The notes under the pieces: model-generated
Databases searched by the model: none
Seen by the model: the letters and a program-made list of their open reading frames with translations, nothing else
Told to the model about the DNA's origin: nothing
In this document: positions 1 through 64,000 of the stretch, in pieces
Position numbering within the stretch: position 1 is the first letter of the stretch
How the letters are laid out: every line of letters starts with the position of its first letter
Position numbers and translations under genes: made by a program
DNA from: an uncultured Chloroflexia bacterium
GTDB lineage: Bacteria; Chloroflexota; Limnocylindria; Limnocylindrales; CSP1-4
Direction: 5' to 3'
Length of the DNA: 64,000 nucleotides
NCBI GenBank assembly: GCA_963712745.1
Contig: CAVQJC010000017.1
Location: 192,001 to 256,000, forward strand

Positions 1-2
1 CT

Positions 3-284
3 CCGCTCGGGCTGCTGCAGCTGCCCGGCTCGTCGTGGGCGTGGGAGTCGGCGCTGGCGATGATGCCGCTGGGCGTCCTCGGCACCGGTGCCGCCTTCGC
101 CTTCATGGCCACGCTGACTGGTCGCGTGGGTGGACCCAGGGCCTCGATCGCCATCTACTTCCTGCCCATCGTGGCCATCGTGCTCGGCGTCATCGTCCTC
201 GAAGAGAGCGTCGCGCCGATCGCTCTGGCTGGCGTGCTGCTAGTCATGGCCGGCGCCTGGATCGCCTCGCGTCGCGAGGCCTAG
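3..284 (+). CDS. DMT/EamA family transporter, C-terminal part (truncated by window edge)
   Basis: Frame is open from base 3 (PLGLLQLPG...) into ORF 60..284; hydrophobic helices with the EamA-like pattern GGPRASIAIYFLPIVAIVLGVIVLEE. Confidence 0.8.
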   Translation, partial: PLGLLQLPGSSWAWESALAMMPLGVLGTGAAFAFMATLTGRVGGPRASIAIYFLPIVAIVLGVIVLEESVAPIALAGVLLVMAGAWIASRREA

Positions 285-294
285 CTTCCCCGAC

Positions 295-618
295 CTACTT
301 GGCTGCTGAGCCCTCCAGCGGATAACCCGCGGCCAGCCAGTCGGCCAGACCGCCAGGGTAGTGCCGCACGTCGGTGTACCCCGCGTCGGTGAGCTTCTGG
401 GCCACGATTCGCGAGGCCGCGCACGATCGATCGGAGCAATACACGACGATGTGGTCGTCGTGGCTCAGCAGACCTGGCGCCTGCTCGAGCGCGAACAGCT
501 GCACCGACCCGGGGATGTGGGCCTGCTCGAAGTGGGTCTCGTGCATGGCCATGACCAGCTTCAGGCCAGCCCCACCGTCTAGCGCCGACTTGAGCTCTTC
601 GCGCTCGATCGTGTCCAT
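295..618 (-). CDS. Single-domain rhodanese-like protein
   Basis: HIPGS motif, active-site loop VVYCSDRSC, C-terminal YPGGLADW. Confidence 0.9.
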   Translation of the reverse strand: MDTIEREELKSALDGGAGLKLVMAMHETHFEQAHIPGSVQLFALEQAPGLLSHDDHIVVYCSDRSCAASRIVAQKLTDAGYTDVRHYPGGLADWLAAGYPLEGSAAK

Positions 619-626
619 AGGACAAC

Positions 627-1463
627 CTAGTGGAGCGCAGCGCGCTCGTCGTCGGTCGTCTCGCGCGGTGTCTTGCCCATGATGATCATGCCCAGCACGT
701 CATCGGTGGTCACATCGTCCTTGTTCACCGTACCCACCAGGCGACCCTGCAGCATCACGCTGATGCGGTCCGAGAGGTCGAAGACATCGTGGATGTCGTG
801 GCTGATGAGGAAGATACCGATGCCCTCTTCCTTCAGCTGCTTGACTAGGTCGCGCACCTGGGCGGTCTCGGCGGGGCCGAGTGCGGCGGTAGGCTCGTCC
901 ATGATGAGGATCTTGGCGTTGAAGTGGACGGCGCGAGCGATGGCCACAGACTGCCGCTGTCCGCCCGATAGTGAGTGGACCGGCGACTTGAAGTTCTCGA
1001 AGCGTGGATTGAGTCGGCCCATGACCTCACGTGTCGCCGACTCCATCGCGGAGTCGTCGAGGGAACCAAGGCGTGTCACGATCTCGCGACCAAGGAAGAT
1101 GTTGGCTGCGGCATCCACGTTGTCCGCCAGCGCGAGCGTCTGGTAGATCGTCTCGATGCCGTACGCCTTCGCGTCGCGGGGGTTGGCGATGTGGGCCCGC
1201 TCTCCGTTCACGAGGATCTGGCCCGCGTCTGGCGGGCGGGCGCCGGAGAGGCTCTTCATGAGGGTCGACTTGCCGGCGCCGTTGCCCCCGACGAGGCCCA
1301 GGACCTCACCCGGGTTGAGCGTCACGCTCACGCCGTCGACGGCGTGGACGCCGCCGAATGACACACGGATGTCGCGCATCTCGACCAGTGGCGCACCACC
1401 CTCGGTCACGCCGGTGGCGGCCATATCGACCTTCGTCACGGTCGTCTCAGGTGCCTCGGTCAT
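627..1463 (-). CDS. Sugar ABC transporter ATP-binding protein (single NBD, xylose-type)
   Basis: Walker [10 protein letters not shown], signature LSGGQRQ, Walker B ILIMDEPT; overlaps the permease stop (ATGA). Confidence 0.93.
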
Positions 1464-2773
1464 CGTGCTCTCCTTCTCACGACCTGGTCGATGCCGACAG
1501 CCACTACGAGCACGGCGCCGACAGCGATATCGATCATGGCGTTGTCAACGCGCATGAGCTGCAGGCCGGACACGAGGGACTGAACCACGAGTGCCCCGAG
1601 GATGGCGCCGGGGATGGTGCCGATGCCTCCGGCGAAGGAGGTGCCGCCGATGACGGCCGCTGCGATGACCGACAGCTCCGCCCCGAAGCCGAGGGTGGCT
1701 TCCGCGGCGTTCAGTCGGGCCGTCGCCACCACGGCCGCGACAGCCGCAAGGACGCCCATGATGACGAACGTGAGCGTGATGGTCCGATTGGTGTTGATGC
1801 CGGACAGCTCGGCAGCTTCGGGATTGCCGCCGATCGCGAAGACGTACCGCCCGAAGCGCCTGCGCGTGGCCAGGATGGTCATCACCAACGCCACACCGAG
1901 CATGATGAGCACGGGATTCGCCGATCCATGTCCGATGATGAGCCCACCTTCCGGTTCGACGACGCCGTTCGCCTCCGCCCAGCGACTGGCTACTCGCGAG
2001 GGCCAGGCGTAGCTGTTGGCGATGAAGACCGCTCCCATCACGACGACCACGCCGACGGTGCCGATGGCTACCTCAGCCCACATGGGGCGAACGGGAAATC
2101 CGTACTTCTGGCGACGGCGGCGAGCGGTGATAAGCGCATACACGATGCCGACGCAGACGAGGATGCCGATGACCAGGCTCATCGTCTCGCCGACCGAGCC
2201 CTCGGGCCCACCTCCCAGGAGCTTGAAAGTCGGGTCGAGTGGGGCGAGCGTGCGACCGCCGGCCATGGTCAGCATCATCCCCCGCCAGGCCAGCAGACCA
2301 CCGAGTGTGACGATGAAGGAAGGGATGCCGACGTACGCCACGAGCACGCCCTGGAGCGCTCCGATGCCGATGCCGATGGTGATGCCGACCGCGATGGCTG
2401 CGATCCACAGCCAGGAAAGGTCGACTCCGAGGCCCAGGTCGTTGGGGATCCACTGCGTCATCAGCAACGCCATCGACGTGCCGATGACCGCGACCATCGA
2501 GCCCACCGACAGGTCGATGTTGCGCGACACGATGACGAGCACCATGCCGGTGGCGAGGATGCCGACGAAGGCTGTCTGGACCGAGAGGTTCCAGAGGTTG
2601 CGTGGAGACAGGAAGAGACCGCCGGAGGCCACGTCGAAGGCGAACCAGATGACCACCAGGGCCACCAGCATGCCCACGAGGCGCGTATCGACCTCGAGCT
2701 TGCGAACGATGGTGGCGGCCGTCTGGGACGCGCTCTGGCCGCGTGAGGGCGGTTTGCCCGTTGCCTCGGTCAT
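1460..2773 (-). CDS. xylH: Sugar ABC transporter permease, XylH-like
   Basis: [46 protein letters not shown] motifs of CUT2 permeases. Confidence 0.82.
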
Positions 2774-2808
2774 CCAGTTCTTCTCCGCGCTGTGGCGCTA
2801 TGCATAAG

Positions 2809-2840
2809 GCCCCGTCCGGCGGTGGACCGCCGGACGGGGC
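2809..2840. terminator. Intercistronic stem-loop after the binding-protein gene (attenuation or mRNA stabilisation)
   Basis: Perfect inverted repeat GCCCCGTCCGGCGGT-GG-ACCGCCGGACGGGGC. Confidence 0.7.
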
Positions 2841-2871
2841 GCTTGATTGCTAGGTGGTGAGGCTCAAGCCT

Positions 2872-3987
2872 CTAGCAGCCCGGGACGGCTCCCGCCTCGA
2901 CGCCCTGACAGGCGACATCCTGCGGGATCCAACCTGAATCGATGGGGACGTTGAAGTTCTCCTGTGTCACGGGAAGCGGATTCAGCGTGATCGAACCCGG
3001 GAGCTCCACGCCGTTCGGCGTCGTGAACGACACGGCCTTGTCGCCGGCGGGCGGCTTGACGTAGTCGGGCAGGTCAGCCGGCGCTTCGATGTCGGTGATC
3101 GCCACGCCGTTGGCCATATCGACCGCGGCCTTGGCAGCGGTGCGGCCGAGGGCGAAGGCGTCCTTCCAGACCGAGACGGTCTGGTCGCCACGGGCGACAC
3201 GGTTGAGGGCGGCGAAGTCGCCGTCCTGGCCGGACAGCGGGATGCCCGTCAGGCCCTGTGCGTCGAGCGCGACGACGATGCCGGTGGCCATGCCGTCGTT
3301 CATCGACAGGACCGCATCGACCTCGTTGTTCGTCGCGGTCAGGCACTGCTCCATGTTGGTCGTGGCGTTGGCCGGTGCCCAGTCGTCGGTGAAAGTCTCA
3401 CAGACGATCTCGATGGCGCCCGAGTCGACCGCGTCCTTGATGACCTGGTCGTAGCCTTCCCGCAGGAAGAACTTGGCGTTGGCATCAGCCTCGTTGCCCT
3501 TGATGATGGCGTAGCGGCCCTCTGGCACGAGGCCGAAGATCTGCTCAGCTTGCATCCGGCCAACAGCGGTGTTGTCGAACGTGATGTAGAAGGCGCGTGG
3601 GTCCTCGATGAGGCGGTCGTAGGCGATGACTGGGACGCCCTCGTCGATGGCGGCCTGAACAGACGGGATGATGGCCGTACCGTCCTGGGCCAGGACGATG
3701 AGTGCGTCCACGCCCAGCGTCAGCAGCAGGTCGATATCGTCAGCCTGCTGCGCGGCCGAGGACTTCGCGTTGGTCGAAACGTAGCGGCCACCCAGCTCTT
3801 CGATGGTGTTCTTGATGGCGACCTCGTCGGCTCGCGCCCAGCGTTCCTCGTTGTAGTTGTTCCAGGAAACGCCCACGACCAGCTGATCGTCGTCCTGGGC
3901 GGCTACCGTGCCCATCGTGGCGACGGTACCTGCAGCCGCGACAGTCAGCGCCAGAAGCGCAGACACACCCTTATTGAAACTCCGCAT
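2872..3987 (-). CDS. xylF: D-xylose-type ABC transporter substrate-binding protein
   Basis: Signal peptide; VSWNNYNEERW, VIAYDRLI, NDGMATG, SGQDGD, QTVSVWKD motifs of the XylF/ChvE family; GGAGG Shine-Dalgarno upstream. Confidence 0.82.
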   Translation of the reverse strand: MRSFNKGVSALLALTVAAAGTVATMGTVAAQDDDQLVVGVSWNNYNEERWARADEVAIKNTIEELGGRYVSTNAKSSAAQQADDIDLLLTLGVDALIVLAQDGTAIIPSVQAAIDEGVPVIAYDRLIEDPRAFYITFDNTAVGRMQAEQIFGLVPEGRYAIIKGNEADANAKFFLREGYDQVIKDAVDSGAIEIVCETFTDDWAPANATTNMEQCLTATNNEVDAVLSMNDGMATGIVVALDAQGLTGIPLSGQDGDFAALNRVARGDQTVSVWKDAFALGRTAAKAAVDMANGVAITDIEAPADLPDYVKPPAGDKAVSFTTPNGVELPGSITLNPLPVTQENFNVPIDSGWIPQDVACQGVEAGAVPGC

Positions 3988-4175
3988 TCGCGGTCCTCCT
4001 ATACGTGGAACGTGGGGAAACGTCCCCGTTACTGTTGTGAATGCAGGCGTTCCCGCGGGAACGGCCTACTCCTCCACCGGTCATTACCGCACGTTCGGGA
4101 GTCGCGTGTCAAGGAACAGGCTCGAAGGCACGTTCAGAAGCGGCTCCATCGCCCGCCCCGCAGCTTCGCTGACAG

Positions 4176-5546
4176 CTACAGGACCATCGCTCGATCAGGT
4201 CGCAACAGGAACGGCGGCAGGTACGCGGGGAGGTTGGAGAACGGCAGCACGTCCGGGTGGAGATCGATGCCGAGGGCCTCGCGCATGAACGTCCGGCGTG
4301 CCTCGATGCGACCCCAAGCCTCTGGAAACCGCTGCGCGAACTCATCTCGCAGTGGTCGGTCGGCAAGCGCGACACCGCCCTCGATGTTGGTCGTGAAGTA
4401 GTCGCTCCCGGTGGCAGGGATGACATCGACCTGAATGGCCATGCCACTACGAAGTTCGACGCTCGATCCGGGCGCGACGGGAGAGCTGATCCACTCGTCG
4501 AGACCGATGAGGTGGCCGGGGTTCAGGAAGATGCCGAAGAACGGGTCGCCCAGGAGGCGATCGATGATTTCCTGGAGCGCCCCGCCCGTCTGTCCGATGT
4601 GCAACGCCTCGAGCCACTCGGCGATCGCTTCGAAGTACGGCGCCACTAGCCTGTCGACGTAATCGTGGATGTCGTGGGGCAGCTCGGTCGCGTCCTTGAC
4701 CACGAAGCCGGCGCGGCAGTCGAGGGCACCCCAGATGCCGAAGGCGGTCGTGAAAGGATCGCCTCGCCCGATGACCCGGTCGGTCGGGCTGTGGAGACCG
4801 AGCGACGCACGCGGGCCGCTTGAGAGCATGAGGTGACAGGAGAGGGGAGCGCCAGTCCACCGCAGGAGCTGGACAGCTTCCTGCTCGGTCATGCCTGGCC
4901 GCAGGCCTGTCAACAGCCGCTTGACCCCCTCCGAGGTGTGGCAGGCCGCGTACTCGAAGGCGGCCAGCTGCTCGACTTCATTGATGACGCGCAGGCCGCG
5001 TGCCGGGTCGATGAACAGGTCAGTCGCGTTCTCCACGACGCCGCTCGTGCCGACGGCTCCACGCAGCGCATCGACCAGGAAGGTAGGGATCTCCAGCCAG
5101 CCCCGGTCGGCAAAGGTCTTCCAGCCGACCACGCCGACCCGTGTGCCCGGCCCGATGCCCTCAGAAGCGAGGATCTCGTCCAGTGGTCGCGAGCGGTCTC
5201 GCGGCTGACCGCTCAAGCTCAGGTCCTGCCACAGCTCGATGCGCATCGGAAGCGGCGCTTCTGCTGCTATGGCCACGCATTCGTTGCCAGCGAGCAAGAG
5301 CGGCTCCGCTCGGCCGCTCAGGATGAGGACGGCCTCTTCGAACCGGGGGTCAAAGCCGCTCAGGTGGCTGAGGTTGGCGCTGTGCTCGCGATCGGCGTAT
5401 ACGACGAGGGCGTCGTAGCCACGCTCATGTGCCTCCGCTCTAGCTCGCTCGAGACGCGCGGCGTACAGCTTCGGTGGCAGCGTCGGCATGGCGCTGGGCA
5501 TCCCGAAATCGGGCAGCTCGACCTTCTCCAGCCGCGCTCGCGTCAC
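4176..5546 (-). CDS. M24 (Xaa-Pro aminopeptidase/creatinase fold) family protein
   Basis: N-terminal YADREH...GFDPRFEE; C-terminal LNPGHLIGLDEW, IQVDVIP, NIEG; start overlaps the stop of the upstream CRTAC1-like gene. Confidence 0.75.
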   Translation of the reverse strand: MTRARLEKVELPDFGMPSAMPTLPPKLYAARLERARAEAHERGYDALVVYADREHSANLSHLSGFDPRFEEAVLILSGRAEPLLLAGNECVAIAAEAPLPMRIELWQDLSLSGQPRDRSRPLDEILASEGIGPGTRVGVVGWKTFADRGWLEIPTFLVDALRGAVGTSGVVENATDLFIDPARGLRVINEVEQLAAFEYAACHTSEGVKRLLTGLRPGMTEQEAVQLLRWTGAPLSCHLMLSSGPRASLGLHSPTDRVIGRGDPFTTAFGIWGALDCRAGFVVKDATELPHDIHDYVDRLVAPYFEAIAEWLEALHIGQTGGALQEIIDRLLGDPFFGIFLNPGHLIGLDEWISSPVAPGSSVELRSGMAIQVDVIPATGSDYFTTNIEGGVALADRPLRDEFAQRFPEAWGRIEARRTFMREALGIDLHPDVLPFSNLPAYLPPFLLRPDRAMVL

Positions 5547-7186
5547 GGCGTTCCGTCGGGCGGCGCCAGCGGGAGGGGCGCGTCCTCGCTCCGCGCGATA
5601 CGGACACGTCGATCAGCCTCGACGGACATCCAGGGTCCAGTCTCGCCGTCGGGCCAGGTCACTCGAACCTCGGCGCTATCCGCGTCACCCAGGCCGAAGT
5701 GGATCGGTCCGAGCCCGCCGGAGGCATGTCCACCGCCGATGGTGACCTCACGCTCCATGGTGCCGCCGCCGGCGCGCACCTGGATCCAGGCACCGATGGC
5801 ATCGACGTTGGCATCATCCTGCTCCAGCTCGATCGCGAGCCAGTGACCCATCAGCTCGGGTTTGGCCGGCTTGCCGGCACCGATGTTGCGCCACAGCTTC
5901 ACCGGGACCGTGCGGTTCACCTCGACCAGGTCGAGCAAGCCGTCGAGGTTGAGATCCGCCAGGGCAGCGCCCCGGGTGCGCTCGTAGCTGAGGATGCCCG
6001 CGGTCTTGGCAGCCTCCTCGAACCGGCCCTTGGGGTTGCCCAGCAGCAGGTTGTTGGGATCGTTCTGCGCGTGCTCGGGCATGGCCTCGACGTTGCCCTT
6101 GGAGACGAAGAGATCGATGTTGCCGTCGTTGTTGACGTCGTCGAACTCGGCATGCCAGGCCGTCGATGGCAGGACCTCGCCGCCGGCGAAGGGGCGCGTG
6201 AGTGTCACATTGCGCTTCTGGGCGATGTCCCGGTATGAGGGGCGTGCCGGTCCATCAGCCAGTGTCTGAAGCTTGTTGTCGGCCATGCTCGAGACGAAGT
6301 ACTCGGGGTATCCGTCGCCGGTGAGATCATGGCTGGCGATGCCCATACCGAAGACCTGCAGTCGCTGCCAGCCTTCGTCACGCGTCCAGGCCGCCGGAGG
6401 CATATCAGGCTCGACCCGCCACAGCTGGTCCTCACCGTCGGTGTAGTACTGCTGGTCATTGGTGACACGCAGGTCCCGTCGCCCGCTGCGGTCCCAGTCG
6501 CTGAAGAGCAGTGAGAGCGGGCAGTAGGCCGGGCTCAGCTCCAGGGCGGGCCCGTAGAAGGCGGCCGCGGCAGGGCGGAACAGCGCGACCCCGTCGCAGG
6601 CCGGTACCTCACCAGGCTCCACGATGGTTTGATAGTCGCCCACGGCCAGCGTCGGAAGACCGGCTCCCGGTTCCCACTTGGCGCTGAAGGCCACGCTCCA
6701 GTCGTCATCGCCGTCGAAGCCCCAGGCCTCGTTGGCACGCTCGAAGCGGCACTCGCCGAGTCCTCGCAGGAGCACGTTCTCTCCACGCCGCAGGACCGCC
6801 AGGTCGACGGCGTTGTCGCCATCGATGTCGATGGCATAGGCGCCGGTGACGTCGGTCATGTCGGTCGAACCCTCATCGAGTCGGGTGAAGGCGAGTGCTC
6901 CGCCGACCGCACTCTCATTGTGATAGAGGCTGGCCGGTTCGGCACCGCCCGCGAAGAAGAGGTCAGGTCGGCCATCTGCATCACAGTCGAGCACAGCGAC
7001 GCCGCCCCCGACGTAGTACTGCCACGAACCGTCGTAGGTGTGCTCGATGCCGGCGGCCGCCGCCTCCTCGACGAACCTGGGCGCCTTCGGTGCGCTCTTG
7101 GCGCTCTTCGCCGCCAGGGTCGACGCCGGCGTTGCGAGGGCGATGATCAGGAGCGCCACGAAGATGGCGCGAAAGATGTGTCGCAT
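5543..7186 (-). CDS. Secreted CRTAC1-family protein (FG-GAP/VCBS repeats plus ASPIC/UnbV domain)
   Basis: Signal peptide; repeated DxDxDGxxDL motifs; C-terminal AIGAWIQV...IHFGLG...VRVTWPDG. Confidence 0.9.
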   Translation of the reverse strand: MRHIFRAIFVALLIIALATPASTLAAKSAKSAPKAPRFVEEAAAAGIEHTYDGSWQYYVGGGVAVLDCDADGRPDLFFAGGAEPASLYHNESAVGGALAFTRLDEGSTDMTDVTGAYAIDIDGDNAVDLAVLRRGENVLLRGLGECRFERANEAWGFDGDDDWSVAFSAKWEPGAGLPTLAVGDYQTIVEPGEVPACDGVALFRPAAAAFYGPALELSPAYCPLSLLFSDWDRSGRRDLRVTNDQQYYTDGEDQLWRVEPDMPPAAWTRDEGWQRLQVFGMGIASHDLTGDGYPEYFVSSMADNKLQTLADGPARPSYRDIAQKRNVTLTRPFAGGEVLPSTAWHAEFDDVNNDGNIDLFVSKGNVEAMPEHAQNDPNNLLLGNPKGRFEEAAKTAGILSYERTRGAALADLNLDGLLDLVEVNRTVPVKLWRNIGAGKPAKPELMGHWLAIELEQDDANVDAIGAWIQVRAGGGTMEREVTIGGGHASGGLGPIHFGLGDADSAEVRVTWPDGETGPWMSVEADRRVRIARSEDAPLPLAPPDGTP

Positions 7187-7264
7187 GGTTCGGCCAGTCT
7201 ACGCGGGGCCGCGCCAAGGGCTGATTTCGGTAGTAGCATCTCGCTGGAGGATCACCCAGCAACG

Positions 7265-9127
7265 ATGAAGCGACGCCTCACAACGGCCCTCGTCCTGGCC
7301 GGCATCCTGGCCGGTCTGACCGCCTCCGCGGCCCCGGCCGGGGCCGCGGACAAGGACCTTTGCACCCGCACCGCCGATCCCGACAAGTCGGTGGCGCGCC
7401 TGTGGGACGAGGCCCTGCTCGACGCCATCCGCCGCGACTTCCCAGCGCCCACCGTGCATGCGCGCAACCTCTATCACCTCTCGGCTGCGATGTGGGATGC
7501 CTGGGCCGCCTACGACCCGGCCGCCGACGGTGTCTTCGTGACCGAGAAGCAGACGCGTGTCGATCCCCGAGCGGCGCGCGAGCGGGCCATCAGCTACGCC
7601 GCCTACGGCCTGCTCAGGCATCGCTACCGCGACGCCATCGGCGGTGCGGAGAGCCTGCAGCGGTTCGACGGGTTGATGGCGGCCCTGTGCTACCCCGTGG
7701 GGCGCACGCGCAGGACGGGCCAGACCCCCGCGGCGGTCGGTAACCGCATCGCTGCGCGCATCATCGAGCGCGGGCTCGAGGACGGCGCCCGCGAGCGCCA
7801 GGGCTACACCTATCCCAAGCGCGACTACCGGCCGGTCAACGAGCCCATGATCGTGGCGCTCCCCGGCACGGTCATGGTCGACCCCGATCGCTGGCAGCCG
7901 TTGGCGCTCAAGACGTCCATCGCCCAGAACGGCCAGCTCCTGCCCGATGGACCCCAGCACTTCGTGGGTCAGCACTGGGGCCGTGTCACCGCCTTCGCCC
8001 TGCCCGCCTCGGACATCGGTGTGCCCATCGACCCGGGCCCGCCGCCCTTGCTCGGCGATCCCCGGACCGAGGCGGCGTTCAAGGCGGCGGCCGAGGAGGT
8101 CATCGCCTTCAGCAGCCTGCTCGATCCGCGCGACGGGGTCAGGCAGGACATCTCACCCCGAGCCCTTGGTGGCAACACCCTCGGCACCAACGACGGCACC
8201 GGCCACGCGCGCAATCCGGTCACCGGCGAGCCGTACGAGTCGGTGGTGGTGCCGCGCGCCGACTTCGGTCGCGTGCTCGCCGAGTTCTGGGCCGACGGGC
8301 CCGACTCGGAGACGCCGCCCGGCCACTGGAACACGCTGGCCAACGCGGTCACCGACACACCCGGCTTCGAGCGCCGCCTGGGCGGCGACGGTCCCGAGCT
8401 CGATCCGCTCGAGTGGGACGTGAAGCTGTACCTCGCGCTCAACGGCGCGGTCCACGATGCCGCCGTCGCGGCCTGGGGTGCCAAGGGCTACTACGACTAC
8501 ACCCGGCCCATCGCCATGATCCGCTACCTGGGCGGTCTGGGCCAGTCGAGCGACCCGGCGCTGCCCTCGTACCACCCCCACGGCCTGCCCCTCGTCGCGG
8601 GCCAGGTCGAGCTCATCACCGCGGCCAGCTCGGCCCCCGGCGGGCGCCACGCCCACCTCGCCGACCATCTCGGCGAGATCGCCATCCGCGCCTGGACCGG
8701 TGGTCCGTACGATGCGGTCCACGACATCGGCGGCGTGGACTGGATCCGCGCGGTCGAGTGGGTGCCCTACCAGAAGGCGACCTTCGTGACGCCGGCCTTC
8801 GCCGGCTACGTCAGCGGCCACTCCACGTTCAGCCGCGCCGCGGCCGAGGTGCTCGCGGCCATGACCGGCTCCGAGTACTTCCCCGGCGGCCTGTCCAGCT
8901 GGACGGTCCCCGCCGGCTCGCTGCAGTTCGAGCGCGGGCCCGACGAGGATGTCGAGCTGCAGTGGGCGACCTACTACGACGCGGCCGACCAGGCCGGCAT
9001 CAGCCGCCTCTACGGCGGCATCCACATCAGCGCCGACGACCTGCGCGGCCGGGTCATGGGCTCGCTGTGCGGGAAGGATGCGTGGGCCCTGGCGCAGCGC
9101 TACTGGGACGGCACGGCCAGGGGCTGA
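7265..9127 (+). CDS. Secreted vanadium-dependent haloperoxidase family protein (PAP2 superfamily)
   Basis: Signal peptide MKRRLTTALVLAG...; vanadate/phosphate motifs KGYYDYTRP, PAFAGYVSGHS, SRLYGGIHISADD; start placed at ATG 7265 after GGAGG. Confidence 0.85.
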   Translation: MKRRLTTALVLAGILAGLTASAAPAGAADKDLCTRTADPDKSVARLWDEALLDAIRRDFPAPTVHARNLYHLSAAMWDAWAAYDPAADGVFVTEKQTRVDPRAARERAISYAAYGLLRHRYRDAIGGAESLQRFDGLMAALCYPVGRTRRTGQTPAAVGNRIAARIIERGLEDGARERQGYTYPKRDYRPVNEPMIVALPGTVMVDPDRWQPLALKTSIAQNGQLLPDGPQHFVGQHWGRVTAFALPASDIGVPIDPGPPPLLGDPRTEAAFKAAAEEVIAFSSLLDPRDGVRQDISPRALGGNTLGTNDGTGHARNPVTGEPYESVVVPRADFGRVLAEFWADGPDSETPPGHWNTLANAVTDTPGFERRLGGDGPELDPLEWDVKLYLALNGAVHDAAVAAWGAKGYYDYTRPIAMIRYLGGLGQSSDPALPSYHPHGLPLVAGQVELITAASSAPGGRHAHLADHLGEIAIRAWTGGPYDAVHDIGGVDWIRAVEWVPYQKATFVTPAFAGYVSGHSTFSRAAAEVLAAMTGSEYFPGGLSSWTVPAGSLQFERGPDEDVELQWATYYDAADQAGISRLYGGIHISADDLRGRVMGSLCGKDAWALAQRYWDGTARG

Positions 9128-9183
9128 GGCGACGGCCGAGCGGCGGCGGGCACAACAGCGCCGGGCGTGGTCCTGACAGGCGC

Positions 9184-9603
9184 CTACGAGACCCGGCGCA
9201 GGCCGGCGATGTGGTCGAACCCTCGGTCAAAACTCATGATCTCGTTGATGCCGTGGCGTTGCATGATGGCCACGTGGATGGCGTCGCGTGCCGAGATGGA
9301 CCCCGTCGTCACCAGCAGGCGGCGCGCTCGTTCAGCGTCGATGCGCTCCACCGGCAGAACCTCATCGCTGATGCCCAGCAGCAGGGCAAACGCAGGGTCG
9401 ATGGCATCCCTGCGCCTGATCGATGCATACCGATGCATGATCTCCTGCAGGACCTCCGCGTCGGTCACGAGCGAGTGGCGGGCCAGCGCCGCTTCACTGA
9501 TCAGGCGCTGGGCCGCGACCTTGTTGGGGTGCACCTCGCCGATGACGTACATCGGGATGTTCGAGTCGACGAAGATGCGCTTGCTGGGCTCGGGCTCGGC
9601 CAT
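9184..9603 (-). CDS. vapC: VapC-type PIN-domain toxin
   Basis: IFVDSNIPMY, EVLQEI, SARDAIHVA, SFDRGFD: conserved PIN acidic residues. Confidence 0.92.
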   Translation of the reverse strand: MAEPEPSKRIFVDSNIPMYVIGEVHPNKVAAQRLISEAALARHSLVTDAEVLQEIMHRYASIRRRDAIDPAFALLLGISDEVLPVERIDAERARRLLVTTGSISARDAIHVAIMQRHGINEIMSFDRGFDHIAGLRRVS

Positions 9604-9857
9604 CAGGGCTCGGGCGGCACGTATCCGGTTTCGATCTCCGCGAGCATCTGGTCGATGTCCGCAGTCGGGAACGCGTGTCGAGACGCGATGGCGAGCGCTT
9701 CGAGCTTGACTGCGGGCTCGGCCAGGCGATCGTTCTCGAGCGAAGCGCGCAGCGAGAAGCGGACCCAGTCGGCCGTGGTCATGTTCCGAACGCGAGCGGC
9801 GGCCTGCACGCTCGCGAGCTCGTCCTCCTCGAGAAGGACTTGCAGGCGCTTACTCAT
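9603..9857 (-). CDS. Antitoxin with ribbon-helix-helix-like N terminus (VapB)
   Basis: MSKRLQVLLEEDE... beta-alpha-alpha pattern; TGATG coupling to the PIN toxin. Confidence 0.85.
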   Translation of the reverse strand: MSKRLQVLLEEDELASVQAAARVRNMTTADWVRFSLRASLENDRLAEPAVKLEALAIASRHAFPTADIDQMLAEIETGYVPPEP

Positions 9858-9893
9858 GGTGATGAGCCTAGATGACTCATCACCATGAGTCAA
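9852..9893 (-). promoter_or_regulatory. Sigma70-type promoter with overlapping operator of the vapBC operon (leaderless)
   Basis: Minus strand TTGACT-17 nt-TAGGCT-7 nt-ATG; perfect 15-bp inverted repeat ACTCATGGTGATGAG (9852-9866) / CTCATCACCATGAGT (9876-9890). Confidence 0.85.
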
Positions 9894-9895
9894 CA

Positions 9896-12247
9896 CTACT
9901 GGCGAGCGAGGGCGATGCGGATCTCCGCCTCGTGGTCTTCCACCGGCTCTCCGCTGACGTCGTAAACGGCGCGGATGACGGTGCCGGTGAAGGCGAAGGG
10001 CGGAGCGTAGCGCTGCGTGACCGGCGCCCCTGCGTCAAGGCCTACCGATATGCCGCCAGCAAGCCCGATGGTGATGGGCATCGTCACCGGCAACTCGCCC
10101 GAGCCGATGGCCTCACCGTCGACGAAGAGGGTGATGGTCCCTGGCGTGCCCTTGCCCTTCATCGGCTCGGCCGGGCCGGTGGGCTGGAACTCGAAGCTGA
10201 GGATGTGCTTGCCGGACGGAACGTCTGAGCCCGAGACGATGTCGAACTCCTGGTCGGCGACGTAGTTGTAGGTGTAGTGCAGCTTGCCGTCCAAGACGTA
10301 GAGACTGAACCCGCCGTCGACGCCACCCTGGCTCAGCAGCACCCCCTCCGCCCCCTCGTCGGGGATGACCACGCCCACGTGGGCGCTGTGGGGTCGGTTG
10401 AGCCATTTGGGTGCGGCATTCGGTGGCACCTCCTGCGTGCCCGGGTAGTAGGTGTAGCGGGTACGGTCGGGCGCGATCTGGGGCCGCTCGTCGGCGAAGC
10501 GTTGCTGGCCGCGGCCGTCCACGGGCAGCACGTTGTACTTGCCTGCCTCCGAGTACCAGAGCGCGATCATCTCGATGAGCTTGCCCCGATGCTCGGCCGC
10601 TACGTCGTGGCTCTCGGTCCAGTCCTCGGCCACGTGGTACAGCTCCCAGCCGCCGGCGTCGAGCTCGGTCAGCTTCTCCGCGGGGATGGGGGTGCCAAAG
10701 GGCTGACCTTCGGCGAAGGAGGGACCAGGCCAGGGGCAGACCGCCTTCCAGCCGTCGTGATAGATGGAGCGATGCCCGAGCATCTCGAAGTACTGCGTCC
10801 TGCGCCGGGAGGGCGCCGAAGCGTCGGCGATGGCCTCGGCCATGCTCAGACCCTCGATAGGCGACTGCTGCACGCCGCGGATGGAGGCCGGTGGCTCGAT
10901 ATCCAGCAGGTCGAGCACGGTCGGGACCATGTCGATGGCGTGGCCGTACTGCGTGCGCACTTCACCCTTGGCTTCCATGCCGGCCGGCCAGTGGATGATG
11001 AAGGGGTCGCTGATGCCGCCACGATAGGTCTCGCGCTTCCAGCGGCGGAAGGGCGTGTTGCCGGCCCAGGTCCAGCCCCAGGGGTAGTGGTTGAAGTACT
11101 TCGGTCCACCGATGTCGTCGATGGCGGCGAGGTTCTGCTCGAGGTCATCGGTCACGAAGTTGAAGAACTTGTTCTCGTTGATCGAGCCGGTAGGCCCGCC
11201 CTCGGAGCTGGCGCCGTTGTCGCTGATGACCATGACCAGCGTGTTCTCGAGCTCGCCCATCTCCTCGAGGAAGTCGATGAGCCGGCCGATGTGATGGTCG
11301 GTGTGCTCGAGGAAACCGGCGAAGACCTCCATCATGCGCGCGTACAGCCGGCGCTCGTCGTCGGACAGGCTGTCCCAGTGGGCCACGTCCGGGTCGTGAC
11401 GTGAGAGTTCCGTCTCCGGCGGGACGACGCCCAGCTCCTTCTGGCGCGCCAGGACCTTCTCGCGATAGGCCTCCCAGCCGTCGTCGAAGGCGCCCCTGTA
11501 CTTGTCCGACCACTCCTTGGCCACGTGATGCGGCGCGTGCATGGCGCCGGTGGCGAAGTAGAGGAAGAAGGGCTTGTTGGGCGCGACCTGCTTGGAGTCG
11601 GCGAGGAAGCCGATGGCACGGTCGACGAGGTCCTCGGTCAGGTGGTAGCCCTCCTCGGGCGTCTTCTCAGGCTCGACGCGGTGGTTGTCGTAGGTCAGCT
11701 CGGGGTAGTACTGGTGCGTATCACCGCCCAGGAAGCCGTAGTAGCGCTCGAAGCCGCGACCCAGCGGCCAGCGCTCGTAGGGGCCGGCCGCGGAGATCTG
11801 GTCGGCCGGGGTCAGGTGCCACTTGCCCACCGCATAGGTGTTGTAGCCCGCGCCCTGCAAGATCTCACCGAGGAAGCCGTTATCGAAGGGGATGTAGCCG
11901 TCGTAGCCAGGGAAGCCGGTGCTGATCTCGGTGATTCCGGCCATGTGGTTCGAGTGGTGGTTGCGTCCGGTCAGGATGCACGAGCGGGTGGGCGAGCAGA
12001 GTGCCGTGGTGTGCATGTTGCTGAAGCGCAGGCCGCCATCCGCGAGCTTGTCGAGGTTGGGTGTGCGGATGGGGCTGCCGTAGCAGCCGAGCTGCCCGAA
12101 GCCCGTGTCGTCGAGGACGATGAAGAGGACGTTTGGCGCGCCCTCCTCCGCGCGGCGAGGCGCTGGCCAGGCCTGCTCCGATTCATCGAAGGTCCGTCCG
12201 ACCACGCCGGAGAATGCCGTGCCGGGCCGGTATTCTTTGAGACTCAC
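9896..12247 (-). CDS. Arylsulfatase (Cys-type, formylglycine-dependent) with LamG-like C terminus
   Basis: NVLFIVLDD, signature CSPTRSCILTG, GKWHL, SDNGAS; start placed at GTG 12247 after GAGGAGG. Confidence 0.92.
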   Translation of the reverse strand: MSLKEYRPGTAFSGVVGRTFDESEQAWPAPRRAEEGAPNVLFIVLDDTGFGQLGCYGSPIRTPNLDKLADGGLRFSNMHTTALCSPTRSCILTGRNHHSNHMAGITEISTGFPGYDGYIPFDNGFLGEILQGAGYNTYAVGKWHLTPADQISAAGPYERWPLGRGFERYYGFLGGDTHQYYPELTYDNHRVEPEKTPEEGYHLTEDLVDRAIGFLADSKQVAPNKPFFLYFATGAMHAPHHVAKEWSDKYRGAFDDGWEAYREKVLARQKELGVVPPETELSRHDPDVAHWDSLSDDERRLYARMMEVFAGFLEHTDHHIGRLIDFLEEMGELENTLVMVISDNGASSEGGPTGSINENKFFNFVTDDLEQNLAAIDDIGGPKYFNHYPWGWTWAGNTPFRRWKRETYRGGISDPFIIHWPAGMEAKGEVRTQYGHAIDMVPTVLDLLDIEPPASIRGVQQSPIEGLSMAEAIADASAPSRRRTQYFEMLGHRSIYHDGWKAVCPWPGPSFAEGQPFGTPIPAEKLTELDAGGWELYHVAEDWTESHDVAAEHRGKLIEMIALWYSEAGKYNVLPVDGRGQQRFADERPQIAPDRTRYTYYPGTQEVPPNAAPKWLNRPHSAHVGVVIPDEGAEGVLLSQGGVDGGFSLYVLDGKLHYTYNYVADQEFDIVSGSDVPSGKHILSFEFQPTGPAEPMKGKGTPGTITLFVDGEAIGSGELPVTMPITIGLAGGISVGLDAGAPVTQRYAPPFAFTGTVIRAVYDVSGEPVEDHEAEIRIALARQ

Positions 12248-12466
12248 CGCTGCCTCCTCGATGGCTGAACGGATCAGGAACGTCCTATCCGCAAGTGCAT
12301 CAGGTCCGAGTGTTGTGAGCACGTTAGCAGGGGCCCGAGCCGAACGTGCGTCCGCCCGCGAATGGCGGCCCCGCCGGAGAGGCCAGGGGTCGGTTCGCGG
12401 AGGTCTACGGTCGAATCTGGCTGACCCGACGCACGACCAAGGCAGAGGCGCGGTAGCCTCGGGGCC

Positions 12467-13645
12467 GTGGGAGTGATCGGTTTCCTGCGTGCGCATGTCG
12501 ATGCCCTGGTCGCCATGGTGCTGGCGGCTGCCTTCCTGGCGGAGGTCTACCTGGCCCAGTCGCCCATCACCGGCCAGTCCTTCGTCGCCTCGCTCGACAT
12601 CGACGAGGCCGTGGCCATCGGAGTTGGCACGGGCTTCCTGCTCTCGCTGGCCGCCCGGACCACGTTGCCCCTGCTGTCCCTGGCCTTGGCTTTCGGTGCC
12701 TTTGCCCTGCTGGGGCAGGGTGAGTTCGACGCCATCGCCACGCTCATGCTCGGCGCCGCGCTGGCGACCTATTCGGTCGGCGCCTGGACCGGCGGCCGCA
12801 CCGCCCAGATCGGCGCGGTCGGCGTCGGTGCCCTGGTGGGCCTGGTGGTGATTCGGGCCACGAGCGGGCCGGTCGAGCCGCGCGACCTGGCCGGGCCCAT
12901 CTTCGTGCTCTTCGGGTCATGGCTCCTGGGCCTGGCCGTACGCAGCATCCGCGCGTCCCGCGACGACGAGCGCGTGACCGGCGGGCTGGACTGGGAGGCG
13001 GCCGCTTCGATCGCAGCGCCGGACTCGGCCGGCCGCGACGAGACGGTGCGCGAGCTGCGCGACGTCATCGAGCGAGCCATGAGCGCGGTCATCCTGCAGG
13101 CTCGCAACGCTCGCCGCGCGCTCGACACCGACCCAGGAGCTGCTCACAAGGCTCTGACTGTGGTCGAGGCCGCCGGTACCGAGGCGCTGGAAGAGACGCA
13201 GCGGCTCACGGGCCTGCTTCTCTCGCCCGACGGCGCGCCGCTGCCGGAGCCACAGCCGGGCCTGGCCGACGTCGACTTCCTCGCCGAGCAACTGATCAAC
13301 GCCGGCCTGCCGGTGGATACGCGTGTGGAGGGACGGCCGCTGCCGCTCACGCCCGACCTGGATGCCGTGGCCTATCGGGTCATCCACGAGTCTCTCATGG
13401 CCACCTTGGACGGCGCGCGCGACGCGTCCTCCAGCGTGGTCGTTCGCTATGAGCCTGACGAACTCCAGATCGAGGTCGTCGACGACGGCATCGCTGCCGA
13501 GGGCGATAGTGGCGGAGAGACCGCAGGTCTCGTCGCCGTCCGGGACGAGGTCGCTGCCCTCGGCGGCACACTCGATGCGGGGCCCGGCGAGGAGCGAGGC
13601 TATTGGGTCCTGGCCAGGCTGCCTTACGAGCCCGACTGGAGTTGA
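12467..13645 (+). CDS. Membrane sensor-kinase-like protein (HisKA_3/HATPase fold), catalytic residues degenerate
   Basis: Several N-terminal TM helices; RELRDVIERAMS, PQPGLAD, AYRVIHESL, EVVDDG, LGGTLDAGP, VLARLP align with the DesK/NarX type. Confidence 0.75.
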   Translation: MGVIGFLRAHVDALVAMVLAAAFLAEVYLAQSPITGQSFVASLDIDEAVAIGVGTGFLLSLAARTTLPLLSLALAFGAFALLGQGEFDAIATLMLGAALATYSVGAWTGGRTAQIGAVGVGALVGLVVIRATSGPVEPRDLAGPIFVLFGSWLLGLAVRSIRASRDDERVTGGLDWEAAASIAAPDSAGRDETVRELRDVIERAMSAVILQARNARRALDTDPGAAHKALTVVEAAGTEALEETQRLTGLLLSPDGAPLPEPQPGLADVDFLAEQLINAGLPVDTRVEGRPLPLTPDLDAVAYRVIHESLMATLDGARDASSSVVVRYEPDELQIEVVDDGIAAEGDSGGETAGLVAVRDEVAALGGTLDAGPGEERGYWVLARLPYEPDWS

Positions 13646-13695
13646 CCGCTCCGAGTCGCTAGGCTGTGGCGCCCACCCCCACAGGAGGATCCCCC

Positions 13696-14106
13696 ATGAG
13701 CGCACTGGGCAGTGGCACCAGGGATGACCCCTGGGTCTTGCAGACCCCGCCCGGCTCGTCCGAGTACACGATGTACCGCGACGAGGAAGCCGATCCGCCG
13801 GCGCTGATCTGCCAGGTCGGTTCGACGAAGCTCTCATACCAGCTGCGTTGCATCGAGGACCTGCACGCGATGCTCAAGGCGCACGGCGACTGGATGGACC
13901 TGGGCGCTGCGGACGAGAGCAAGGAGGCCAAGCCCGACACGGTCGAGGCCTGGGGGCGTGCGGCCGATAACCCGGTCGGCGGCTTCTATGGGCTGCGCAA
14001 GGGCTACCGCGGACGCTTCGGCATGTACGTTCCGCCGTTGCTGGAGGCGTTGGGCCTGGCCGAGCTCACCCACGAGAAGCGCAACAACCGTATGCGCGCG
14101 AGGTAG
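13696..14106 (+). CDS. Conserved hypothetical protein (DUF6855-like)
   Basis: GTRDDPWVLQTPPGSSEY...NPVGGFYGLRKGYRGRFGMY; AGGAGG Shine-Dalgarno before ATG 13696. Confidence 0.7.
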   Translation: MSALGSGTRDDPWVLQTPPGSSEYTMYRDEEADPPALICQVGSTKLSYQLRCIEDLHAMLKAHGDWMDLGAADESKEAKPDTVEAWGRAADNPVGGFYGLRKGYRGRFGMYVPPLLEALGLAELTHEKRNNRMRAR

Positions 14107-14127
14107 GCGCCACGGGCCACGAATCAG

Positions 14128-14158
14128 GAAGGCCGCCCGGGTTGCCCGGACGGCCTTC
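14128..14158. terminator. Hairpin between convergent genes
   Basis: GAAGGCCG-C-CCGGG ttg CCCGG-A-CGGCCTTC. Confidence 0.65.
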
Positions 14159-14175
14159 GTCTGAGTGTGGGGAGA

Positions 14176-14439
14176 CTAGCCGGCGTCCTCGACTTCGGCC
14201 GCCATCGACTCGACGGCCTCCGCGGCCATGGACTCGACGGCCTCCATCGTCTCTTCTGCCTCGGCGGCCATGGACTCGACGGCCGCCATCGTCTCCTCGG
14301 CCTCGGCGGCCATGGACTCGACGGCCTCGACGGCCGGCGCCTCGGAGGGCTCGGGCGTAGCGTCGTCGCCATTGTCACAAGCGACGGCCACCGCGCTCAG
14401 GCTCACGGCGAGCGCGGCAGCGATCAGGATCTTCTTCAC
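14176..14439 (-). CDS. Small acidic Met-containing repeat lipoprotein
   Basis: MKK plus hydrophobic stretch plus lipobox AVAC; four AVESMAAE repeats. Confidence 0.75.
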   Translation of the reverse strand: MKKILIAAALAVSLSAVAVACDNGDDATPEPSEAPAVEAVESMAAEAEETMAAVESMAAEAEETMEAVESMAAEAVESMAAEVEDAG

Positions 14440-14602
14440 GGTGTCGGAACCTCACGTATAGGGTTTGTGCCAGAACGCTTCGTATCGTATGCCAGATGGC
14501 GCTTGTACGTCCGACTCCCGCGCCGCCGCCGTCGTACCATCGCCCGGCGCGGCTTCACCAGGACCGCCGAGATCGCCAGGCCGAGAAAGGAGTCGCTCGG
14601 GC

Positions 14603-16831
14603 ATGCCCATCGAGTGGCGCCAGGACGGGCGCCAACTGCATCTCCACAACGACACCATCAGCTACGTCATGCGCGTGCTCCAGTCGGGCACCCTGGCTCA
14701 CCTCTACTTCGGCCCGCGCCTGGCGGTCGGACGTGACTACGGGCACTTCGTGCGAAGCTCATACGTCGCCCACTTCAACCAGGTGCTGGACCCGGTCCCG
14801 CTGGAGCTACCGACGGCCGGCAGCGGCGACTTTCGCGTCCCCGGCCTCACCGTCCGCCACGCGGACGGCAGCACCGTCCTGGACCTGGTCTATCGCGAGC
14901 ATGCGATCAGCGCGGGCAAGCCGCCGCTGGACGGCCTGCCCAGCACCTACGTCGACGACGACGCCGAGGCAGATACGGTCGAGATCTGCCTTGTCGACGG
15001 CAACTCGAGCATGCGCGTGCGCCTGTACACGACCATCTATGCCGAACGTCCGGTGGTCACGCGAAGCATGCGTGTCATCAACGAGGGCCCCGGCGACGTC
15101 AAGATCACGACCGCCATGAGTGCGGTCCTCGACCTGCCCGATCCCGACTGGCATCTCTTGCAGCTCACCGGCGAGTGGGCTCGCGAGACGCACATCACCG
15201 ACGCGCCTCTGGTCGCGGGCACGCGCGCTGTGCGCAGCCAGCGGGGCGCGTCAGGCCACCAGCAGAACCCGTTCATGCTGCTCCGCCGCCCGACCACGAC
15301 CGAGTCCGCGGGCGAGGCTATCGGCATGTCGCTCGTCTACTCGGGCAACTTCCTCGCCGAGGTCGAGCGCGACTCGACCGACAGCGTGCGGGCACGCATC
15401 GGCTTCGATCCCGAGACCATCCGCTGGCAGGTCAGCGCGGGCATGGACCTGCAGATCCCCGAGGCCGTGCTGGTCTGGTCCGACGAGGGCATGGGTGGTG
15501 TGTCCGACGCCTACCACCGGCTCTACCGCGAGCGGCTGGCCACAGGCGCCTGGCGGGACAGGCCTCGGCCGGTGCTACTCAACAGCTGGGAAGGCGTGTA
15601 CTACGACTTCGACGAGGACGCCCTGATCGAGATGGCCCAAGCAGCCAGGGAGCTGGGCGTGGAGCTCTTCGTGCTCGATGACGGGTGGTTCGGCCAGCGC
15701 GACGACGACAGCTCATCGCTCGGGGACTGGACGGTCGACCTGCGCAAGCTGCCCTCTGGCCTGCCCGAGCTCGTCGACCGCGTCAACGAGCTCGGCCTGC
15801 TCTTCGGTATCTGGATCGAGCCCGAGATGGTGAGCCCGCGCAGCCGATTGTTCGAGCTGCATCCCGACTGGGCCGTGGGCTTCCCCGGCCGCCCACGCTC
15901 CGAGCTGCGCAATCAGTATGTGCTCGACATGTCCAATCCCGAGGTCGTCGACTACCTCGAGCGCGTCGTCGGCAACGTCCTCGCCAGCGCGCCGATCGCC
16001 TACGTGAAGTGGGACATGAACCGGGTCATCACCGAGCCCTACGGCGCCTCGCTGCCGCCCGAGCGCCAGAACGAGTTCTTCCACCGTTACATGCTCGGTG
16101 TCTACGATCTCTACTCGCGCTTGACCGAGCGCTTCTCCGAGGTCCTCTTCGAGTCGTGCGCCGGCGGCGGAGGCCGAAACGACCCGGGCATGCTCGCCTT
16201 CGCGCCGCAAGCCTGGATCAGCGACGACACCGACGCGGTCGAGCGCCAGAAGATCCAATACGGCACCTCGCTGGTGTACCCGCTGGTGGCCATGGGCGCC
16301 CACGTCTCAGACGTCCCCAACCACCAGCTGGGCCGGGTCACACCGCTGGAGACACGGGCTGCGGTGGCCTTCTTCGGCAACCTCGGCTACGAGCTGGACC
16401 CCCGCCAGCTCGACGAGGTCGAGCTCGAGCGGGTCCAGGCGCAGATCGCCTGGTACAAGGAGCGCCGTGAGCTCATCCACGGTGGACGCTTCCACCGTCT
16501 CCGCAGCCCCTTCGAGGGCGACCGCAACGAGACCGCCTGGATGGTCGTCGCCGATGACGCGAGCCAGGCGCTGGTGGGCTGGTACCGGACGCTGTCGAAG
16601 CCGCTGCCGGGGCCGTCGCTGCTGCGTGTCCGGGGACTCGACCCCGGGCGCCGCTACCGCGTCACGGTATGGCCCGAAAGGGATGACTGGGTCAACCGCG
16701 CCAACGCGCTGGAGCGGGGTGGGGATGAACTCATGGCCCAGGGGCTCTTCCTTGACGACCATGCCTGGGAGTCGCAGGCGCGCGGCGACTTCCGGGCCCA
16801 CATCTTCGAACTGGAAGCGGTCGCCGGATGA
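14603..16831 (+). CDS. Alpha-galactosidase, GH36
   Basis: LLNSWEG, FVLDDGWFG, FGIWIEPEMV, YVKWDMNR, ESCAGGGGR, WISDDTD; GAAAGGAG Shine-Dalgarno. Confidence 0.95.
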   Translation: MPIEWRQDGRQLHLHNDTISYVMRVLQSGTLAHLYFGPRLAVGRDYGHFVRSSYVAHFNQVLDPVPLELPTAGSGDFRVPGLTVRHADGSTVLDLVYREHAISAGKPPLDGLPSTYVDDDAEADTVEICLVDGNSSMRVRLYTTIYAERPVVTRSMRVINEGPGDVKITTAMSAVLDLPDPDWHLLQLTGEWARETHITDAPLVAGTRAVRSQRGASGHQQNPFMLLRRPTTTESAGEAIGMSLVYSGNFLAEVERDSTDSVRARIGFDPETIRWQVSAGMDLQIPEAVLVWSDEGMGGVSDAYHRLYRERLATGAWRDRPRPVLLNSWEGVYYDFDEDALIEMAQAARELGVELFVLDDGWFGQRDDDSSSLGDWTVDLRKLPSGLPELVDRVNELGLLFGIWIEPEMVSPRSRLFELHPDWAVGFPGRPRSELRNQYVLDMSNPEVVDYLERVVGNVLASAPIAYVKWDMNRVITEPYGASLPPERQNEFFHRYMLGVYDLYSRLTERFSEVLFESCAGGGGRNDPGMLAFAPQAWISDDTDAVERQKIQYGTSLVYPLVAMGAHVSDVPNHQLGRVTPLETRAAVAFFGNLGYELDPRQLDEVELERVQAQIAWYKERRELIHGGRFHRLRSPFEGDRNETAWMVVADDASQALVGWYRTLSKPLPGPSLLRVRGLDPGRRYRVTVWPERDDWVNRANALERGGDELMAQGLFLDDHAWESQARGDFRAHIFELEAVAG

Positions 16832-18102
16832 ATCTCGACGCGGCGGTGGATCTCGACGCGGCGGCTGGGGGCGCAGACGACATGGCGGTCGGACAGCCAT
16901 TCCCGGTCGGGGTCAACTACTGGCCGCGGCACAAGGCCATGTACTGGTGGAAGGACTTCGAGCGCGACGAGGTCGCTGCCGAGTTCGACGTCATCGCCGC
17001 CCTGGGCATGCGGCTCGTGCGCATCTTCCTGCTGTGGGAGGACTTCCAGCCCACGCCCGACGCTGTCTCGCCGACTGCCCTGGCCGACCTCGAGACGGTC
17101 TGCGACGTGGCTGCCGAGCGTGGCCTCGGCCTGGACGTGACCTTCTTCACCGGCCACATGAGCGGCCCCAACTGGGCGCCGTCGTGGATGCTCGGTGGCG
17201 AGCAGCCGGTGCCCGAGGGGCGGCAGGTCGTGAGCGGGTCAGACCGCGACGCCGGCCCGTATCGCAACCCCTTCGTCGACCCGGCGGTGCTCGACGCTGC
17301 CGAGCTGCAGCTGCGCGAGGTGGTGGGACGCCTGTCGGGTCACCGGGGCGTGTGGGCCTGGAACCTGGGCAACGAGCCCGACAACTTCGCCCTGCCCCCC
17401 TCCGACGGGGCCGGCGCTGCCTGGGCCGCGCGCATGTTCGATGTCATCTCCGAGCTCGACCCCGGGCGCCACCGCACGATAGGGCTGCATTCACCCTCAC
17501 TGATGTCGCTGAACCATCTGCGCGCCGACCAGGTCTTCGCACGGGCCGATTTCTCGGTCATGCACACCTATCCCATCTACGCGAACTTCGGCGACGACGC
17601 GCTCGATCCTGACATCGTGCCTTTCGCCACCGCGCTGACCGCCGCGCTCTCGGGCAAGCCCGCGATGATGGAGGAGTTCGGGGCCTGCACGGCGCCGCCG
17701 GGTTCGGACACCGTCACCTGGAGTTGGCAGGCACCGTACCGCTCTCACGACCAGATCATGCTCTCCGAGGAAGCGCTGGCCGACCACCTGGCCGAGGTGC
17801 TGCCGCGGCTGGTCGAGGTCGGCTCCACCGGCGCGCTGGTGTGGTGCTTCGCCGACTATCACCCGGATCTGTGGGACCGGCCACCCTGTGACCACCAGCG
17901 GCACGAGCGTCACTTCGGGCTGGTCCGGCCGGACGGGTCGCTCAAGCCGCACGCCCGCGTGATGGCTGACTTCGTCGCCTCGGGGCCCACCATCTCGGCA
18001 CCCTCGGCGCGGGCCCGTATCGAGGTCGATGCGCAGGCGTTCTACAAGGATCCGGCCGCGGCCCTGCCCGGCCTCTACGCTGCGTTCAAGGAGGGACGAT
18101 GA
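16828..18102 (+). CDS. Clan GH-A glycoside hydrolase (GH5-like, possible beta-mannanase/mannosidase)
   Basis: GVNYWP, VRIFLLWEDFQP, acid/base WNLGNEP, HTYP, nucleophile MEEFG, VWCFADY; true start may be ATG 16882. Confidence 0.8.
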   Translation: MNLDAAVDLDAAAGGADDMAVGQPFPVGVNYWPRHKAMYWWKDFERDEVAAEFDVIAALGMRLVRIFLLWEDFQPTPDAVSPTALADLETVCDVAAERGLGLDVTFFTGHMSGPNWAPSWMLGGEQPVPEGRQVVSGSDRDAGPYRNPFVDPAVLDAAELQLREVVGRLSGHRGVWAWNLGNEPDNFALPPSDGAGAAWAARMFDVISELDPGRHRTIGLHSPSLMSLNHLRADQVFARADFSVMHTYPIYANFGDDALDPDIVPFATALTAALSGKPAMMEEFGACTAPPGSDTVTWSWQAPYRSHDQIMLSEEALADHLAEVLPRLVEVGSTGALVWCFADYHPDLWDRPPCDHQRHERHFGLVRPDGSLKPHARVMADFVASGPTISAPSARARIEVDAQAFYKDPAAALPGLYAAFKEGR

Positions 18103-18458
18103 GCGAGCCGCAGCAGATGCACGTCGAGCGATCGCCGCTGCACGTGCGCGACGTACCCGGGCGGAGCCGGTACGAGGCCAGGCTGGGCGACGACGAGGAG
18201 ATCGCTGGCCTCCTCGACTATGCCCTGGGCAAGGGCTGGATCGCCCTGGTGCACACCGAGGTGCGGGATGGGTTCGAGGGTCAGGGCGTGGGCAGCCGGC
18301 TGGTTCGCGCGGTCCTGGCCGACCTGCGCGAGCGCGGCCTGCCGGTCATCCCCAAGTGCCCCTTCGTGGTCGGCTGGCTGCAGCGCCATCCCGAGCAGCA
18401 CGACGTTCTCTACCGCCCGCTCGAGGCGCCCGAGCCAGACGAGCCGGCACCCGCCTAG
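18099..18458 (+). CDS. Small GNAT N-acetyltransferase (YjdJ-type)
   Basis: HTEV...GQGVGSRLV...VIPKCPFV. Confidence 0.88.
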   Translation: MSEPQQMHVERSPLHVRDVPGRSRYEARLGDDEEIAGLLDYALGKGWIALVHTEVRDGFEGQGVGSRLVRAVLADLRERGLPVIPKCPFVVGWLQRHPEQHDVLYRPLEAPEPDEPAPA

Positions 18459-18461
18459 CCT

Positions 18462-19136
18462 TCAACGAGTCGTGTCGGCGAGAGCCCGCACGTTGTCCGG
18501 TTCGTCGATGGCCGGCCCCATCCGTGGATCCGCCTGCGGCCGTCCGATGCTCGTTGACACCGGCAGCACGCCGGCCCAGACGGGCCAGTCATAGTCGTCT
18601 TCCTCGTCGACCGGTGGCCCGGTGCGGATCTTGGTGGAGGCGTGCTCGAGCGGCAGGCGCAGCACGGCGGTCTGCCTGATCTCCGCCTCGGTCGTGGGTC
18701 GCAGCTGTTCTCCACGCCCCGGCACCAGACGATCGACGAAGACCTCCAGCGCGCGTGCTCTCTCGAGTGCATCGGTTATGGCCTCGGCCACGCCGTGGAT
18801 CACCACCGAGCGGTAGTTCAGCGAGTGGTGGAAGGCGGACCGCGCCAGCACCAGGCCGTCGAGCAGGGTCATCTCGACGCAGACCGGCTGCCCGCGTCCG
18901 CGCCTCACGGTGCCGCTGGCCGACGCTCCGTGCAGCAGGAGATGATCCCCGTCGCGGATCGCGAGCATGGGGATGACCACGGGCTTGCCGTCTCGGATGG
19001 TGCCGACGTGCGCGATGAGGGCGGCATCGACGATCTGGTGGACGGTCGCGCGATCGTAGCCGGCGCGCGCGGCCACGCGGCGGACGCGCAGATCTTCGCT
19101 GGGTGGCCCCGGTGCGGAGGCGCGTTCGTTGGTCAT
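18462..19136 (-). CDS. Pyridoxamine 5'-phosphate oxidase-like flavin-binding protein
   Basis: LDGLVLARSAFHHSLNYRSVV, KIRTGPP, WAGVLP. Confidence 0.88.
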   Translation of the reverse strand: MTNERASAPGPPSEDLRVRRVAARAGYDRATVHQIVDAALIAHVGTIRDGKPVVIPMLAIRDGDHLLLHGASASGTVRRGRGQPVCVEMTLLDGLVLARSAFHHSLNYRSVVIHGVAEAITDALERARALEVFVDRLVPGRGEQLRPTTEAEIRQTAVLRLPLEHASTKIRTGPPVDEEDDYDWPVWAGVLPVSTSIGRPQADPRMGPAIDEPDNVRALADTTR

Positions 19137-19191
19137 GAGTGCTACAGCCTACGCGAGGTTCGCGACGCGGACGTGCGACCATCGAGCCCAC

Positions 19192-19956
19192 ATGCCATCG
19201 ATCATCACGGCCAACGGGCTCGACATCAGCTACACCGCCGAGGGCGAGGGCCCGCCGTTGCTGCTGCTGCACGCGGCGACCTCATCGGGGACCGAGGACT
19301 GGGCCGCCCAACGCCCGGTCCTACGGCGTCACTTCAGGCTCTACCTGCCCGATGCCCGCGGCCACGCCGCCACGCGCTGGGATCCCGAACAGGGCTGGAG
19401 TCACGAGATGCTGCTGGACGATGCCCTGGCCTTCGCCGACGCACTGGGTCTGGGGCGCTTGCGCGTGGGCGGGTTGTCGATGGGGGCGACGACGGCGCTG
19501 GCGCTGGCGATGACACATCCCGAGCGCATCATCTCCGCCGTCGTGGCAGCAGCGGGCGTGGAGCGGGAACCGCGTTCGAGCGTGGCCCGGCGGTTGATGG
19601 ATCCCGAGCGGATCGAGCGCGAGGATCCGGGCTGGGCGCGCCGGCAGGCGCGCCGGCACGACCCGGTCCAGGGAGCCGGCGCCTGGAGGCGGCTGATGGT
19701 GGCCATCCGCGAGGACATCCTCAGGCAGCGCCCGCCGACGCCCGAGGAGCTCCGGCGAGCGCGGCTGCCCATCCTGCTGGCCTACGGCGACCGGGACCCG
19801 TGGGTGCCTCTCGAGCAGGCTGTGGCCCTGCGACGACAGCTGCCCGACGCCCGCCTCTTCGTCGCGCCCGGTGTTGGCCATGTAGTCGTCGCCGAGCGAC
19901 CGTCTGCCTTCAACACGCTGGTGTCGCAGTTCCTGCGCTCGGCCGGGCCGGAGTAG
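19192..19956 (+). CDS. Alpha/beta hydrolase
   Basis: PLLLLH, DARGHA, nucleophile elbow [17 protein letters not shown]. Confidence 0.88.
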
Positions 19957-19966
19957 CATCGGCCGC

Positions 19967-21202
19967 GTGACACGTGATCCGCAACGTCGGCTCCGGGAGG
20001 TTTGGATCGTCGACGCGCTCCGAACGCCCATCGGCCGTCGTGGTGGGGCGTTGAGTCGCGTCCGACCGGACGACCTGGCGGCGCTGGTCGTCGGCGCGGC
20101 CGTCGAGCGCAGCGGCGTCGACCCCTCGGCTGTCGATGACGTCGTCCTCGGCAACGCCAACGGGGCGGGCGAGGACAATCGCAACGTCGCGCGTATGGCT
20201 GTGCTCCTGGCAGGCTTGCCCGTGGAGGTCGCGGGTCAAACGGTCAACCGCCTCTGTGGTTCGGGTCTGCAAGCGGTCAACTCCGCAGCGCACGCCATCA
20301 TGGCCGGCGATGCCGAGGTCATGGTGGCCGGCGGCGTCGAGTCCATGAGCCGTGCCCCCATGGTCGAGCTGAAGCCGGGACCCGACGCTCCGGACGCCGG
20401 ACCGGAGCGAGCCGACTCCACCCTCGGCTGGCGGTTCGTCAATCCCCGCCTGGAGGAGCGCTACCCGGTCGTGACACTGGGGGAGACGGCCGAGATGGTG
20501 GCCGACCTCTGGGGCGTCAGCCGCGAGCAGCAGGACGCCTTCGCGCTCGAGAGCCAGAGACGGGTGGCCGCGGCTATCGAGGCGGGGCAATTCGACGACC
20601 AGATCGTGCCCGTGGCAGTGCCGGCGGCGGATGGGCGGCCCGGCCTCGTCGATCGGGATGAGCATCCACGCCCCGAAAGCAGCAGCGAGGCCCTGGCCGC
20701 GTTGGAACCGGTCTTCCGCGAGGGCGGCACCGTCACGGCCGGCAACGCCTCAGGCATCAACGACGGTGCAGCCGCACTCGTCCTTGTCGAGGCCGATCGC
20801 GCTCGAGCGCTCGGCCTGAGGCCGATGGCGCGCATCGTCAGTACCGCTGTCGCGGGCGTGGATCCATCGGTCATGGGCATGGGCCCCGTGCCGGCCACGC
20901 GCAAGGCCCTGGAGCGGGCTGGACTTTCGGTCGGCGACCTTGACCTCATCGAGCTCAACGAGGCTTTCGCCAGCCAGTCGGTCGCCTGCATCGCCGAGCT
21001 CGGGCTCGATCCCGGCAGGGTCAACGTCAACGGCGGCGCCATCGCCCTGGGACACCCGCTGGGCATGAGCGGCGCGCGGCTCATGGTCATGCTCGTGCAC
21101 GAGTTGAAGGCCCGCGATGCACGCTACGGGCTGGCCACCATGTGCATCGGCGTGGGCCAGGGTATCGCCACCGTCGTCGAGAACGTCGAGGTCGGTGACT
21201 AG
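19967..21202 (+). CDS. Acetyl-CoA C-acyltransferase (thiolase, PcaF/PaaJ-like)
   Basis: [31 protein letters not shown]; [10 protein letters not shown] typical of PcaF/PaaJ-like thiolases. Confidence 0.93.
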
Positions 21203-21284
21203 CCGGGGCCAGCCGGATCGAGGCGGAGCGGGAACATCGCTACTGGACGGGTTGCGGCTGCGAGTGAGCCCGCGCGCTCGGGTG

Positions 21285-21866
21285 CTAGTACCGCTTGCCG
21301 TAGAAGTCGTAGACGACCATGACCACGCCGTGACGGTAGGCCACGCCCACGCCCACGCTCTTGTAGCCGCCATTCTTGATGTTGCGCCAGTGGCCACCGT
21401 TGACCGCGTGCTCAGCCTGGAACATGCGGTGCGTCTTGAGCACGACCTGCTTGGGTGAGCCAGAGCCCCAGCCGCAGCCGACGTTCTCGCCGTAGTAGCC
21501 GTAGCCGAAGCCCTTGGCCGCCAAGCGGACGCCCAGGTCCGGCTTGCCCGCGATGCTGTGACCGCAGACCTCGTACTGGACCATGTTCCGCGCCCACTTG
21601 AAGGCGACCTTCTTGCTGATGCCCGTGTGCCGGCGCAACGGCGCTCGATAGGTCGAGTGCTTGCCGCTACCACGACCGACGCAGGTGCCGTCGGACTTGA
21701 CCCAGCCGCCGGTGCGGGTGCAGTTCATGAGGCTGACGGCGTACTTCTCGGCGCCCCAATGGCGCTTGACGGTGTCGGCGGCGGACGCAGGTGCGGCCGT
21801 CGCGACGGCCATGGCCAGGCCCAGGCCGAGCGCGAGTGAAGTCGCGCGTCCAAGTCCGCGAGTCAT
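21285..21866 (-). CDS. Secreted CAP/SCP-domain protein
   Basis: Signal peptide; GENVG, GHWRNI, SVGVGVA. Confidence 0.82.
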   Translation of the reverse strand: MTRGLGRATSLALGLGLAMAVATAAPASAADTVKRHWGAEKYAVSLMNCTRTGGWVKSDGTCVGRGSGKHSTYRAPLRRHTGISKKVAFKWARNMVQYEVCGHSIAGKPDLGVRLAAKGFGYGYYGENVGCGWGSGSPKQVVLKTHRMFQAEHAVNGGHWRNIKNGGYKSVGVGVAYRHGVVMVVYDFYGKRY

Positions 21867-22010
21867 GTCCGCAGGTTGCCCGCGAGGACCGCCGTGGCCC
21901 ATCACCCGGGCGTACGGCTCGCCACCGCGGCAGACTGCCCCTCCACGCACAACCAGGCCCGCCGGCCCCCGGTATCAGCGCCTCCCCGAGGGTCCCCCAC
22001 GAACGAGCGC

Positions 22011-22040
22011 TTGCTCAATCCTTAGCGTCTGGGTAGGATT
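22011..22040 (+). promoter_or_regulatory. Promoter of the Fe-S carrier gene with overlapping palindromic operator (Rrf2/IscR-like candidate)
   Basis: TTGCTC-17 nt-TAGGAT; palindrome AATCCT-N12-AGGATT at 22017-22040. Confidence 0.55.
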
Positions 22041-22104
22041 TAGACCGGCAGTCGGCGATCCAGCTGGCCGCCTCAGTCGATCCAGTCCCGGAGGTCCTCA
22101 CTCG

Positions 22105-22527
22105 ATGCTCGAGACGCAGCCCCAGACCCCACAGACCGTCCCGGCCGCCGAGCCCGAGGTCGCCCCCCTCGTCACACTCTCGGACGCAGCCGTGGCCAGG
22201 CTCACCGAGCTGACCAAGGACGAGGCCGACCCCAACGTCGGCTTGCGCGTCTACGTCTACAGCGGTGGCTGCAGCGGCTATCGCTACGGCATGATGCTCG
22301 AGGACCAGCCGGCCGAGGAGGACGTCAAGGTCACCTCCAAGGGCATCAATGTCTACGTCGATCCGCAGTCCACCAAGTTACTGCAGGGCTCGGAGATCGA
22401 CTACGTCGACACGCTCATGGGGGCCGGCTTCACGGTCAACAACCCCAACGCCGTCTCCGGCTGCGGCTGCGGTAGCAGCTTCCGCACCGAGGAATCGGCC
22501 GGGGCCCCGGGAGCCTGCGGCCACTGA
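22105..22527 (+). CDS. A-type iron-sulfur carrier protein (HesB/IscA/ErpA family)
   Basis: GGCSGYRY and NPNA...CGCGSSF motifs. Confidence 0.95.
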   Translation: MLETQPQTPQTVPAAEPEVAPLVTLSDAAVARLTELTKDEADPNVGLRVYVYSGGCSGYRYGMMLEDQPAEEDVKVTSKGINVYVDPQSTKLLQGSEIDYVDTLMGAGFTVNNPNAVSGCGCGSSFRTEESAGAPGACGH

Positions 22528-22552
22528 TCGGCTGACCGACCTCCGCTCCTGG

Positions 22553-22581
22553 GAGGGCGGGCCCGCCAGGGCTCGCCTTTC
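22553..22581 (+). terminator. Probable intrinsic terminator or attenuator
   Basis: GAGGGCGGGCCC-GCCA-GGGCTCGCCTTTC. Confidence 0.55.
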
Positions 22582-22605
22582 TGATTCCATGCGACGATTC
22601 GATTC

Positions 22606-23469
22606 GTGACCCAGATCCCGCTCTTCCCGCTGCGCTCCGTGCTCTGTCCGGGCGTGGCCTTGCCGCTGCACATCTTCGAGGAGCGCTATCGCCTCATGGT
22701 CAATCGCTGCATCGAGCGCGACGAGCCCTTCGGCGTGATCCTGCTGCGTGAAGGACATGAGGTCGGGCCCCTCCGCGGCGAGGTCGCCTCGGTGGGCACG
22801 ACCGCCGTCATCCGACGTGCAGGCACCTATCCCGACGGGCGACTCGACATCCTCACGGTGGGCCAGCAGCGCTTCCGCCTCGACGGCGTCGACAACGTCT
22901 CCCAGCCCTACCTCGTCGGCCGGGTGAGCCTGCTCGAGGAGCCGACCGGCCCGGAGCCGGAGCTCAGCGTCCGCGCCGAACGCGTCGGCCGCCGCTTCCT
23001 CGAGTATCTCGAGCTGCTGCAGCCCGAAGGCGTGTCCGACGGACCGGAGATCGAGATCGAGTTCGAGATCGACGTCGAGGGCGACGACGAGCCCGAGGGT
23101 CGCGGAAGTGCCGTCCCAGCAGAGGCCCCCGACGACCGCGCCGGCAGTGCCGAGGGCCCGGCCGACGCAGCCGAGCTCGTGGTGCAGGAGCTCGACGCGG
23201 CGGATCTGCCGCCCGAACAGCGGCGCGAGCTGCTCATGTCCGCGGCCCGACGCCTGACCGGTACCGACGACCATACGGCTCTCTCGTACGTGCTCACCGC
23301 GCTCATCCAGGTCGACCTGACGGCCCGCCAGGAGCTGCTCGAGATGCCCGATACGATCTCTCGGCTGGTCCGCCTCGAGGCCATGCTCTCGCGCGAGAGC
23401 TGGTTCCTCAGGCAGGGCCTGCGGCCCATCATCGTCGATCCGGGGCAGGGCCGCGGTCAACGCGGCTGA
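22606..23469 (+). CDS. LON peptidase substrate-binding (Lon N-domain-only) protein
   Basis: IPLFPL...LPLHIFEERYRLMV...FGV; no AAA+ or protease domain. Confidence 0.88.
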   Translation: MTQIPLFPLRSVLCPGVALPLHIFEERYRLMVNRCIERDEPFGVILLREGHEVGPLRGEVASVGTTAVIRRAGTYPDGRLDILTVGQQRFRLDGVDNVSQPYLVGRVSLLEEPTGPEPELSVRAERVGRRFLEYLELLQPEGVSDGPEIEIEFEIDVEGDDEPEGRGSAVPAEAPDDRAGSAEGPADAAELVVQELDAADLPPEQRRELLMSAARRLTGTDDHTALSYVLTALIQVDLTARQELLEMPDTISRLVRLEAMLSRESWFLRQGLRPIIVDPGQGRGQRG

Positions 23470-23511
23470 AGCCCGCTCCGGCACACCAAGAAGCCTCGCC
23501 CACACCAAGAA

Positions 23512-23546
23512 GCCCCGTCGCCGGTGCCTGCACCGAACGACGGGGC
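23512..23546. terminator. Hairpin between convergent genes
   Basis: GCCCCGTCG..CGGTGC ct GCACCG..CGACGGGGC. Confidence 0.55.
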
Positions 23547-23561
23547 CTGGTAGGTGGGGCG

Positions 23562-24652
23562 CTAGCCCTGCGGCCAGCTGGCGGGTGGTTGTCCGTCCTG
23601 TGGTGGCCACTGACCCCCCTGGGCCGGTGGCGGCGCGTACGGTGGCGGCGCGTACGGCGGCGGCGCGTACGGTGGCGGCGCACCTGCATCGGCTGCCCGT
23701 AGGGCATGCCCCCGTAGCCCGGAGGCACGGGCGGAACGCCACCGCCGCGCAGGACGCGCCAGCCGGCCAGGGTCACCGCGCCGGTGCCGAAGATGCCTGC
23801 CAGCAGCGGGACCACGCCGGTCCAGGACAGCAGCATCAGGATGAGCACGCCCAGGAACGCCGCGCCGTAGGGCCGCCTGGCCGTGCGGGCGCGAGGCAGG
23901 ATGCGCTCGCCGATCCAGGTGCCTACCACGACCTGGCCGAGGAAGACCACCAGGCCCCAGACCACGAGCAGGCCGATGGCCAGCGGGATGCCCACGATGG
24001 TGGCAACAAGCAGCCCGAAGACGAGCGACGGGATGACCAGCATCAACAGGCCCACGACGATGGTCTTGAGCACGTCGTTGCTGATGGTGGCTCCAGCGCG
24101 GCGGGTCTGATCGGTGCCGAAGGCGATGACCAGCAGCGTCATCGCCAGCATCGCGATGAAGGCGCCGATGGCCACGAAGATGATGACCACGATGAGCAGC
24201 GCGACGACTGCCGCCAGGGCGCCCACGAGCTCGTCCTGGGCGTCGGCGACCTCACCGGTCACGGTCACGGTCGCTTCGTCGATGCTGACCTCGGTGCCGC
24301 TGTAGAAGGCATCACCGACCGTTGCGCCCTGGTCGATGGTGAGGCTGCCGGAGATGGTAAAGATCCTCTCGATGGCGGCGGTGGAGCCACGGACGGTGAC
24401 ATCCGCATCGACGGCTACGAGGCTCTCCACGTTGCCCTCGATGAGCGCGGCGCCGTCGACGATGACGATGCCGTCCGCCTGGTCGGTGGGTCCGACCGCG
24501 ACGTCGCGCTTGATGCTGACGACGACGCTGTCGTCCTCATTGGCCAGCAGCCAACCCTTGTTCTCTTCCTCGACCTGGGCGGCCGCCGGCAGTGCGCCGA
24601 TCAGCAGCACGGTCATCGCGAGCAGCAACGCTCGCAGCACGTTCCGTTGCAT
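23562..24652 (-). CDS. Membrane protein with exported bactofilin-like beta-helix, several TM helices and Pro-rich tail (1-nt frameshift near 23683)
   Basis: Signal peptide, V/I-x-G-x-V repeats, TM block; adding one G at CAGG restores MQGAPPPYAPPPYAPPPYAPPPAQGGQW...PQG-stop at 23562. Confidence 0.65.
23625..23681. repeat. 15-bp coding tandem repeat (about 3.8 copies; PPPYA on the minus strand)
   Basis: CGGTGGCGGCGCGTA at 23625 and 23640, a one-base variant at 23655, partial copy at 23670. Confidence 0.9.
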
Positions 24653-25004
24653 CTGGACCCCTCTCTGCTCTGGTTGTCATGCCAGCGTACCCGCGATGGG
24701 TGCAGTCGGCCAGCCGGGCAGCCCCCGTCCCCTGCTGGGGCTAGCCTCACTCTCCCGATTCCTGCTGGCCTCCACGCACCACCGGGCCCTGCAGCCAGGG
24801 TCGGCAGGGGCCGCTCGCCTCTCCAGGAGGTGACCGCTCACCCGCCCCACGGGGGGCCTAGTGGCCCTGCCGCTGACCCCGCATCAGCGGGCACACTATC
24901 CTCGACCCGCGGCCTCCCCCTTGGCCGCGGGACTGATCCCTGACCCGAGTCCACCCAACGGAGATCCGGGTGTCCAAAGCCCACGTATCAAGGAGGCCTG
25001 ACAC

Positions 25005-28636
<3,632 letters not shown>

Positions 28637-28640
<4 letters not shown>

Positions 28641-29665
28641 CCGTCGATCTCAGCACCCGCTACCTGGGGCTCGAGCTTCGCTCACCGCTCGTCGTCTCAG
28701 CCAACCCGCTGACCCGCGATCCAGTCGTGGTCGCCGAGTTCGAGGAAGCCGGCGCTGGTGCCATCGTCATGCCCTCGCTCTTCGAAGAGGAGATCGAGAA
28801 CGAAGAGATCGAGCTGGCGGCATCGCTCGACCAGGGGACCGAGGGTTTCGCCGAGGCGCTCGACTACTTCCCCGAGGTCGACACCTTCATCGGTGAGGGC
28901 GACCGCTACCTGCGCGCGCTCGACCGCATCAAGGGCCAGGCTTCGGTGCCCATCATCGCCAGCCTCAACGCCAACTCGGTGGGCGGCTGGGTCCGTTTCG
29001 CCAGGCTCATGGCCGATGCCGGCGCCGATGCCCTGGAGCTGAACCTCTACCGCATCACCGTCGACCGCACCAGGAGCGCGGCCGACGTGGAGGAGGAGGA
29101 CCTCGATCTCATCGCGGCCGTGCGGGCCGCGGTCAACCTGCCCCTGGCGGTCAAGCTGAGCCCGTACTACTCGGCGCTGGCGAACTTCGCCGGCAAGGTG
29201 GTGGAGGCCGGAGCCAACGGGCTCGTGCTCTTCAACCGCTTCTACCAGCCGGACATCGACCTCGACGAGCTGGCGGTGGTGCCGCGGGTGAGCCTGAGCC
29301 ACCCCTCGGAGTTGCGCCTGCCGATGCGCTGGACCGCCATCCTGCGTCCGCAGCTGGGTCCGGAGGTCGCCATCGCGGCCACGTCCGGCATCCACAGCGG
29401 CGCGGACGCGATCAAGGCCCTGATGGTCGGTGCCGACGTGGCCATGCTGGCCTCGGCCGTGCTGCGCGACGGACCCCGCAAGATCGCCGATATCGAGGAC
29501 GAGATGCGGACTTGGCTCGTGGAGAACGAGTACAGCTCTGTGACCCAGCTGCGCGGTTCGGCCAGCCAGGGCAGCGTCGAGGATCCGGGCACGTTCGAAC
29601 GCGCCCAGTACATCCGCACCCTGCACTCCTGGAGCGCCCCGGCGAACCTGACGGCCCGGGCGTAG
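28637..29665 (+). CDS. Dihydroorotate dehydrogenase-like flavoprotein (nifJ-associated type)
   Basis: YLGLELRSP, SLFEEEI, LELNLY, VKLSPY, LFNRFYQPD, ATSGIH; GTGA overlap with nifJ. Confidence 0.9.
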
Positions 29666-29689
29666 ACGCTACCTCCTCCGCAGCCCATC

Positions 29690-29718
29690 AGAGCGCCCGG
29701 CAGCACGCCGGGCGCTCT
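29690..29718. terminator. Hairpin terminator after the nifJ operon
   Basis: AGAGCGCCCGGC-AGCAC-GCCGGGCGCTCT, 12-bp perfect stem. Confidence 0.7.
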
Positions 29719-29813
29719 TCGAATCGGCCTACTCGCCGAGCAGGCGTGCGCACGGCGCGACCTGCTGAAGGGAGCAGGCCGCCTGGGGCCAGCTAGCTGT
29801 ACGTGCGGCCGTC

Positions 29814-30254
29814 TCAGTCGGTCGGGGAGAGAGCCGCGACCGAGCGCAGGACGAAGCGGGTCTCGGTCTCGGATACGAGGCCGTGGGCCTTGAGCTCGCC
29901 CAGGAGTCGGTCGACGGCAGCGAGGTCCTCGAAGTGGCCGGCCACGAGATAGTCGTGCTGACCGGTGACGTGGTGAGCCTCGGTGATCGCCTCGTGCAGC
30001 GCGAGCTCCGATTCGAAACGCTCACCGCGGACCCCCGGTGCGAGCTTGACGTCGATATACGCATGGATGGGGCGGCCAAGCGCAGCCCAGTCGCGGCGCA
30101 CCGCGAAGCCGGTGATGACACCAGCCCGTTGCAGGCGACGCACCCGTTCGGCCGCCGCGTTGGGGGAGAGGTGCACGGCCGCCGCCAGCTCGCCCCAGCG
30201 CATGCGGCCATTGGCATCCAGAGCACGGAGGATATCTCGGTCGATACGGTCCAT
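29814..30254 (-). CDS. Lrp/AsnC family transcriptional regulator
   Basis: MDRIDRDILRAL...LS...ERVRRL...GVI; HVTGQHDY. Confidence 0.93.
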   Translation of the reverse strand: MDRIDRDILRALDANGRMRWGELAAAVHLSPNAAAERVRRLQRAGVITGFAVRRDWAALGRPIHAYIDVKLAPGVRGERFESELALHEAITEAHHVTGQHDYLVAGHFEDLAAVDRLLGELKAHGLVSETETRFVLRSVAALSPTD

Positions 30255-30335
30255 AGCTGAGATTATCTCAGCCTGTGCTCGAATCGTGTCGGTAGTCCGC
30301 GACTATTGCTGCGGGATGACCGTCAGGATGGGTAC

Positions 30336-30956
30336 ATGAGTCCGACCGCGGTCCTTGGCTTCGCCGCCGTGTCGGTGGCCATCATCGTGGTGCCCGGTCC
30401 CAGCGTCCTCTTCGCGGTCGGTCGCGCCATCGCCGTCGGCCAGCGGCGGGCGCTCTTGACGGTACTCGGCAACGCCATGGGGCTGTTCCTGCAGGTCGTG
30501 GTCGTGGCTCTTGGCCTCGGTGTCATCGTCACCGCCTCGGCCGGGGTCTACGCCCTGGTGAAGCTCTTGGGGGCGGCCTACCTCGTCTGGCTCGGTCTCA
30601 GCGCCATCCGCAACCGTGCCGAGGCCTCGTCGCCGTTCGACTCAGAGGCCAACAAGGACCCGTCGCGGCCGCTGCTCGACGGGCTGGTGGTCGGGGCAAG
30701 CAACCCCAAGTCCCTCGTCTTCCTGGCCGCACTGCTCCCCCAGTCGGTCGACCCCACAGCTGGCGCCGTGGCCGCCCAGATGATGCTGCTGGGGGCGGTC
30801 TTCTGCGCCATCGCCCTTGTCTGCGATGGCGCCTGGGCCCTGGCCGCGGCACGGGCCCGCTCGTGGTTTGCGACCGATCCCAGTCGGCTCGCAGGGCTGT
30901 CGCTGGCCGGAGGGCTGGTGATGGTGGGGCTGGGCCTGCTGCTGGCGGCGAGTTAG
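30336..30956 (+). CDS. LysE/RhtB family amino-acid exporter
   Basis: PGPS, GAAYLVWLG, SNPK motifs; divergent from the Lrp gene. Confidence 0.92.
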   Translation: MSPTAVLGFAAVSVAIIVVPGPSVLFAVGRAIAVGQRRALLTVLGNAMGLFLQVVVVALGLGVIVTASAGVYALVKLLGAAYLVWLGLSAIRNRAEASSPFDSEANKDPSRPLLDGLVVGASNPKSLVFLAALLPQSVDPTAGAVAAQMMLLGAVFCAIALVCDGAWALAAARARSWFATDPSRLAGLSLAGGLVMVGLGLLLAAS

Positions 30957-31546
30957 CGCACGCCCTCGCGCGAGGTTCGTGCCTGCCACTCCGCGGCCAG
31001 GATGCCCATGGTCAGCTCATCCCAGCGCCGGCCGTCGCGCACGATGGCCTCGCGGTGGCGTCCCTCGACCGCGAACCCGGCCTTCTCGTAGCTGCGGACA
31101 GCGCGGACGTTGAAGTCGAAGACCGAGAGCGCCACCCGGTGCAGACCGATTCGCTCGAAGGCCAGCCACAACATCAGCTCGGTCGCCTCGGTGCCATAGC
31201 CCATGCCCCAGACGTCGGGTTCGCCGATGCTGATGTGGAACAGCGCTGAGCTGTTGTCGGGGTCCATGTTGCTGAAGGTCGTGGAGCCGATGAGCCGCCC
31301 GCCGTCGCGCACGGTGATGGCGTAGCCGACCTGTTCGGACGACATCAGGCGGCTGTGGAAGAAGCGGTCGATGTCATCGTCGCTCATCGGCCGCAGCGAG
31401 TAGCGGGTGAGGCGGGCCAGCTCGGGATCGCGGTACCAGCGCCGCACGGCCCCGAGGTCCTCGTGACGATGGTGGCGCAGCACTATGCCGGAGCCGGGGA
31501 TCGTGGCGGGATGCCAGACCTGCCGCTGCTGCTCGACTGTGACCAT
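30953..31546 (-). CDS. GNAT acetyltransferase, RimJ/RimL type
   Basis: WGMGYGTEA, LHRVAL.V...N.RA...YEKAGF..EG. Confidence 0.9.
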   Translation of the reverse strand: MVTVEQQRQVWHPATIPGSGIVLRHHRHEDLGAVRRWYRDPELARLTRYSLRPMSDDDIDRFFHSRLMSSEQVGYAITVRDGGRLIGSTTFSNMDPDNSSALFHISIGEPDVWGMGYGTEATELMLWLAFERIGLHRVALSVFDFNVRAVRSYEKAGFAVEGRHREAIVRDGRRWDELTMGILAAEWQARTSREGVR

Positions 31547-31611
31547 CGGCGCCGATGCTAACCCACCCACAGCGCCCCGGGGCGCTGCCCCCGCCGCTCT
31601 ACGATGTACCG

Positions 31612-33363
31612 ATGACCACGGTGGATGCAGGCGCGATGCACAGGTGGGCGGAGACGGCCGAGCGGATCGGCGCCACGCGCAAGACATCGGAGAAGGCGGA
31701 CACCGTGGCCGAGTACCTGCGCACGCTCGACGATGACGACCTGGCCACCGCCGTGGTGTTCCTCAGCGGCCGCCCGTTTCCCGAGCGAGATCAGCGCAGG
31801 ACCGGGCTCGGCTGGCGTGTGGTGAGTACGGTGGTGCAAGGCGTCGCCGGTGCGGACGACGGGGCCATGCGTCGGGCCTACGACCGCTCCTCCGACGTAG
31901 GCACGGCCGTTGCGGAACTCCTGGCCGAGGTCGGTCACCGACCGCCACCGGGGTCGGCGCCCCTGACCCTGGCCGATGTCGCCTCCGCCTATGACGCGCT
32001 GGCCGGCGCGCGCGGCCGCGAGGCCAAGGCAGCCATATTCGCCGACCTGGTGCGCCGGGCCGAGCCGCTGAGCGCTCGCTATGTCACGGCCATCCTGGGT
32101 GGGGAGCTTCGCATCGGCCTGCGCGAGGGGCATCTGGAGAAGGGCATCGCTCTCGCCTTCGGACGAGACCTGTCGGCGGTGCAGTGGGCGGGCATGCTCA
32201 CTGGAGACATCGGCCGGACCGCCCGCCTGGCCCGCGAGGATGCCCTCGACAGCGCCCGCCTGGCGCTCTTCCACCCGCTCAAGTCGATGCTGGCCTCGGC
32301 GGTAGCGGACGAGGCCGAGGCAATGACGCGCCTCTCGCCGCCGGCATGGGTAGAGGACAAGTACGACGGTATCCGCGCGCAGCTGCACGTGGAGGGCTCC
32401 GAGGTCCGATTGTTCAGCCGCGACCTCAACGACATCAGCGGCCAGTTCCCCGAGGTCAACGAGGCGGCGGCCGGGGCCGGCTGGGCTGGCATCCTCGATG
32501 GTGAGATCCTGGGCTGGAAGGACGGGGCAGTGCTGCCGTTCCTGGCGCTGCAGACGCGGCTCGGGCGCAAGAAACCATCGCCGGAGGTGCTCGCCGAAGT
32601 GCCGGTCATCTACGTCGCCTTCGACGTGCTGGCGCTGGGCGAGGGAGGGGCTTCGCCACAGCCGGTCCTGCGCCGGCCGCTGCGGGAGCGGCGTGCACTC
32701 CTCGAAGGGCTCGGGCTGGCGACGACCCCTGGCTTCGGCCTGGCCTCGCTCGTCGATGCCTCGGATGAACGGGAGCTCGAGCGCATATTCGCCCAAGCCC
32801 AGGAGCGCGGCAACGAGGGCCTGATGCTCAAGGACCCCGAGTCCAGCTATGCCCCCGGCCGCCGGGGCTACGCCTGGCTCAAGCTCAAGAAGGCGCTCAC
32901 CACGCTCGACTGTGTGGTAGTGGGGGTGGAGGTCGGGCACGGCCGGCGGCACGGCTTGCTGTCCGACTACACCTTCGCCGTGATCGATGACCGCCCCGAC
33001 GCGGCCGAGAGCTCCCTTGTCACCATCGGCAAGGCCTACAGCGGGCTGACCGACGCCGAGATCGCGCAGATGACGCGCTGGTTCGAGGCCCACACCATCG
33101 AAAGGCACGGGCGCTACCGCCGCGTGGAGCCGACGGTGGTCGTGGAGATCGCCTTCGACGTGATCCACGCCTCCAACCGGCACAAGTCCGGGTACGCGCT
33201 GCGGTTCCCGCGCATCGTCCGCATCCGCGAGGACAAGGGACCGGCCGAGGTCGATGCGCTGAGCACCGTGGCCGCCCTCCACGAGCGGTTGCAGCTGGCC
33301 GGTCGCTACGGCGTGCTCACCGCCGGCGCTCCCGATTCGGACGACGAAAGTGGCTCGGGCTGA
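31612..33363 (+). CDS. ATP-dependent DNA ligase (LigB-like)
   Basis: Motif I EDKYDGIRAQ, LDGEI, AFDVL, EGLMLK, WLKLK, LRFPR. Confidence 0.95.
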   Translation: MTTVDAGAMHRWAETAERIGATRKTSEKADTVAEYLRTLDDDDLATAVVFLSGRPFPERDQRRTGLGWRVVSTVVQGVAGADDGAMRRAYDRSSDVGTAVAELLAEVGHRPPPGSAPLTLADVASAYDALAGARGREAKAAIFADLVRRAEPLSARYVTAILGGELRIGLREGHLEKGIALAFGRDLSAVQWAGMLTGDIGRTARLAREDALDSARLALFHPLKSMLASAVADEAEAMTRLSPPAWVEDKYDGIRAQLHVEGSEVRLFSRDLNDISGQFPEVNEAAAGAGWAGILDGEILGWKDGAVLPFLALQTRLGRKKPSPEVLAEVPVIYVAFDVLALGEGGASPQPVLRRPLRERRALLEGLGLATTPGFGLASLVDASDERELERIFAQAQERGNEGLMLKDPESSYAPGRRGYAWLKLKKALTTLDCVVVGVEVGHGRRHGLLSDYTFAVIDDRPDAAESSLVTIGKAYSGLTDAEIAQMTRWFEAHTIERHGRYRRVEPTVVVEIAFDVIHASNRHKSGYALRFPRIVRIREDKGPAEVDALSTVAALHERLQLAGRYGVLTAGAPDSDDESGSG

Positions 33364-33400
33364 GCGATGATGTGTCGGTGATCCCACTGCGAGAGAGGCT

Positions 33401-34558
33401 GTGAACGAGCCTCCCAGCCGCTTCGACCGTGTCAGCGGACTGCGGGACGTCCTGACCGCCACCGGCGCCGGCATCTACCTGGCTACCCACCAGGCCGGTC
33501 CTATCCCGGTCGAGACGCAGGCCGCTGTCCACGAGTCCGACGAGATGGAGCTGCGCGTCGGCCGAGCTGGCCGCGACCGAGCCGACGACCTCGACCAGCG
33601 CGAACGAGAGGCCAGGGCAGTGGTCGCGGCCGTGCTCAAGGCTGTGCCGGAGCGGATCGTGCTGACCCACGGTGCGGCCGATGCGGCGCGGATGATCGCC
33701 CTGGAGGTTCTCGAAGGCGGCGAGGCGCCGCAGCGTGTGCTGTTCCTGCCGGGAGTGGACAGGGCCATGGCCGCTGCCGTTCGCGACGTGGCCGAAGTCG
33801 CCGGGGCGGAGGTGGAGGTGGCCTCGGATGTGCCGCGCATCATCGCGGCCGACGTGGCGCTGGTGGTGCTGGCCCATGTCGATGCCGACGGCCGACTGAC
33901 CGATCCGGCGCCGGTGGCCGAGGCCGCGCACAAGGCCGGCGCCCGCGTGCTCCTCGATGTCGGCCTCAGCGCCGGCGCGTGGCCTACCGACGTGGCCGTG
34001 ATGGGGGCCGATTTCGTGGTCGCGGAGGTGCACCGCTGGCTGCTCGGTCCCGAAGCGGTCGCGTGCGCCTGGATCACCCCCGATCTCGATCCCGAACTGC
34101 CGGAGTGGCTGCGCCAGGCCTCCGCCGGGTTCGGCCGGGGTGCGCTGCTGAGCCTGGCACGGAGCGTCGGCTGGCTGCTGATGTACGTGGAGTTGCCCTG
34201 GGCCATCGATCGCACCGTCGCACTCGCCGACGGCCTGTACGCGGATCTCGCGGCCATCGACGGGGTCGAGCTGCTGGCTGACCCGGGGGCACACGGGCCG
34301 GTGGCCACCTTCCGCATCAGCGGCTGGGACGCCGAGGGCGCCGTCGACGAGCTCTCACGTAGCATCTTCGCCATCGTCGAGGCCGATGCTGAGGCGGATG
34401 TCATCCGCGCCAGCGTGGGTGCCTGGAACCGGGAGAAGGAGCTGGTGCGCTTCACCGAGCGAGTCGCCGAGCTGGCCGCCCATACGCCCGAGTCGCTGCC
34501 CAGGCGGCCGTCACTGACGATCCTCAGCGGGCCGCTCGATCCCGAGGAGGATGCGTGA
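33401..34558 (+). CDS. Aminotransferase class V-fold protein lacking the PLP lysine
   Basis: IYLATHQAGP, ERIVLTHGA, VLLDVG, GADFVVAEVHRWLLGP, IRASVGAWN align with the SufS/isopenicillin-epimerase fold. Confidence 0.75.
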   Translation: MNEPPSRFDRVSGLRDVLTATGAGIYLATHQAGPIPVETQAAVHESDEMELRVGRAGRDRADDLDQREREARAVVAAVLKAVPERIVLTHGAADAARMIALEVLEGGEAPQRVLFLPGVDRAMAAAVRDVAEVAGAEVEVASDVPRIIAADVALVVLAHVDADGRLTDPAPVAEAAHKAGARVLLDVGLSAGAWPTDVAVMGADFVVAEVHRWLLGPEAVACAWITPDLDPELPEWLRQASAGFGRGALLSLARSVGWLLMYVELPWAIDRTVALADGLYADLAAIDGVELLADPGAHGPVATFRISGWDAEGAVDELSRSIFAIVEADAEADVIRASVGAWNREKELVRFTERVAELAAHTPESLPRRPSLTILSGPLDPEEDA

Positions 34559-34974
34559 CCGACGAGGACGGCTCCGCCCCGGAGTCCACTCCCCAGCGCG
34601 AGGTCCGTCACCGCCCGGAGTGGGAGATCCGCTGGCGCCAGGCGCGCAATGCCCCGCCCCCGGTGGTGCGTGCGGTGCTGGCCAACGTGGCAGTGGCTAC
34701 CGTCGGTGGCATCGTCCTGCTGCTGACCGACTGGCTGGCCAGCCAGGGGGTGCTGCCGGCCTTCCTGCTCGACCTGGGGCCACTCATCTACGTGGCCGTG
34801 GTCATCGTCAGCGGAAGCGTCTTCACCTACCTCTGGGTCGAGCTGCCCACCGGCGTCCCCGGCGAGAAGCGCAGCTCCCCCTGGGCTGCCGTGCTCGGCT
34901 TCTTCGCCAGCATCCCCATCGTCTACCTCGCGCTGGTGATCATCTTCGAGGTCCTGCGCCCGCTCTTGCCGTAG
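34555..34974 (+). CDS. Hypothetical membrane protein (about 3 TM helices)
   Basis: Hydrophobic segments; GTGA overlap with the upstream gene, GAGGAGG Shine-Dalgarno. Confidence 0.7.
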   Translation: MTDEDGSAPESTPQREVRHRPEWEIRWRQARNAPPPVVRAVLANVAVATVGGIVLLLTDWLASQGVLPAFLLDLGPLIYVAVVIVSGSVFTYLWVELPTGVPGEKRSSPWAAVLGFFASIPIVYLALVIIFEVLRPLLP

Positions 34975-35017
34975 TGCCTGCTAGCATCGACGTGTCGCGC
35001 GACGGCGCCACTCCGAT

Positions 35018-35093
35018 GGGGGAGTAGCTCAACGGTTAGAGCGGTCGGCTTATATCCGACTGGTTCCAGGTTCGAATCCAGGCTCCCCTACCA
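35018..35093 (+). tRNA. tRNA-Ile, anticodon TAT (UAU)
   Basis: Cloverleaf: acceptor GGGGGAG/CTCCCCT + A + CCA; D stem GCTC/GAGC; anticodon stem GTCGG/CCGAC with loop CT-TAT-AT; T loop TTCGAAT (one A-A mismatch in the T stem); extended -10 TGCTAGCAT at 34979-34987. Confidence 0.9.
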
Positions 35094-35200
35094 ACCCCCA
35101 GCACTCTGGGCGCCTGGCGCAGGACTCGCGTCACGGACACACGAAGGCCGCGCGGCCGACCCTTTCGAGTCTGCACGCGCGGCCCGTGCTGCAAGCGCCA

Positions 35201-35224
35201 GTCAGCTACCGATCGGTAGCTGAC
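35201..35224. terminator. Perfect 24-bp palindrome, probable terminator between the tRNA and the convergent sugar operon
   Basis: GTCAGCTACCGA|TCGGTAGCTGAC. Confidence 0.65.
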
Positions 35225-35246
35225 AGCACCCGCTTGAGGGTCCGAG

Positions 35247-36251
35247 TTATGCGGCGCAGTTCGGGCTGCTGCCGGGCTCGTCGACCGGAGCGAACTGGTA
35301 GTAGTCGCACGCGTTGTCCGGGGTGAGCAGCACCATGTCGATGTACTGCTTCTCGGGGAGGTCGGTGCTGCCGCGTCTTGATGTAGGCGTCCGCCTGCTC
35401 GGCCGACTGGAGATCGCCATCTCGGCGACCGGCTGCAGCGAGGTGGCCTTCAGCTCACCGGCGTTGATGGACATGATGGCGTCATCGCTGCCGTCGAAGC
35501 CGACCACGATGATGTCATCCATGCCGGCAGCCATGACCGCGGCCTGGGCGCCGAGTGCCATGGTGTCGTTGCCGGCGATGATGCCCTTGACGTCGGGGTA
35601 CTGCTGGAGCAGCTGCTCGGTGACCTGGAAGCCCTCGTCCTGGCTCCAGTTGGCGGTCTGCTGGGCGACCATCTCCAGGCTCGGGGATCTCGTCGAGGAC
35701 GTCGTGGTAGCCCTGGCTGCGGACGCTGCGCGTTGGTGTCCGTGTCGCGACCGGTCAGCTCGATGTAGGTGCCCTCTTCGCCCATCAGCTCGGCCGCAGT
35801 ACTCGGCGAGGATGGTGGCGCCCTGGTAGTTGTTGGAGACGATCTGGGCCACGGCCACGCCGTCCTGCGTGATCTCGCGGTCGACGAGGAAGCTGCGGAC
35901 GCCCGCGTCGGCGGCCAAGCTGGACCGCAGCCACGCTGGCGTCAGCGCCTGCGTTGTCGAGGATGATGGCGAGGGCGCCCTGCGCGACGCAGGTCTCGAA
36001 GAGCTCGGCCTGCAGCGACGGCGTCGTCGTTGTGGACGAGGCGGTCTGGTGCGTGTAGCCCAGTTCCTCGGCCTTGTCCGCAGCGATCTGCTGCATGGCG
36101 CCGAAGAAGGGGTTCTCCACGCCCGGCACGATGACGCAGATCAGGCCGCCCTCGGCCATCTCGTCGTCCTGCCCGAGGCGACCATGCCGGTCGAGGCCGT
36201 GAGCGCCAGGGCAGCGCTGAGCGCCAGCGCGGTGTGCGTCTTGTTGAACAT
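35247..36251 (-). CDS. RbsB-type sugar ABC substrate-binding protein, apiose-like (several frameshifts)
   Basis: Fragments: MFNKTH signal peptide, ENPFF, IILDNAGADAS, FLVDREI, SNNYQG, QTANW, GNDTMALGA, VGFDGS. Confidence 0.75.
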
Positions 36252-36268
36252 CCGTTCCTCCATTCTTC

Positions 36269-37456
36269 TCACTTCGTGGGCCGGCCCATCCGGCCCACTC
36301 CGTTCACTCCTCGGGTGTGTTCAGCGTCGTCCCTGTCGCTCCTCCTTTCAGGTGCTGCCGCTGTCGGCGTGTCGGAGTCGTCTGCGTGGATGACCTGGGC
36401 GGCCTGCTGCTGCAGGGCCAGCCGCCGCTCGGCGCGCTGCTGGAGCTGGTCGATGATCAGGGCCAGCACGATGACGGTGCCGGTGATGATCAGCTCCGGA
36501 ACGACGGAGATGCCCATCAGCGTCAGGCCGTTGTTGAGCGTGCCGATGACGAACGCGCCGATGATCGTGCCGAGGATGGTTCCGCGGCCGCCGGCGAGCG
36601 AGGTGCCGCCAAGCACGACCGCGGCGATGGCGTAGAGCTCGTAGTACAGGCCGATGGCGGGGTGTGCCGCCACGAGCTGGCTGGCGATGATGAGGCCGAC
36701 CGTGGCGGCGCAGAAGGCACTGATCATGTAGACGATCATCTTGGTGCGGTTGACGCGCACGCCCGAGAGTTCCGCGGAGCGCTCGTTGCCACCGACCGCG
36801 TAGACGGCCCGCCCGAACGGGCGTCCGCGTGGTCACGAACCAGGCCACCACCGCGAAGAGCACGAGGATGACGATGGCCCAGGGGACGACCCCGAAGGCC
36901 TCGCCGGTGCCCAGCTCGCGGAAACCGGTGTTGCCCAGCTCCTCCTTGCCGACGAGGTTGGGATAGGTCCCACCGTTGTTGATGATCCCGGCCAGGCCAC
37001 GGGCGACCATGAGCATGCCCAACGTGGCGATGAACGGGGCCACGTTGAAGCGGGTGATGATGAAGCCGCTGACGGCGCCCATGAAGGTGCCCGCCGCCAA
37101 GCGAGATGACCAGCACCATCCAGGTGTGCGGGAAGATGACCCAGTCGGCGACCTGTCAGGCCTTCGTGGATGAGCAGGCCGGCGACGATGCCGGTGAAAC
37201 CGACGATCGAGCCGACCGAGAGGTCGATGCCGCCGGTCAGGATGACGAAGGTCATGCCGATGGCGAGGATGCCGTTGAGCGCCGTCTGCTTGATGAGGAT
37301 CTCGATGTTGGCGCCAGTGAGGAAGGCACTCTCCACCCAGGCGAAGAACAGCACCAGCACGATGAGCGCGATGAAGGCGCGACCGCGGAGCAGGAACTGG
37401 GCGACCTCGGTCCGGGTCATGCCGCGCGTCTTGTCGGCCTGCGCATTCGCCGTCAC
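36269..37456 (-). CDS. Sugar ABC permease (frameshifted)
   Basis: GGIDLSVGS, APFIATLG, YELYAIAAVVLGGTS spread over three ORF fragments. Confidence 0.8.
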
Positions 37457-37491
37457 TGGATCACCTCGACGGTCCCACTTTCATTGCCTAC

Positions 37492-39059
37492 TCAGCTGTC
37501 GACCGCCGGTCCGTGACCGATGGCCGACGCGTCGACCAGCTCCTTCTCGGTCGCCCGGTCGCCCTCGAACTCGGCCACGACCTCGCCCTTGCTGAGCACG
37601 AGGATGCGGTCGGACATGGCCATGACCTCCTTGAGCTCCGAGGAGACGAAGACGATGCCGAAGCCCTCGCTGGCGAGGCGGCTCATGATCTGGAAGATCT
37701 CGGACTTGGCGCCCACGTCGATGCCACGCGTGGGCTCGTCGAGCAGCAGCACCCTGGGCTCGGTCATCAGGCCCTTGGCCACGACGACCTTCTGCTGGTT
37801 GCCGCCGCTGAGCGAGTCGATGCTGTTGCGCGGGATCGGCCACGCGGACCGAGAGGTCGTCGATCATCTGGTCGACCGCGGCACGTTCCTTGCGCAGCGG
37901 ACAGGTAGAACCGGTTGAGGTAGCGCTTCAGCGAGGCCAGGACCATGTTGTGGGCCACCGACAGCGTCGGCACCAGGCCCACCGTCTTGCGGTCCTCGGG
38001 CACGAGCACGACGCCGGCGTCGATGCGGTCGGCCACCGATGCATGCGGCGAGTCCCTGCCCTCGAGGCAGGACCTCGCCGCTGGCCTCGGGTCGGATGCC
38101 GGCGAGCACCTCCATGAGCTCGGTGCGACCGGCGCCCATGAGCCCGTACAGGCCGAGGATCTCGCCGGCGTGGACCTCGAGCGAGACGTGGTCGAGCAGG
38201 TAGCCGCCGCCGAGCCGCGGCAGCGTCACGTCCTTGACCTCGAGCAGCGTCTCGCCGACGTCGTGCTCGGTGCGGCGAGAACAGCGAGGCCGGCGAGCGG
38301 CCGACCATCTGCTCGATGATCCAGGCCACGTCCACGTCGGCGGTCTCCGCGTGGGCCACGATCGCTGCCGTCGCGCAGGACCGTGATGCGGTCGCCGACC
38401 TGCAGCAGCTCCTCGAGCTTGTGGCTGATGTAGACGATGGCCACGCCACGCGCCTTGAGGTCGGCGATGATGCGGAAGAGGCCCTCGACCTCGGCCTGGC
38501 TAAGCGCGGAGGTGGGCTCATCCATGATCAGCACGCGCACGTCGTGCGTGAGCGCCTTGGCGATCTCGACGATCTGCTGCTGGCCGATGCGCAGGTTGCC
38601 GACCAGCTCATCGGGGTCGATGTCCTGGCCCAGCCGCTCGAAGAGCTCGAGCGCCAGCTTCCGCTGCGCTGCGCGGTCGATGGCCGGGCCGCGGGTGATC
38701 TCCTGGGCCAGGAAGAGGTTGTCCAGCACCGTCAGGTTGGTGCACAGGTTGAGCTCCTGGAAGATGATGCCGACGCCGTGCTGGGCCGCGTCGGTGACGC
38801 GTGGGCAGGACCACCGGCTCGCCGTCGATCGAGGATGCGACCGTCGGTCGGCTGCTCGACGCCCGCGAGGACCTTCATCAGCGTCGACTTGCCGGCGCCG
38901 TTCTCGCCCACGAGCACATTGACCTCGGCCTTCGAAGACGTCGAAGGTGACGTCGTCGAGCGCGGTCGTGCCCGGGAAGACCTTGGTGATGTGCTCGGCG
39001 CGCATGGGTACGCGCAGCGACATCGGCTGCGGTGTGGCAACCGGCGCAGCCATCGTCAT
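37492..39059 (-). CDS. Sugar ABC ATP-binding protein, two NBDs (frameshifted)
   Basis: [47 protein letters not shown] across fragments. Confidence 0.85.
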
Positions 39060-39749
39060 CGCTCGATGACCTCGATGGGCACGAGCTCGATCTGGCTGAC
39101 GTCGATGGTCGGCTGGTTGAAGGTGCGCAGCGTGAAGGCGCCGGTGAAGTCGATGGTCTTGCCCTGCAGGTTCTCCTTGTCGAGGTCCTCGAGGTCGGCC
39201 ACGACCTTCTTGTTGATCTCCTTGGCGACCTTGCCGTACTCGGTCTGATCGCTGAAGTCGTTGAACTCGATGAAGCCGGTGGCATCGCGGACCGAGGTTT
39301 CGTCACTGGGGATGCGCGTGCCGATCCAGGCGCGGAGTCTGATGGGTCCGTCGTAGCCGTCGAGGTCGATGCCGATGCTGCCCTTGCTGCTCTCGATGTC
39401 GACGTCGGTGACGCGTGCCGCTACCGGTGACGCGGTAGACGTGTGCGTCGCCGGTGGTGATGCGTCCGAGCTCCTCGGCGACGGGCTTCAACTCCTCGGT
39501 GGCGATCATGCCGTCGGGCCCCGGCTCGATCTCGTTGAGCACGTCGGCGAGCGGCACGGCGTTGTCACGGATGGCGGTCTTCACCGTCTCCCAGTTGTCC
39601 TCGACGTAGACGACCGGGTCGAACTCGACGGTGAGCGCCGCCTCCTCTTCGGTGGAGACGACGGTGAAGCCGAACAGCAGCGCCACCACCGCGAAGACCG
39701 CCACGGCCACGATGCCGACGGCCATGCCCGGACTGACTCTCTCCCTCAT
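39056..39749 (-). CDS. DUF2291-like membrane-anchored periplasmic protein (frameshifted)
   Basis: N-terminal anchor, [11 protein letters not shown]; C-terminal frame reads [18 protein letters not shown]...IDFTGAFT; sits directly before the ABC ATPase. Confidence 0.7.
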
Positions 39750-40756
39750 GCCACCTCTACTCCCATGGGTTCGTTGCTCGTGCTGCCGTGATCCGATGCA
39801 GAGTCCGTCGCCAGCAGGCGCTCCGCGGTGTAGGTGTCGGTGATGAGGCAGTTGATCCAGCCGCCAACGATGGCCGCACGGATGGCCTCGGTCTTGCCAG
39901 GCCCGCCGGCCACGGCGATGGCGCGAGGCACGCGGCGCAATTGCTCGAGCTCGATGCCGATGACGCGGCCGTCCAGCGGCGTGTCCACCGGCCGGCCGTC
40001 CGCGCACAGGTAGCGCAGGCCGATATCGCCCACGGCCCCGGCCTCGCGGACCGTGCGTAGCTCCTCGGAGGAGAAGACGTTGCCGGAGCTGGCCAGCAGG
40101 CCGGATGTCTCCTGGCCGCCGATGCCGACCAGGGCCACGTCGAGCTCGTCGAAGAGCGCCATGGCGCGGGCCACGTACGGGTCTTGCACCAGCACCTCTC
40201 GGGCACCGGCCGAGCCGACGCTGCTGGGCGCCGGCAGGAACGTGCCCTCGCCGTGGAGCAGGTTGGCCATGCGCCGCACGAGGTGGGTCGCGTGGCCTTC
40301 CGCGGCCGGGTCGCCGCCCCCGCCGAGGATCTGCACCACGCGCACGTCCTTGACGCCACTGACCGGGTGCATGGCGTCGACCATGGCCAGCAGCGTGGCG
40401 CTCCACGAGCTGACGCCGATGACGTCGCCGGAGCGCACGGTGGATTCCACGTGGAAGGCCGCTGCGGCCCCGAGTTCGCGCACCGCAGCAGCGTCGTCGT
40501 CGCGGGAGATGTCGACGATCTCGGCCTCGGCCAGGCCGAAGCGGGCTTCGAGGGCTTCCTCGAGCTCAGGGTTGGTGCCGCTGGGCGCGCGAACGCTGAT
40601 GCGTACGATGTCCTCGTCCTGGGCCCCCTTGAGCAGTCGCGAGACCTTGGGCTGAGACAGGCGCAATCGAGACGCGATCTCGGGCTGCTTCAGGCCCACC
40701 TCGTAGTAGAGCCGTGCGACGCGGGTCATCAGGCGAAGTTCGTCGGCCCGTGCCAT
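39746..40756 (-). CDS. SorC/DeoR-type sugar-binding transcriptional regulator
   Basis: VARLYY...Q.EIA.RL.LSQPKVSRLL, IGVSSWS, ALVGIG, AVGDI, LITD. Confidence 0.92.
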   Translation of the reverse strand: MARADELRLMTRVARLYYEVGLKQPEIASRLRLSQPKVSRLLKGAQDEDIVRISVRAPSGTNPELEEALEARFGLAEAEIVDISRDDDAAAVRELGAAAAFHVESTVRSGDVIGVSSWSATLLAMVDAMHPVSGVKDVRVVQILGGGGDPAAEGHATHLVRRMANLLHGEGTFLPAPSSVGSAGAREVLVQDPYVARAMALFDELDVALVGIGGQETSGLLASSGNVFSSEELRTVREAGAVGDIGLRYLCADGRPVDTPLDGRVIGIELEQLRRVPRAIAVAGGPGKTEAIRAAIVGGWINCLITDTYTAERLLATDSASDHGSTSNEPMGVEVA

Positions 40757-40757
40757 G

Positions 40758-41705
40758 TCAGTTTGCGACGACCTCCCGTGCGCCGGCAGCGATGCCCTCC
40801 GGGTCCAAGCCGTAGCGGTCCAGGAGGAACGTCGGCGAGCCCGTGGGACAGAAGCCGGGGAAGCCCAGCAGGCGCATGGGCACAGGTCGTTCGCTGACCA
40901 CGACCTCGGCCACGGCGCCACCGAGCCCACCGCGAACGATGGCCTCCTCGGCCGTGACGATGCCCTTGGTCTCGCTCGCCGCGGCGACGATGGCCGCGCG
41001 GTCGATGGGGGAGACGGTGGCCATGTTGATGACGCGTGCCTCGATGCCACTGGCCGCGAGGATGTCGGCCGCGGCCAGGGCGCGCGTGACCAGGACACCG
41101 TTGCTGATGATGGTGACGTCGTCGCCATCGCGTAACTGGATGGCCTTGCCGATCTCGAACTGGTAGCCGTCGGGATGGACGACCGGCACGCCGATGCGAC
41201 TGGTGCGGATGAAGACCGGGCCCTCGTACTCGTACGCGGCACGGACGGCCTGCGCGGTCTCGACCGGGTCGGCTGGCACGATGACGACGAGCCGGTCGAT
41301 GGCCCGCGTCCAGGCGATGTCCTCGATGGAGTGGTGGGTGGGCCCGAGCTCACCATAGGCCACGCCGCTGCTGACACCCACGAGCTTGACATTGGCACCG
41401 CTGTAGGCCGCGTCGACCTTGATCTGCTCGAGCGCGCGTGCGGTCAGGAATGGGCTGGCGCCCGCAACGAACGGGATCTTGCCGCCGTTGGCCAGGCCTG
41501 CTCCGATGCCCACCATGTCCTGTTCGGCGATACCGACATTGACGACACGCTCAGGCATGACCGCCGCGAGTTTGGAGATCTTGGTCGAACCGACAGAGTC
41601 GTTGACCACGGCCAGGATCCGCTGGTCCGCCCCCGCGAGCTCGATGAGCGTGTCGACGAAGGCGTCACGACAGTCGTAGAGCTGGACTGGAGCTTCGGCA
41701 GTCAC
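40758..41705 (-). CDS. Transketolase C-terminal subunit (apulose-4-phosphate transketolase B-like)
   Basis: DCRDAF, NVGIAEQ, RALEQIK, LGPTHHSIED, GGLGGAVAE. Confidence 0.88.
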   Translation of the reverse strand: MTAEAPVQLYDCRDAFVDTLIELAGADQRILAVVNDSVGSTKISKLAAVMPERVVNVGIAEQDMVGIGAGLANGGKIPFVAGASPFLTARALEQIKVDAAYSGANVKLVGVSSGVAYGELGPTHHSIEDIAWTRAIDRLVVIVPADPVETAQAVRAAYEYEGPVFIRTSRIGVPVVHPDGYQFEIGKAIQLRDGDDVTIISNGVLVTRALAAADILAASGIEARVINMATVSPIDRAAIVAAASETKGIVTAEEAIVRGGLGGAVAEVVVSERPVPMRLLGFPGFCPTGSPTFLLDRYGLDPEGIAAGAREVVAN

Positions 41706-42534
41706 GCCCGACTCCCTTCCAGCTCGGCCACAGCCTGGGCGTACTCCTCGTCGGTGGGCACGCGGTGGTGCCACTCCTTGCGATCCTCGATGAAGGAGAC
41801 GCCTTTGCCCTTGGTGGTGTTGGCGATGAGGCAGTTGGGCTGGCCGGGTGCGAAGGGGAGGGCGGCGAAGGCCTCGAGCAGGGCGGCGTGATCGTGGCCG
41901 TCGACCTCGCGGACGGCCCAGCCGAAGGCCTCGAACTTGTCGGGCAGCGGGTCGAGGCCCATGGTCAGCTCGGTGCGGTCACCCTGCTGTAGGCGATTGC
42001 GGTCGACGATGCAGACGAGCTTGTCCAGCCCAAAGTGGCCGGCCGACATGGCCGCTTCCCACATCGACCCTTCCTGCAGCTCGCCGTCGCCGGTGAGCAC
42101 GAACGTGCGCCGCGAGGCGTCGTCCATCTGGCCCGAGAGTGCGATGCCGACGGCCACCGGGAAGCCGTGGCCCAGCGGCCCGGTGTTGGTCTCGACGCCG
42201 GGCACCTTGTTGCGGTCGGGGTGACCGTTGAGGCGAGAGAGCGGCGCGAGGAAGGTGTCCAGCTCGGCGACGTCGAAGTAGCCGGCCATGGCCAGCGTGG
42301 TGTACAGCGCCGCGGCCGAGTGACCCTTGCTGAGCACGAAGCGGTCGCGCTCGGGATCGTCTGGGGTTCTGCGGGTCGTAGCGGAGCACGCCGCCGAAGA
42401 AGAGCGTGACCAGGATGTCCGATGGCCGAGAACTCGCCGCCGATGTGACCGAGCCCCGCGGAGTGGACCATCTTGATGTCGCGCAGGCGCACGTCGATGG
42501 CGCGCTGCCGGAGTGTCGCCGTGATGTCAGCCAT
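41702..42534 (-). CDS. Transketolase N-terminal subunit (apulose-4-phosphate transketolase A-like; frameshifts near 42360-42420)
   Basis: GHIGGEFS, LSKGH, NTGPLGHG, TPP motif GDGELQEGSMWE, KGKGVSF, WHH. Confidence 0.88.
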
Positions 42535-42640
42535 GATCGTCGCTTCTGATGCTTCCTAGCTGCGGTGCTGGTCTGCCGAGGCATCGACCTCCTCTGCTCG
42601 CGCCCGGGTGGCTGCTTGCCGGGGCCCGATGTCGATGCCA

Positions 42641-42704
42641 TGAATGGCTATGCATCTGTGTATGAACCAGCGACAGCATAGGAATGCAGTAGTGAATATG
42701 TCAA
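42641..42704 (-). promoter_or_regulatory. Promoter of the transketolase operon with candidate SorC operators
   Basis: Minus strand TTGACA-18 nt-TATGCT; TGCA-N6-TTCA (42641-42654) and TGCA-N6-TGCT (42675-42688); locally AT-rich. Confidence 0.6.
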
Positions 42705-42931
42705 TGGTGACCCGCCGACTACGCGTTCCCGCGACGATGGTCACAACGGTGTCTTCATCGAGGAGGGCGCGGAGGTCATCATCAACGGGCGCGATGCCGC
42801 CAAGCTCGACGCCGCGCGCGAGAGGTGTCGTGATCCAGCACATGACCAACCCTGCTCAGAATGGGACGGCCCAGTGCAGCGATGGCGGCGCTGTTCGTTC
42901 GATCATCTGAGCGGATGGCCCGGGCGCGGAC

Positions 42932-44428
42932 CTACCCCCAGCGCACCCGGAGCGCGAGGTACGGCCGCGCCGGCAAGTCGACACCCACGACCGGAGCGAC
43001 CTGGTTCTGAATGTGGCCAGGGTATCGGTAGTGCGGTGGGTCAGTGAGCACCAGCGGCTCGATGGTCATGGCCCACGGGTCGATGAGCTCGACGCTGATG
43101 TCGCGCCGCCCGTCTGGGAAGCCACGGTACCAGGCCTGCGGCTGGTGGGACCCGAAGTAGATGATGCGCTCGCCTGATCCGGCCTCACAACCACCCACGA
43201 CGCCCCACTCCCAGCGGCCCTTCAGCGGTTCCCACGGACCCGGCGACTCCTCCATGATCCGGCGCAGGAATGCGATCCGCGCCGGGCTCTCACCTCGCAA
43301 GGTGCCGCCCTTGGCCCACCACAGTTGGTGGTCGTCGACCAGGTAGGTCTCGCCGTGCCCGGCGTAGCCCCCTCTGGTCGCGGTCATCCAGAAGCGGTGC
43401 ACGAGCTCCCGGGGGCTGATGTTGCCCCACGGATCGGGGATGTCGCCCTCGTACTGGGGCTCGTCGTTGACGACCGGCTTGCCCCAGTCGTCGCGCCAGG
43501 ACGTGGTGTCCTCGATGCGCTGGGACTGGATGGAGACGTGGCTGATCTCCGGCCGTGAGTGGTCGTAGAGCTTGTGCCCGTTGTGGATCGAGGTCAGACG
43601 ACGGTGCGGATCGCGCTCGTGGACGACCTCGAAGAAGCGCTCCCAGCGCTCGACCGGCTTGAGGTCCAGCAGGAAGTCGTACTCGTTGGCCAGCGACCAC
43701 CACACGTTGCGATAGGCCCCCAGGCGCGCGACGACATAGCGCAGGTAGGCGAGATCATCCTCCTCGGACATCTCGCAGTAGCCCCATCGGTCGTAGGGGT
43801 GGAAGAGGATGATGTCGGCCTCGATACCCAGGTCCCCCAGCTCGGCGATGCGCTTGTCGAGGTGCCCGAAGTAGGCGAGGTTCGGCTGCCGTGGGTCGAT
43901 GCGACCGTCCTCACCGATGGTGTACGGGTGAAGGGGCGGCTCGTTCTCGTTGTAGATGTAGTCCTTGGGGAAGACGCACATCCGCAGCTTGTTGAAGGGC
44001 GATGCCTCCAGGCTTCGGAGGGTCTGCTCCTGGACCTCGATGGGTTGATGGATCCAGGCATAGCAGGTGGTGCCGACCGGCACGTAGCGCGTGCCGTCGC
44101 GATAGCCGAAGTGGAACTGCGAGGCCACGTCCACCGGGCCGTGGTTGGCCGCATCAGGCTCGCTGCAACGGAACCGGCCCTCGTGGCCCTCGAGCTCCGC
44201 TACCTCCGAGAAGGTCCTGAACGACCACTCGCCGACCTGGTCGGGCGAGAAGCGCACGAGATAGCGACCGTCACCATCGTAGAAGCCATGGACCTCCACG
44301 TCGGTGGTCCCGCAGGTGAACACGGCTGACACTGGTGCGTCTCGCAGCGGATCGTCGATGGTCGGACCCGACAGCGAGACTTCGAAGACAGCCCAACGCT
44401 GGGCCTCGGGTGGGAATGCGACAGACAA
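42932..44428 (-). CDS. DUF5060/DUF4038/DUF5605 protein (apiosidase-like, GH140-related fold)
   Basis: GFYDGDG.Y.VRF.P, GTTCYAW, PFNKLRMCVFPK, LFHPYDRWG, WWSLANEYD, DEPQYEG, HGETY, LWWAKGG. Confidence 0.75.
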   Translation of the reverse strand: MSVAFPPEAQRWAVFEVSLSGPTIDDPLRDAPVSAVFTCGTTDVEVHGFYDGDGRYLVRFSPDQVGEWSFRTFSEVAELEGHEGRFRCSEPDAANHGPVDVASQFHFGYRDGTRYVPVGTTCYAWIHQPIEVQEQTLRSLEASPFNKLRMCVFPKDYIYNENEPPLHPYTIGEDGRIDPRQPNLAYFGHLDKRIAELGDLGIEADIILFHPYDRWGYCEMSEEDDLAYLRYVVARLGAYRNVWWSLANEYDFLLDLKPVERWERFFEVVHERDPHRRLTSIHNGHKLYDHSRPEISHVSIQSQRIEDTTSWRDDWGKPVVNDEPQYEGDIPDPWGNISPRELVHRFWMTATRGGYAGHGETYLVDDHQLWWAKGGTLRGESPARIAFLRRIMEESPGPWEPLKGRWEWGVVGGCEAGSGERIIYFGSHQPQAWYRGFPDGRRDISVELIDPWAMTIEPLVLTDPPHYRYPGHIQNQVAPVVGVDLPARPYLALRVRWG

Positions 44429-44726
44429 ACCGGTACCTCCTACAGATAGATGCTGGCAGGGCTGATCGATCGGCGCGCTGGCTCTTCACGGCGCCCGCCG
44501 ACAGACCGGAGACGAGATCTCAGACAGGTCTCGTGCGTTCTGCAATCTCACGCTAGTGAAGGTCAATTCCGGTCATGTCTGGCGAGGAGGCGCCTTCCAT
44601 GCTGTGCGGCGACTCGTGATGATCGTCAGGCGTGTCAGGGGACACGGCCGGTCGACCGTACAGGGGGATGCCTCGTGAGACAGGCTCGAGGCACCCGGGC
44701 AGGGACGTAGGAGGAGAGGTAGTGAT

Positions 44727-46028
44727 ATGGGCTCCACACATACCAAGCGCGGTGTGTTCGCGGCGGCACTATCCACTGCGCTGGTCGCCTCGCTGGCTGC
44801 CACCGCAGTAGGTCAGGACGAAGAGGTCACGCTGTCGTTCCTGATCGACAACGAAGGACCGAATCAGGTGTGGGCGGAGGCGGTTTCCGCTGCCTATACG
44901 GAGCAGAACCCCAACGTCACCATCGACCTCGAGATCCGACCTGGCGGCGGCGACGGTGACAACATCGTCAAGACCAGGCTCGCCACCGGTGAGATGACCG
45001 ACGTCTTCAAGTACAACTCAGGCTCACTGTTCCAGGCACTGGCCCCTACAGAGACGCTGGTGGACCTGTCCGACCTGGAGTGTCTCTCGAACGTCTCCGA
45101 ATCGTTCTTCCCGGCCGTCTCGGCTGAGGGCAGCGTCTACGGCGTGCCGTGGGGTTCCGGCATGGGCGGAGGCATCCTCTACAACAAGAAGGTCTACAGC
45201 GACCTCGGCCTCGAGGTGCCCACGACCTGGGCGGAGTTCGAGGCCAACAACGCGGCCATCAAGGAGGCCGGTATCGCGCCGGTCGCGGCGACCTTCGGCT
45301 CTACCTGGTCGTCGCAGCTGTTCGTGCTCAGCGACTACTACAACGTCCAGGCCCAGGAACCCGACTTCGCCGAGCGCTACACCGCCGGCGAGGCCAAGTA
45401 CGCCACCTCCCCGGCCGCGATGGCCGGCTTCCGCTACACGCAGCAGGGCTTCGACGACGGCTGGTACCAGGAAGATTTCGATGTGGCCGAGTTCGAGGAG
45501 GGAATGCGCCTGCTGGCCGAGGGCAAGGTCGCGCACTACCCGATGCTGACATTCGCCTTCGGGCCCATGGCCGAGAATTACCCGGATGCGATCGCGGACA
45601 TCGGATTCTTCGCCACGCCCGGTCCGTCCGCCGACAGCAACGGCGCCACGGTCTGGCTGCCCGAGGGCACGTACATCCCAGCCACCAGCGAGAACGTCGA
45701 CGCCGCCAAGGTCTTCCTGTGCTGGCTCACGACGCCTGAGGCCGCCGACGTGATGAACGCGGCACAGCCGCCGTCGGGCCCCTACTTCATCAAGGGCGCT
45801 TCGCTCCCGGATGACGCACTACCGGGCCTGCTGGACCTGCAGGCGTACATCGATGCGGGCAACGCCGCACCGGCGCTCGAGTTCCTGTCCTCCATCAAGG
45901 GCCCGGCGCTCGAGCACATCCTCGTCGAGGTGGGCTCCGGCCTCCGCAGCGCGGAAGACGGTGCGGCGCTGTACGACCAGGATGTCGTGAAGCAGGCCAT
46001 CCAGCTGGGCTACGACTGGGAGGAGTAG
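44727..46028 (+). CDS. Carbohydrate ABC (CUT1) substrate-binding protein
   Basis: Signal peptide; VKTRLATGEMTDVF, YGVPW, YNKKVY, PTTWAEF. Confidence 0.9.
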   Translation: MGSTHTKRGVFAAALSTALVASLAATAVGQDEEVTLSFLIDNEGPNQVWAEAVSAAYTEQNPNVTIDLEIRPGGGDGDNIVKTRLATGEMTDVFKYNSGSLFQALAPTETLVDLSDLECLSNVSESFFPAVSAEGSVYGVPWGSGMGGGILYNKKVYSDLGLEVPTTWAEFEANNAAIKEAGIAPVAATFGSTWSSQLFVLSDYYNVQAQEPDFAERYTAGEAKYATSPAAMAGFRYTQQGFDDGWYQEDFDVAEFEEGMRLLAEGKVAHYPMLTFAFGPMAENYPDAIADIGFFATPGPSADSNGATVWLPEGTYIPATSENVDAAKVFLCWLTTPEAADVMNAAQPPSGPYFIKGASLPDDALPGLLDLQAYIDAGNAAPALEFLSSIKGPALEHILVEVGSGLRSAEDGAALYDQDVVKQAIQLGYDWEE

Positions 46029-46062
46029 CCCAGCTGGGTCAAGGACCACGACCGAAGCAGAG

Positions 46063-46093
46063 GAAGGGGCCGGTCTCGTAGGCCGGCCCCTTC
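46063..46093. terminator. Intercistronic stem-loop after the binding-protein gene
   Basis: GAAGGGGCCGGTCT-CGT-AGGCCGGCCCCTTC. Confidence 0.65.
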
Positions 46094-46126
46094 TCCATCT
46101 CCGAGCATCCGTCACAGTAGGGAGCC

Positions 46127-47008
46127 GTGCGCCAGGACTCCGGCCTCGCACCCGCGGTGCGTCGGTCGTACCCGTACTACTTCTATCTGCCGGCCGTCGT
46201 CATCTTCGGCGTCATCTTCGTCCTGCCGACGCTGCTCTCATTCTGGTTCAGCCTGACCCGGTGGACTCTGTTCGACGCTGAGTTCATCGGCCTCAAGAAC
46301 TTCGAGCTCTTCCTGCGCGAGCCGGCGCTTGTCAACGGCATGCGCAACACGCTCATCTACGCTGTGGTCACGAGCGGGGCCAAGGTCATCATCGGCCTTC
46401 TACTGGCCGCCCTGCTGACCTCCCGGTTGCGGGTCCGCAATCTCCTGCGGTCGATCATCTTCTTCCCCGTCCTCATCAGCACGGTCGCGGTCGGTATCAC
46501 GTTCGCGGTGCTCATGCACCCGTCCCGGGGGCTCATCAACACGACACTCGAGGTCTTCGGTGTCGATGGCCCGCGCTGGCTCACCGATCCAGCGATCGCC
46601 CTGCTCTCGGTGGCCTTCGTCGACGTGTGGAAGGGCGTGGGCATCGCGATGGTCATCTTCATCGCCGGCATCCTGTCGATCCCGGAGGAGTACAACGACG
46701 CCATCAGGCTGGAGGGTGGGGCCTGGAAGAGGTTCTGGTACGTGACCGTACCCTTGAGTCGAAACGCGACGTTCACTGTCATCCTGCTGTCGTTCATCGG
46801 TGGATTGCGCACGTTCGATCTCATCTGGACCATGACCGGCGGCGGGCCCGGCTTCACGACCGACGTCATCACCTCGAGTATCTACAAGCAGTACCAGGCG
46901 GGCTTCTACGGCCTCGCGACCGCGGGCAACGTGGTCCTCTTCATCGTCGTGATGCTGATCGTCTACCCGATGATGCGGTTCTTCGCGCGGAAGGAGATCG
47001 AGCTGTGA
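46127..47008 (+). CDS. Carbohydrate ABC permease (MalF-like)
   Basis: FIGLKNF, VWKGVG, EAA-like loop IPEEYNDAIRLEG, MTGGGPG. Confidence 0.9.
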   Translation: MRQDSGLAPAVRRSYPYYFYLPAVVIFGVIFVLPTLLSFWFSLTRWTLFDAEFIGLKNFELFLREPALVNGMRNTLIYAVVTSGAKVIIGLLLAALLTSRLRVRNLLRSIIFFPVLISTVAVGITFAVLMHPSRGLINTTLEVFGVDGPRWLTDPAIALLSVAFVDVWKGVGIAMVIFIAGILSIPEEYNDAIRLEGGAWKRFWYVTVPLSRNATFTVILLSFIGGLRTFDLIWTMTGGGPGFTTDVITSSIYKQYQAGFYGLATAGNVVLFIVVMLIVYPMMRFFARKEIEL

Positions 47009-47910
47009 GTGCGGCTCGTCGCGCCCATGAGCCGCCAGGCGGAGGCGCCCCCCAAGTGCGCGAGGGCCGAGCCGCCGGTGTGACGCGCTTGACGCGCGAG
47101 TACTGGCTGGAGATCGCCTCCGTAGTGGTTGTCGCGTTGGTCTTCGTGGTGCCGTTCCTCTTCATGCTCCTCACGGCAGCCAAGGACCGGACGGAGTCCG
47201 CTCGGCTGGAGCTCTCCGTCCCCACCGACTGGCAGCTCCTCGAGAACATCGGGGAGGTGCTCGAGGAGCGGAACGGCCTGATGTACGTGGCCATGTTCAA
47301 CAGCCTCGTCCTCACCGTCGCGTCGGTGGCCATCGTGGTGGTGCTCTCGGCGATGGTCGCTTTCGTCCTCCAGCGGCGGCGCGACCGGGTCTCGACCGCC
47401 ATCACGGCCCTCATGATCGCCGGGCTGATCATCCCGCCGGCGCTGGTGCCCACCATCTACGTTCTCCAGGGGATCGGCATCTACAAGACGCTGCTAGGCC
47501 TGATCCTGGTGGAGGTGACCCAGTTGATGCCCTTCTCGGTCATCGTATTCCGGGCCTTCCTCTCGGCCATCCCGCGGGATCTCGACGAGGCTGCGGTCAT
47601 GGATGGCGCCTCGCCGCTGCGGCTGTTCTTCCGCGTCATCTTCCCGCTGCTGCGTCCGGCCATCATCACCGTGATCGTGGTCACGTCCGTGACCGTCTAC
47701 AACGACTTCGTCAATCCGCTGTACTTCCTGCCGGGCACCGAGAACGCCACCGTCCAGTTGACGCTGTTCAACTTCCAGAGCCAGTTCAGCACGCGCTGGC
47801 ACCTGCTCTTCACCGACGTACTTCTCATCACCATCCCCCCGCTCGTGATGTTCCTCTTCTTCCAGCGCCAGATCGTATCCGGTATGACTACCGGCGCGGT
47901 CAAGGGCTAG
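47005..47910 (+). CDS. Carbohydrate ABC permease (MalG-like)
   Basis: EAA loop IPRDLDEAAVMDGAS, FQRQIVSGMTTGAVKG; start at 47005 or 47080. Confidence 0.9.
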   Translation: MSAARRAHEPPGGGAPQVREGRAAGVTRLTREYWLEIASVVVVALVFVVPFLFMLLTAAKDRTESARLELSVPTDWQLLENIGEVLEERNGLMYVAMFNSLVLTVASVAIVVVLSAMVAFVLQRRRDRVSTAITALMIAGLIIPPALVPTIYVLQGIGIYKTLLGLILVEVTQLMPFSVIVFRAFLSAIPRDLDEAAVMDGASPLRLFFRVIFPLLRPAIITVIVVTSVTVYNDFVNPLYFLPGTENATVQLTLFNFQSQFSTRWHLLFTDVLLITIPPLVMFLFFQRQIVSGMTTGAVKG

Positions 47911-47920
47911 GAGCTTCCGC

Positions 47921-50659
47921 ATGCCGCCATTGCCTCGCTCACTCGAACCGTTAGCCGTCACCGACCTGCGATGCCAGGTGCCACCAGGTGTGCTGGCCGC
48001 GGGCGCGGAGCCCGTCCGGCTCACTTGGCGTGCGTCGCCCGCCGCGGCCGACCCGGTTCAGGAGGCCTACGAGATCGAGGTCGCCACGGATCCGGACTTC
48101 GACACGGCACCGGCATCGTCGGGTGTCGTCGAGGCCGCGGACCAGGTGGGCGTCCCGGCGCCCGGTCCGGCGTTCCACAGCCGCGAGACCCGCTACTACC
48201 GCGTGCGCATCCGGACCGGGCGGGGCTGGACCGAGTGGAGCTCTACATTGCGCGTGGAGGCCGGCCTGCTGCATGGATACGACTGGGAGGCGCAGGCGGT
48301 CACGCTTCCGGACGACCCAGGTCGTGAGCGCCCCGCCCCGTGTCCGGTGCTGCGCCGCGAGTTCGACGTCGGGGGGACCGTGGCTCGGGCCCGTATCTAT
48401 GTCACGGCGCTCGGGCTGTATTCGCTCAAGCTCAACGGTTCACCCGTCGGCGACGCTCTGCTCTCACCCGGGTGGAGCACGTACCGACACCGCCTGCTGG
48501 CCGACACGTACGATGTCACGGAGCAGCTTCGCGAAGGCAGCAACGTCATCGTGGCCACGCTGGGCGACGGCTGGTATCGCGGTCGACTCGGATGGAGTCG
48601 CGGCGAGGACCGCTGCCACTACGGCCGGGAGGTGGGCCTCATGGCCCAGCTCGAGATCGACCTCGAGGATGGCACCAGACTGCGCATCGTGACCGACACC
48701 GACTGGCTGGCTGCGACCGGGGAGATTCGCTCGGCGGACCTCTACGATGGCTCGTTCATCGACTTGCGCGACCGCCTCGTCGGATGCGAGTCGCCCGGCT
48801 ACGATACGAGCGGCTGGCAGGCCGCTGTCGCCGTCCCCCTTGATCGCGACACCATCGAGCCGCGGGTGGCTCCGCCGGTGCGAGTGCTCGAGCACATCCC
48901 TTCGCGTGACCTTCCAGCTTCCGGCGGCACGGGTGTGGTCCGGCTGGATGCCGGACAGAACATCGCCGGCTTCGTGCGACTGTCGCTGCAGGGAGCGGCC
49001 GGGACGACGGTGACGGTCCGGCATGCCGAGGTGCTCGAACCGGACGGGTCGCTTCACACCAGATCGCTGCGTTCGGCCAAGGCCACCGACACCTACATCC
49101 TTGCCGACGGGCGCGTCGCCGAGTTGCAGCCAGCATTCACCTTCCACGGCTTCCGCCATGCCGAGATCGAGACAGAAGCCAAGGTGCTCAGGGCCGAGTT
49201 CGTAGCCATAAGCAGCGACCTGGCTCGCAGGGGCTGGTTCGAGTGCTCGGACCAGCCTCTGGTGCGCTTCCACGAGAACGTGCTCTGGTCCCAACGAGAC
49301 AACTTCGTCTCCGTGCCCACGGACTGTCCGCAGCGAGACGAGCGGCTCGGCTGGACCGGCGACGCACAGGCGTTCGCGCCGGCGGCCTGCACGCTCTTCG
49401 ACGCGGAGGCGTTCTGGGCCAGTTGGATGATCGACCTGGCGCTCGATCAGGACGATGTTCTCGGCGTCCCGACCGTCGTTCCCGATGTCGTGCTCGAGGG
49501 TGAGCCTCGCTTCGGCCGAGCCGGCTGGGCAGACGCGGCCACGATCGTGCCGTGGTCCGTCTACGTGTCCACCGGCGACACGAGCATCCTGCATCGGCAA
49601 CTGGAGAGCATGCGACGCTGGGTCGTATCACTTCAACGACGGGAGGGTCCTGACGGCCTTCTGCCGGAGTCGATGCAGTTCGGGGACTGGCTGGACCCCG
49701 ATGCGCCATCGGATCAGCCCTGGGTCTCCAAGGCCGACAGCCGCTACCTGGCCAACGCCTTCTATGCGCGCAGCGCCCAGCTGCTATCGCGGGTGGCCTG
49801 GGTCCTCGGTGAAGAGGACACCGCGGCCCGGTACCACGGTGTGGCCGAACGGATCGCTGCCGCGACGTGGGAGGTCTGGTCCGACCACGCCAGGACCACG
49901 CAGACCGGCTCCGCGGTCGCCCTCTGCTTCGACCTGGTCCCGGAGCCGCAGCGAGCCGCCGTCGCGGCGGGCCTGGCACGCATGGTCAGAGTCGCGGACG
50001 GACGTGTCGCGACCGGCTTCCTGGGAACGCCGCTGGTCCTGCCTGCTCTGGCCGACGCAGGTTACTTCGAAGAGGCCTATCTCATGCTTCTGCGCAGCGA
50101 GGCTCCATCGTGGCTCTACCAGGTCGAGCGCGGTGCAACCACGGTCTGGGAGCGCTGGGACGCGATCCGGCCGGATGGCTCGATCCATCCTGGGACGATG
50201 CAGGCGGTGCCGGACATCGAGGGCTCAGACGGGAAGGACAGCCAGATGCTGTCCTTCAATCACTATGCCTATGGGGCGGTCATCGATTGGGTCTACCGAC
50301 ACGTCGCCGGCCTGGCTCCTGACGCGGACCGACCGGGCTATCGCCACGTGGTGCTGGCTCCCAAGCCCGTGAGGGGCATGGACTGGGCGAGCGCATCGGT
50401 CGAGACCGCGTACGGCGTGGTCGCCACCTCCTGGCGCATCGAGGACGGCGACACGCTGGTCATGGAGGTGGAGCTGCCGTTCGGAACCAGCGGGACGTTC
50501 CTGGCGCCGACGACGTCGGCGTCACGGATCGCCGTGGATGGCGAGCCGGCTGGGGAGCAGACGACCGTCGGCCCAGGCCACCACACGCTGTCGGTCACCC
50601 TGGCGCGGATCGTGGCTGGGTCACTCGGCGGCGCAAACACGGAGCCGGCCGTCAGCTAG
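47921..50659 (+). CDS. Alpha-L-rhamnosidase, GH78
   Basis: LRREF, FTFHGFR, PTDCPQRDERLGWTGD, GDWLDP, GATTVWERWD, SFNHYAYG. Confidence 0.93.
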   Translation: MPPLPRSLEPLAVTDLRCQVPPGVLAAGAEPVRLTWRASPAAADPVQEAYEIEVATDPDFDTAPASSGVVEAADQVGVPAPGPAFHSRETRYYRVRIRTGRGWTEWSSTLRVEAGLLHGYDWEAQAVTLPDDPGRERPAPCPVLRREFDVGGTVARARIYVTALGLYSLKLNGSPVGDALLSPGWSTYRHRLLADTYDVTEQLREGSNVIVATLGDGWYRGRLGWSRGEDRCHYGREVGLMAQLEIDLEDGTRLRIVTDTDWLAATGEIRSADLYDGSFIDLRDRLVGCESPGYDTSGWQAAVAVPLDRDTIEPRVAPPVRVLEHIPSRDLPASGGTGVVRLDAGQNIAGFVRLSLQGAAGTTVTVRHAEVLEPDGSLHTRSLRSAKATDTYILADGRVAELQPAFTFHGFRHAEIETEAKVLRAEFVAISSDLARRGWFECSDQPLVRFHENVLWSQRDNFVSVPTDCPQRDERLGWTGDAQAFAPAACTLFDAEAFWASWMIDLALDQDDVLGVPTVVPDVVLEGEPRFGRAGWADAATIVPWSVYVSTGDTSILHRQLESMRRWVVSLQRREGPDGLLPESMQFGDWLDPDAPSDQPWVSKADSRYLANAFYARSAQLLSRVAWVLGEEDTAARYHGVAERIAAATWEVWSDHARTTQTGSAVALCFDLVPEPQRAAVAAGLARMVRVADGRVATGFLGTPLVLPALADAGYFEEAYLMLLRSEAPSWLYQVERGATTVWERWDAIRPDGSIHPGTMQAVPDIEGSDGKDSQMLSFNHYAYGAVIDWVYRHVAGLAPDADRPGYRHVVLAPKPVRGMDWASASVETAYGVVATSWRIEDGDTLVMEVELPFGTSGTFLAPTTSASRIAVDGEPAGEQTTVGPGHHTLSVTLARIVAGSLGGANTEPAVS

Positions 50660-51621
50660 GAGCGTGAACCAGCCGTCTCAGATGGCTGGTTCGGGTTCTT
50701 ACTGGGCGCCGGATCCTCCTGCCTGCGCCGAGCCGCGTAGTGCACCCGACTCTGCGTCCGGTAGGCGCGAGGACTCATGCTCATGTGCTGCCGGAAGCGC
50801 CGTGAGAACTGGGATGGATCGGGCCACCCCACCTGCACACCCACTGCTCCGACTGGGCCGTCCGTCGTGGCCAGCAGCATCGCGGCATGCTCGGCTCGGC
50901 GCCGGTTGAGATAGGCGATGGGCGAGAGACCGACCCAGCGATTGAACTGGCGCACCAGGTGGAAGGGTCCGACGCAGAGCTGGCTCGAGAGATCGCCGAG
51001 CGTCCACTTCCTGGACAGGTCCTGGTCAAACAGGTCGACGGCTGACACGACCAGGCTTGAAGCCTGGGGGTCGATGGATACGGGCTGCAGCCGTTCAGGC
51101 TCCGCCTGGCGCGCCAGGACGTCCAACGCGAGCAGGAGATGTCCGAGGTCGAACGCTTCGCTGCGGTCTTCCGCCGGTCGCTCCCGAATGGCATCGAGAT
51201 GACCCAGACATTCGACCAGCTCCTCCTCATCGAGGAACCCCAGGAATGGCTGGCGCGGCTCGATCGCGGCAGGGCTGAAGAGGTGACCCAACCACTCGTC
51301 CCGGCGGGCCCAGGGCAGATCGAACTGGGTCGCCTCGACACGCAGCATGCAGTTGTAGACCACGAGGCCCTCGCCCATCCGGAACCCATGGCCGACGCCG
51401 GGAGCCACGAAGATGACTGACCCCCGGGTGAGCCGTTGCTCGCCCTCCGAGGTCATGTGCAGTCCGGTCCCTCGGGTCACCAGAGCCAGCTCATAGAAGT
51501 CGTGGAAATGGGTGAAGACGTGGGTCTGGGTCGCGATGTGGAACCCGACGAGCTGGGACTCTTCCATGAACGCGTCCGTCGAGATCGTGAAGCCCGGCGC
51601 GTGCGGCAGCAACCTCACCAT
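50656..51621 (-). CDS. AraC family regulator with cupin domain (RhaR/RhaS-like)
   Basis: HFHDFYEL...G.G.H cupin; C-terminal double HTH (VGWPDPSQFSRRF...SPRAYR). Confidence 0.9.
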   Translation of the reverse strand: MVRLLPHAPGFTISTDAFMEESQLVGFHIATQTHVFTHFHDFYELALVTRGTGLHMTSEGEQRLTRGSVIFVAPGVGHGFRMGEGLVVYNCMLRVEATQFDLPWARRDEWLGHLFSPAAIEPRQPFLGFLDEEELVECLGHLDAIRERPAEDRSEAFDLGHLLLALDVLARQAEPERLQPVSIDPQASSLVVSAVDLFDQDLSRKWTLGDLSSQLCVGPFHLVRQFNRWVGLSPIAYLNRRRAEHAAMLLATTDGPVGAVGVQVGWPDPSQFSRRFRQHMSMSPRAYRTQSRVHYAARRRQEDPAPSKNPNQPSETAGSRS

Positions 51622-51740
51622 GTCGTCACGCTAGCACTGCTTGCTCCCGCTCGCGGCTCTCGGCCATTTCCGGCCGCAGCTAGGGGGGAGCGGTCGGCGC
51701 CGACCCTCATCTGCGAGCCGTCGTACGCACCGGCGGCAGC

Positions 51741-52535
51741 TCAGGACATGATCAGGCCGCCATCGACGTTGATGGTCTGGCCGGTGATGTAGGACGCATC
51801 CTCTGAGGCCAGGAAGAGCACCAGCCCGGCCACGTCATCAGGGGTGCCGGCACGTTTCATGGGGATGTTGTTCTGCACCCACTCCTCGATGAGTTCGCCT
51901 TCTTTGTAGTCACCCAGGAGGTCTTCCCAGGCCTTGTCGTTGTACTTCCACATCTCCGTCTCGATGATGCCGGGGCAGAAGGCGTTGACGGTGATGCCAC
52001 TGGTGGCCAGTTCCTTGGCGAGGCTCTGGGTGATGCCGACGACGCCCATCTTGCTGGCCGCATAGTGGGGTGTGTAGATGAAGCCGTCGCGCGACTGGCC
52101 GGAGCCGGTGTTGATGAGCCGTCCGGAGCCCTGGCGGAGCATGTGCTTGGCTGCGGCCTGGCAGCAGAGAAAGACGCCCTTGGTATTGACGGCGAGGACC
52201 AGGTCCCACTCCTCCTCGGTCAGTTCGTCGAGCTTCTTGATGGTGATGACCCCGGCGTTCTGGATGGAGACATCGACACGGCCGAACTCTTCCACGGTGC
52301 GCTGGTAGAGATCCTCGACCTGACCCTTGTCGGTCACGTCGACGACGAGCGACAGCACCTTCGCGCCGGTGGCGGAGCGGATCCGCTCGGCGGCGTCATG
52401 GACGGCGTCCTCGTTCGCGGCGAGGACGACGGACGCGCCTTCCTGCGCGAATCGGAGCGCGATGCCTTCGCCGATGCCCCGGCTCGCACCGGTGACGACG
52501 ACGACCTGTCCTTCGAATCGGGCCTGCCCCACCAT
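51741..52535 (-). CDS. Short-chain dehydrogenase/reductase (sugar/polyol type)
   Basis: TGASRGIG, NAG, catalytic YAASK, CPGII.T.MW, ITGQTINVDGG. Confidence 0.92.
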   Translation of the reverse strand: MVGQARFEGQVVVVTGASRGIGEGIALRFAQEGASVVLAANEDAVHDAAERIRSATGAKVLSLVVDVTDKGQVEDLYQRTVEEFGRVDVSIQNAGVITIKKLDELTEEEWDLVLAVNTKGVFLCCQAAAKHMLRQGSGRLINTGSGQSRDGFIYTPHYAASKMGVVGITQSLAKELATSGITVNAFCPGIIETEMWKYNDKAWEDLLGDYKEGELIEEWVQNNIPMKRAGTPDDVAGLVLFLASEDASYITGQTINVDGGLIMS

Positions 52536-52608
52536 GTCGTACCTCCCATCCGGGGTCGTTTCGTGCCGCGCGCCACCCCGGAGGTTGCCGGTCACGCGAC
52601 GTACTTCA

Positions 52609-53586
52609 CTACGAGCTGTCGTCCAGTAGCCGGCGGGCCACGAGGCTGTCGGTGATGAGTACGTGGATCCAGCCACCGCGGATGGCCCCGCGGATGGCCT
52701 GCCACTTGCGCTCGCTCCCGGCGACCGCGACGCACCGCTGCACGCGCCTGAGCTGGTCGAGTCCCATGCTGATCACGCGCTCGTCCAGCGTGGACTCGAT
52801 CCGCTGTCCGACCGCATCGAAGAAATGGAGGTTGATGTCGCCCACGGCACCGGCCTCGGCCAGAGCCCGCCGCTCCTCCACGTCGAAGGCGTTGCCGCTC
52901 CGCGCCAGGAGCCGCGATGGCTCGGGCGTGCCGATCCCGACCAGGGCCAGCGTCACCTCGTCCCAGCCTCGGATGACATCCTGGAAGTACGGGTCGGTGG
53001 CCAACGCCGTCTTCGTGTCGACCGACCCCACGACGCCCGGTGCCTGTAGCATCATCGCCTCGCTCCCGCACAGAGCGGCCAGCCGCCGGGTCATGTGGGA
53101 CGCGTGTGCCTCGCTGTTCGGGTCGCCGATGCCGCCCTCGATCTGGATGACCCTGATACCTCGCGGGGTCCGCAACGGATGCATCGCGTTCGCCGTCGCG
53201 AGCAGCGACTCGCTCCACGACGAAACGCCGATGACGTCCTCCGACTTGATGGTGGTCTCGAGGTAGTACGCCGCGGCCGAGCCAAGATTGCGCAGCAGCC
53301 GATCCTCGTCGGTGCTGTGGTCGACGACCGTCACTTCCTTGAGGCCGTACTCCTCGCGAACACCGCGTTCCAGCTCGGGGTAGTAGCCCGACGGGGAGGC
53401 AACCGTGATACGGACCACCTGCTGTTGGAGAGCTCGCTTGAGCAGTCTGGAGACGCTCGCCTGCGACAGGTCCATCTGACTCGCGATCTGCGCCTGCGTG
53501 AGCCCGTCTTCATAGTAGAGGCGTGCGACCTTGGCCAGCTGACGCGCTTCTTCGGGCCGAGCCGTCGAGGCTACCGCGATGCTCAT
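52609..53586 (-). CDS. SorC/DeoR-type sugar-binding transcriptional regulator (second paralogue)
   Basis: VARLYY...TQAQIA...SQASVSRLL, IGVSSWS, ALVGIG, AVGDI, LITD. Confidence 0.92.
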   Translation of the reverse strand: MSIAVASTARPEEARQLAKVARLYYEDGLTQAQIASQMDLSQASVSRLLKRALQQQVVRITVASPSGYYPELERGVREEYGLKEVTVVDHSTDEDRLLRNLGSAAAYYLETTIKSEDVIGVSSWSESLLATANAMHPLRTPRGIRVIQIEGGIGDPNSEAHASHMTRRLAALCGSEAMMLQAPGVVGSVDTKTALATDPYFQDVIRGWDEVTLALVGIGTPEPSRLLARSGNAFDVEERRALAEAGAVGDINLHFFDAVGQRIESTLDERVISMGLDQLRRVQRCVAVAGSERKWQAIRGAIRGGWIHVLITDSLVARRLLDDSS

Positions 53587-55067
53587 GATGGTCGGTACAT
53601 GGTCCGAGCCACAGCCTCTCGCCAGCCGCTGTAGAGGCGATCGCGTTGGGCGGCATCGATGCTGGGCTCGAAGCGGTCGATGGACCTTGGAAGCGCCTCG
53701 ATAGCGTCGGTCGAGGGCCACACTCCGACAGCCAGGCCGGCCAGGTAGGCAGCACCCATGGCCGACAGTTCGGGCGTGTTGTTGCGTTGCACAGGCACGC
53801 CCAGGATGTCTGCCTGGAACTGCATCAGCTGTGTGTTGCGGGTCACGCCACCGTCGGCCATGAGGACGCGCAGGGCGCCACCGGTCGCGGACTGCATCTC
53901 GTCGAAGACGTCCCGGACCTGGTATGCGATCGACTCGATGACTGCGCGCGCCGCCTGGGCCAGGCTGGAGCTGCGTGTCAACCCGGTCAGCATGCCGCGA
54001 GCGGCGTCATCCCAGTGCGGCGCCCCGAGACCGACGAACGCCGGGACCAGGTACACCCCCTCGGTGTCAGGGACGGTCTCGGCCAGCTCGGCGACCTTGG
54101 CCGGCCCGGCGAGTCCGATGAAGTCGGCCATCCACTGTACTGCCGCGCCAGTCACGTAGATGTTGCCCTCGAGGGCGTAGACCGTGGAGTCCAGGCCCCA
54201 GGCGATGGTCGAGGCCAGGCCGCTGTCGCTGCTGACGCGCTGGGCGGTCGGGGACATCAGTGAGCTGCCTGTCCCGTAGGTCGCTTTGACCGAGCCGGCC
54301 GCGAAGCCAGCATGGCCGAAGAGCGCCGCATGGGAATCGCCGATCAGGGAGCCGATGGGGATACCGGCCGACAGTGACCCCAGGGCGACGGTCTCACCGA
54401 ACACGCCGCTGGACGGAAGGATCTCGGGCAGAGCTGCCTCGGGCACGCCGAAGTGCTTCAGCAGGAAGGGGTCCCAGCGTCGATCGGAGATATTCAACAG
54501 CTGGGTGCGCGAGGCGTTGCTCACGTCTGTTCGATGGTGTGCGCCGCCGGTCAGGCACCACAGCAGCCAGCTGTCCACGGTGCCGACGCGAATCTCGCCA
54601 CGGACGGCTCGCTCATGGCCGTCGGGCGTGTTGTCGAGCAGCCACCTGATCTTGGAGCCCGTGAACATGGGGTCGATGGGCAGGCCGGTCCGCTCCCGAA
54701 CCTCATCCTCCAGGCCCGCGGAGCGCAGTCGCTCGCAGAAGTCCGCGGACCGGCGGCACTGCCAGGTGACGACGGGCCCGACTGGGGTGCCGGTCGCGGC
54801 GTCCCAGGCCAACCCCGATTCGCGCTGGTTGGACACGCCCACCGCAGCCAGTGGCGGCGACCCGGCGGTCCGGAGGCACTCGTCGACAGCCTCAAGGACG
54901 CTTTGCCAGAGGGATCCCGCGTCCTGCTGCACCCACGCCGGCCGTGGGAATTCGATGTCGACTGGCCTTGATGCGATGCCCCGAACGACGCCCTCGCGGT
55001 CGACGAGGATGGCCTTGGTGTTCGATGTGCCCTGGTCGATGGCCAGGATCATCGGTTCAGTCGACAT
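53583..55067 (-). CDS. FGGY carbohydrate kinase (glycerol kinase-like; apulose kinase candidate)
   Basis: AIDQGTSNTK, SNQRES, WQCRR, TDVSNASRTQL, GDSHAALFG, KATYGTG, ADGG. Confidence 0.88.
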   Translation of the reverse strand: MSTEPMILAIDQGTSNTKAILVDREGVVRGIASRPVDIEFPRPAWVQQDAGSLWQSVLEAVDECLRTAGSPPLAAVGVSNQRESGLAWDAATGTPVGPVVTWQCRRSADFCERLRSAGLEDEVRERTGLPIDPMFTGSKIRWLLDNTPDGHERAVRGEIRVGTVDSWLLWCLTGGAHHRTDVSNASRTQLLNISDRRWDPFLLKHFGVPEAALPEILPSSGVFGETVALGSLSAGIPIGSLIGDSHAALFGHAGFAAGSVKATYGTGSSLMSPTAQRVSSDSGLASTIAWGLDSTVYALEGNIYVTGAAVQWMADFIGLAGPAKVAELAETVPDTEGVYLVPAFVGLGAPHWDDAARGMLTGLTRSSSLAQAARAVIESIAYQVRDVFDEMQSATGGALRVLMADGGVTRNTQLMQFQADILGVPVQRNNTPELSAMGAAYLAGLAVGVWPSTDAIEALPRSIDRFEPSIDAAQRDRLYSGWREAVARTMYRPS

Positions 55068-55194
55068 GATGCTTCCTCCGGTCCAGCTCTCCGGGCGTCT
55101 CACGACAGAGACCCGCGGCTTCGACGGATCCGATGATGGCACTGCGCCGCGGTCCACGCGCGCTGGCTACGGCCCGTGCATCGACATGAGAGCC

Positions 55195-55356
55195 TGCAAG
55201 GATATGCATCAAACGGGACAGTACTCCTGTCTACGAGGGCTCGTCAACCGCGCTGACGGTCTGGCCAGGTCCGCGTAGCCGCCCTTGACATCGCCGCGGC
55301 GGAGGGGGTATCGTCCCTGCGGATTGCATACTCTCACGTGTCTGCATGAATATTCC
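55195..55356. promoter_or_regulatory. Divergent promoters with candidate SorC operators
   Basis: Minus strand TTGACG-18-TACTGT (55218-55247); plus strand TTGACA-18-TATCGT (55285-55314); TGCA-N6-TGCA (55195-55208) and TGCA-N6-TTCC (55343-55356). Confidence 0.55.
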
Positions 55357-55454
55357 GGTCCGTCAATGCTAGAGGAGGGGTGTCTGGGGAAGGCCACAAG
55401 CTCTGTCAAGGACACGCCCGTCGAACACGCGGGCGACATGTGGAGGGATATTCA

Positions 55455-56490
55455 GTGATCATCAAGCGTTCATCAGCGGCTGCACTCGCAGTCGTGCTCG
55501 GTGGGACCCTGGCGACGAGCTCGTTAGCCGTCGCTCAGGACGCGCCGAGTGACCCATCCGAGATCGATGTCGCGTGGATCGGGAAGACCCTGAACAACCC
55601 GTGGTGGATCTCGGTCGCCGACTTCGCCGCGCGCGAAGCCGAGCAGCTGGGCATCAACATGACCATCTCGCTTGCCGGAGGAAGAGGTCGACCTCGGCAA
55701 GCAGATCGCCATCATCGAGGCCGCCGTCGAGCAGGGCGTCGACGCCATCATCATCTCGGCCTCGAGCTCTGAGGGCATCATCCCGGCCATCGAGCAGGCC
55801 CGCGAAGCCGGCATCAAGATCGTCAGCTTCGACACCCGCATCGACGACCCGTCACTGGTCGATGTATACGTCGGTGCGGATGACTTCGCCGGCGCCAAGA
55901 AGGCAGGTGCCTACATCTGTGCCGCACTCGGCCCGGAGGGTGGTCAGGTCGGTCTGCTTGAAGGCCTGCTCGCCCAGTCGACCGGTGTCGACCGCAAGGG
56001 GGGCTTCGAGGCCGGCATCGCCGAGTGCGAGAACCCCGTCGAGATCGTGGCTACACAAGGCGCTGAGTGGCGTTCCGACCTCGCGCTCAACGCGACCCAG
56101 AACATGCTCACCGCCAATCCGGACATCAAGGCCATCTTCGCCTCCAACGACCAGATGGCCGTGGGCATGATCAACGGTGCGATCGCGGCGGGCTATGGGC
56201 CCGACGACCTCATCCTGGTCGGCTACGACGGCATCCTCGACGCGGTCAACGCGGTGCTCGACGGCGACCTCGATGCGTTCGTGGCACTTCCCAACCGCGA
56301 GGAAGGTGAGATGGGTCCTCGCCTGGCGACTACGCTGGTGCTGAACCCGGACATCACCTTCGATCGCGAGATCATCTATCCCGGTCCGCTCGTCACGGCT
56401 GAGCTCGTCGAGGGCCAGACAGACCAGGTGATCGAGGAGTTCGCGGCCTACCGGTTCCCGCTCCGCGGTGTGACCGACAAGGGCTACTAG
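55455..56490 (+). CDS. RbsB-type sugar ABC substrate-binding protein (frameshift near 55670)
   Basis: Signal peptide, KTLNNPWW, then GVDAII, ASNDQMAVG, VGYDG in the next frame. Confidence 0.85.
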
Positions 56491-56610
56491 TACTCGACGG
56501 GGGCCGGTACGCTGGCCTCCGACACACTCCTCCTCACTGGGCCCACGGGCGAGAGGGCGTGCCAGACTCGCCCCTCGCTCGTGGACCAGTACCAAGCACG
56601 GAGTCGGTGG

Positions 56611-58135
56611 ATGGCGGCAGTGGCGACGGCGACGGCGCTGCTCGAGATCGAGCATGTCACCAAGGATTACCCCGGCGTGCGAGCGCTCGATGATGTTTCG
56701 CTCTCGGTCGAGCGTGGTGAGGTCATGGCGCTGCTGGGCGAGAACGGAGCCGGCAAGTCCACCCTCATGAAGATCCTCGGCGGGGCGGAGCACCGTGACT
56801 CGGGGGTCATCCGGATCGACGGCAAGGAGGCACCCCAGCAATACGATCCGCTCGAAGCGCGGCATCTCGGGATCGCCGAGATCTACCAGGAGCTCAGCCT
56901 CCTGCCCAGCCTCACGGTCGCCGAGAACATCTATCTGACCAAGGAGCCGCTGCGCGCCAAGCGCGCCAGGGTCATCGACTTCCCGAAGATGCGCGAGCAA
57001 TCGCGCAAGCAGCTGGCTGTCCTGCGCGCTGAGCACATCGACGTCAATGCCAGGGTCGAGACGTTGTCGATGCCCGAGCAGCAGATGGTCGAGATCGCCA
57101 AGGCCCTCGCCTCCGACTGCCGGGTGCTCGTGATGGACGAGCCGACCACCGCGCTGACCTGGTCCGAGACCGAGCAGCTCTTCTCGGTCATCGACGCCCT
57201 CAGGGGCAAGAACGTCACGATCATCTACATCTCGCACCGGCTTGACGAGGTCTTCCGCGTCGCCGATAGAGCCACGGTCCTGAGGGACGGCGCGGTCGTG
57301 GGAACGGTGCGCACGGCAGACATCGAGATGGGCGACATCATCACGATGATGACTGGCCGGACCATGGAGGACGTGGCCGCACGGCCTGACGATATCCTGA
57401 CCGCACCTGATCGAGAACTGCTCGTCGTCGAGGATATGCGCGACGATAAGCGCGTTCACGGCGTCTCGTTCACGCTCCACGAGAATGAGGTGCTTGGGAT
57501 CGCCGGCCTGGTGGGTGCCGGACGTACCGAGCTGGCTCGCATGATCTTCGGAGCTGACGCGCGTACTGGAGGCACCATCCGCGTCTCAGGGGAGGCGATC
57601 AACTCCGGTTCACCCGGCCAGGCCATGAGCCACGGTATCGGCTACCTCAGCGAGAACCGCAAGGAGGAAGGCCTGAACCTGGGTCTGCCCATCGATCTGA
57701 ACATCGTGCTCACCGACCTCGGCAAGGTCAGCCAGCGTGGCGTGATCTCACGGCGGGGCATGCGCGTAGCGGCCGAGGAGCTCATCGATCTGCTGCGCAT
57801 CAAGGGCCGCGCACCTGACGAGGCCTCGAGCCTCAGCGGTGGCAATCAGCAGAAAGTCGTGATTGCGAAGTGGTTACATGCGGGCTGTCGCGTGCTCATC
57901 TTCGATGAGCCGACTCGCGGCATCGACGTCGCCGCCAAGGCCGAGGTCCACAAGCATCATCCGGGACTTCGCCCGGGATGGCAGGGGCGCGGTCGTCATC
58001 TCTTCGGAGGTCGAGGACCTACTGGCTGTCTGCGACCGCGTACTGATCATGTCCAAGGGCCGCATCACGGGAAGGCTTGCGCCCGAGGAGGTCACCAAGG
58101 ACGCCATCGTGCGTCAAGTCACCAACGTCGAGTGA
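56611..58135 (+). CDS. Sugar ABC ATP-binding protein, two NBDs (frameshift near 57955)
   Basis: [32 protein letters not shown]; tail VISSE...CDRVLIM in an alternative frame. Confidence 0.9.
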
Positions 58136-58142
58136 GGACTTC

Positions 58143-59160
58143 ATGACGACCGAAGACGGAAGTGGGTCTGCCAGCGTAGGAGCAGAGTCTGCAGGCCGAA
58201 GCGCGAACGCGAGAGTGGTCGACACAGGAGCTCCTAGGGCGTTTTGGCGTGCTGCTCATGCTCATCGCCTTGGTCGTCGTCTTCAGCGCCCTCTCGCCGC
58301 ACTTCCTGTCACAGGGCAACATCACCAACGTCCTCATCCAGTCGAGCACCAACGCGATCATCGCGGCCGGCATGACGTTCGTCATCCTGTCGGCGAACAT
58401 CGACCTCTCGGTCGGCTCGGTCCTGGCGCTGTCGTCCGTGCTCGGAACGTCATTCATCGCCGACGGAGGGTCGATCTTCATCGGCGTCGGCATCATGCTG
58501 CTCGGCGGCATGATCGCGGGCGGGATCAACGGCTTCACCGTCAGCTACCTCGGGTTCCCGGCGTTCATCGTCACGCTGGCAACGATGTGGCTGTTCCGCG
58601 GTATGGCCTACGTCTTCACCAACGGGCAGGCCGTCACCGGCCTGCCGAAGGATTTCCGCATCCTCGCCACCGGCGAAGTCGCCGGCATCCCCTACATCGT
58701 GCTGGTGATGATCGCCGTCTATGCCGTCTGCCACTTCCTGCTCTCGCAAACGACCTTCGGGCGCCAGGTCTACGCCGTCGGCGACAACAAGGAAGCCGCA
58801 CGACTCTCGGGCGTGAACGTCAAGCGCGTCGTCGCCGCCGTATTCGTGATCTGTGGCCTGTTGGCGGCCCTCGGCGGCGTGGTCCTCTCGTCCCGGCTCT
58901 TCTCCGGCCAGCCGATCGCCGGCATCACCTTCGAGCTCTCGGCCATCGCCGCGGTCGTCATCGGCGGCACCAGCTTGTCCGGTGGCAAGGGCGGCATCCT
59001 CGGGACGCTTGTCGGAGCCATCTTCATCGCCACGCTGATCAACGGGCTGGTCATCCTGAATGTGTCCTCGTTCTGGCAGCAGGTGATCATGGGACTGGTC
59101 GTGCTCGCCGCGGTCGGCATCGACCAGTATCGCAAGCGCCTGGCCTCAGGTCGGGTGTAG
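58143..59160 (+). CDS. Sugar ABC permease (apparent frameshift near the N terminus)
   Basis: IDLSVGS, PAFIVTL, FGRQVYAVGDN, FELSAIAAVVIGGTS; main frame 58249-59160. Confidence 0.85.
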
Positions 59161-59174
59161 GGCGTTCAGGATCG

Positions 59175-59981
59175 ATGTCGGAAGAGGGCATGGGTGCCCG
59201 GCTCGATTTCGTCGCCGAGCTCATCGCCGAAGCCGGCGCGCATGCGCTCGAGTTCTTTCAGCACCGAGAGTCGCTCCATGTGAGCGCCAAGGGGCGCCAG
59301 GACATGGCCAGCGAGGCGGATGTCAGCATCGAGAAGCTGATTCGCAAGCGTCTGGCACTTCGGTTCCCGAGCGATGCCTTCCTCGGTGAGGAGACGGGTC
59401 GCACTGAGGTGGAGGGCACCGACGGCATCTGGGTGGTCGATCCGATCGATGGCACCCAGCCGTTCGTGAGCGGGCTGACGTCCTGGTGCGTGTCGATCGC
59501 CTATGTCAGCGCCGGGGCGGTGCAGCTGGGCGTCGTGAATGCACCGGCTCGGGATGAGCTATTCATCGGTAGGCGCGGCGACCGCGCCACGCTGAATGGT
59601 GACCGCATCACGGTCAGCGACGCTACCAGACTCGACGAGGGCATCCTTGGCATCGGCTACTCGCCTCGGATCGGCGCCGACGACGTCATCCCGGTCCTCG
59701 ACCATGTGCTCCGGCAGGGTGCGATGTTCTACCGGGATGGCTCGGGCACACTGGATCTCTGCTACGTCGCTTGCGGGCGACTGCTGGCCTACGTCGAGCC
59801 GCATATCCAGGCATGGGATTCGCTAGGAGCCGTGGCCGTCGTGGAGGCTGCCGGGGGAGTCGTCAACGACCTGCTGGCGGACGACTCGCTGTGGGTGGGG
59901 GCGCCGATCGTGGCCAGCGTTCCGGCACTCTATCCGGCGCTGGCCAGGCTCATGAACGTCACAGCGGAGGGTGCTGGCTAG
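59175..59981 (+). CDS. Inositol monophosphatase family phosphatase
   Basis: FLGEE, WVVDPIDGT, GSGTLDLCYVACGR, WD...VEAAGG. Confidence 0.9.
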   Translation: MSEEGMGARLDFVAELIAEAGAHALEFFQHRESLHVSAKGRQDMASEADVSIEKLIRKRLALRFPSDAFLGEETGRTEVEGTDGIWVVDPIDGTQPFVSGLTSWCVSIAYVSAGAVQLGVVNAPARDELFIGRRGDRATLNGDRITVSDATRLDEGILGIGYSPRIGADDVIPVLDHVLRQGAMFYRDGSGTLDLCYVACGRLLAYVEPHIQAWDSLGAVAVVEAAGGVVNDLLADDSLWVGAPIVASVPALYPALARLMNVTAEGAG

Positions 59982-60053
59982 CCTCGCATCTGCTCCACGC
60001 AGCCAACGGCTCGGTCATAGTCTTGAGTCCACACCGGCAAGAGGAGCAAACCC

Positions 60054-60893
60054 ATGACGACCAAGTACGTGGCCGTCTTCGGCGATCCCGTCGAAGGCAA
60101 CCCGACCTCCATCATGCAGAACGCGGCTTTCGAGCATGCCGGGCTCGACTGGCGCTACCTCGACATCCGCGTCAGGGCGGAGGACCTGTCGGCTGCCATC
60201 GCGGCCGCTCGGCTCTTTGGTTTCGGCGGGCTCAATTGCACCATCCCGCACAAGGTCGCGGTCATCCCGCTGCTGGACGGCCTGGAGCCTTCGGCGGAGA
60301 TCAGCGGTGCCTGCAACACCATCGTGCGTCAGTCGGACGGCCGACTCATCGGCTCCAACACCGACGGCTCCGGCTTCGTCTGGTCCATCCGCGATGAGGG
60401 CATCGACCCTGCCGGGCTCGATGTCGTGCTGCTCGGTGCCGGTGGTGCCGCGCGGGCCGTCGTCGGTAGAGCTGGCGCTGGCCGGGGCCAGGCGCGTGAC
60501 CATCGCCAACCGCACGGCTGCCAAGCGCGACGAGCTGGTCGGCGATCCTCGACCGGCGGACAGACTGTCGAGGCCGTCTCACTGCCCTGGGAGGGCACGC
60601 TGGCGGTACCGGCCTGTGACGTGCTCGTCGACTGCACGCCCGTGGGCATGGGCACGGATCTGGCTGCGGAACAGCGTGTCGACGTCGATCTCTCCGCCCT
60701 CTCGACCGACACCATCGTGTGCGATCTCAATCCGGAGACGTCCGAGTCAGCCTTCCTGCGCTTCGCCGCTGAACGCGGCCACCGCACGCTCGATGGCCTG
60801 GGCATGTTGGCCCGGCAGGGAGCGGCAGGCTTCAAGGCCTGGACCGGCCAGGACGCCCCCCTGGATGTCATGATCGCCGCGCTAGGCGGCTAG
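60054..60893 (+). CDS. Shikimate dehydrogenase (AroE) family oxidoreductase, atypical substrate loop (compensating frameshifts about 60460-60550)
   Basis: NCTIPHK, NTI, NTDGSGF, LGAGGAARA, alternative-frame VELALAGARRVTIANRT, DGLGML..Q. Confidence 0.82.
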   Translation: MTTKYVAVFGDPVEGNPTSIMQNAAFEHAGLDWRYLDIRVRAEDLSAAIAAARLFGFGGLNCTIPHKVAVIPLLDGLEPSAEISGACNTIVRQSDGRLIGSNTDGSGFVWSIRDEGIDPAGLDVVLLGAGGAARAVVGRAGAGRGQARDHRQPHGCQARRAGRRSSTGGQTVEAVSLPWEGTLAVPACDVLVDCTPVGMGTDLAAEQRVDVDLSALSTDTIVCDLNPETSESAFLRFAAERGHRTLDGLGMLARQGAAGFKAWTGQDAPLDVMIAALGG

Positions 60894-60985
60894 TCAGGGA
60901 ACGACGACGTCCGCCCGACCCGGCTGGGTCTGCAACGGACGTCGATCTGCGCTTCGCGGCTTGGCCCGCCGCGTGGGGGACGTGC

Positions 60986-61540
60986 CTAGGAGCCCTTGGA
61001 TTCCGAGTCCTGGTCGGCCGCGGGTGCAGCAGCAGGAGCCGGGGCGTTGGCGGGTGCGCCCATGCCGGGGGGTGGCTTGGCCGCCGCCGCCGCGTTCGCG
61101 GCGTTCAGTGCTTCCATCGCGGCGATCTGCTCAGGCGTGAGCCTGGACTTCTCGTTCTCGATGAAGGCCTGCTGGACTCCCGGGTAGCTGAGATACAGGA
61201 AGATGAAGCCCGCGAGGATCCACGGGATCGTCTCGGCCTCGACGCTGGAGCCGAACAGGAGCGCGAAGAAGCCCCAGATCAGCGTGAAGAGGCTGATGAA
61301 GATGCCGAACTGCACCGCGTAGGCACGCAGGTTCCAGAAACCCAGCGCGACCCAGAACCAGATGGCGGCGATCAGCAGCACCCACAGGGCGGCACCCCAC
61401 TGCGCCTCATCGAACGATACGCTCCGGCTGCCGATCGGGAAGTCGACGATGCCCATGTACACGAGCATCTTGTAGAGGTTGTAGAGGCCGGCCAAGCCAG
61501 CGCCTGCCGCAAGAAGGATCACTCCGATAGGTCTATGCAT
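60986..61540 (-). CDS. Hypothetical membrane protein (about 4 TM helices, Ala/Pro-rich tail)
   Basis: MHRPIGVILLA...; hydrophobic helices; GGAG Shine-Dalgarno. Confidence 0.7.
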   Translation of the reverse strand: MHRPIGVILLAAGAGLAGLYNLYKMLVYMGIVDFPIGSRSVSFDEAQWGAALWVLLIAAIWFWVALGFWNLRAYAVQFGIFISLFTLIWGFFALLFGSSVEAETIPWILAGFIFLYLSYPGVQQAFIENEKSRLTPEQIAAMEALNAANAAAAAKPPPGMGAPANAPAPAAAPAADQDSESKGS

Positions 61541-61879
61541 TGGTCTCCACTCGCTTCTGGTTTGGTCGCCTGGCTCCACTCTGGGCCCGGTGTGCGTATG
61601 GACGTCCACGCGTGCGGGGACGTCAAGGTGAGCCTAGCAGCCTGACCGCCATATGAGGAGGTGTTCTGGGCCATCGCGACGCGGCTCTCCCTGGGCACGA
61701 TAGTACTGGTTCCGCGTTGGTACGAACGTCCCGTCTCGGGGTCGCTCCGGGGCGCCTGTGTGTCGTCCAGGCGTACAAGTGTGGCGTTCGGTCACCACAA
61801 GCTCGGCCTCCCCGGCTCGAGCGGCCCGGAATGCCACGCGCAGACACCTAAACTGGCGTTCCTACTTCCAGGAGGAACC

Positions 61880-62756
61880 ATGTTCAGTCAGTCCGCGGAT
61901 CAGCCTGCAGCCGACCAGTCCCCAGCGCCGGCCGGCATGCGCGAGCTGCCCCCGCAGCCGGCCAAGCCCGTGATGCCGACCTACGGGACCGCCCCCCCGA
62001 CCACCCCCGAGCCCATCGTTGACGGGGGCCGACCCAACTCCGACGACTCGGTCATCGCCAGGGACGACCATCTCGAGGGCACGTTCACCTCTCGCGGCAC
62101 CGTGGTCGTGATGGGCTCGGTCAAAGGGCGTATCGAGGCTGTCCAGGTCCGCATCGAGGACGGAGCCTCAGTCGATGCCGACGTCATCGTCGACGAGGCC
62201 ATCATCGCCGGTGAGTTCACCGGCAACCTCACCTGTCGCGAACGCCTCGAGGCACGCGCCAGCGGTCGCATCAACGGCCGTGTCGAGACGTTCAAGCTGA
62301 TGCTGCACGAGGGCGCTTCGGTCGAGGGCGAGATGCACATGCTCAGCGAGGCCCCCAAGGACGCCACCTCGACCATCCGCGGCAGTGCCCCGTTGCGTGG
62401 TGACGGCGGCGACTCGAAGACCGAGGAGAAGCCGGCCGTAGCTGCGGCCTCGGCTACCTCCACGGCTCCGGCCGCACCCGCGACCCCGTCGGCACCCACC
62501 ATCACGCCCTCATCGAGCACCAAGCCGGTGACCCCCGCGGTAGGCGCGACCACGAGCCCGCCCTCGAGTGTCGTCGCCCACGGTCGAAGCCACGGCCGTG
62601 CGCTCCTCGGTCGTCGAGACGCTGCGTGCCGAGAGTGCGCGCGTAGCTCCACGTGTGACCACGGCCCCGCGCGGCTACGGCTACAGCGGCAGCACGGTCA
62701 GCAGCACCAGCAACGGCTCGCGCGACCGCAGCACCTCGGGCACGAGCGGCTTCTAG
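61880..62756 (+). CDS. Bactofilin (polymer-forming cytoskeletal protein) with low-complexity tails (frameshift near 62570)
   Basis: SVI...LEG...V.GSVKGRI...IIAGEFTGNL...INGRV...EGASVEG; AGGAGG Shine-Dalgarno; C-terminal frame 62568-62756. Confidence 0.82.
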
Positions 62757-62826
62757 CGTCTCCGTTGGCTGTGGCAGCGGCTCGCCCTCAGCCCGCTGCG
62801 CCTGACTCCGGGCGTAGACTCGCCAC

Positions 62827-63967
62827 ATGACCGACGCATACGGCACGGCGCGCGCGGCCCTCGAGGCGGCCCAGCCCGGCGCTCGTCGAGCTGTCGCACC
62901 GCATCCACGACAACCCCGAGATCGGCTTCGAGGAGTTCCAGGCAGCGGCCTGGCTGGCCGATGCCCTCGAGGCCGCCGGCTTCGAGACGCAGCGGGGCTA
63001 CGGCGAGATGCCGACCGCGGTGGTCGCGTCGGTCGGCTCTGGTCCGCTGCACGTCGCCATCTGCTCCGAGTACGACGCGCTGCCGGGCGTCGGCCATGCC
63101 TGCGGCCACAATGTCATCTGCACGGCCGGGCTCGGCGCTGCGCTGGCCCTGGCGCCGCTTGCCGATGAGCTGGGGCTCAAGGTCACCCTGCTGGGTACGC
63201 CGGCCGAGGAGGGCGGCGGCGGCAAGATCGGCTTCATCGAGGGGGGCTTCTTCGGCGACGTCCACGCCTCGATGATGGTCCATCCCTACCCCGTCGACGT
63301 GGCCGAGCCGAATATCATCGCGGTGCAGCAGCTGGTCATCACCTACACCGGCGTGGAGGCGCATGCCTCTGGCTTCCCCTGGGGCGGCATCAATGCTGCC
63401 GACGCCATGGTCGTGGCCCAGACCGCCATCGGCCTGCTGCGCCAGCAGATGATGCCGAGCGACCGCGTGCACGGCATCGTGACCAGGGGCGGTGAAGCGG
63501 CCAACATCATCCCGCGTGAGACCACGGCCGATTTCATGGTTCGTGCCGGTACCGCCGGACGGCTCGATGAGCTTCTGGTCAAGGTGCGCAACTGCTTCGA
63601 GGCCGGCGCCCTGGCGACCGGCTGCACCCTCGACATCGAGGTCGACACGGCCTACACCGACATGCGGCACGATGCGGAGCTCGCGGCCATCTACCAGAAG
63701 CATGCCGAATCGTTCGGCCGTGTCTTCGTCGAGCCGCCCGCTCCGGTCTCCACGGACATGGGTAACGTCAGCTACGAGGTGCCGTCGATCCATCCCTTCA
63801 TCGGCGTGGAGGCCAACGGCGCAGTGCCCCATCAGGAGGCGTTCGCCGACGCCTGCGCCACGGCCTCGGCCGACCAGGCCATCTTCGATGGCGCCCTGGG
63901 CATGGCCCTGACGGTCATCGACATGGCCACCACCGACGCGGTTCGCAGCCGCCTGCTCTCGAAGTAG
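62827..63967 (+). CDS. M20 family amidohydrolase (PM20D2/AbgB-like; frameshift near 62880)
   Basis: EYDALP, HACGHN, GTPAEEGGGGK, MVHP, STDMGNVS; N-terminal LSHRIHDNPEIGFEE upstream of the called start. Confidence 0.9.
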
Positions 63968-64000
63968 GGCGCGCCCGGATCTGGGCCGTCGGCTACTCGG

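Follow-up and report, generated by a model that had tools for sequence, protein, structure and literature searches.

To our knowledge, the formation of lysidine by TilS is regarded as essential and all but universal among bacteria, and with it tRNA-Ile2(CAU to lysidine) reads AUA as isoleucine without reading AUG. Some bacteria use a tRNA-Ile with a genomically written UAU anticodon instead, which a 2026 paper terms a rare case (PMC13752280); Taniguchi 2013 (PMC3575796) counts nine species in three clades, which, judging by the genera named in the excerpts of that paper, are Tenericutes, Bifidobacterium and Neorickettsia. In Mycoplasma mobile, tilS is missing, TAT stands for CAT in a tRNA-Ile2(UAU) that has A37 and is the sole AUA decoder, the bacterial type 1 IleRS is adapted by one Trp-to-Arg change (R865), and U34 has been shown to be unmodified, with the ribosome itself discriminating (PMC3575796). 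Loss of TilS goes together with tRNA-Ile(TAT) and a eukaryote-like type 2 IleRS in Bifidobacterium and Neorickettsia (PMC3575796). Eukaryotic cytoplasmic tRNA-Ile(UAU), with U34 and U36 turned into pseudouridine (psi-A-psi), is recognised through a conserved Arg (yeast R999, P. megaterium R964) by the type 2 IleRS (IleRS2) that charges it (PMC11685878). Finally, in a laboratory suppressor of a tilS deletion in B. subtilis, a G34-to-U change in tRNA-Ile1 yields a UAU tRNA that replaces TilS in a free-living bacterium (PMC3919564).

Here, we describe a tRNA-Ile(UAU) gene in DNA from a Candidatus Limnocylindrales MAG (Chloroflexota, 68% GC); the whole stretch of 64,000 nucleotides that was analysed is called the window. 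UAU decoding without TilS is already known, and the addition is a whole order of free-living Chloroflexota, the Limnocylindrales, in which tRNA-Ile(UAU) is very probably the sole AUA decoder, charged with isoleucine, and replaces a TilS and tRNA-Ile2(CAU) lost across the order. Bifidobacterium, too, has a high GC content. The preliminary description of this DNA had called TilS-less decoding unexpected in a high-GC genome, but there is a precedent, Bifidobacterium being named as TilS-less in the excerpts of Taniguchi 2013 (PMC3575796).

The tRNA gene and its conservation

ARAGORN found one tRNA in the whole window, a tRNA-Ile with anticodon tat at 35018-35093 on the plus strand, and Rfam matched RF00005 at 35018-35090, scoring 63.5 bits where the gathering score is 29 (E 1.9e-11). 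The 76-nt gene has an encoded CCA, A73 and a G1-U72 pair topping the acceptor stem, and its anticodon TAT (35051-35053, plus strand, positions 34-36) lies in the loop CTTATAT, that is C32, U33, A37 and U38, all as the preliminary description had read them. Covariation among 34 distinct orthologues bears out the cloverleaf, with 99.2% of cells paired and changes on both sides in 9 of 21 pairs, a score reached by none of 500 shuffles. In the T stem, A51 (35068, plus strand) faces A63 (35080, plus strand), an A-A mismatch that had been listed as an oddity of this tRNA; it is present in the window copy but is no family trait, being the sole unpaired cell at pair 51-63 among the 34 sequences (18 A-U, 15 U-A), and in L006 and L007, its closest relatives, one of the two letters 35068 and 35080 differs from the window. 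The second oddity, U38, is real and conserved, since each of the 34 distinct sequences from the order has a pyrimidine, either U or C, at position 38. C32 is likewise invariant in the anticodon loop across the order, and the TAT tRNAs of other Chloroflexota have the loop CTTATAA, without pyrimidine 38.

All 48 orthologues that were fetched keep the TAT anticodon, at identities down to 78% and with many compensatory stem changes, and it recurs in at least 118 further stretches of public genomes; one syntenic orthologue (L028) has TAG in its place. Within the genus, 21 of 24 genomes carry the tRNA at 93-99% identity, and its sequence divergence follows genera. A draw of 120 genomes of the class, at least 85% complete, covered the window's order (families f1 and f2) and the sister families f3, f4 and f5. 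The TAT-tRNA pattern was found in 36/36 genomes of f1 and 4/5 of f2, and in 0/38 of f3, 0/40 of f4 and 0/1 of f5, and the reversed pattern, used as a control on these 120 genomes, gave no matches. The tRNA was not seen in same-genus genomes G003, G006 and G010 or in f2 genome G029; the G010 assembly is probably incomplete, since its initiator tRNA is missing too. Synteny also extends beyond the genus: of 80 ligase loci, 29, from several genera, have the tRNA downstream of the ATP-dependent ligase.

Contigs of three independent public runs (X1, X2, X5) cover the tRNA, and the letters listed as differing inside it are at 35037, 35043 and 35061 only, with no alternative at 35051-35053, in a listing where an absent row does not prove identity. 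The runs X1, X2, X4 and X5 are represented by contigs rather than reads, for which a coverage gap at 35103-35250 and depth are uninformative; X5 is the sole RNA-library run, and its contigs span the tRNA, although DNA can occur in such libraries. The T at 35051 is real and not a sequencing error.

About 30 nt 5' of the mature end lies a promoter-like extended -10 box, TGCTAGCAT (34979-34987, plus strand; TG, one base, TAGCAT). Among 20 loci of the same genus, TAGCATC precedes the tRNA in 18 and one-base variants of it do so in the other 2, in surroundings that are otherwise unalignable between these loci, and this conservation suggests that the box may act as a promoter. The box itself, reported earlier, was thus recovered and recurs, but a sigma-70 consensus scan around the gene, which demands a -35 hexamer, returned no promoter; a terminator scan around the gene found none. 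The 17 ORFs lying up to about 6 kb from the tRNA on each side were searched against Pfam, with matches to ligase, aminotransferase and LysE-type exporter genes and to genes for ABC sugar transport. Within the ORF of the ATP-dependent DNA ligase, ATA occurs in frame at 32035 and 32785, as had been pointed out. A 139-aa ORF (34555-34974) had no family match in Pfam or NCBIfam. The class-V aminotransferase (33401-34558), considered as a sulfur donor for U34, was rejected, its NCBIfam matches being weak and non-specific (at most 31 bits).

Elongator tRNA-Met is the closest paralogue class (mean identity 0.75-0.76), with G1-U72 and 6 of 7 acceptor pairs in common, and tRNA-Ile(UAU) may have been recruited from a duplicated elongator tRNA-Met, a 76-nt tRNA being too short to settle paralogue origin. 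The idea that a C-to-T change in tRNA-Ile2(CAU) gave rise to this tRNA is unsupported, as the relatives' Ile2(CAU) class is more distant (identity 0.69-0.71) and has a different acceptor stem. A likeness to the genome's own tRNA-Asn (81% over positions 4-62) was treated as chance, because the common anticodon stem is confined to this genus.

TilS, tRNA-Ile2(CAU) and IleRS across the order

Using TIGR02432 (TilS N-terminal domain) at its curated cut-off, no TilS was found in the window's own genome (84.55% complete, 5% contamination) or in any of 40 relatives in the order (24 same-genus and 16 sister-family genomes). Across the 120-genome draw, TilS was over the cut-off in 0/36 genomes of f1 and 0/5 of f2, compared with 37/38 of f3, 39/40 of f4 and 1/1 of f5, the hits in these sister families (77/79) having E of about 1e-45 to 1e-52. 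All genomes are MAGs and TilS is "not found" rather than proven absent, although many of the TilS-less genomes of the order are 90-97% complete in 2-10 contigs. Only two CAT tRNAs occur in the window's own genome, one resembling the initiator and the other the elongator. The 23 CAT tRNAs fetched from f1 comprise 8 of initiator type, 15 of elongator-Met type and none of Ile2 type, and no Ile2-type CAT tRNA appears in the tRNA listings for f1 and f2; that type, with the acceptor stem GGGCCC, is present in 5 of 5 TilS-bearing genomes examined. With CAT tRNA classes set by acceptor stem and phyletic pattern rather than by an isotype model, the Ile2(CAU) class is restricted to TilS-bearing relatives. 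A genome search for tilS and tRNA-Ile2(CAT), proposed in the preliminary description as a check, thus finds neither in the window's own genome, and its suggestion that this lineage decodes AUA without TilS agrees with a TilS count of 0/41 in the order against 77/79 in the sister families and with the absence of Ile2(CAU).

Across a draw from the whole phylum, TilS was found in 275 of 301 genomes. In three genomes elsewhere in the phylum that lack TilS (G218, G242, G331), tRNA-Ile(tat) again occurs together with the C-terminal domain of a type 2 IleRS, and three others (G156, G249, G388) have both TilS and a TAT tRNA. The phylum-wide TAT pattern gave many chance matches in lower-GC genomes, with a similar count in the control; 10 tRNA-like matches were chosen by eye among those listed, of which ARAGORN confirmed 6, and others were possibly missed. 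At least two further Chloroflexota families appear to do without TilS as well.

The IleRS is of the eukaryote-like type 2 (DUF5915 C-terminal domain, MupA-like scores), with P. megaterium (Pm) IleRS2 as best PDB match; in the window's own genome it is split into at least 3 pieces. Its anticodon pocket, Q..RK, has Q and R at the equivalents of Pm Q961 and R964 in 16 of 16 TilS-less sequences, and K or R at that of K965. Pm R964 is described as essential for charging (PMC13752280) and, in a model of yeast IleRS2, Arg999 bonds U34 (PMC11685878); judging by these residues, the type 2 IleRS would be able to accept U34. TilS-bearing sister families have the same IleRS type and anticodon pocket, which are therefore a permissive background and not a specific adaptation. 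A specific IleRS adaptation was considered and rejected, the G34/U34 pocket core being identical in TilS-less and TilS-bearing groups. As a separate observation, the TilS-less sequences all have an acidic equivalent of Pm V952 (16/16; 15 D, 1 E) and the TilS-bearing ones never do (0/24), a difference that may be plain ancestry, since the TilS-less clade is monophyletic. Among U34-modifying enzymes, searches for the C5-modification enzymes MnmG and Elp3 found neither (0/5 each), and MnmA was found (5/5).

AUA is in use, with 588 codons (0.62 per 1000) spread over 487 of 2576 long ORFs in the window's own genome; AUG stands at 18.7 per 1000 codons. Alignment columns holding ATA, named by majority residue, are L in 5, V in 5, I in 3, T in 1 and M in 0 at loci of the TilS-less order, and V in 5, L in 4, I in 3, M in 1 and others in 3 at ligase loci. 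This profile is nearer those of ATC and ATT than that of ATG, in samples (14 and 16 columns) too few to exclude Met or Leu formally.

Decoding of AUA and alternative explanations

The explanation that we favor is that the order lost the canonical pair of TilS and tRNA-Ile2(CAU to lysidine) and that a genomically written UAU anticodon took over. The tRNA would be transcribed from its own -10-type promoter and charged with isoleucine by the type 2 IleRS, whose pocket Arg, in models of yeast IleRS2, bonds U34 at its O4 carbonyl and shuts out C34. During decoding by the ribosome, the A of AUA would pair with U34. AUG could be avoided by an unmodified U34, with the ribosome and competition from tRNA-Met providing discrimination, as shown for Mycoplasma mobile, or by tuning through the conserved pyrimidine 38, and these two options are the likeliest because MnmG and Elp3 were not found. 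We raise only tentatively, as a rather doubtful proposal, that the anticodon is kept off AUG by undescribed means, either a new U34 modification or loop tuning (C32, pyrimidine 38). Candidates for such a modification are MnmA 2-thiolation extended to tRNA-Ile(UAU) or an enzyme gained alongside the tRNA. The exchange dates to the base of one order, since sister orders with the same IleRS type retain TilS.

The tRNA might instead be a redundant extra decoder, with a TilS and tRNA-Ile2(CAU) that are too divergent to be detected or lie in unassembled DNA. The genomes are indeed MAGs, the window's own being 84.55% complete, both systems coexist in G156, G249 and G388, and bacteria with both, such as Lactobacillus casei, are named in the excerpts of Taniguchi 2013 (PMC3575796). 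We nevertheless hold this to be highly improbable, as TilS is over the cut-off in 0/41 genomes of the order counted with the window's own and in 0/41 of the order in the draw, many being 90-97% complete in 2-10 contigs, while the same model detects TilS at E of about 1e-45 to 1e-52 in 77/79 sister-family genomes, and no Ile2 type occurs among the 23 CAT tRNAs of f1 or in the f1 and f2 listings. That AUA is reassigned or ambiguous, the tRNA carrying Met or some other amino acid or reading AUG as well as AUA, is suggested by wobble rules, under which unmodified U34 pairs with A and G, by the misreading of AUG by M. mobile tRNA-Ile(UAU) on E. coli ribosomes (PMC3575796), and by the closeness of elongator tRNA-Met (0.75-0.76, also with G1-U72). 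This too is very unlikely, since ATA falls in columns of V, L and I, with M in just 1 column out of 30; C34, the dominant MetRS determinant according to excerpts of a further paper (PMC12514573), is missing here; and at 18.7 AUG per 1000 codons general misreading would be costly.

Sole decoding of AUA by this tRNA would also fail if the gene were an artefact or a decaying copy, such as an Ile2(CAU) gene with a C-to-T error or a pseudogene, and the assembly does have many frameshifts (IleRS in at least 3 pieces, downstream ABC transporter genes broken up) and an A51-A63 mismatch unique to the window copy. The chance of this is close to nil, given TAT in 48/48 orthologues and at least 118 further stretches, no other letter listed at 35051-35053 in the contigs of 3 independent runs, and a tRNA body unlike the Ile2(CAU) class (identity 0.69-0.71, different acceptor stem); one mismatch in a five-pair T stem still leaves 63.5 bits with Rfam. 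Phages and islands often carry rare-codon tRNAs, and GC content falls slightly downstream of the tRNA (0.705 to 0.671), as might be expected of a gene brought by a phage or mobile element and lying outside the host's core decoding set. Such an origin is nonetheless extremely improbable for a single tRNA with no mobile-element family by Pfam among the 17 neighboring ORFs (up to about 6 kb on each side), a post-ligase position kept in 29/80 ligase loci of several genera, an order-wide presence with divergence tracking genera, and a conserved host-type upstream box. The earlier placement of this chromosomal gene outside any phage tRNA array is thereby upheld.

Comparison with known systems

On the favored explanation, a whole order of bacteria that abound in soil, sediment and freshwater manages without TilS; in Limnocylindrales, TilS would then be unsuitable both as a drug target and as a universal single-copy marker. 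For annotation pipelines, the expected number of CAT tRNAs in these genomes becomes two instead of three, and completeness estimates that count tilS underrate such genomes. Sister orders with the same IleRS type that keep TilS offer a clean natural comparison for what permits its loss, one that bears on whether type 2 IleRS is the permissive step and on the means by which, in a free-living organism whose genome is of full size, a U34 anticodon stays off AUG.

Canonical TilS with tRNA-Ile2(CAU to lysidine) does the same job in f3, f4 and f5, and both the enzyme and its CAT tRNA class were not found in the window's order. The likeness to M. mobile lies in the missing tilS, TAT for CAT, A37 and, very probably, sole decoding of AUA; the differences are a type 2 rather than type 1 IleRS, an order-wide trait in genomes of 1-4 Mb (the window's own at 68% GC) rather than in a tiny AT-rich parasite, and a U34 state and ribosomal discrimination that are both putative in Limnocylindrales. 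The shared conserved Arg (16/16 here) links this locus to eukaryotic cytoplasmic tRNA-Ile(UAU), where U34 is pseudouridine, whereas here the readings of U34 are candidates only. The B. subtilis suppressor arose in the laboratory from tRNA-Ile1, whereas the Limnocylindrales tRNA is natural, ancient and most like elongator tRNA-Met. Closest in logic are Bifidobacterium and Neorickettsia, from which this case differs in belonging to the Chloroflexota and in having sister orders that, with the same IleRS type, keep TilS.

The tRNA-Ile(UAU) gene, its conservation and its surroundings

ARAGORN finds a single tRNA in the window, tRNA-Ile(tat) at 35018-35093 (+), and 35018-35090 scores 63.5 bits against the Rfam tRNA model; with direct reading of the sequence, these confirm the UAU tRNA-Ile observed in the preliminary description. 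The gene has a GGGGGAG/CTCCCCT acceptor stem with G1-U72, a GCTC/GAGC D arm, a GTCGG/CCGAC anticodon stem with loop CTTATAT (TAT at 35051-35053), a CCAGG/CCAGG T stem in which A51 (35068) lies opposite A63 (35080), and A73 followed by an encoded CCA. DNA searches with the 76-base query found a full-length copy in 21 of 24 genomes of the same genus (93-99% identity), copies down to 78% identity in other genera of the window's family, f1 (26/36 at E up to 1e-9), and copies in 3 of 16 genomes of f2, the other family of the order (82-83% identity). ARAGORN likewise calls tRNA-Ile(tat) at all 48 loci fetched from relatives, which contain 34 distinct tRNA sequences. Across these 34, the cloverleaf is paired in 99.2% of cells, 9 of 21 stem pairs show two-sided changes, and the observed covariation was reached by 0 of 500 shuffles.

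All 34 sequences have an anticodon loop of CTTATAT or CTTATAC, with C32, U33, UAU and A37 invariant, and position 38, where U38 had been singled out as an oddity, is a pyrimidine in every one. The A-A mismatch of the T stem, also listed as an oddity, is present in the window's copy but is not a family trait: pair 51-63 is A-U in 18 sequences and U-A in 15, leaving A51-A63 as the sole unpaired cell. Because the mismatch is unique, and the nearest relatives (loci L006 and L007) each depart from the window at one of positions 51 and 63, the window's copy looks like a pair-flip intermediate, a mixed-strain consensus or an error. At L028:6746-6821 (contig DATHSE010000117.1), a syntenic orthologue has the loop CTTAGAT, with TAG in place of TAT; apart from this substitution its body is identical to the L006-type copy. 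The ARAGORN call for this copy is tRNA-Leu(tag), 76 nt long, and the TAG may reflect an error in the assembly or a genuine mutation of the anticodon.

The tRNA lies downstream of, and on the same strand as, an ATP-dependent ligase gene in 29 of 80 ligase loci. In 9 more distant ligase loci tRNA-Ser(cga) stands there instead, 8 of them labelled Dormiibacterota/Dormibacter or old Chloroflexi/Chloroflexota. A wider pattern (acceptor and D arm plus CTTATA), run on a species-representative genome collection, gives at least 118 matching stretches; nearly all of the 80 matches listed are labelled Chloroflexota or Limnocylindr-, and three have other phylum labels.

Upstream, the proposed extended -10 box (TGCTAGCAT, 34979-34987) gains support at the sequence level from the recurrence of TAGCATC 5' of the tRNA in 18 of 20 same-genus loci, mostly with TG or TGN before it; the remaining two loci have one-base variants. 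Its spacing varies within 90 bases 5' of the tRNA, the surrounding sequence is otherwise unalignable, and a sigma-70 scan around the gene called no promoter. Contigs from X5, a public metatranscriptome run, span the tRNA gene, which by itself does not demonstrate transcription. A GC-rich palindrome, GGCCGCGCGGCC, at 35146-35157 (+) (in context, GAAGGCCGCGCGGCCGACCCT), follows the tRNA at a distance of about 55 nt and recurs 3' of it in 8 of 20 same-genus loci; no T run follows it, and a terminator scan called no terminator.

The window's own genome (4.22 Mb, 20 contigs, ~68% GC) has an estimated completeness of 84.55% and a contamination of 5.03%. Its IleRS gene (G000:C10, about 155020-158500, minus) is broken up over three or more reading frames, and 3' of the tRNA the ABC sugar-transporter genes (35247-39059, minus) are present as fragments (Peripla_BP_4 and ABC_tran each partial, BPD_transp_2 in two pieces), which points to assembly indel errors or pseudogenes. 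A run of seven tRNA genes occurs in identical order on contigs C1 and C2, which suggests either a duplication or a bin that mixes two strains. Given the indel errors, relatives were used wherever intact genes were needed.

Probable replacement of TilS and tRNA-Ile2(CAU)

TilS was searched with TIGR02432 (N-terminal model) at its curated cut-off. None was found in the window's own genome, a possibility raised in the preliminary description, nor in 24 genomes of the same genus and 16 of f2, where sub-cut-off matches score only ~20-24 bits and those of f2 lie in ORFs mostly of 528-546 aa. Among 120 class genomes drawn at a completeness of 85% or more, TilS is over the cut-off in 0/36 f1 and 0/5 f2 genomes and in 37/38, 39/40 and 1/1 genomes of the sister families f3, f4 and f5. 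The TAT pattern YTTATAN{12,18}GTTCRANYC was matched in 36/36 f1, 4/5 f2, 0/38 f3, 0/40 f4 and 0/1 f5 genomes, and its reversed control gave zero matches over the same 120. The two sister-family genomes lacking a TilS match (G123, 91% complete; G124, 88%) have no TAT match either. These tallies take in four genomes flagged as unpublished (G095, G115, G132 and G123), and the pattern is unchanged without them.

The partner tRNA follows the enzyme. The window's own genome has just two CAT tRNAs, one initiator-like (GGG/CCC anticodon stem) and one elongator-like. Of 30 loci fetched with a CAT pattern from f1, 23 hold a CAT tRNA: 8 initiator, 13 elongator with a GGCGGAG acceptor, and 2 elongator with GGCTGGG, while a third class is not represented. 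The same-genus genomes G001, G007, G009 and G010 likewise yielded initiator and elongator types and no third class. Five high-quality TilS-bearing genomes each have, besides initiator and elongator, a third CAT class (acceptor GGGCCC[A/G], discriminator A), which we read as tRNA-Ile2(CAU) from its phyletic pattern and acceptor stem, an assignment made without an isotype model. In each of the five, tilS directly follows a CAT tRNA gene of the elongator-Met type (G054:C4:504565-505409; G046:C4:84224-84990; G044:C20:124284-125125; G121:C50:1936-2592; G052:C42:26242-26891); the initiator tRNA is also at the tilS locus in G044 and G052, and ~1.8 kb upstream on the same contig in G121.

Neither the DNA search nor a looser pattern found the TAT tRNA in three same-genus genomes (G003, 74% complete; G006, 64%; G010, 91%) and one of f2 (G029, 91%). 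G010 also lacks an initiator tRNA, so an incomplete assembly is the likely reason for its missing TAT tRNA.

In a wider draw of 301 genomes (300 from Chloroflexota with a completeness of 90% or more, and the window's own), 275 have TilS above the cut-off. Those lacking such a match number 26: the window's own, 16 of f1, 3 of f2, and G180, G218, G242, G331, G349 and G364. ARAGORN confirmed tRNA-Ile(tat), with loop CTTATAA, in G218 and G242 (family f35; 4.4 and 5.7 Mb) and G331 (family f56), at G218:C150:24803-24877, G242:C14:39425-39498 and G331:C43:58604-58680. These three also carry the type 2 IleRS C-terminal domain, and the TilS losses in f35 and f56 are probably independent. No TAT pattern match was found in G180, G349 and G364. 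TilS and the TAT tRNA were confirmed together in G156, G249 and G388, the last being flagged as unpublished and the sole basis of that single example. TAT counts outside the order, where 10 matches chosen by eye were checked, are minimum figures.

The class nearest to six representative TAT tRNAs is elongator tRNA-Met (GGCGGAG; mean global identity 0.75-0.76), with which they have in common G1-U72, A73 and six of seven acceptor pairs; identity to the sister-family Ile2(CAU) class is 0.69-0.71. The TAT tRNA may thus have been recruited from a duplicated tRNA-Met gene, although a comparison of 76 bases makes this a lead and not a result.

AUA codons, wobble uridine and decoding

The ATA codons named at 32035 and 32785 are indeed present and in frame in the ligase ORF. 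In 2576 ORFs delimited stop to stop, each 200 codons or longer and with shadow frames filtered out by codon-position GC, ATA occurs 588 times in 487 ORFs, which is 0.62 per 1000 codons and 1.4% of Ile codons, and is commoner than ATT (0.40 per 1000). A similar AUA rate is quoted for Burkholderia cenocepacia, which has kept TilS (PMC12514573). Codon meaning was tested in 17 gene clusters from the fetched loci, at ATA columns in which 50% or more of the remaining sequences share one residue. The majority residue is L (5), V (5), I (3) or T (1) in 14 columns from loci of the TilS-less order, and V (5), L (4), I (3), M, A, R or Q (1 each) in 16 columns from ligase loci. This profile, from a small sample of columns that are not all independent, is consistent with Ile.

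Enzymes acting on U34 were searched in five genomes of the order (the window's own, G007, G042, G077 and G025). MnmG (GidA) is above the cut-off in 0/5, Elp3 was found in 0/5, and MnmA is present in 5/5. With MnmG and Elp3 not found, the usual C5 side chains on U34 are unlikely. MnmG is above the cut-off in 0/5 TilS-bearing sisters too, so its absence looks like a class-wide trait, and the class may be without any C5 modification of wobble uridines. By analogy with Mycoplasma mobile, where an unmodified U34 was measured (Taniguchi 2013), the simplest reading would be that U34 is unmodified; 2-thiolation or some novel modification is possible. The conserved pyrimidine 38 is a candidate tuning element against AUG reading. 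The paired UNN/CNN tRNA sets of the class (Lys TTT and CTT; Arg TCT and CCT) fit missing C5 modification.

As a separate observation, the CGN box has tRNA-Arg(GCG), with loop TTGCGGA, in place of the usual bacterial tRNA-Arg(ACG, edited to ICG). The Arg anticodons of the window's own genome are GCG (twice, outside the window at G000:C1:375580-375655 and C2:65874-65949), TCG, CCG, TCT and CCT, with no ACG. All five Limnocylindria genomes searched (G007, G042, G077, G025 and G054) have the GCG tRNA and no tRNA-like ACG match, and in 3/5 genomes TadA-like deaminases match at 78-105 bits (cut-off 150). Bacteria generally are described as having ArgACG and lacking ArgGCG (PMC8007984).

IleRS and comparison with known systems

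Both the order without TilS and the sister families that have it carry an IleRS of the eukaryote-like type 2, as marked by the C-terminal Pfam DUF5915 and MupA/MupB-like NCBIfam scores. Its best PDB matches are the 8c8u-8c9d entries, among which 8C8V is cited as a reference structure of P. megaterium IleRS (PMC13752280). In that enzyme, the ARD3 pocket adjoining base 34 comprises Q961, R964, K965 and L969, and R964A abolishes charging (PMC13752280). Yeast IleRS2 recognises U34, G34, I34 and psi34, and its Arg999 is modelled as bonding the O4 of U34, C34 being without the needed acceptor (PMC11685878). HMMER alignments to the P. megaterium chain and a 40-sequence alignment place Q at the Q961 site in 16/16 TilS-less sequences (TilS-bearing: Q in 16, N in 8) and R at the R964 site in 16/16 TilS-less and 24/24 TilS-bearing sequences. 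Since the type 2 enzyme and its pocket are common to both groups, a UAU-charging enzyme appears to have been in place class-wide already, and the Limnocylindrales IleRS would, judging from these residues, charge tRNA-Ile(UAU).

In the N-terminal half of the TilS-less IleRS, Pfam and NCBIfam models match in two stretches and not one, suggesting that part of this region has diverged or was inserted. All IleRS of the class (e.g. L166:877-4233, minus, and G000:C10) read GP(I)TAN..MG(V/I)H(H/S)(A/G)W at what we take to be the place of the class I HIGH signature. Non-canonical HIGH variants of IleRS2 lead to mupirocin hyper-resistance (PMC13752280).

No report of the trait in Chloroflexota was found in the literature searched, whose coverage largely excludes subscription journals, and a 2026 paper still speaks of tRNA-Ile(UAU) as rare (PMC13752280). 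An earlier count gave nine bacterial species, from three clades, with tRNA-Ile(TAT) and no tilS, and 371 TAT tDNA sequences are mentioned from metagenomes (Taniguchi 2013). TilS-less Bifidobacterium and Neorickettsia have a eukaryote-type IleRS (Taniguchi 2013), and the TilS-less order described here resembles them in joining such an enzyme with the absence of TilS. The class of mechanism is thus already known; what is new is the lineage, the scale (a whole order and two more families) and the clean contrast with the sister orders.
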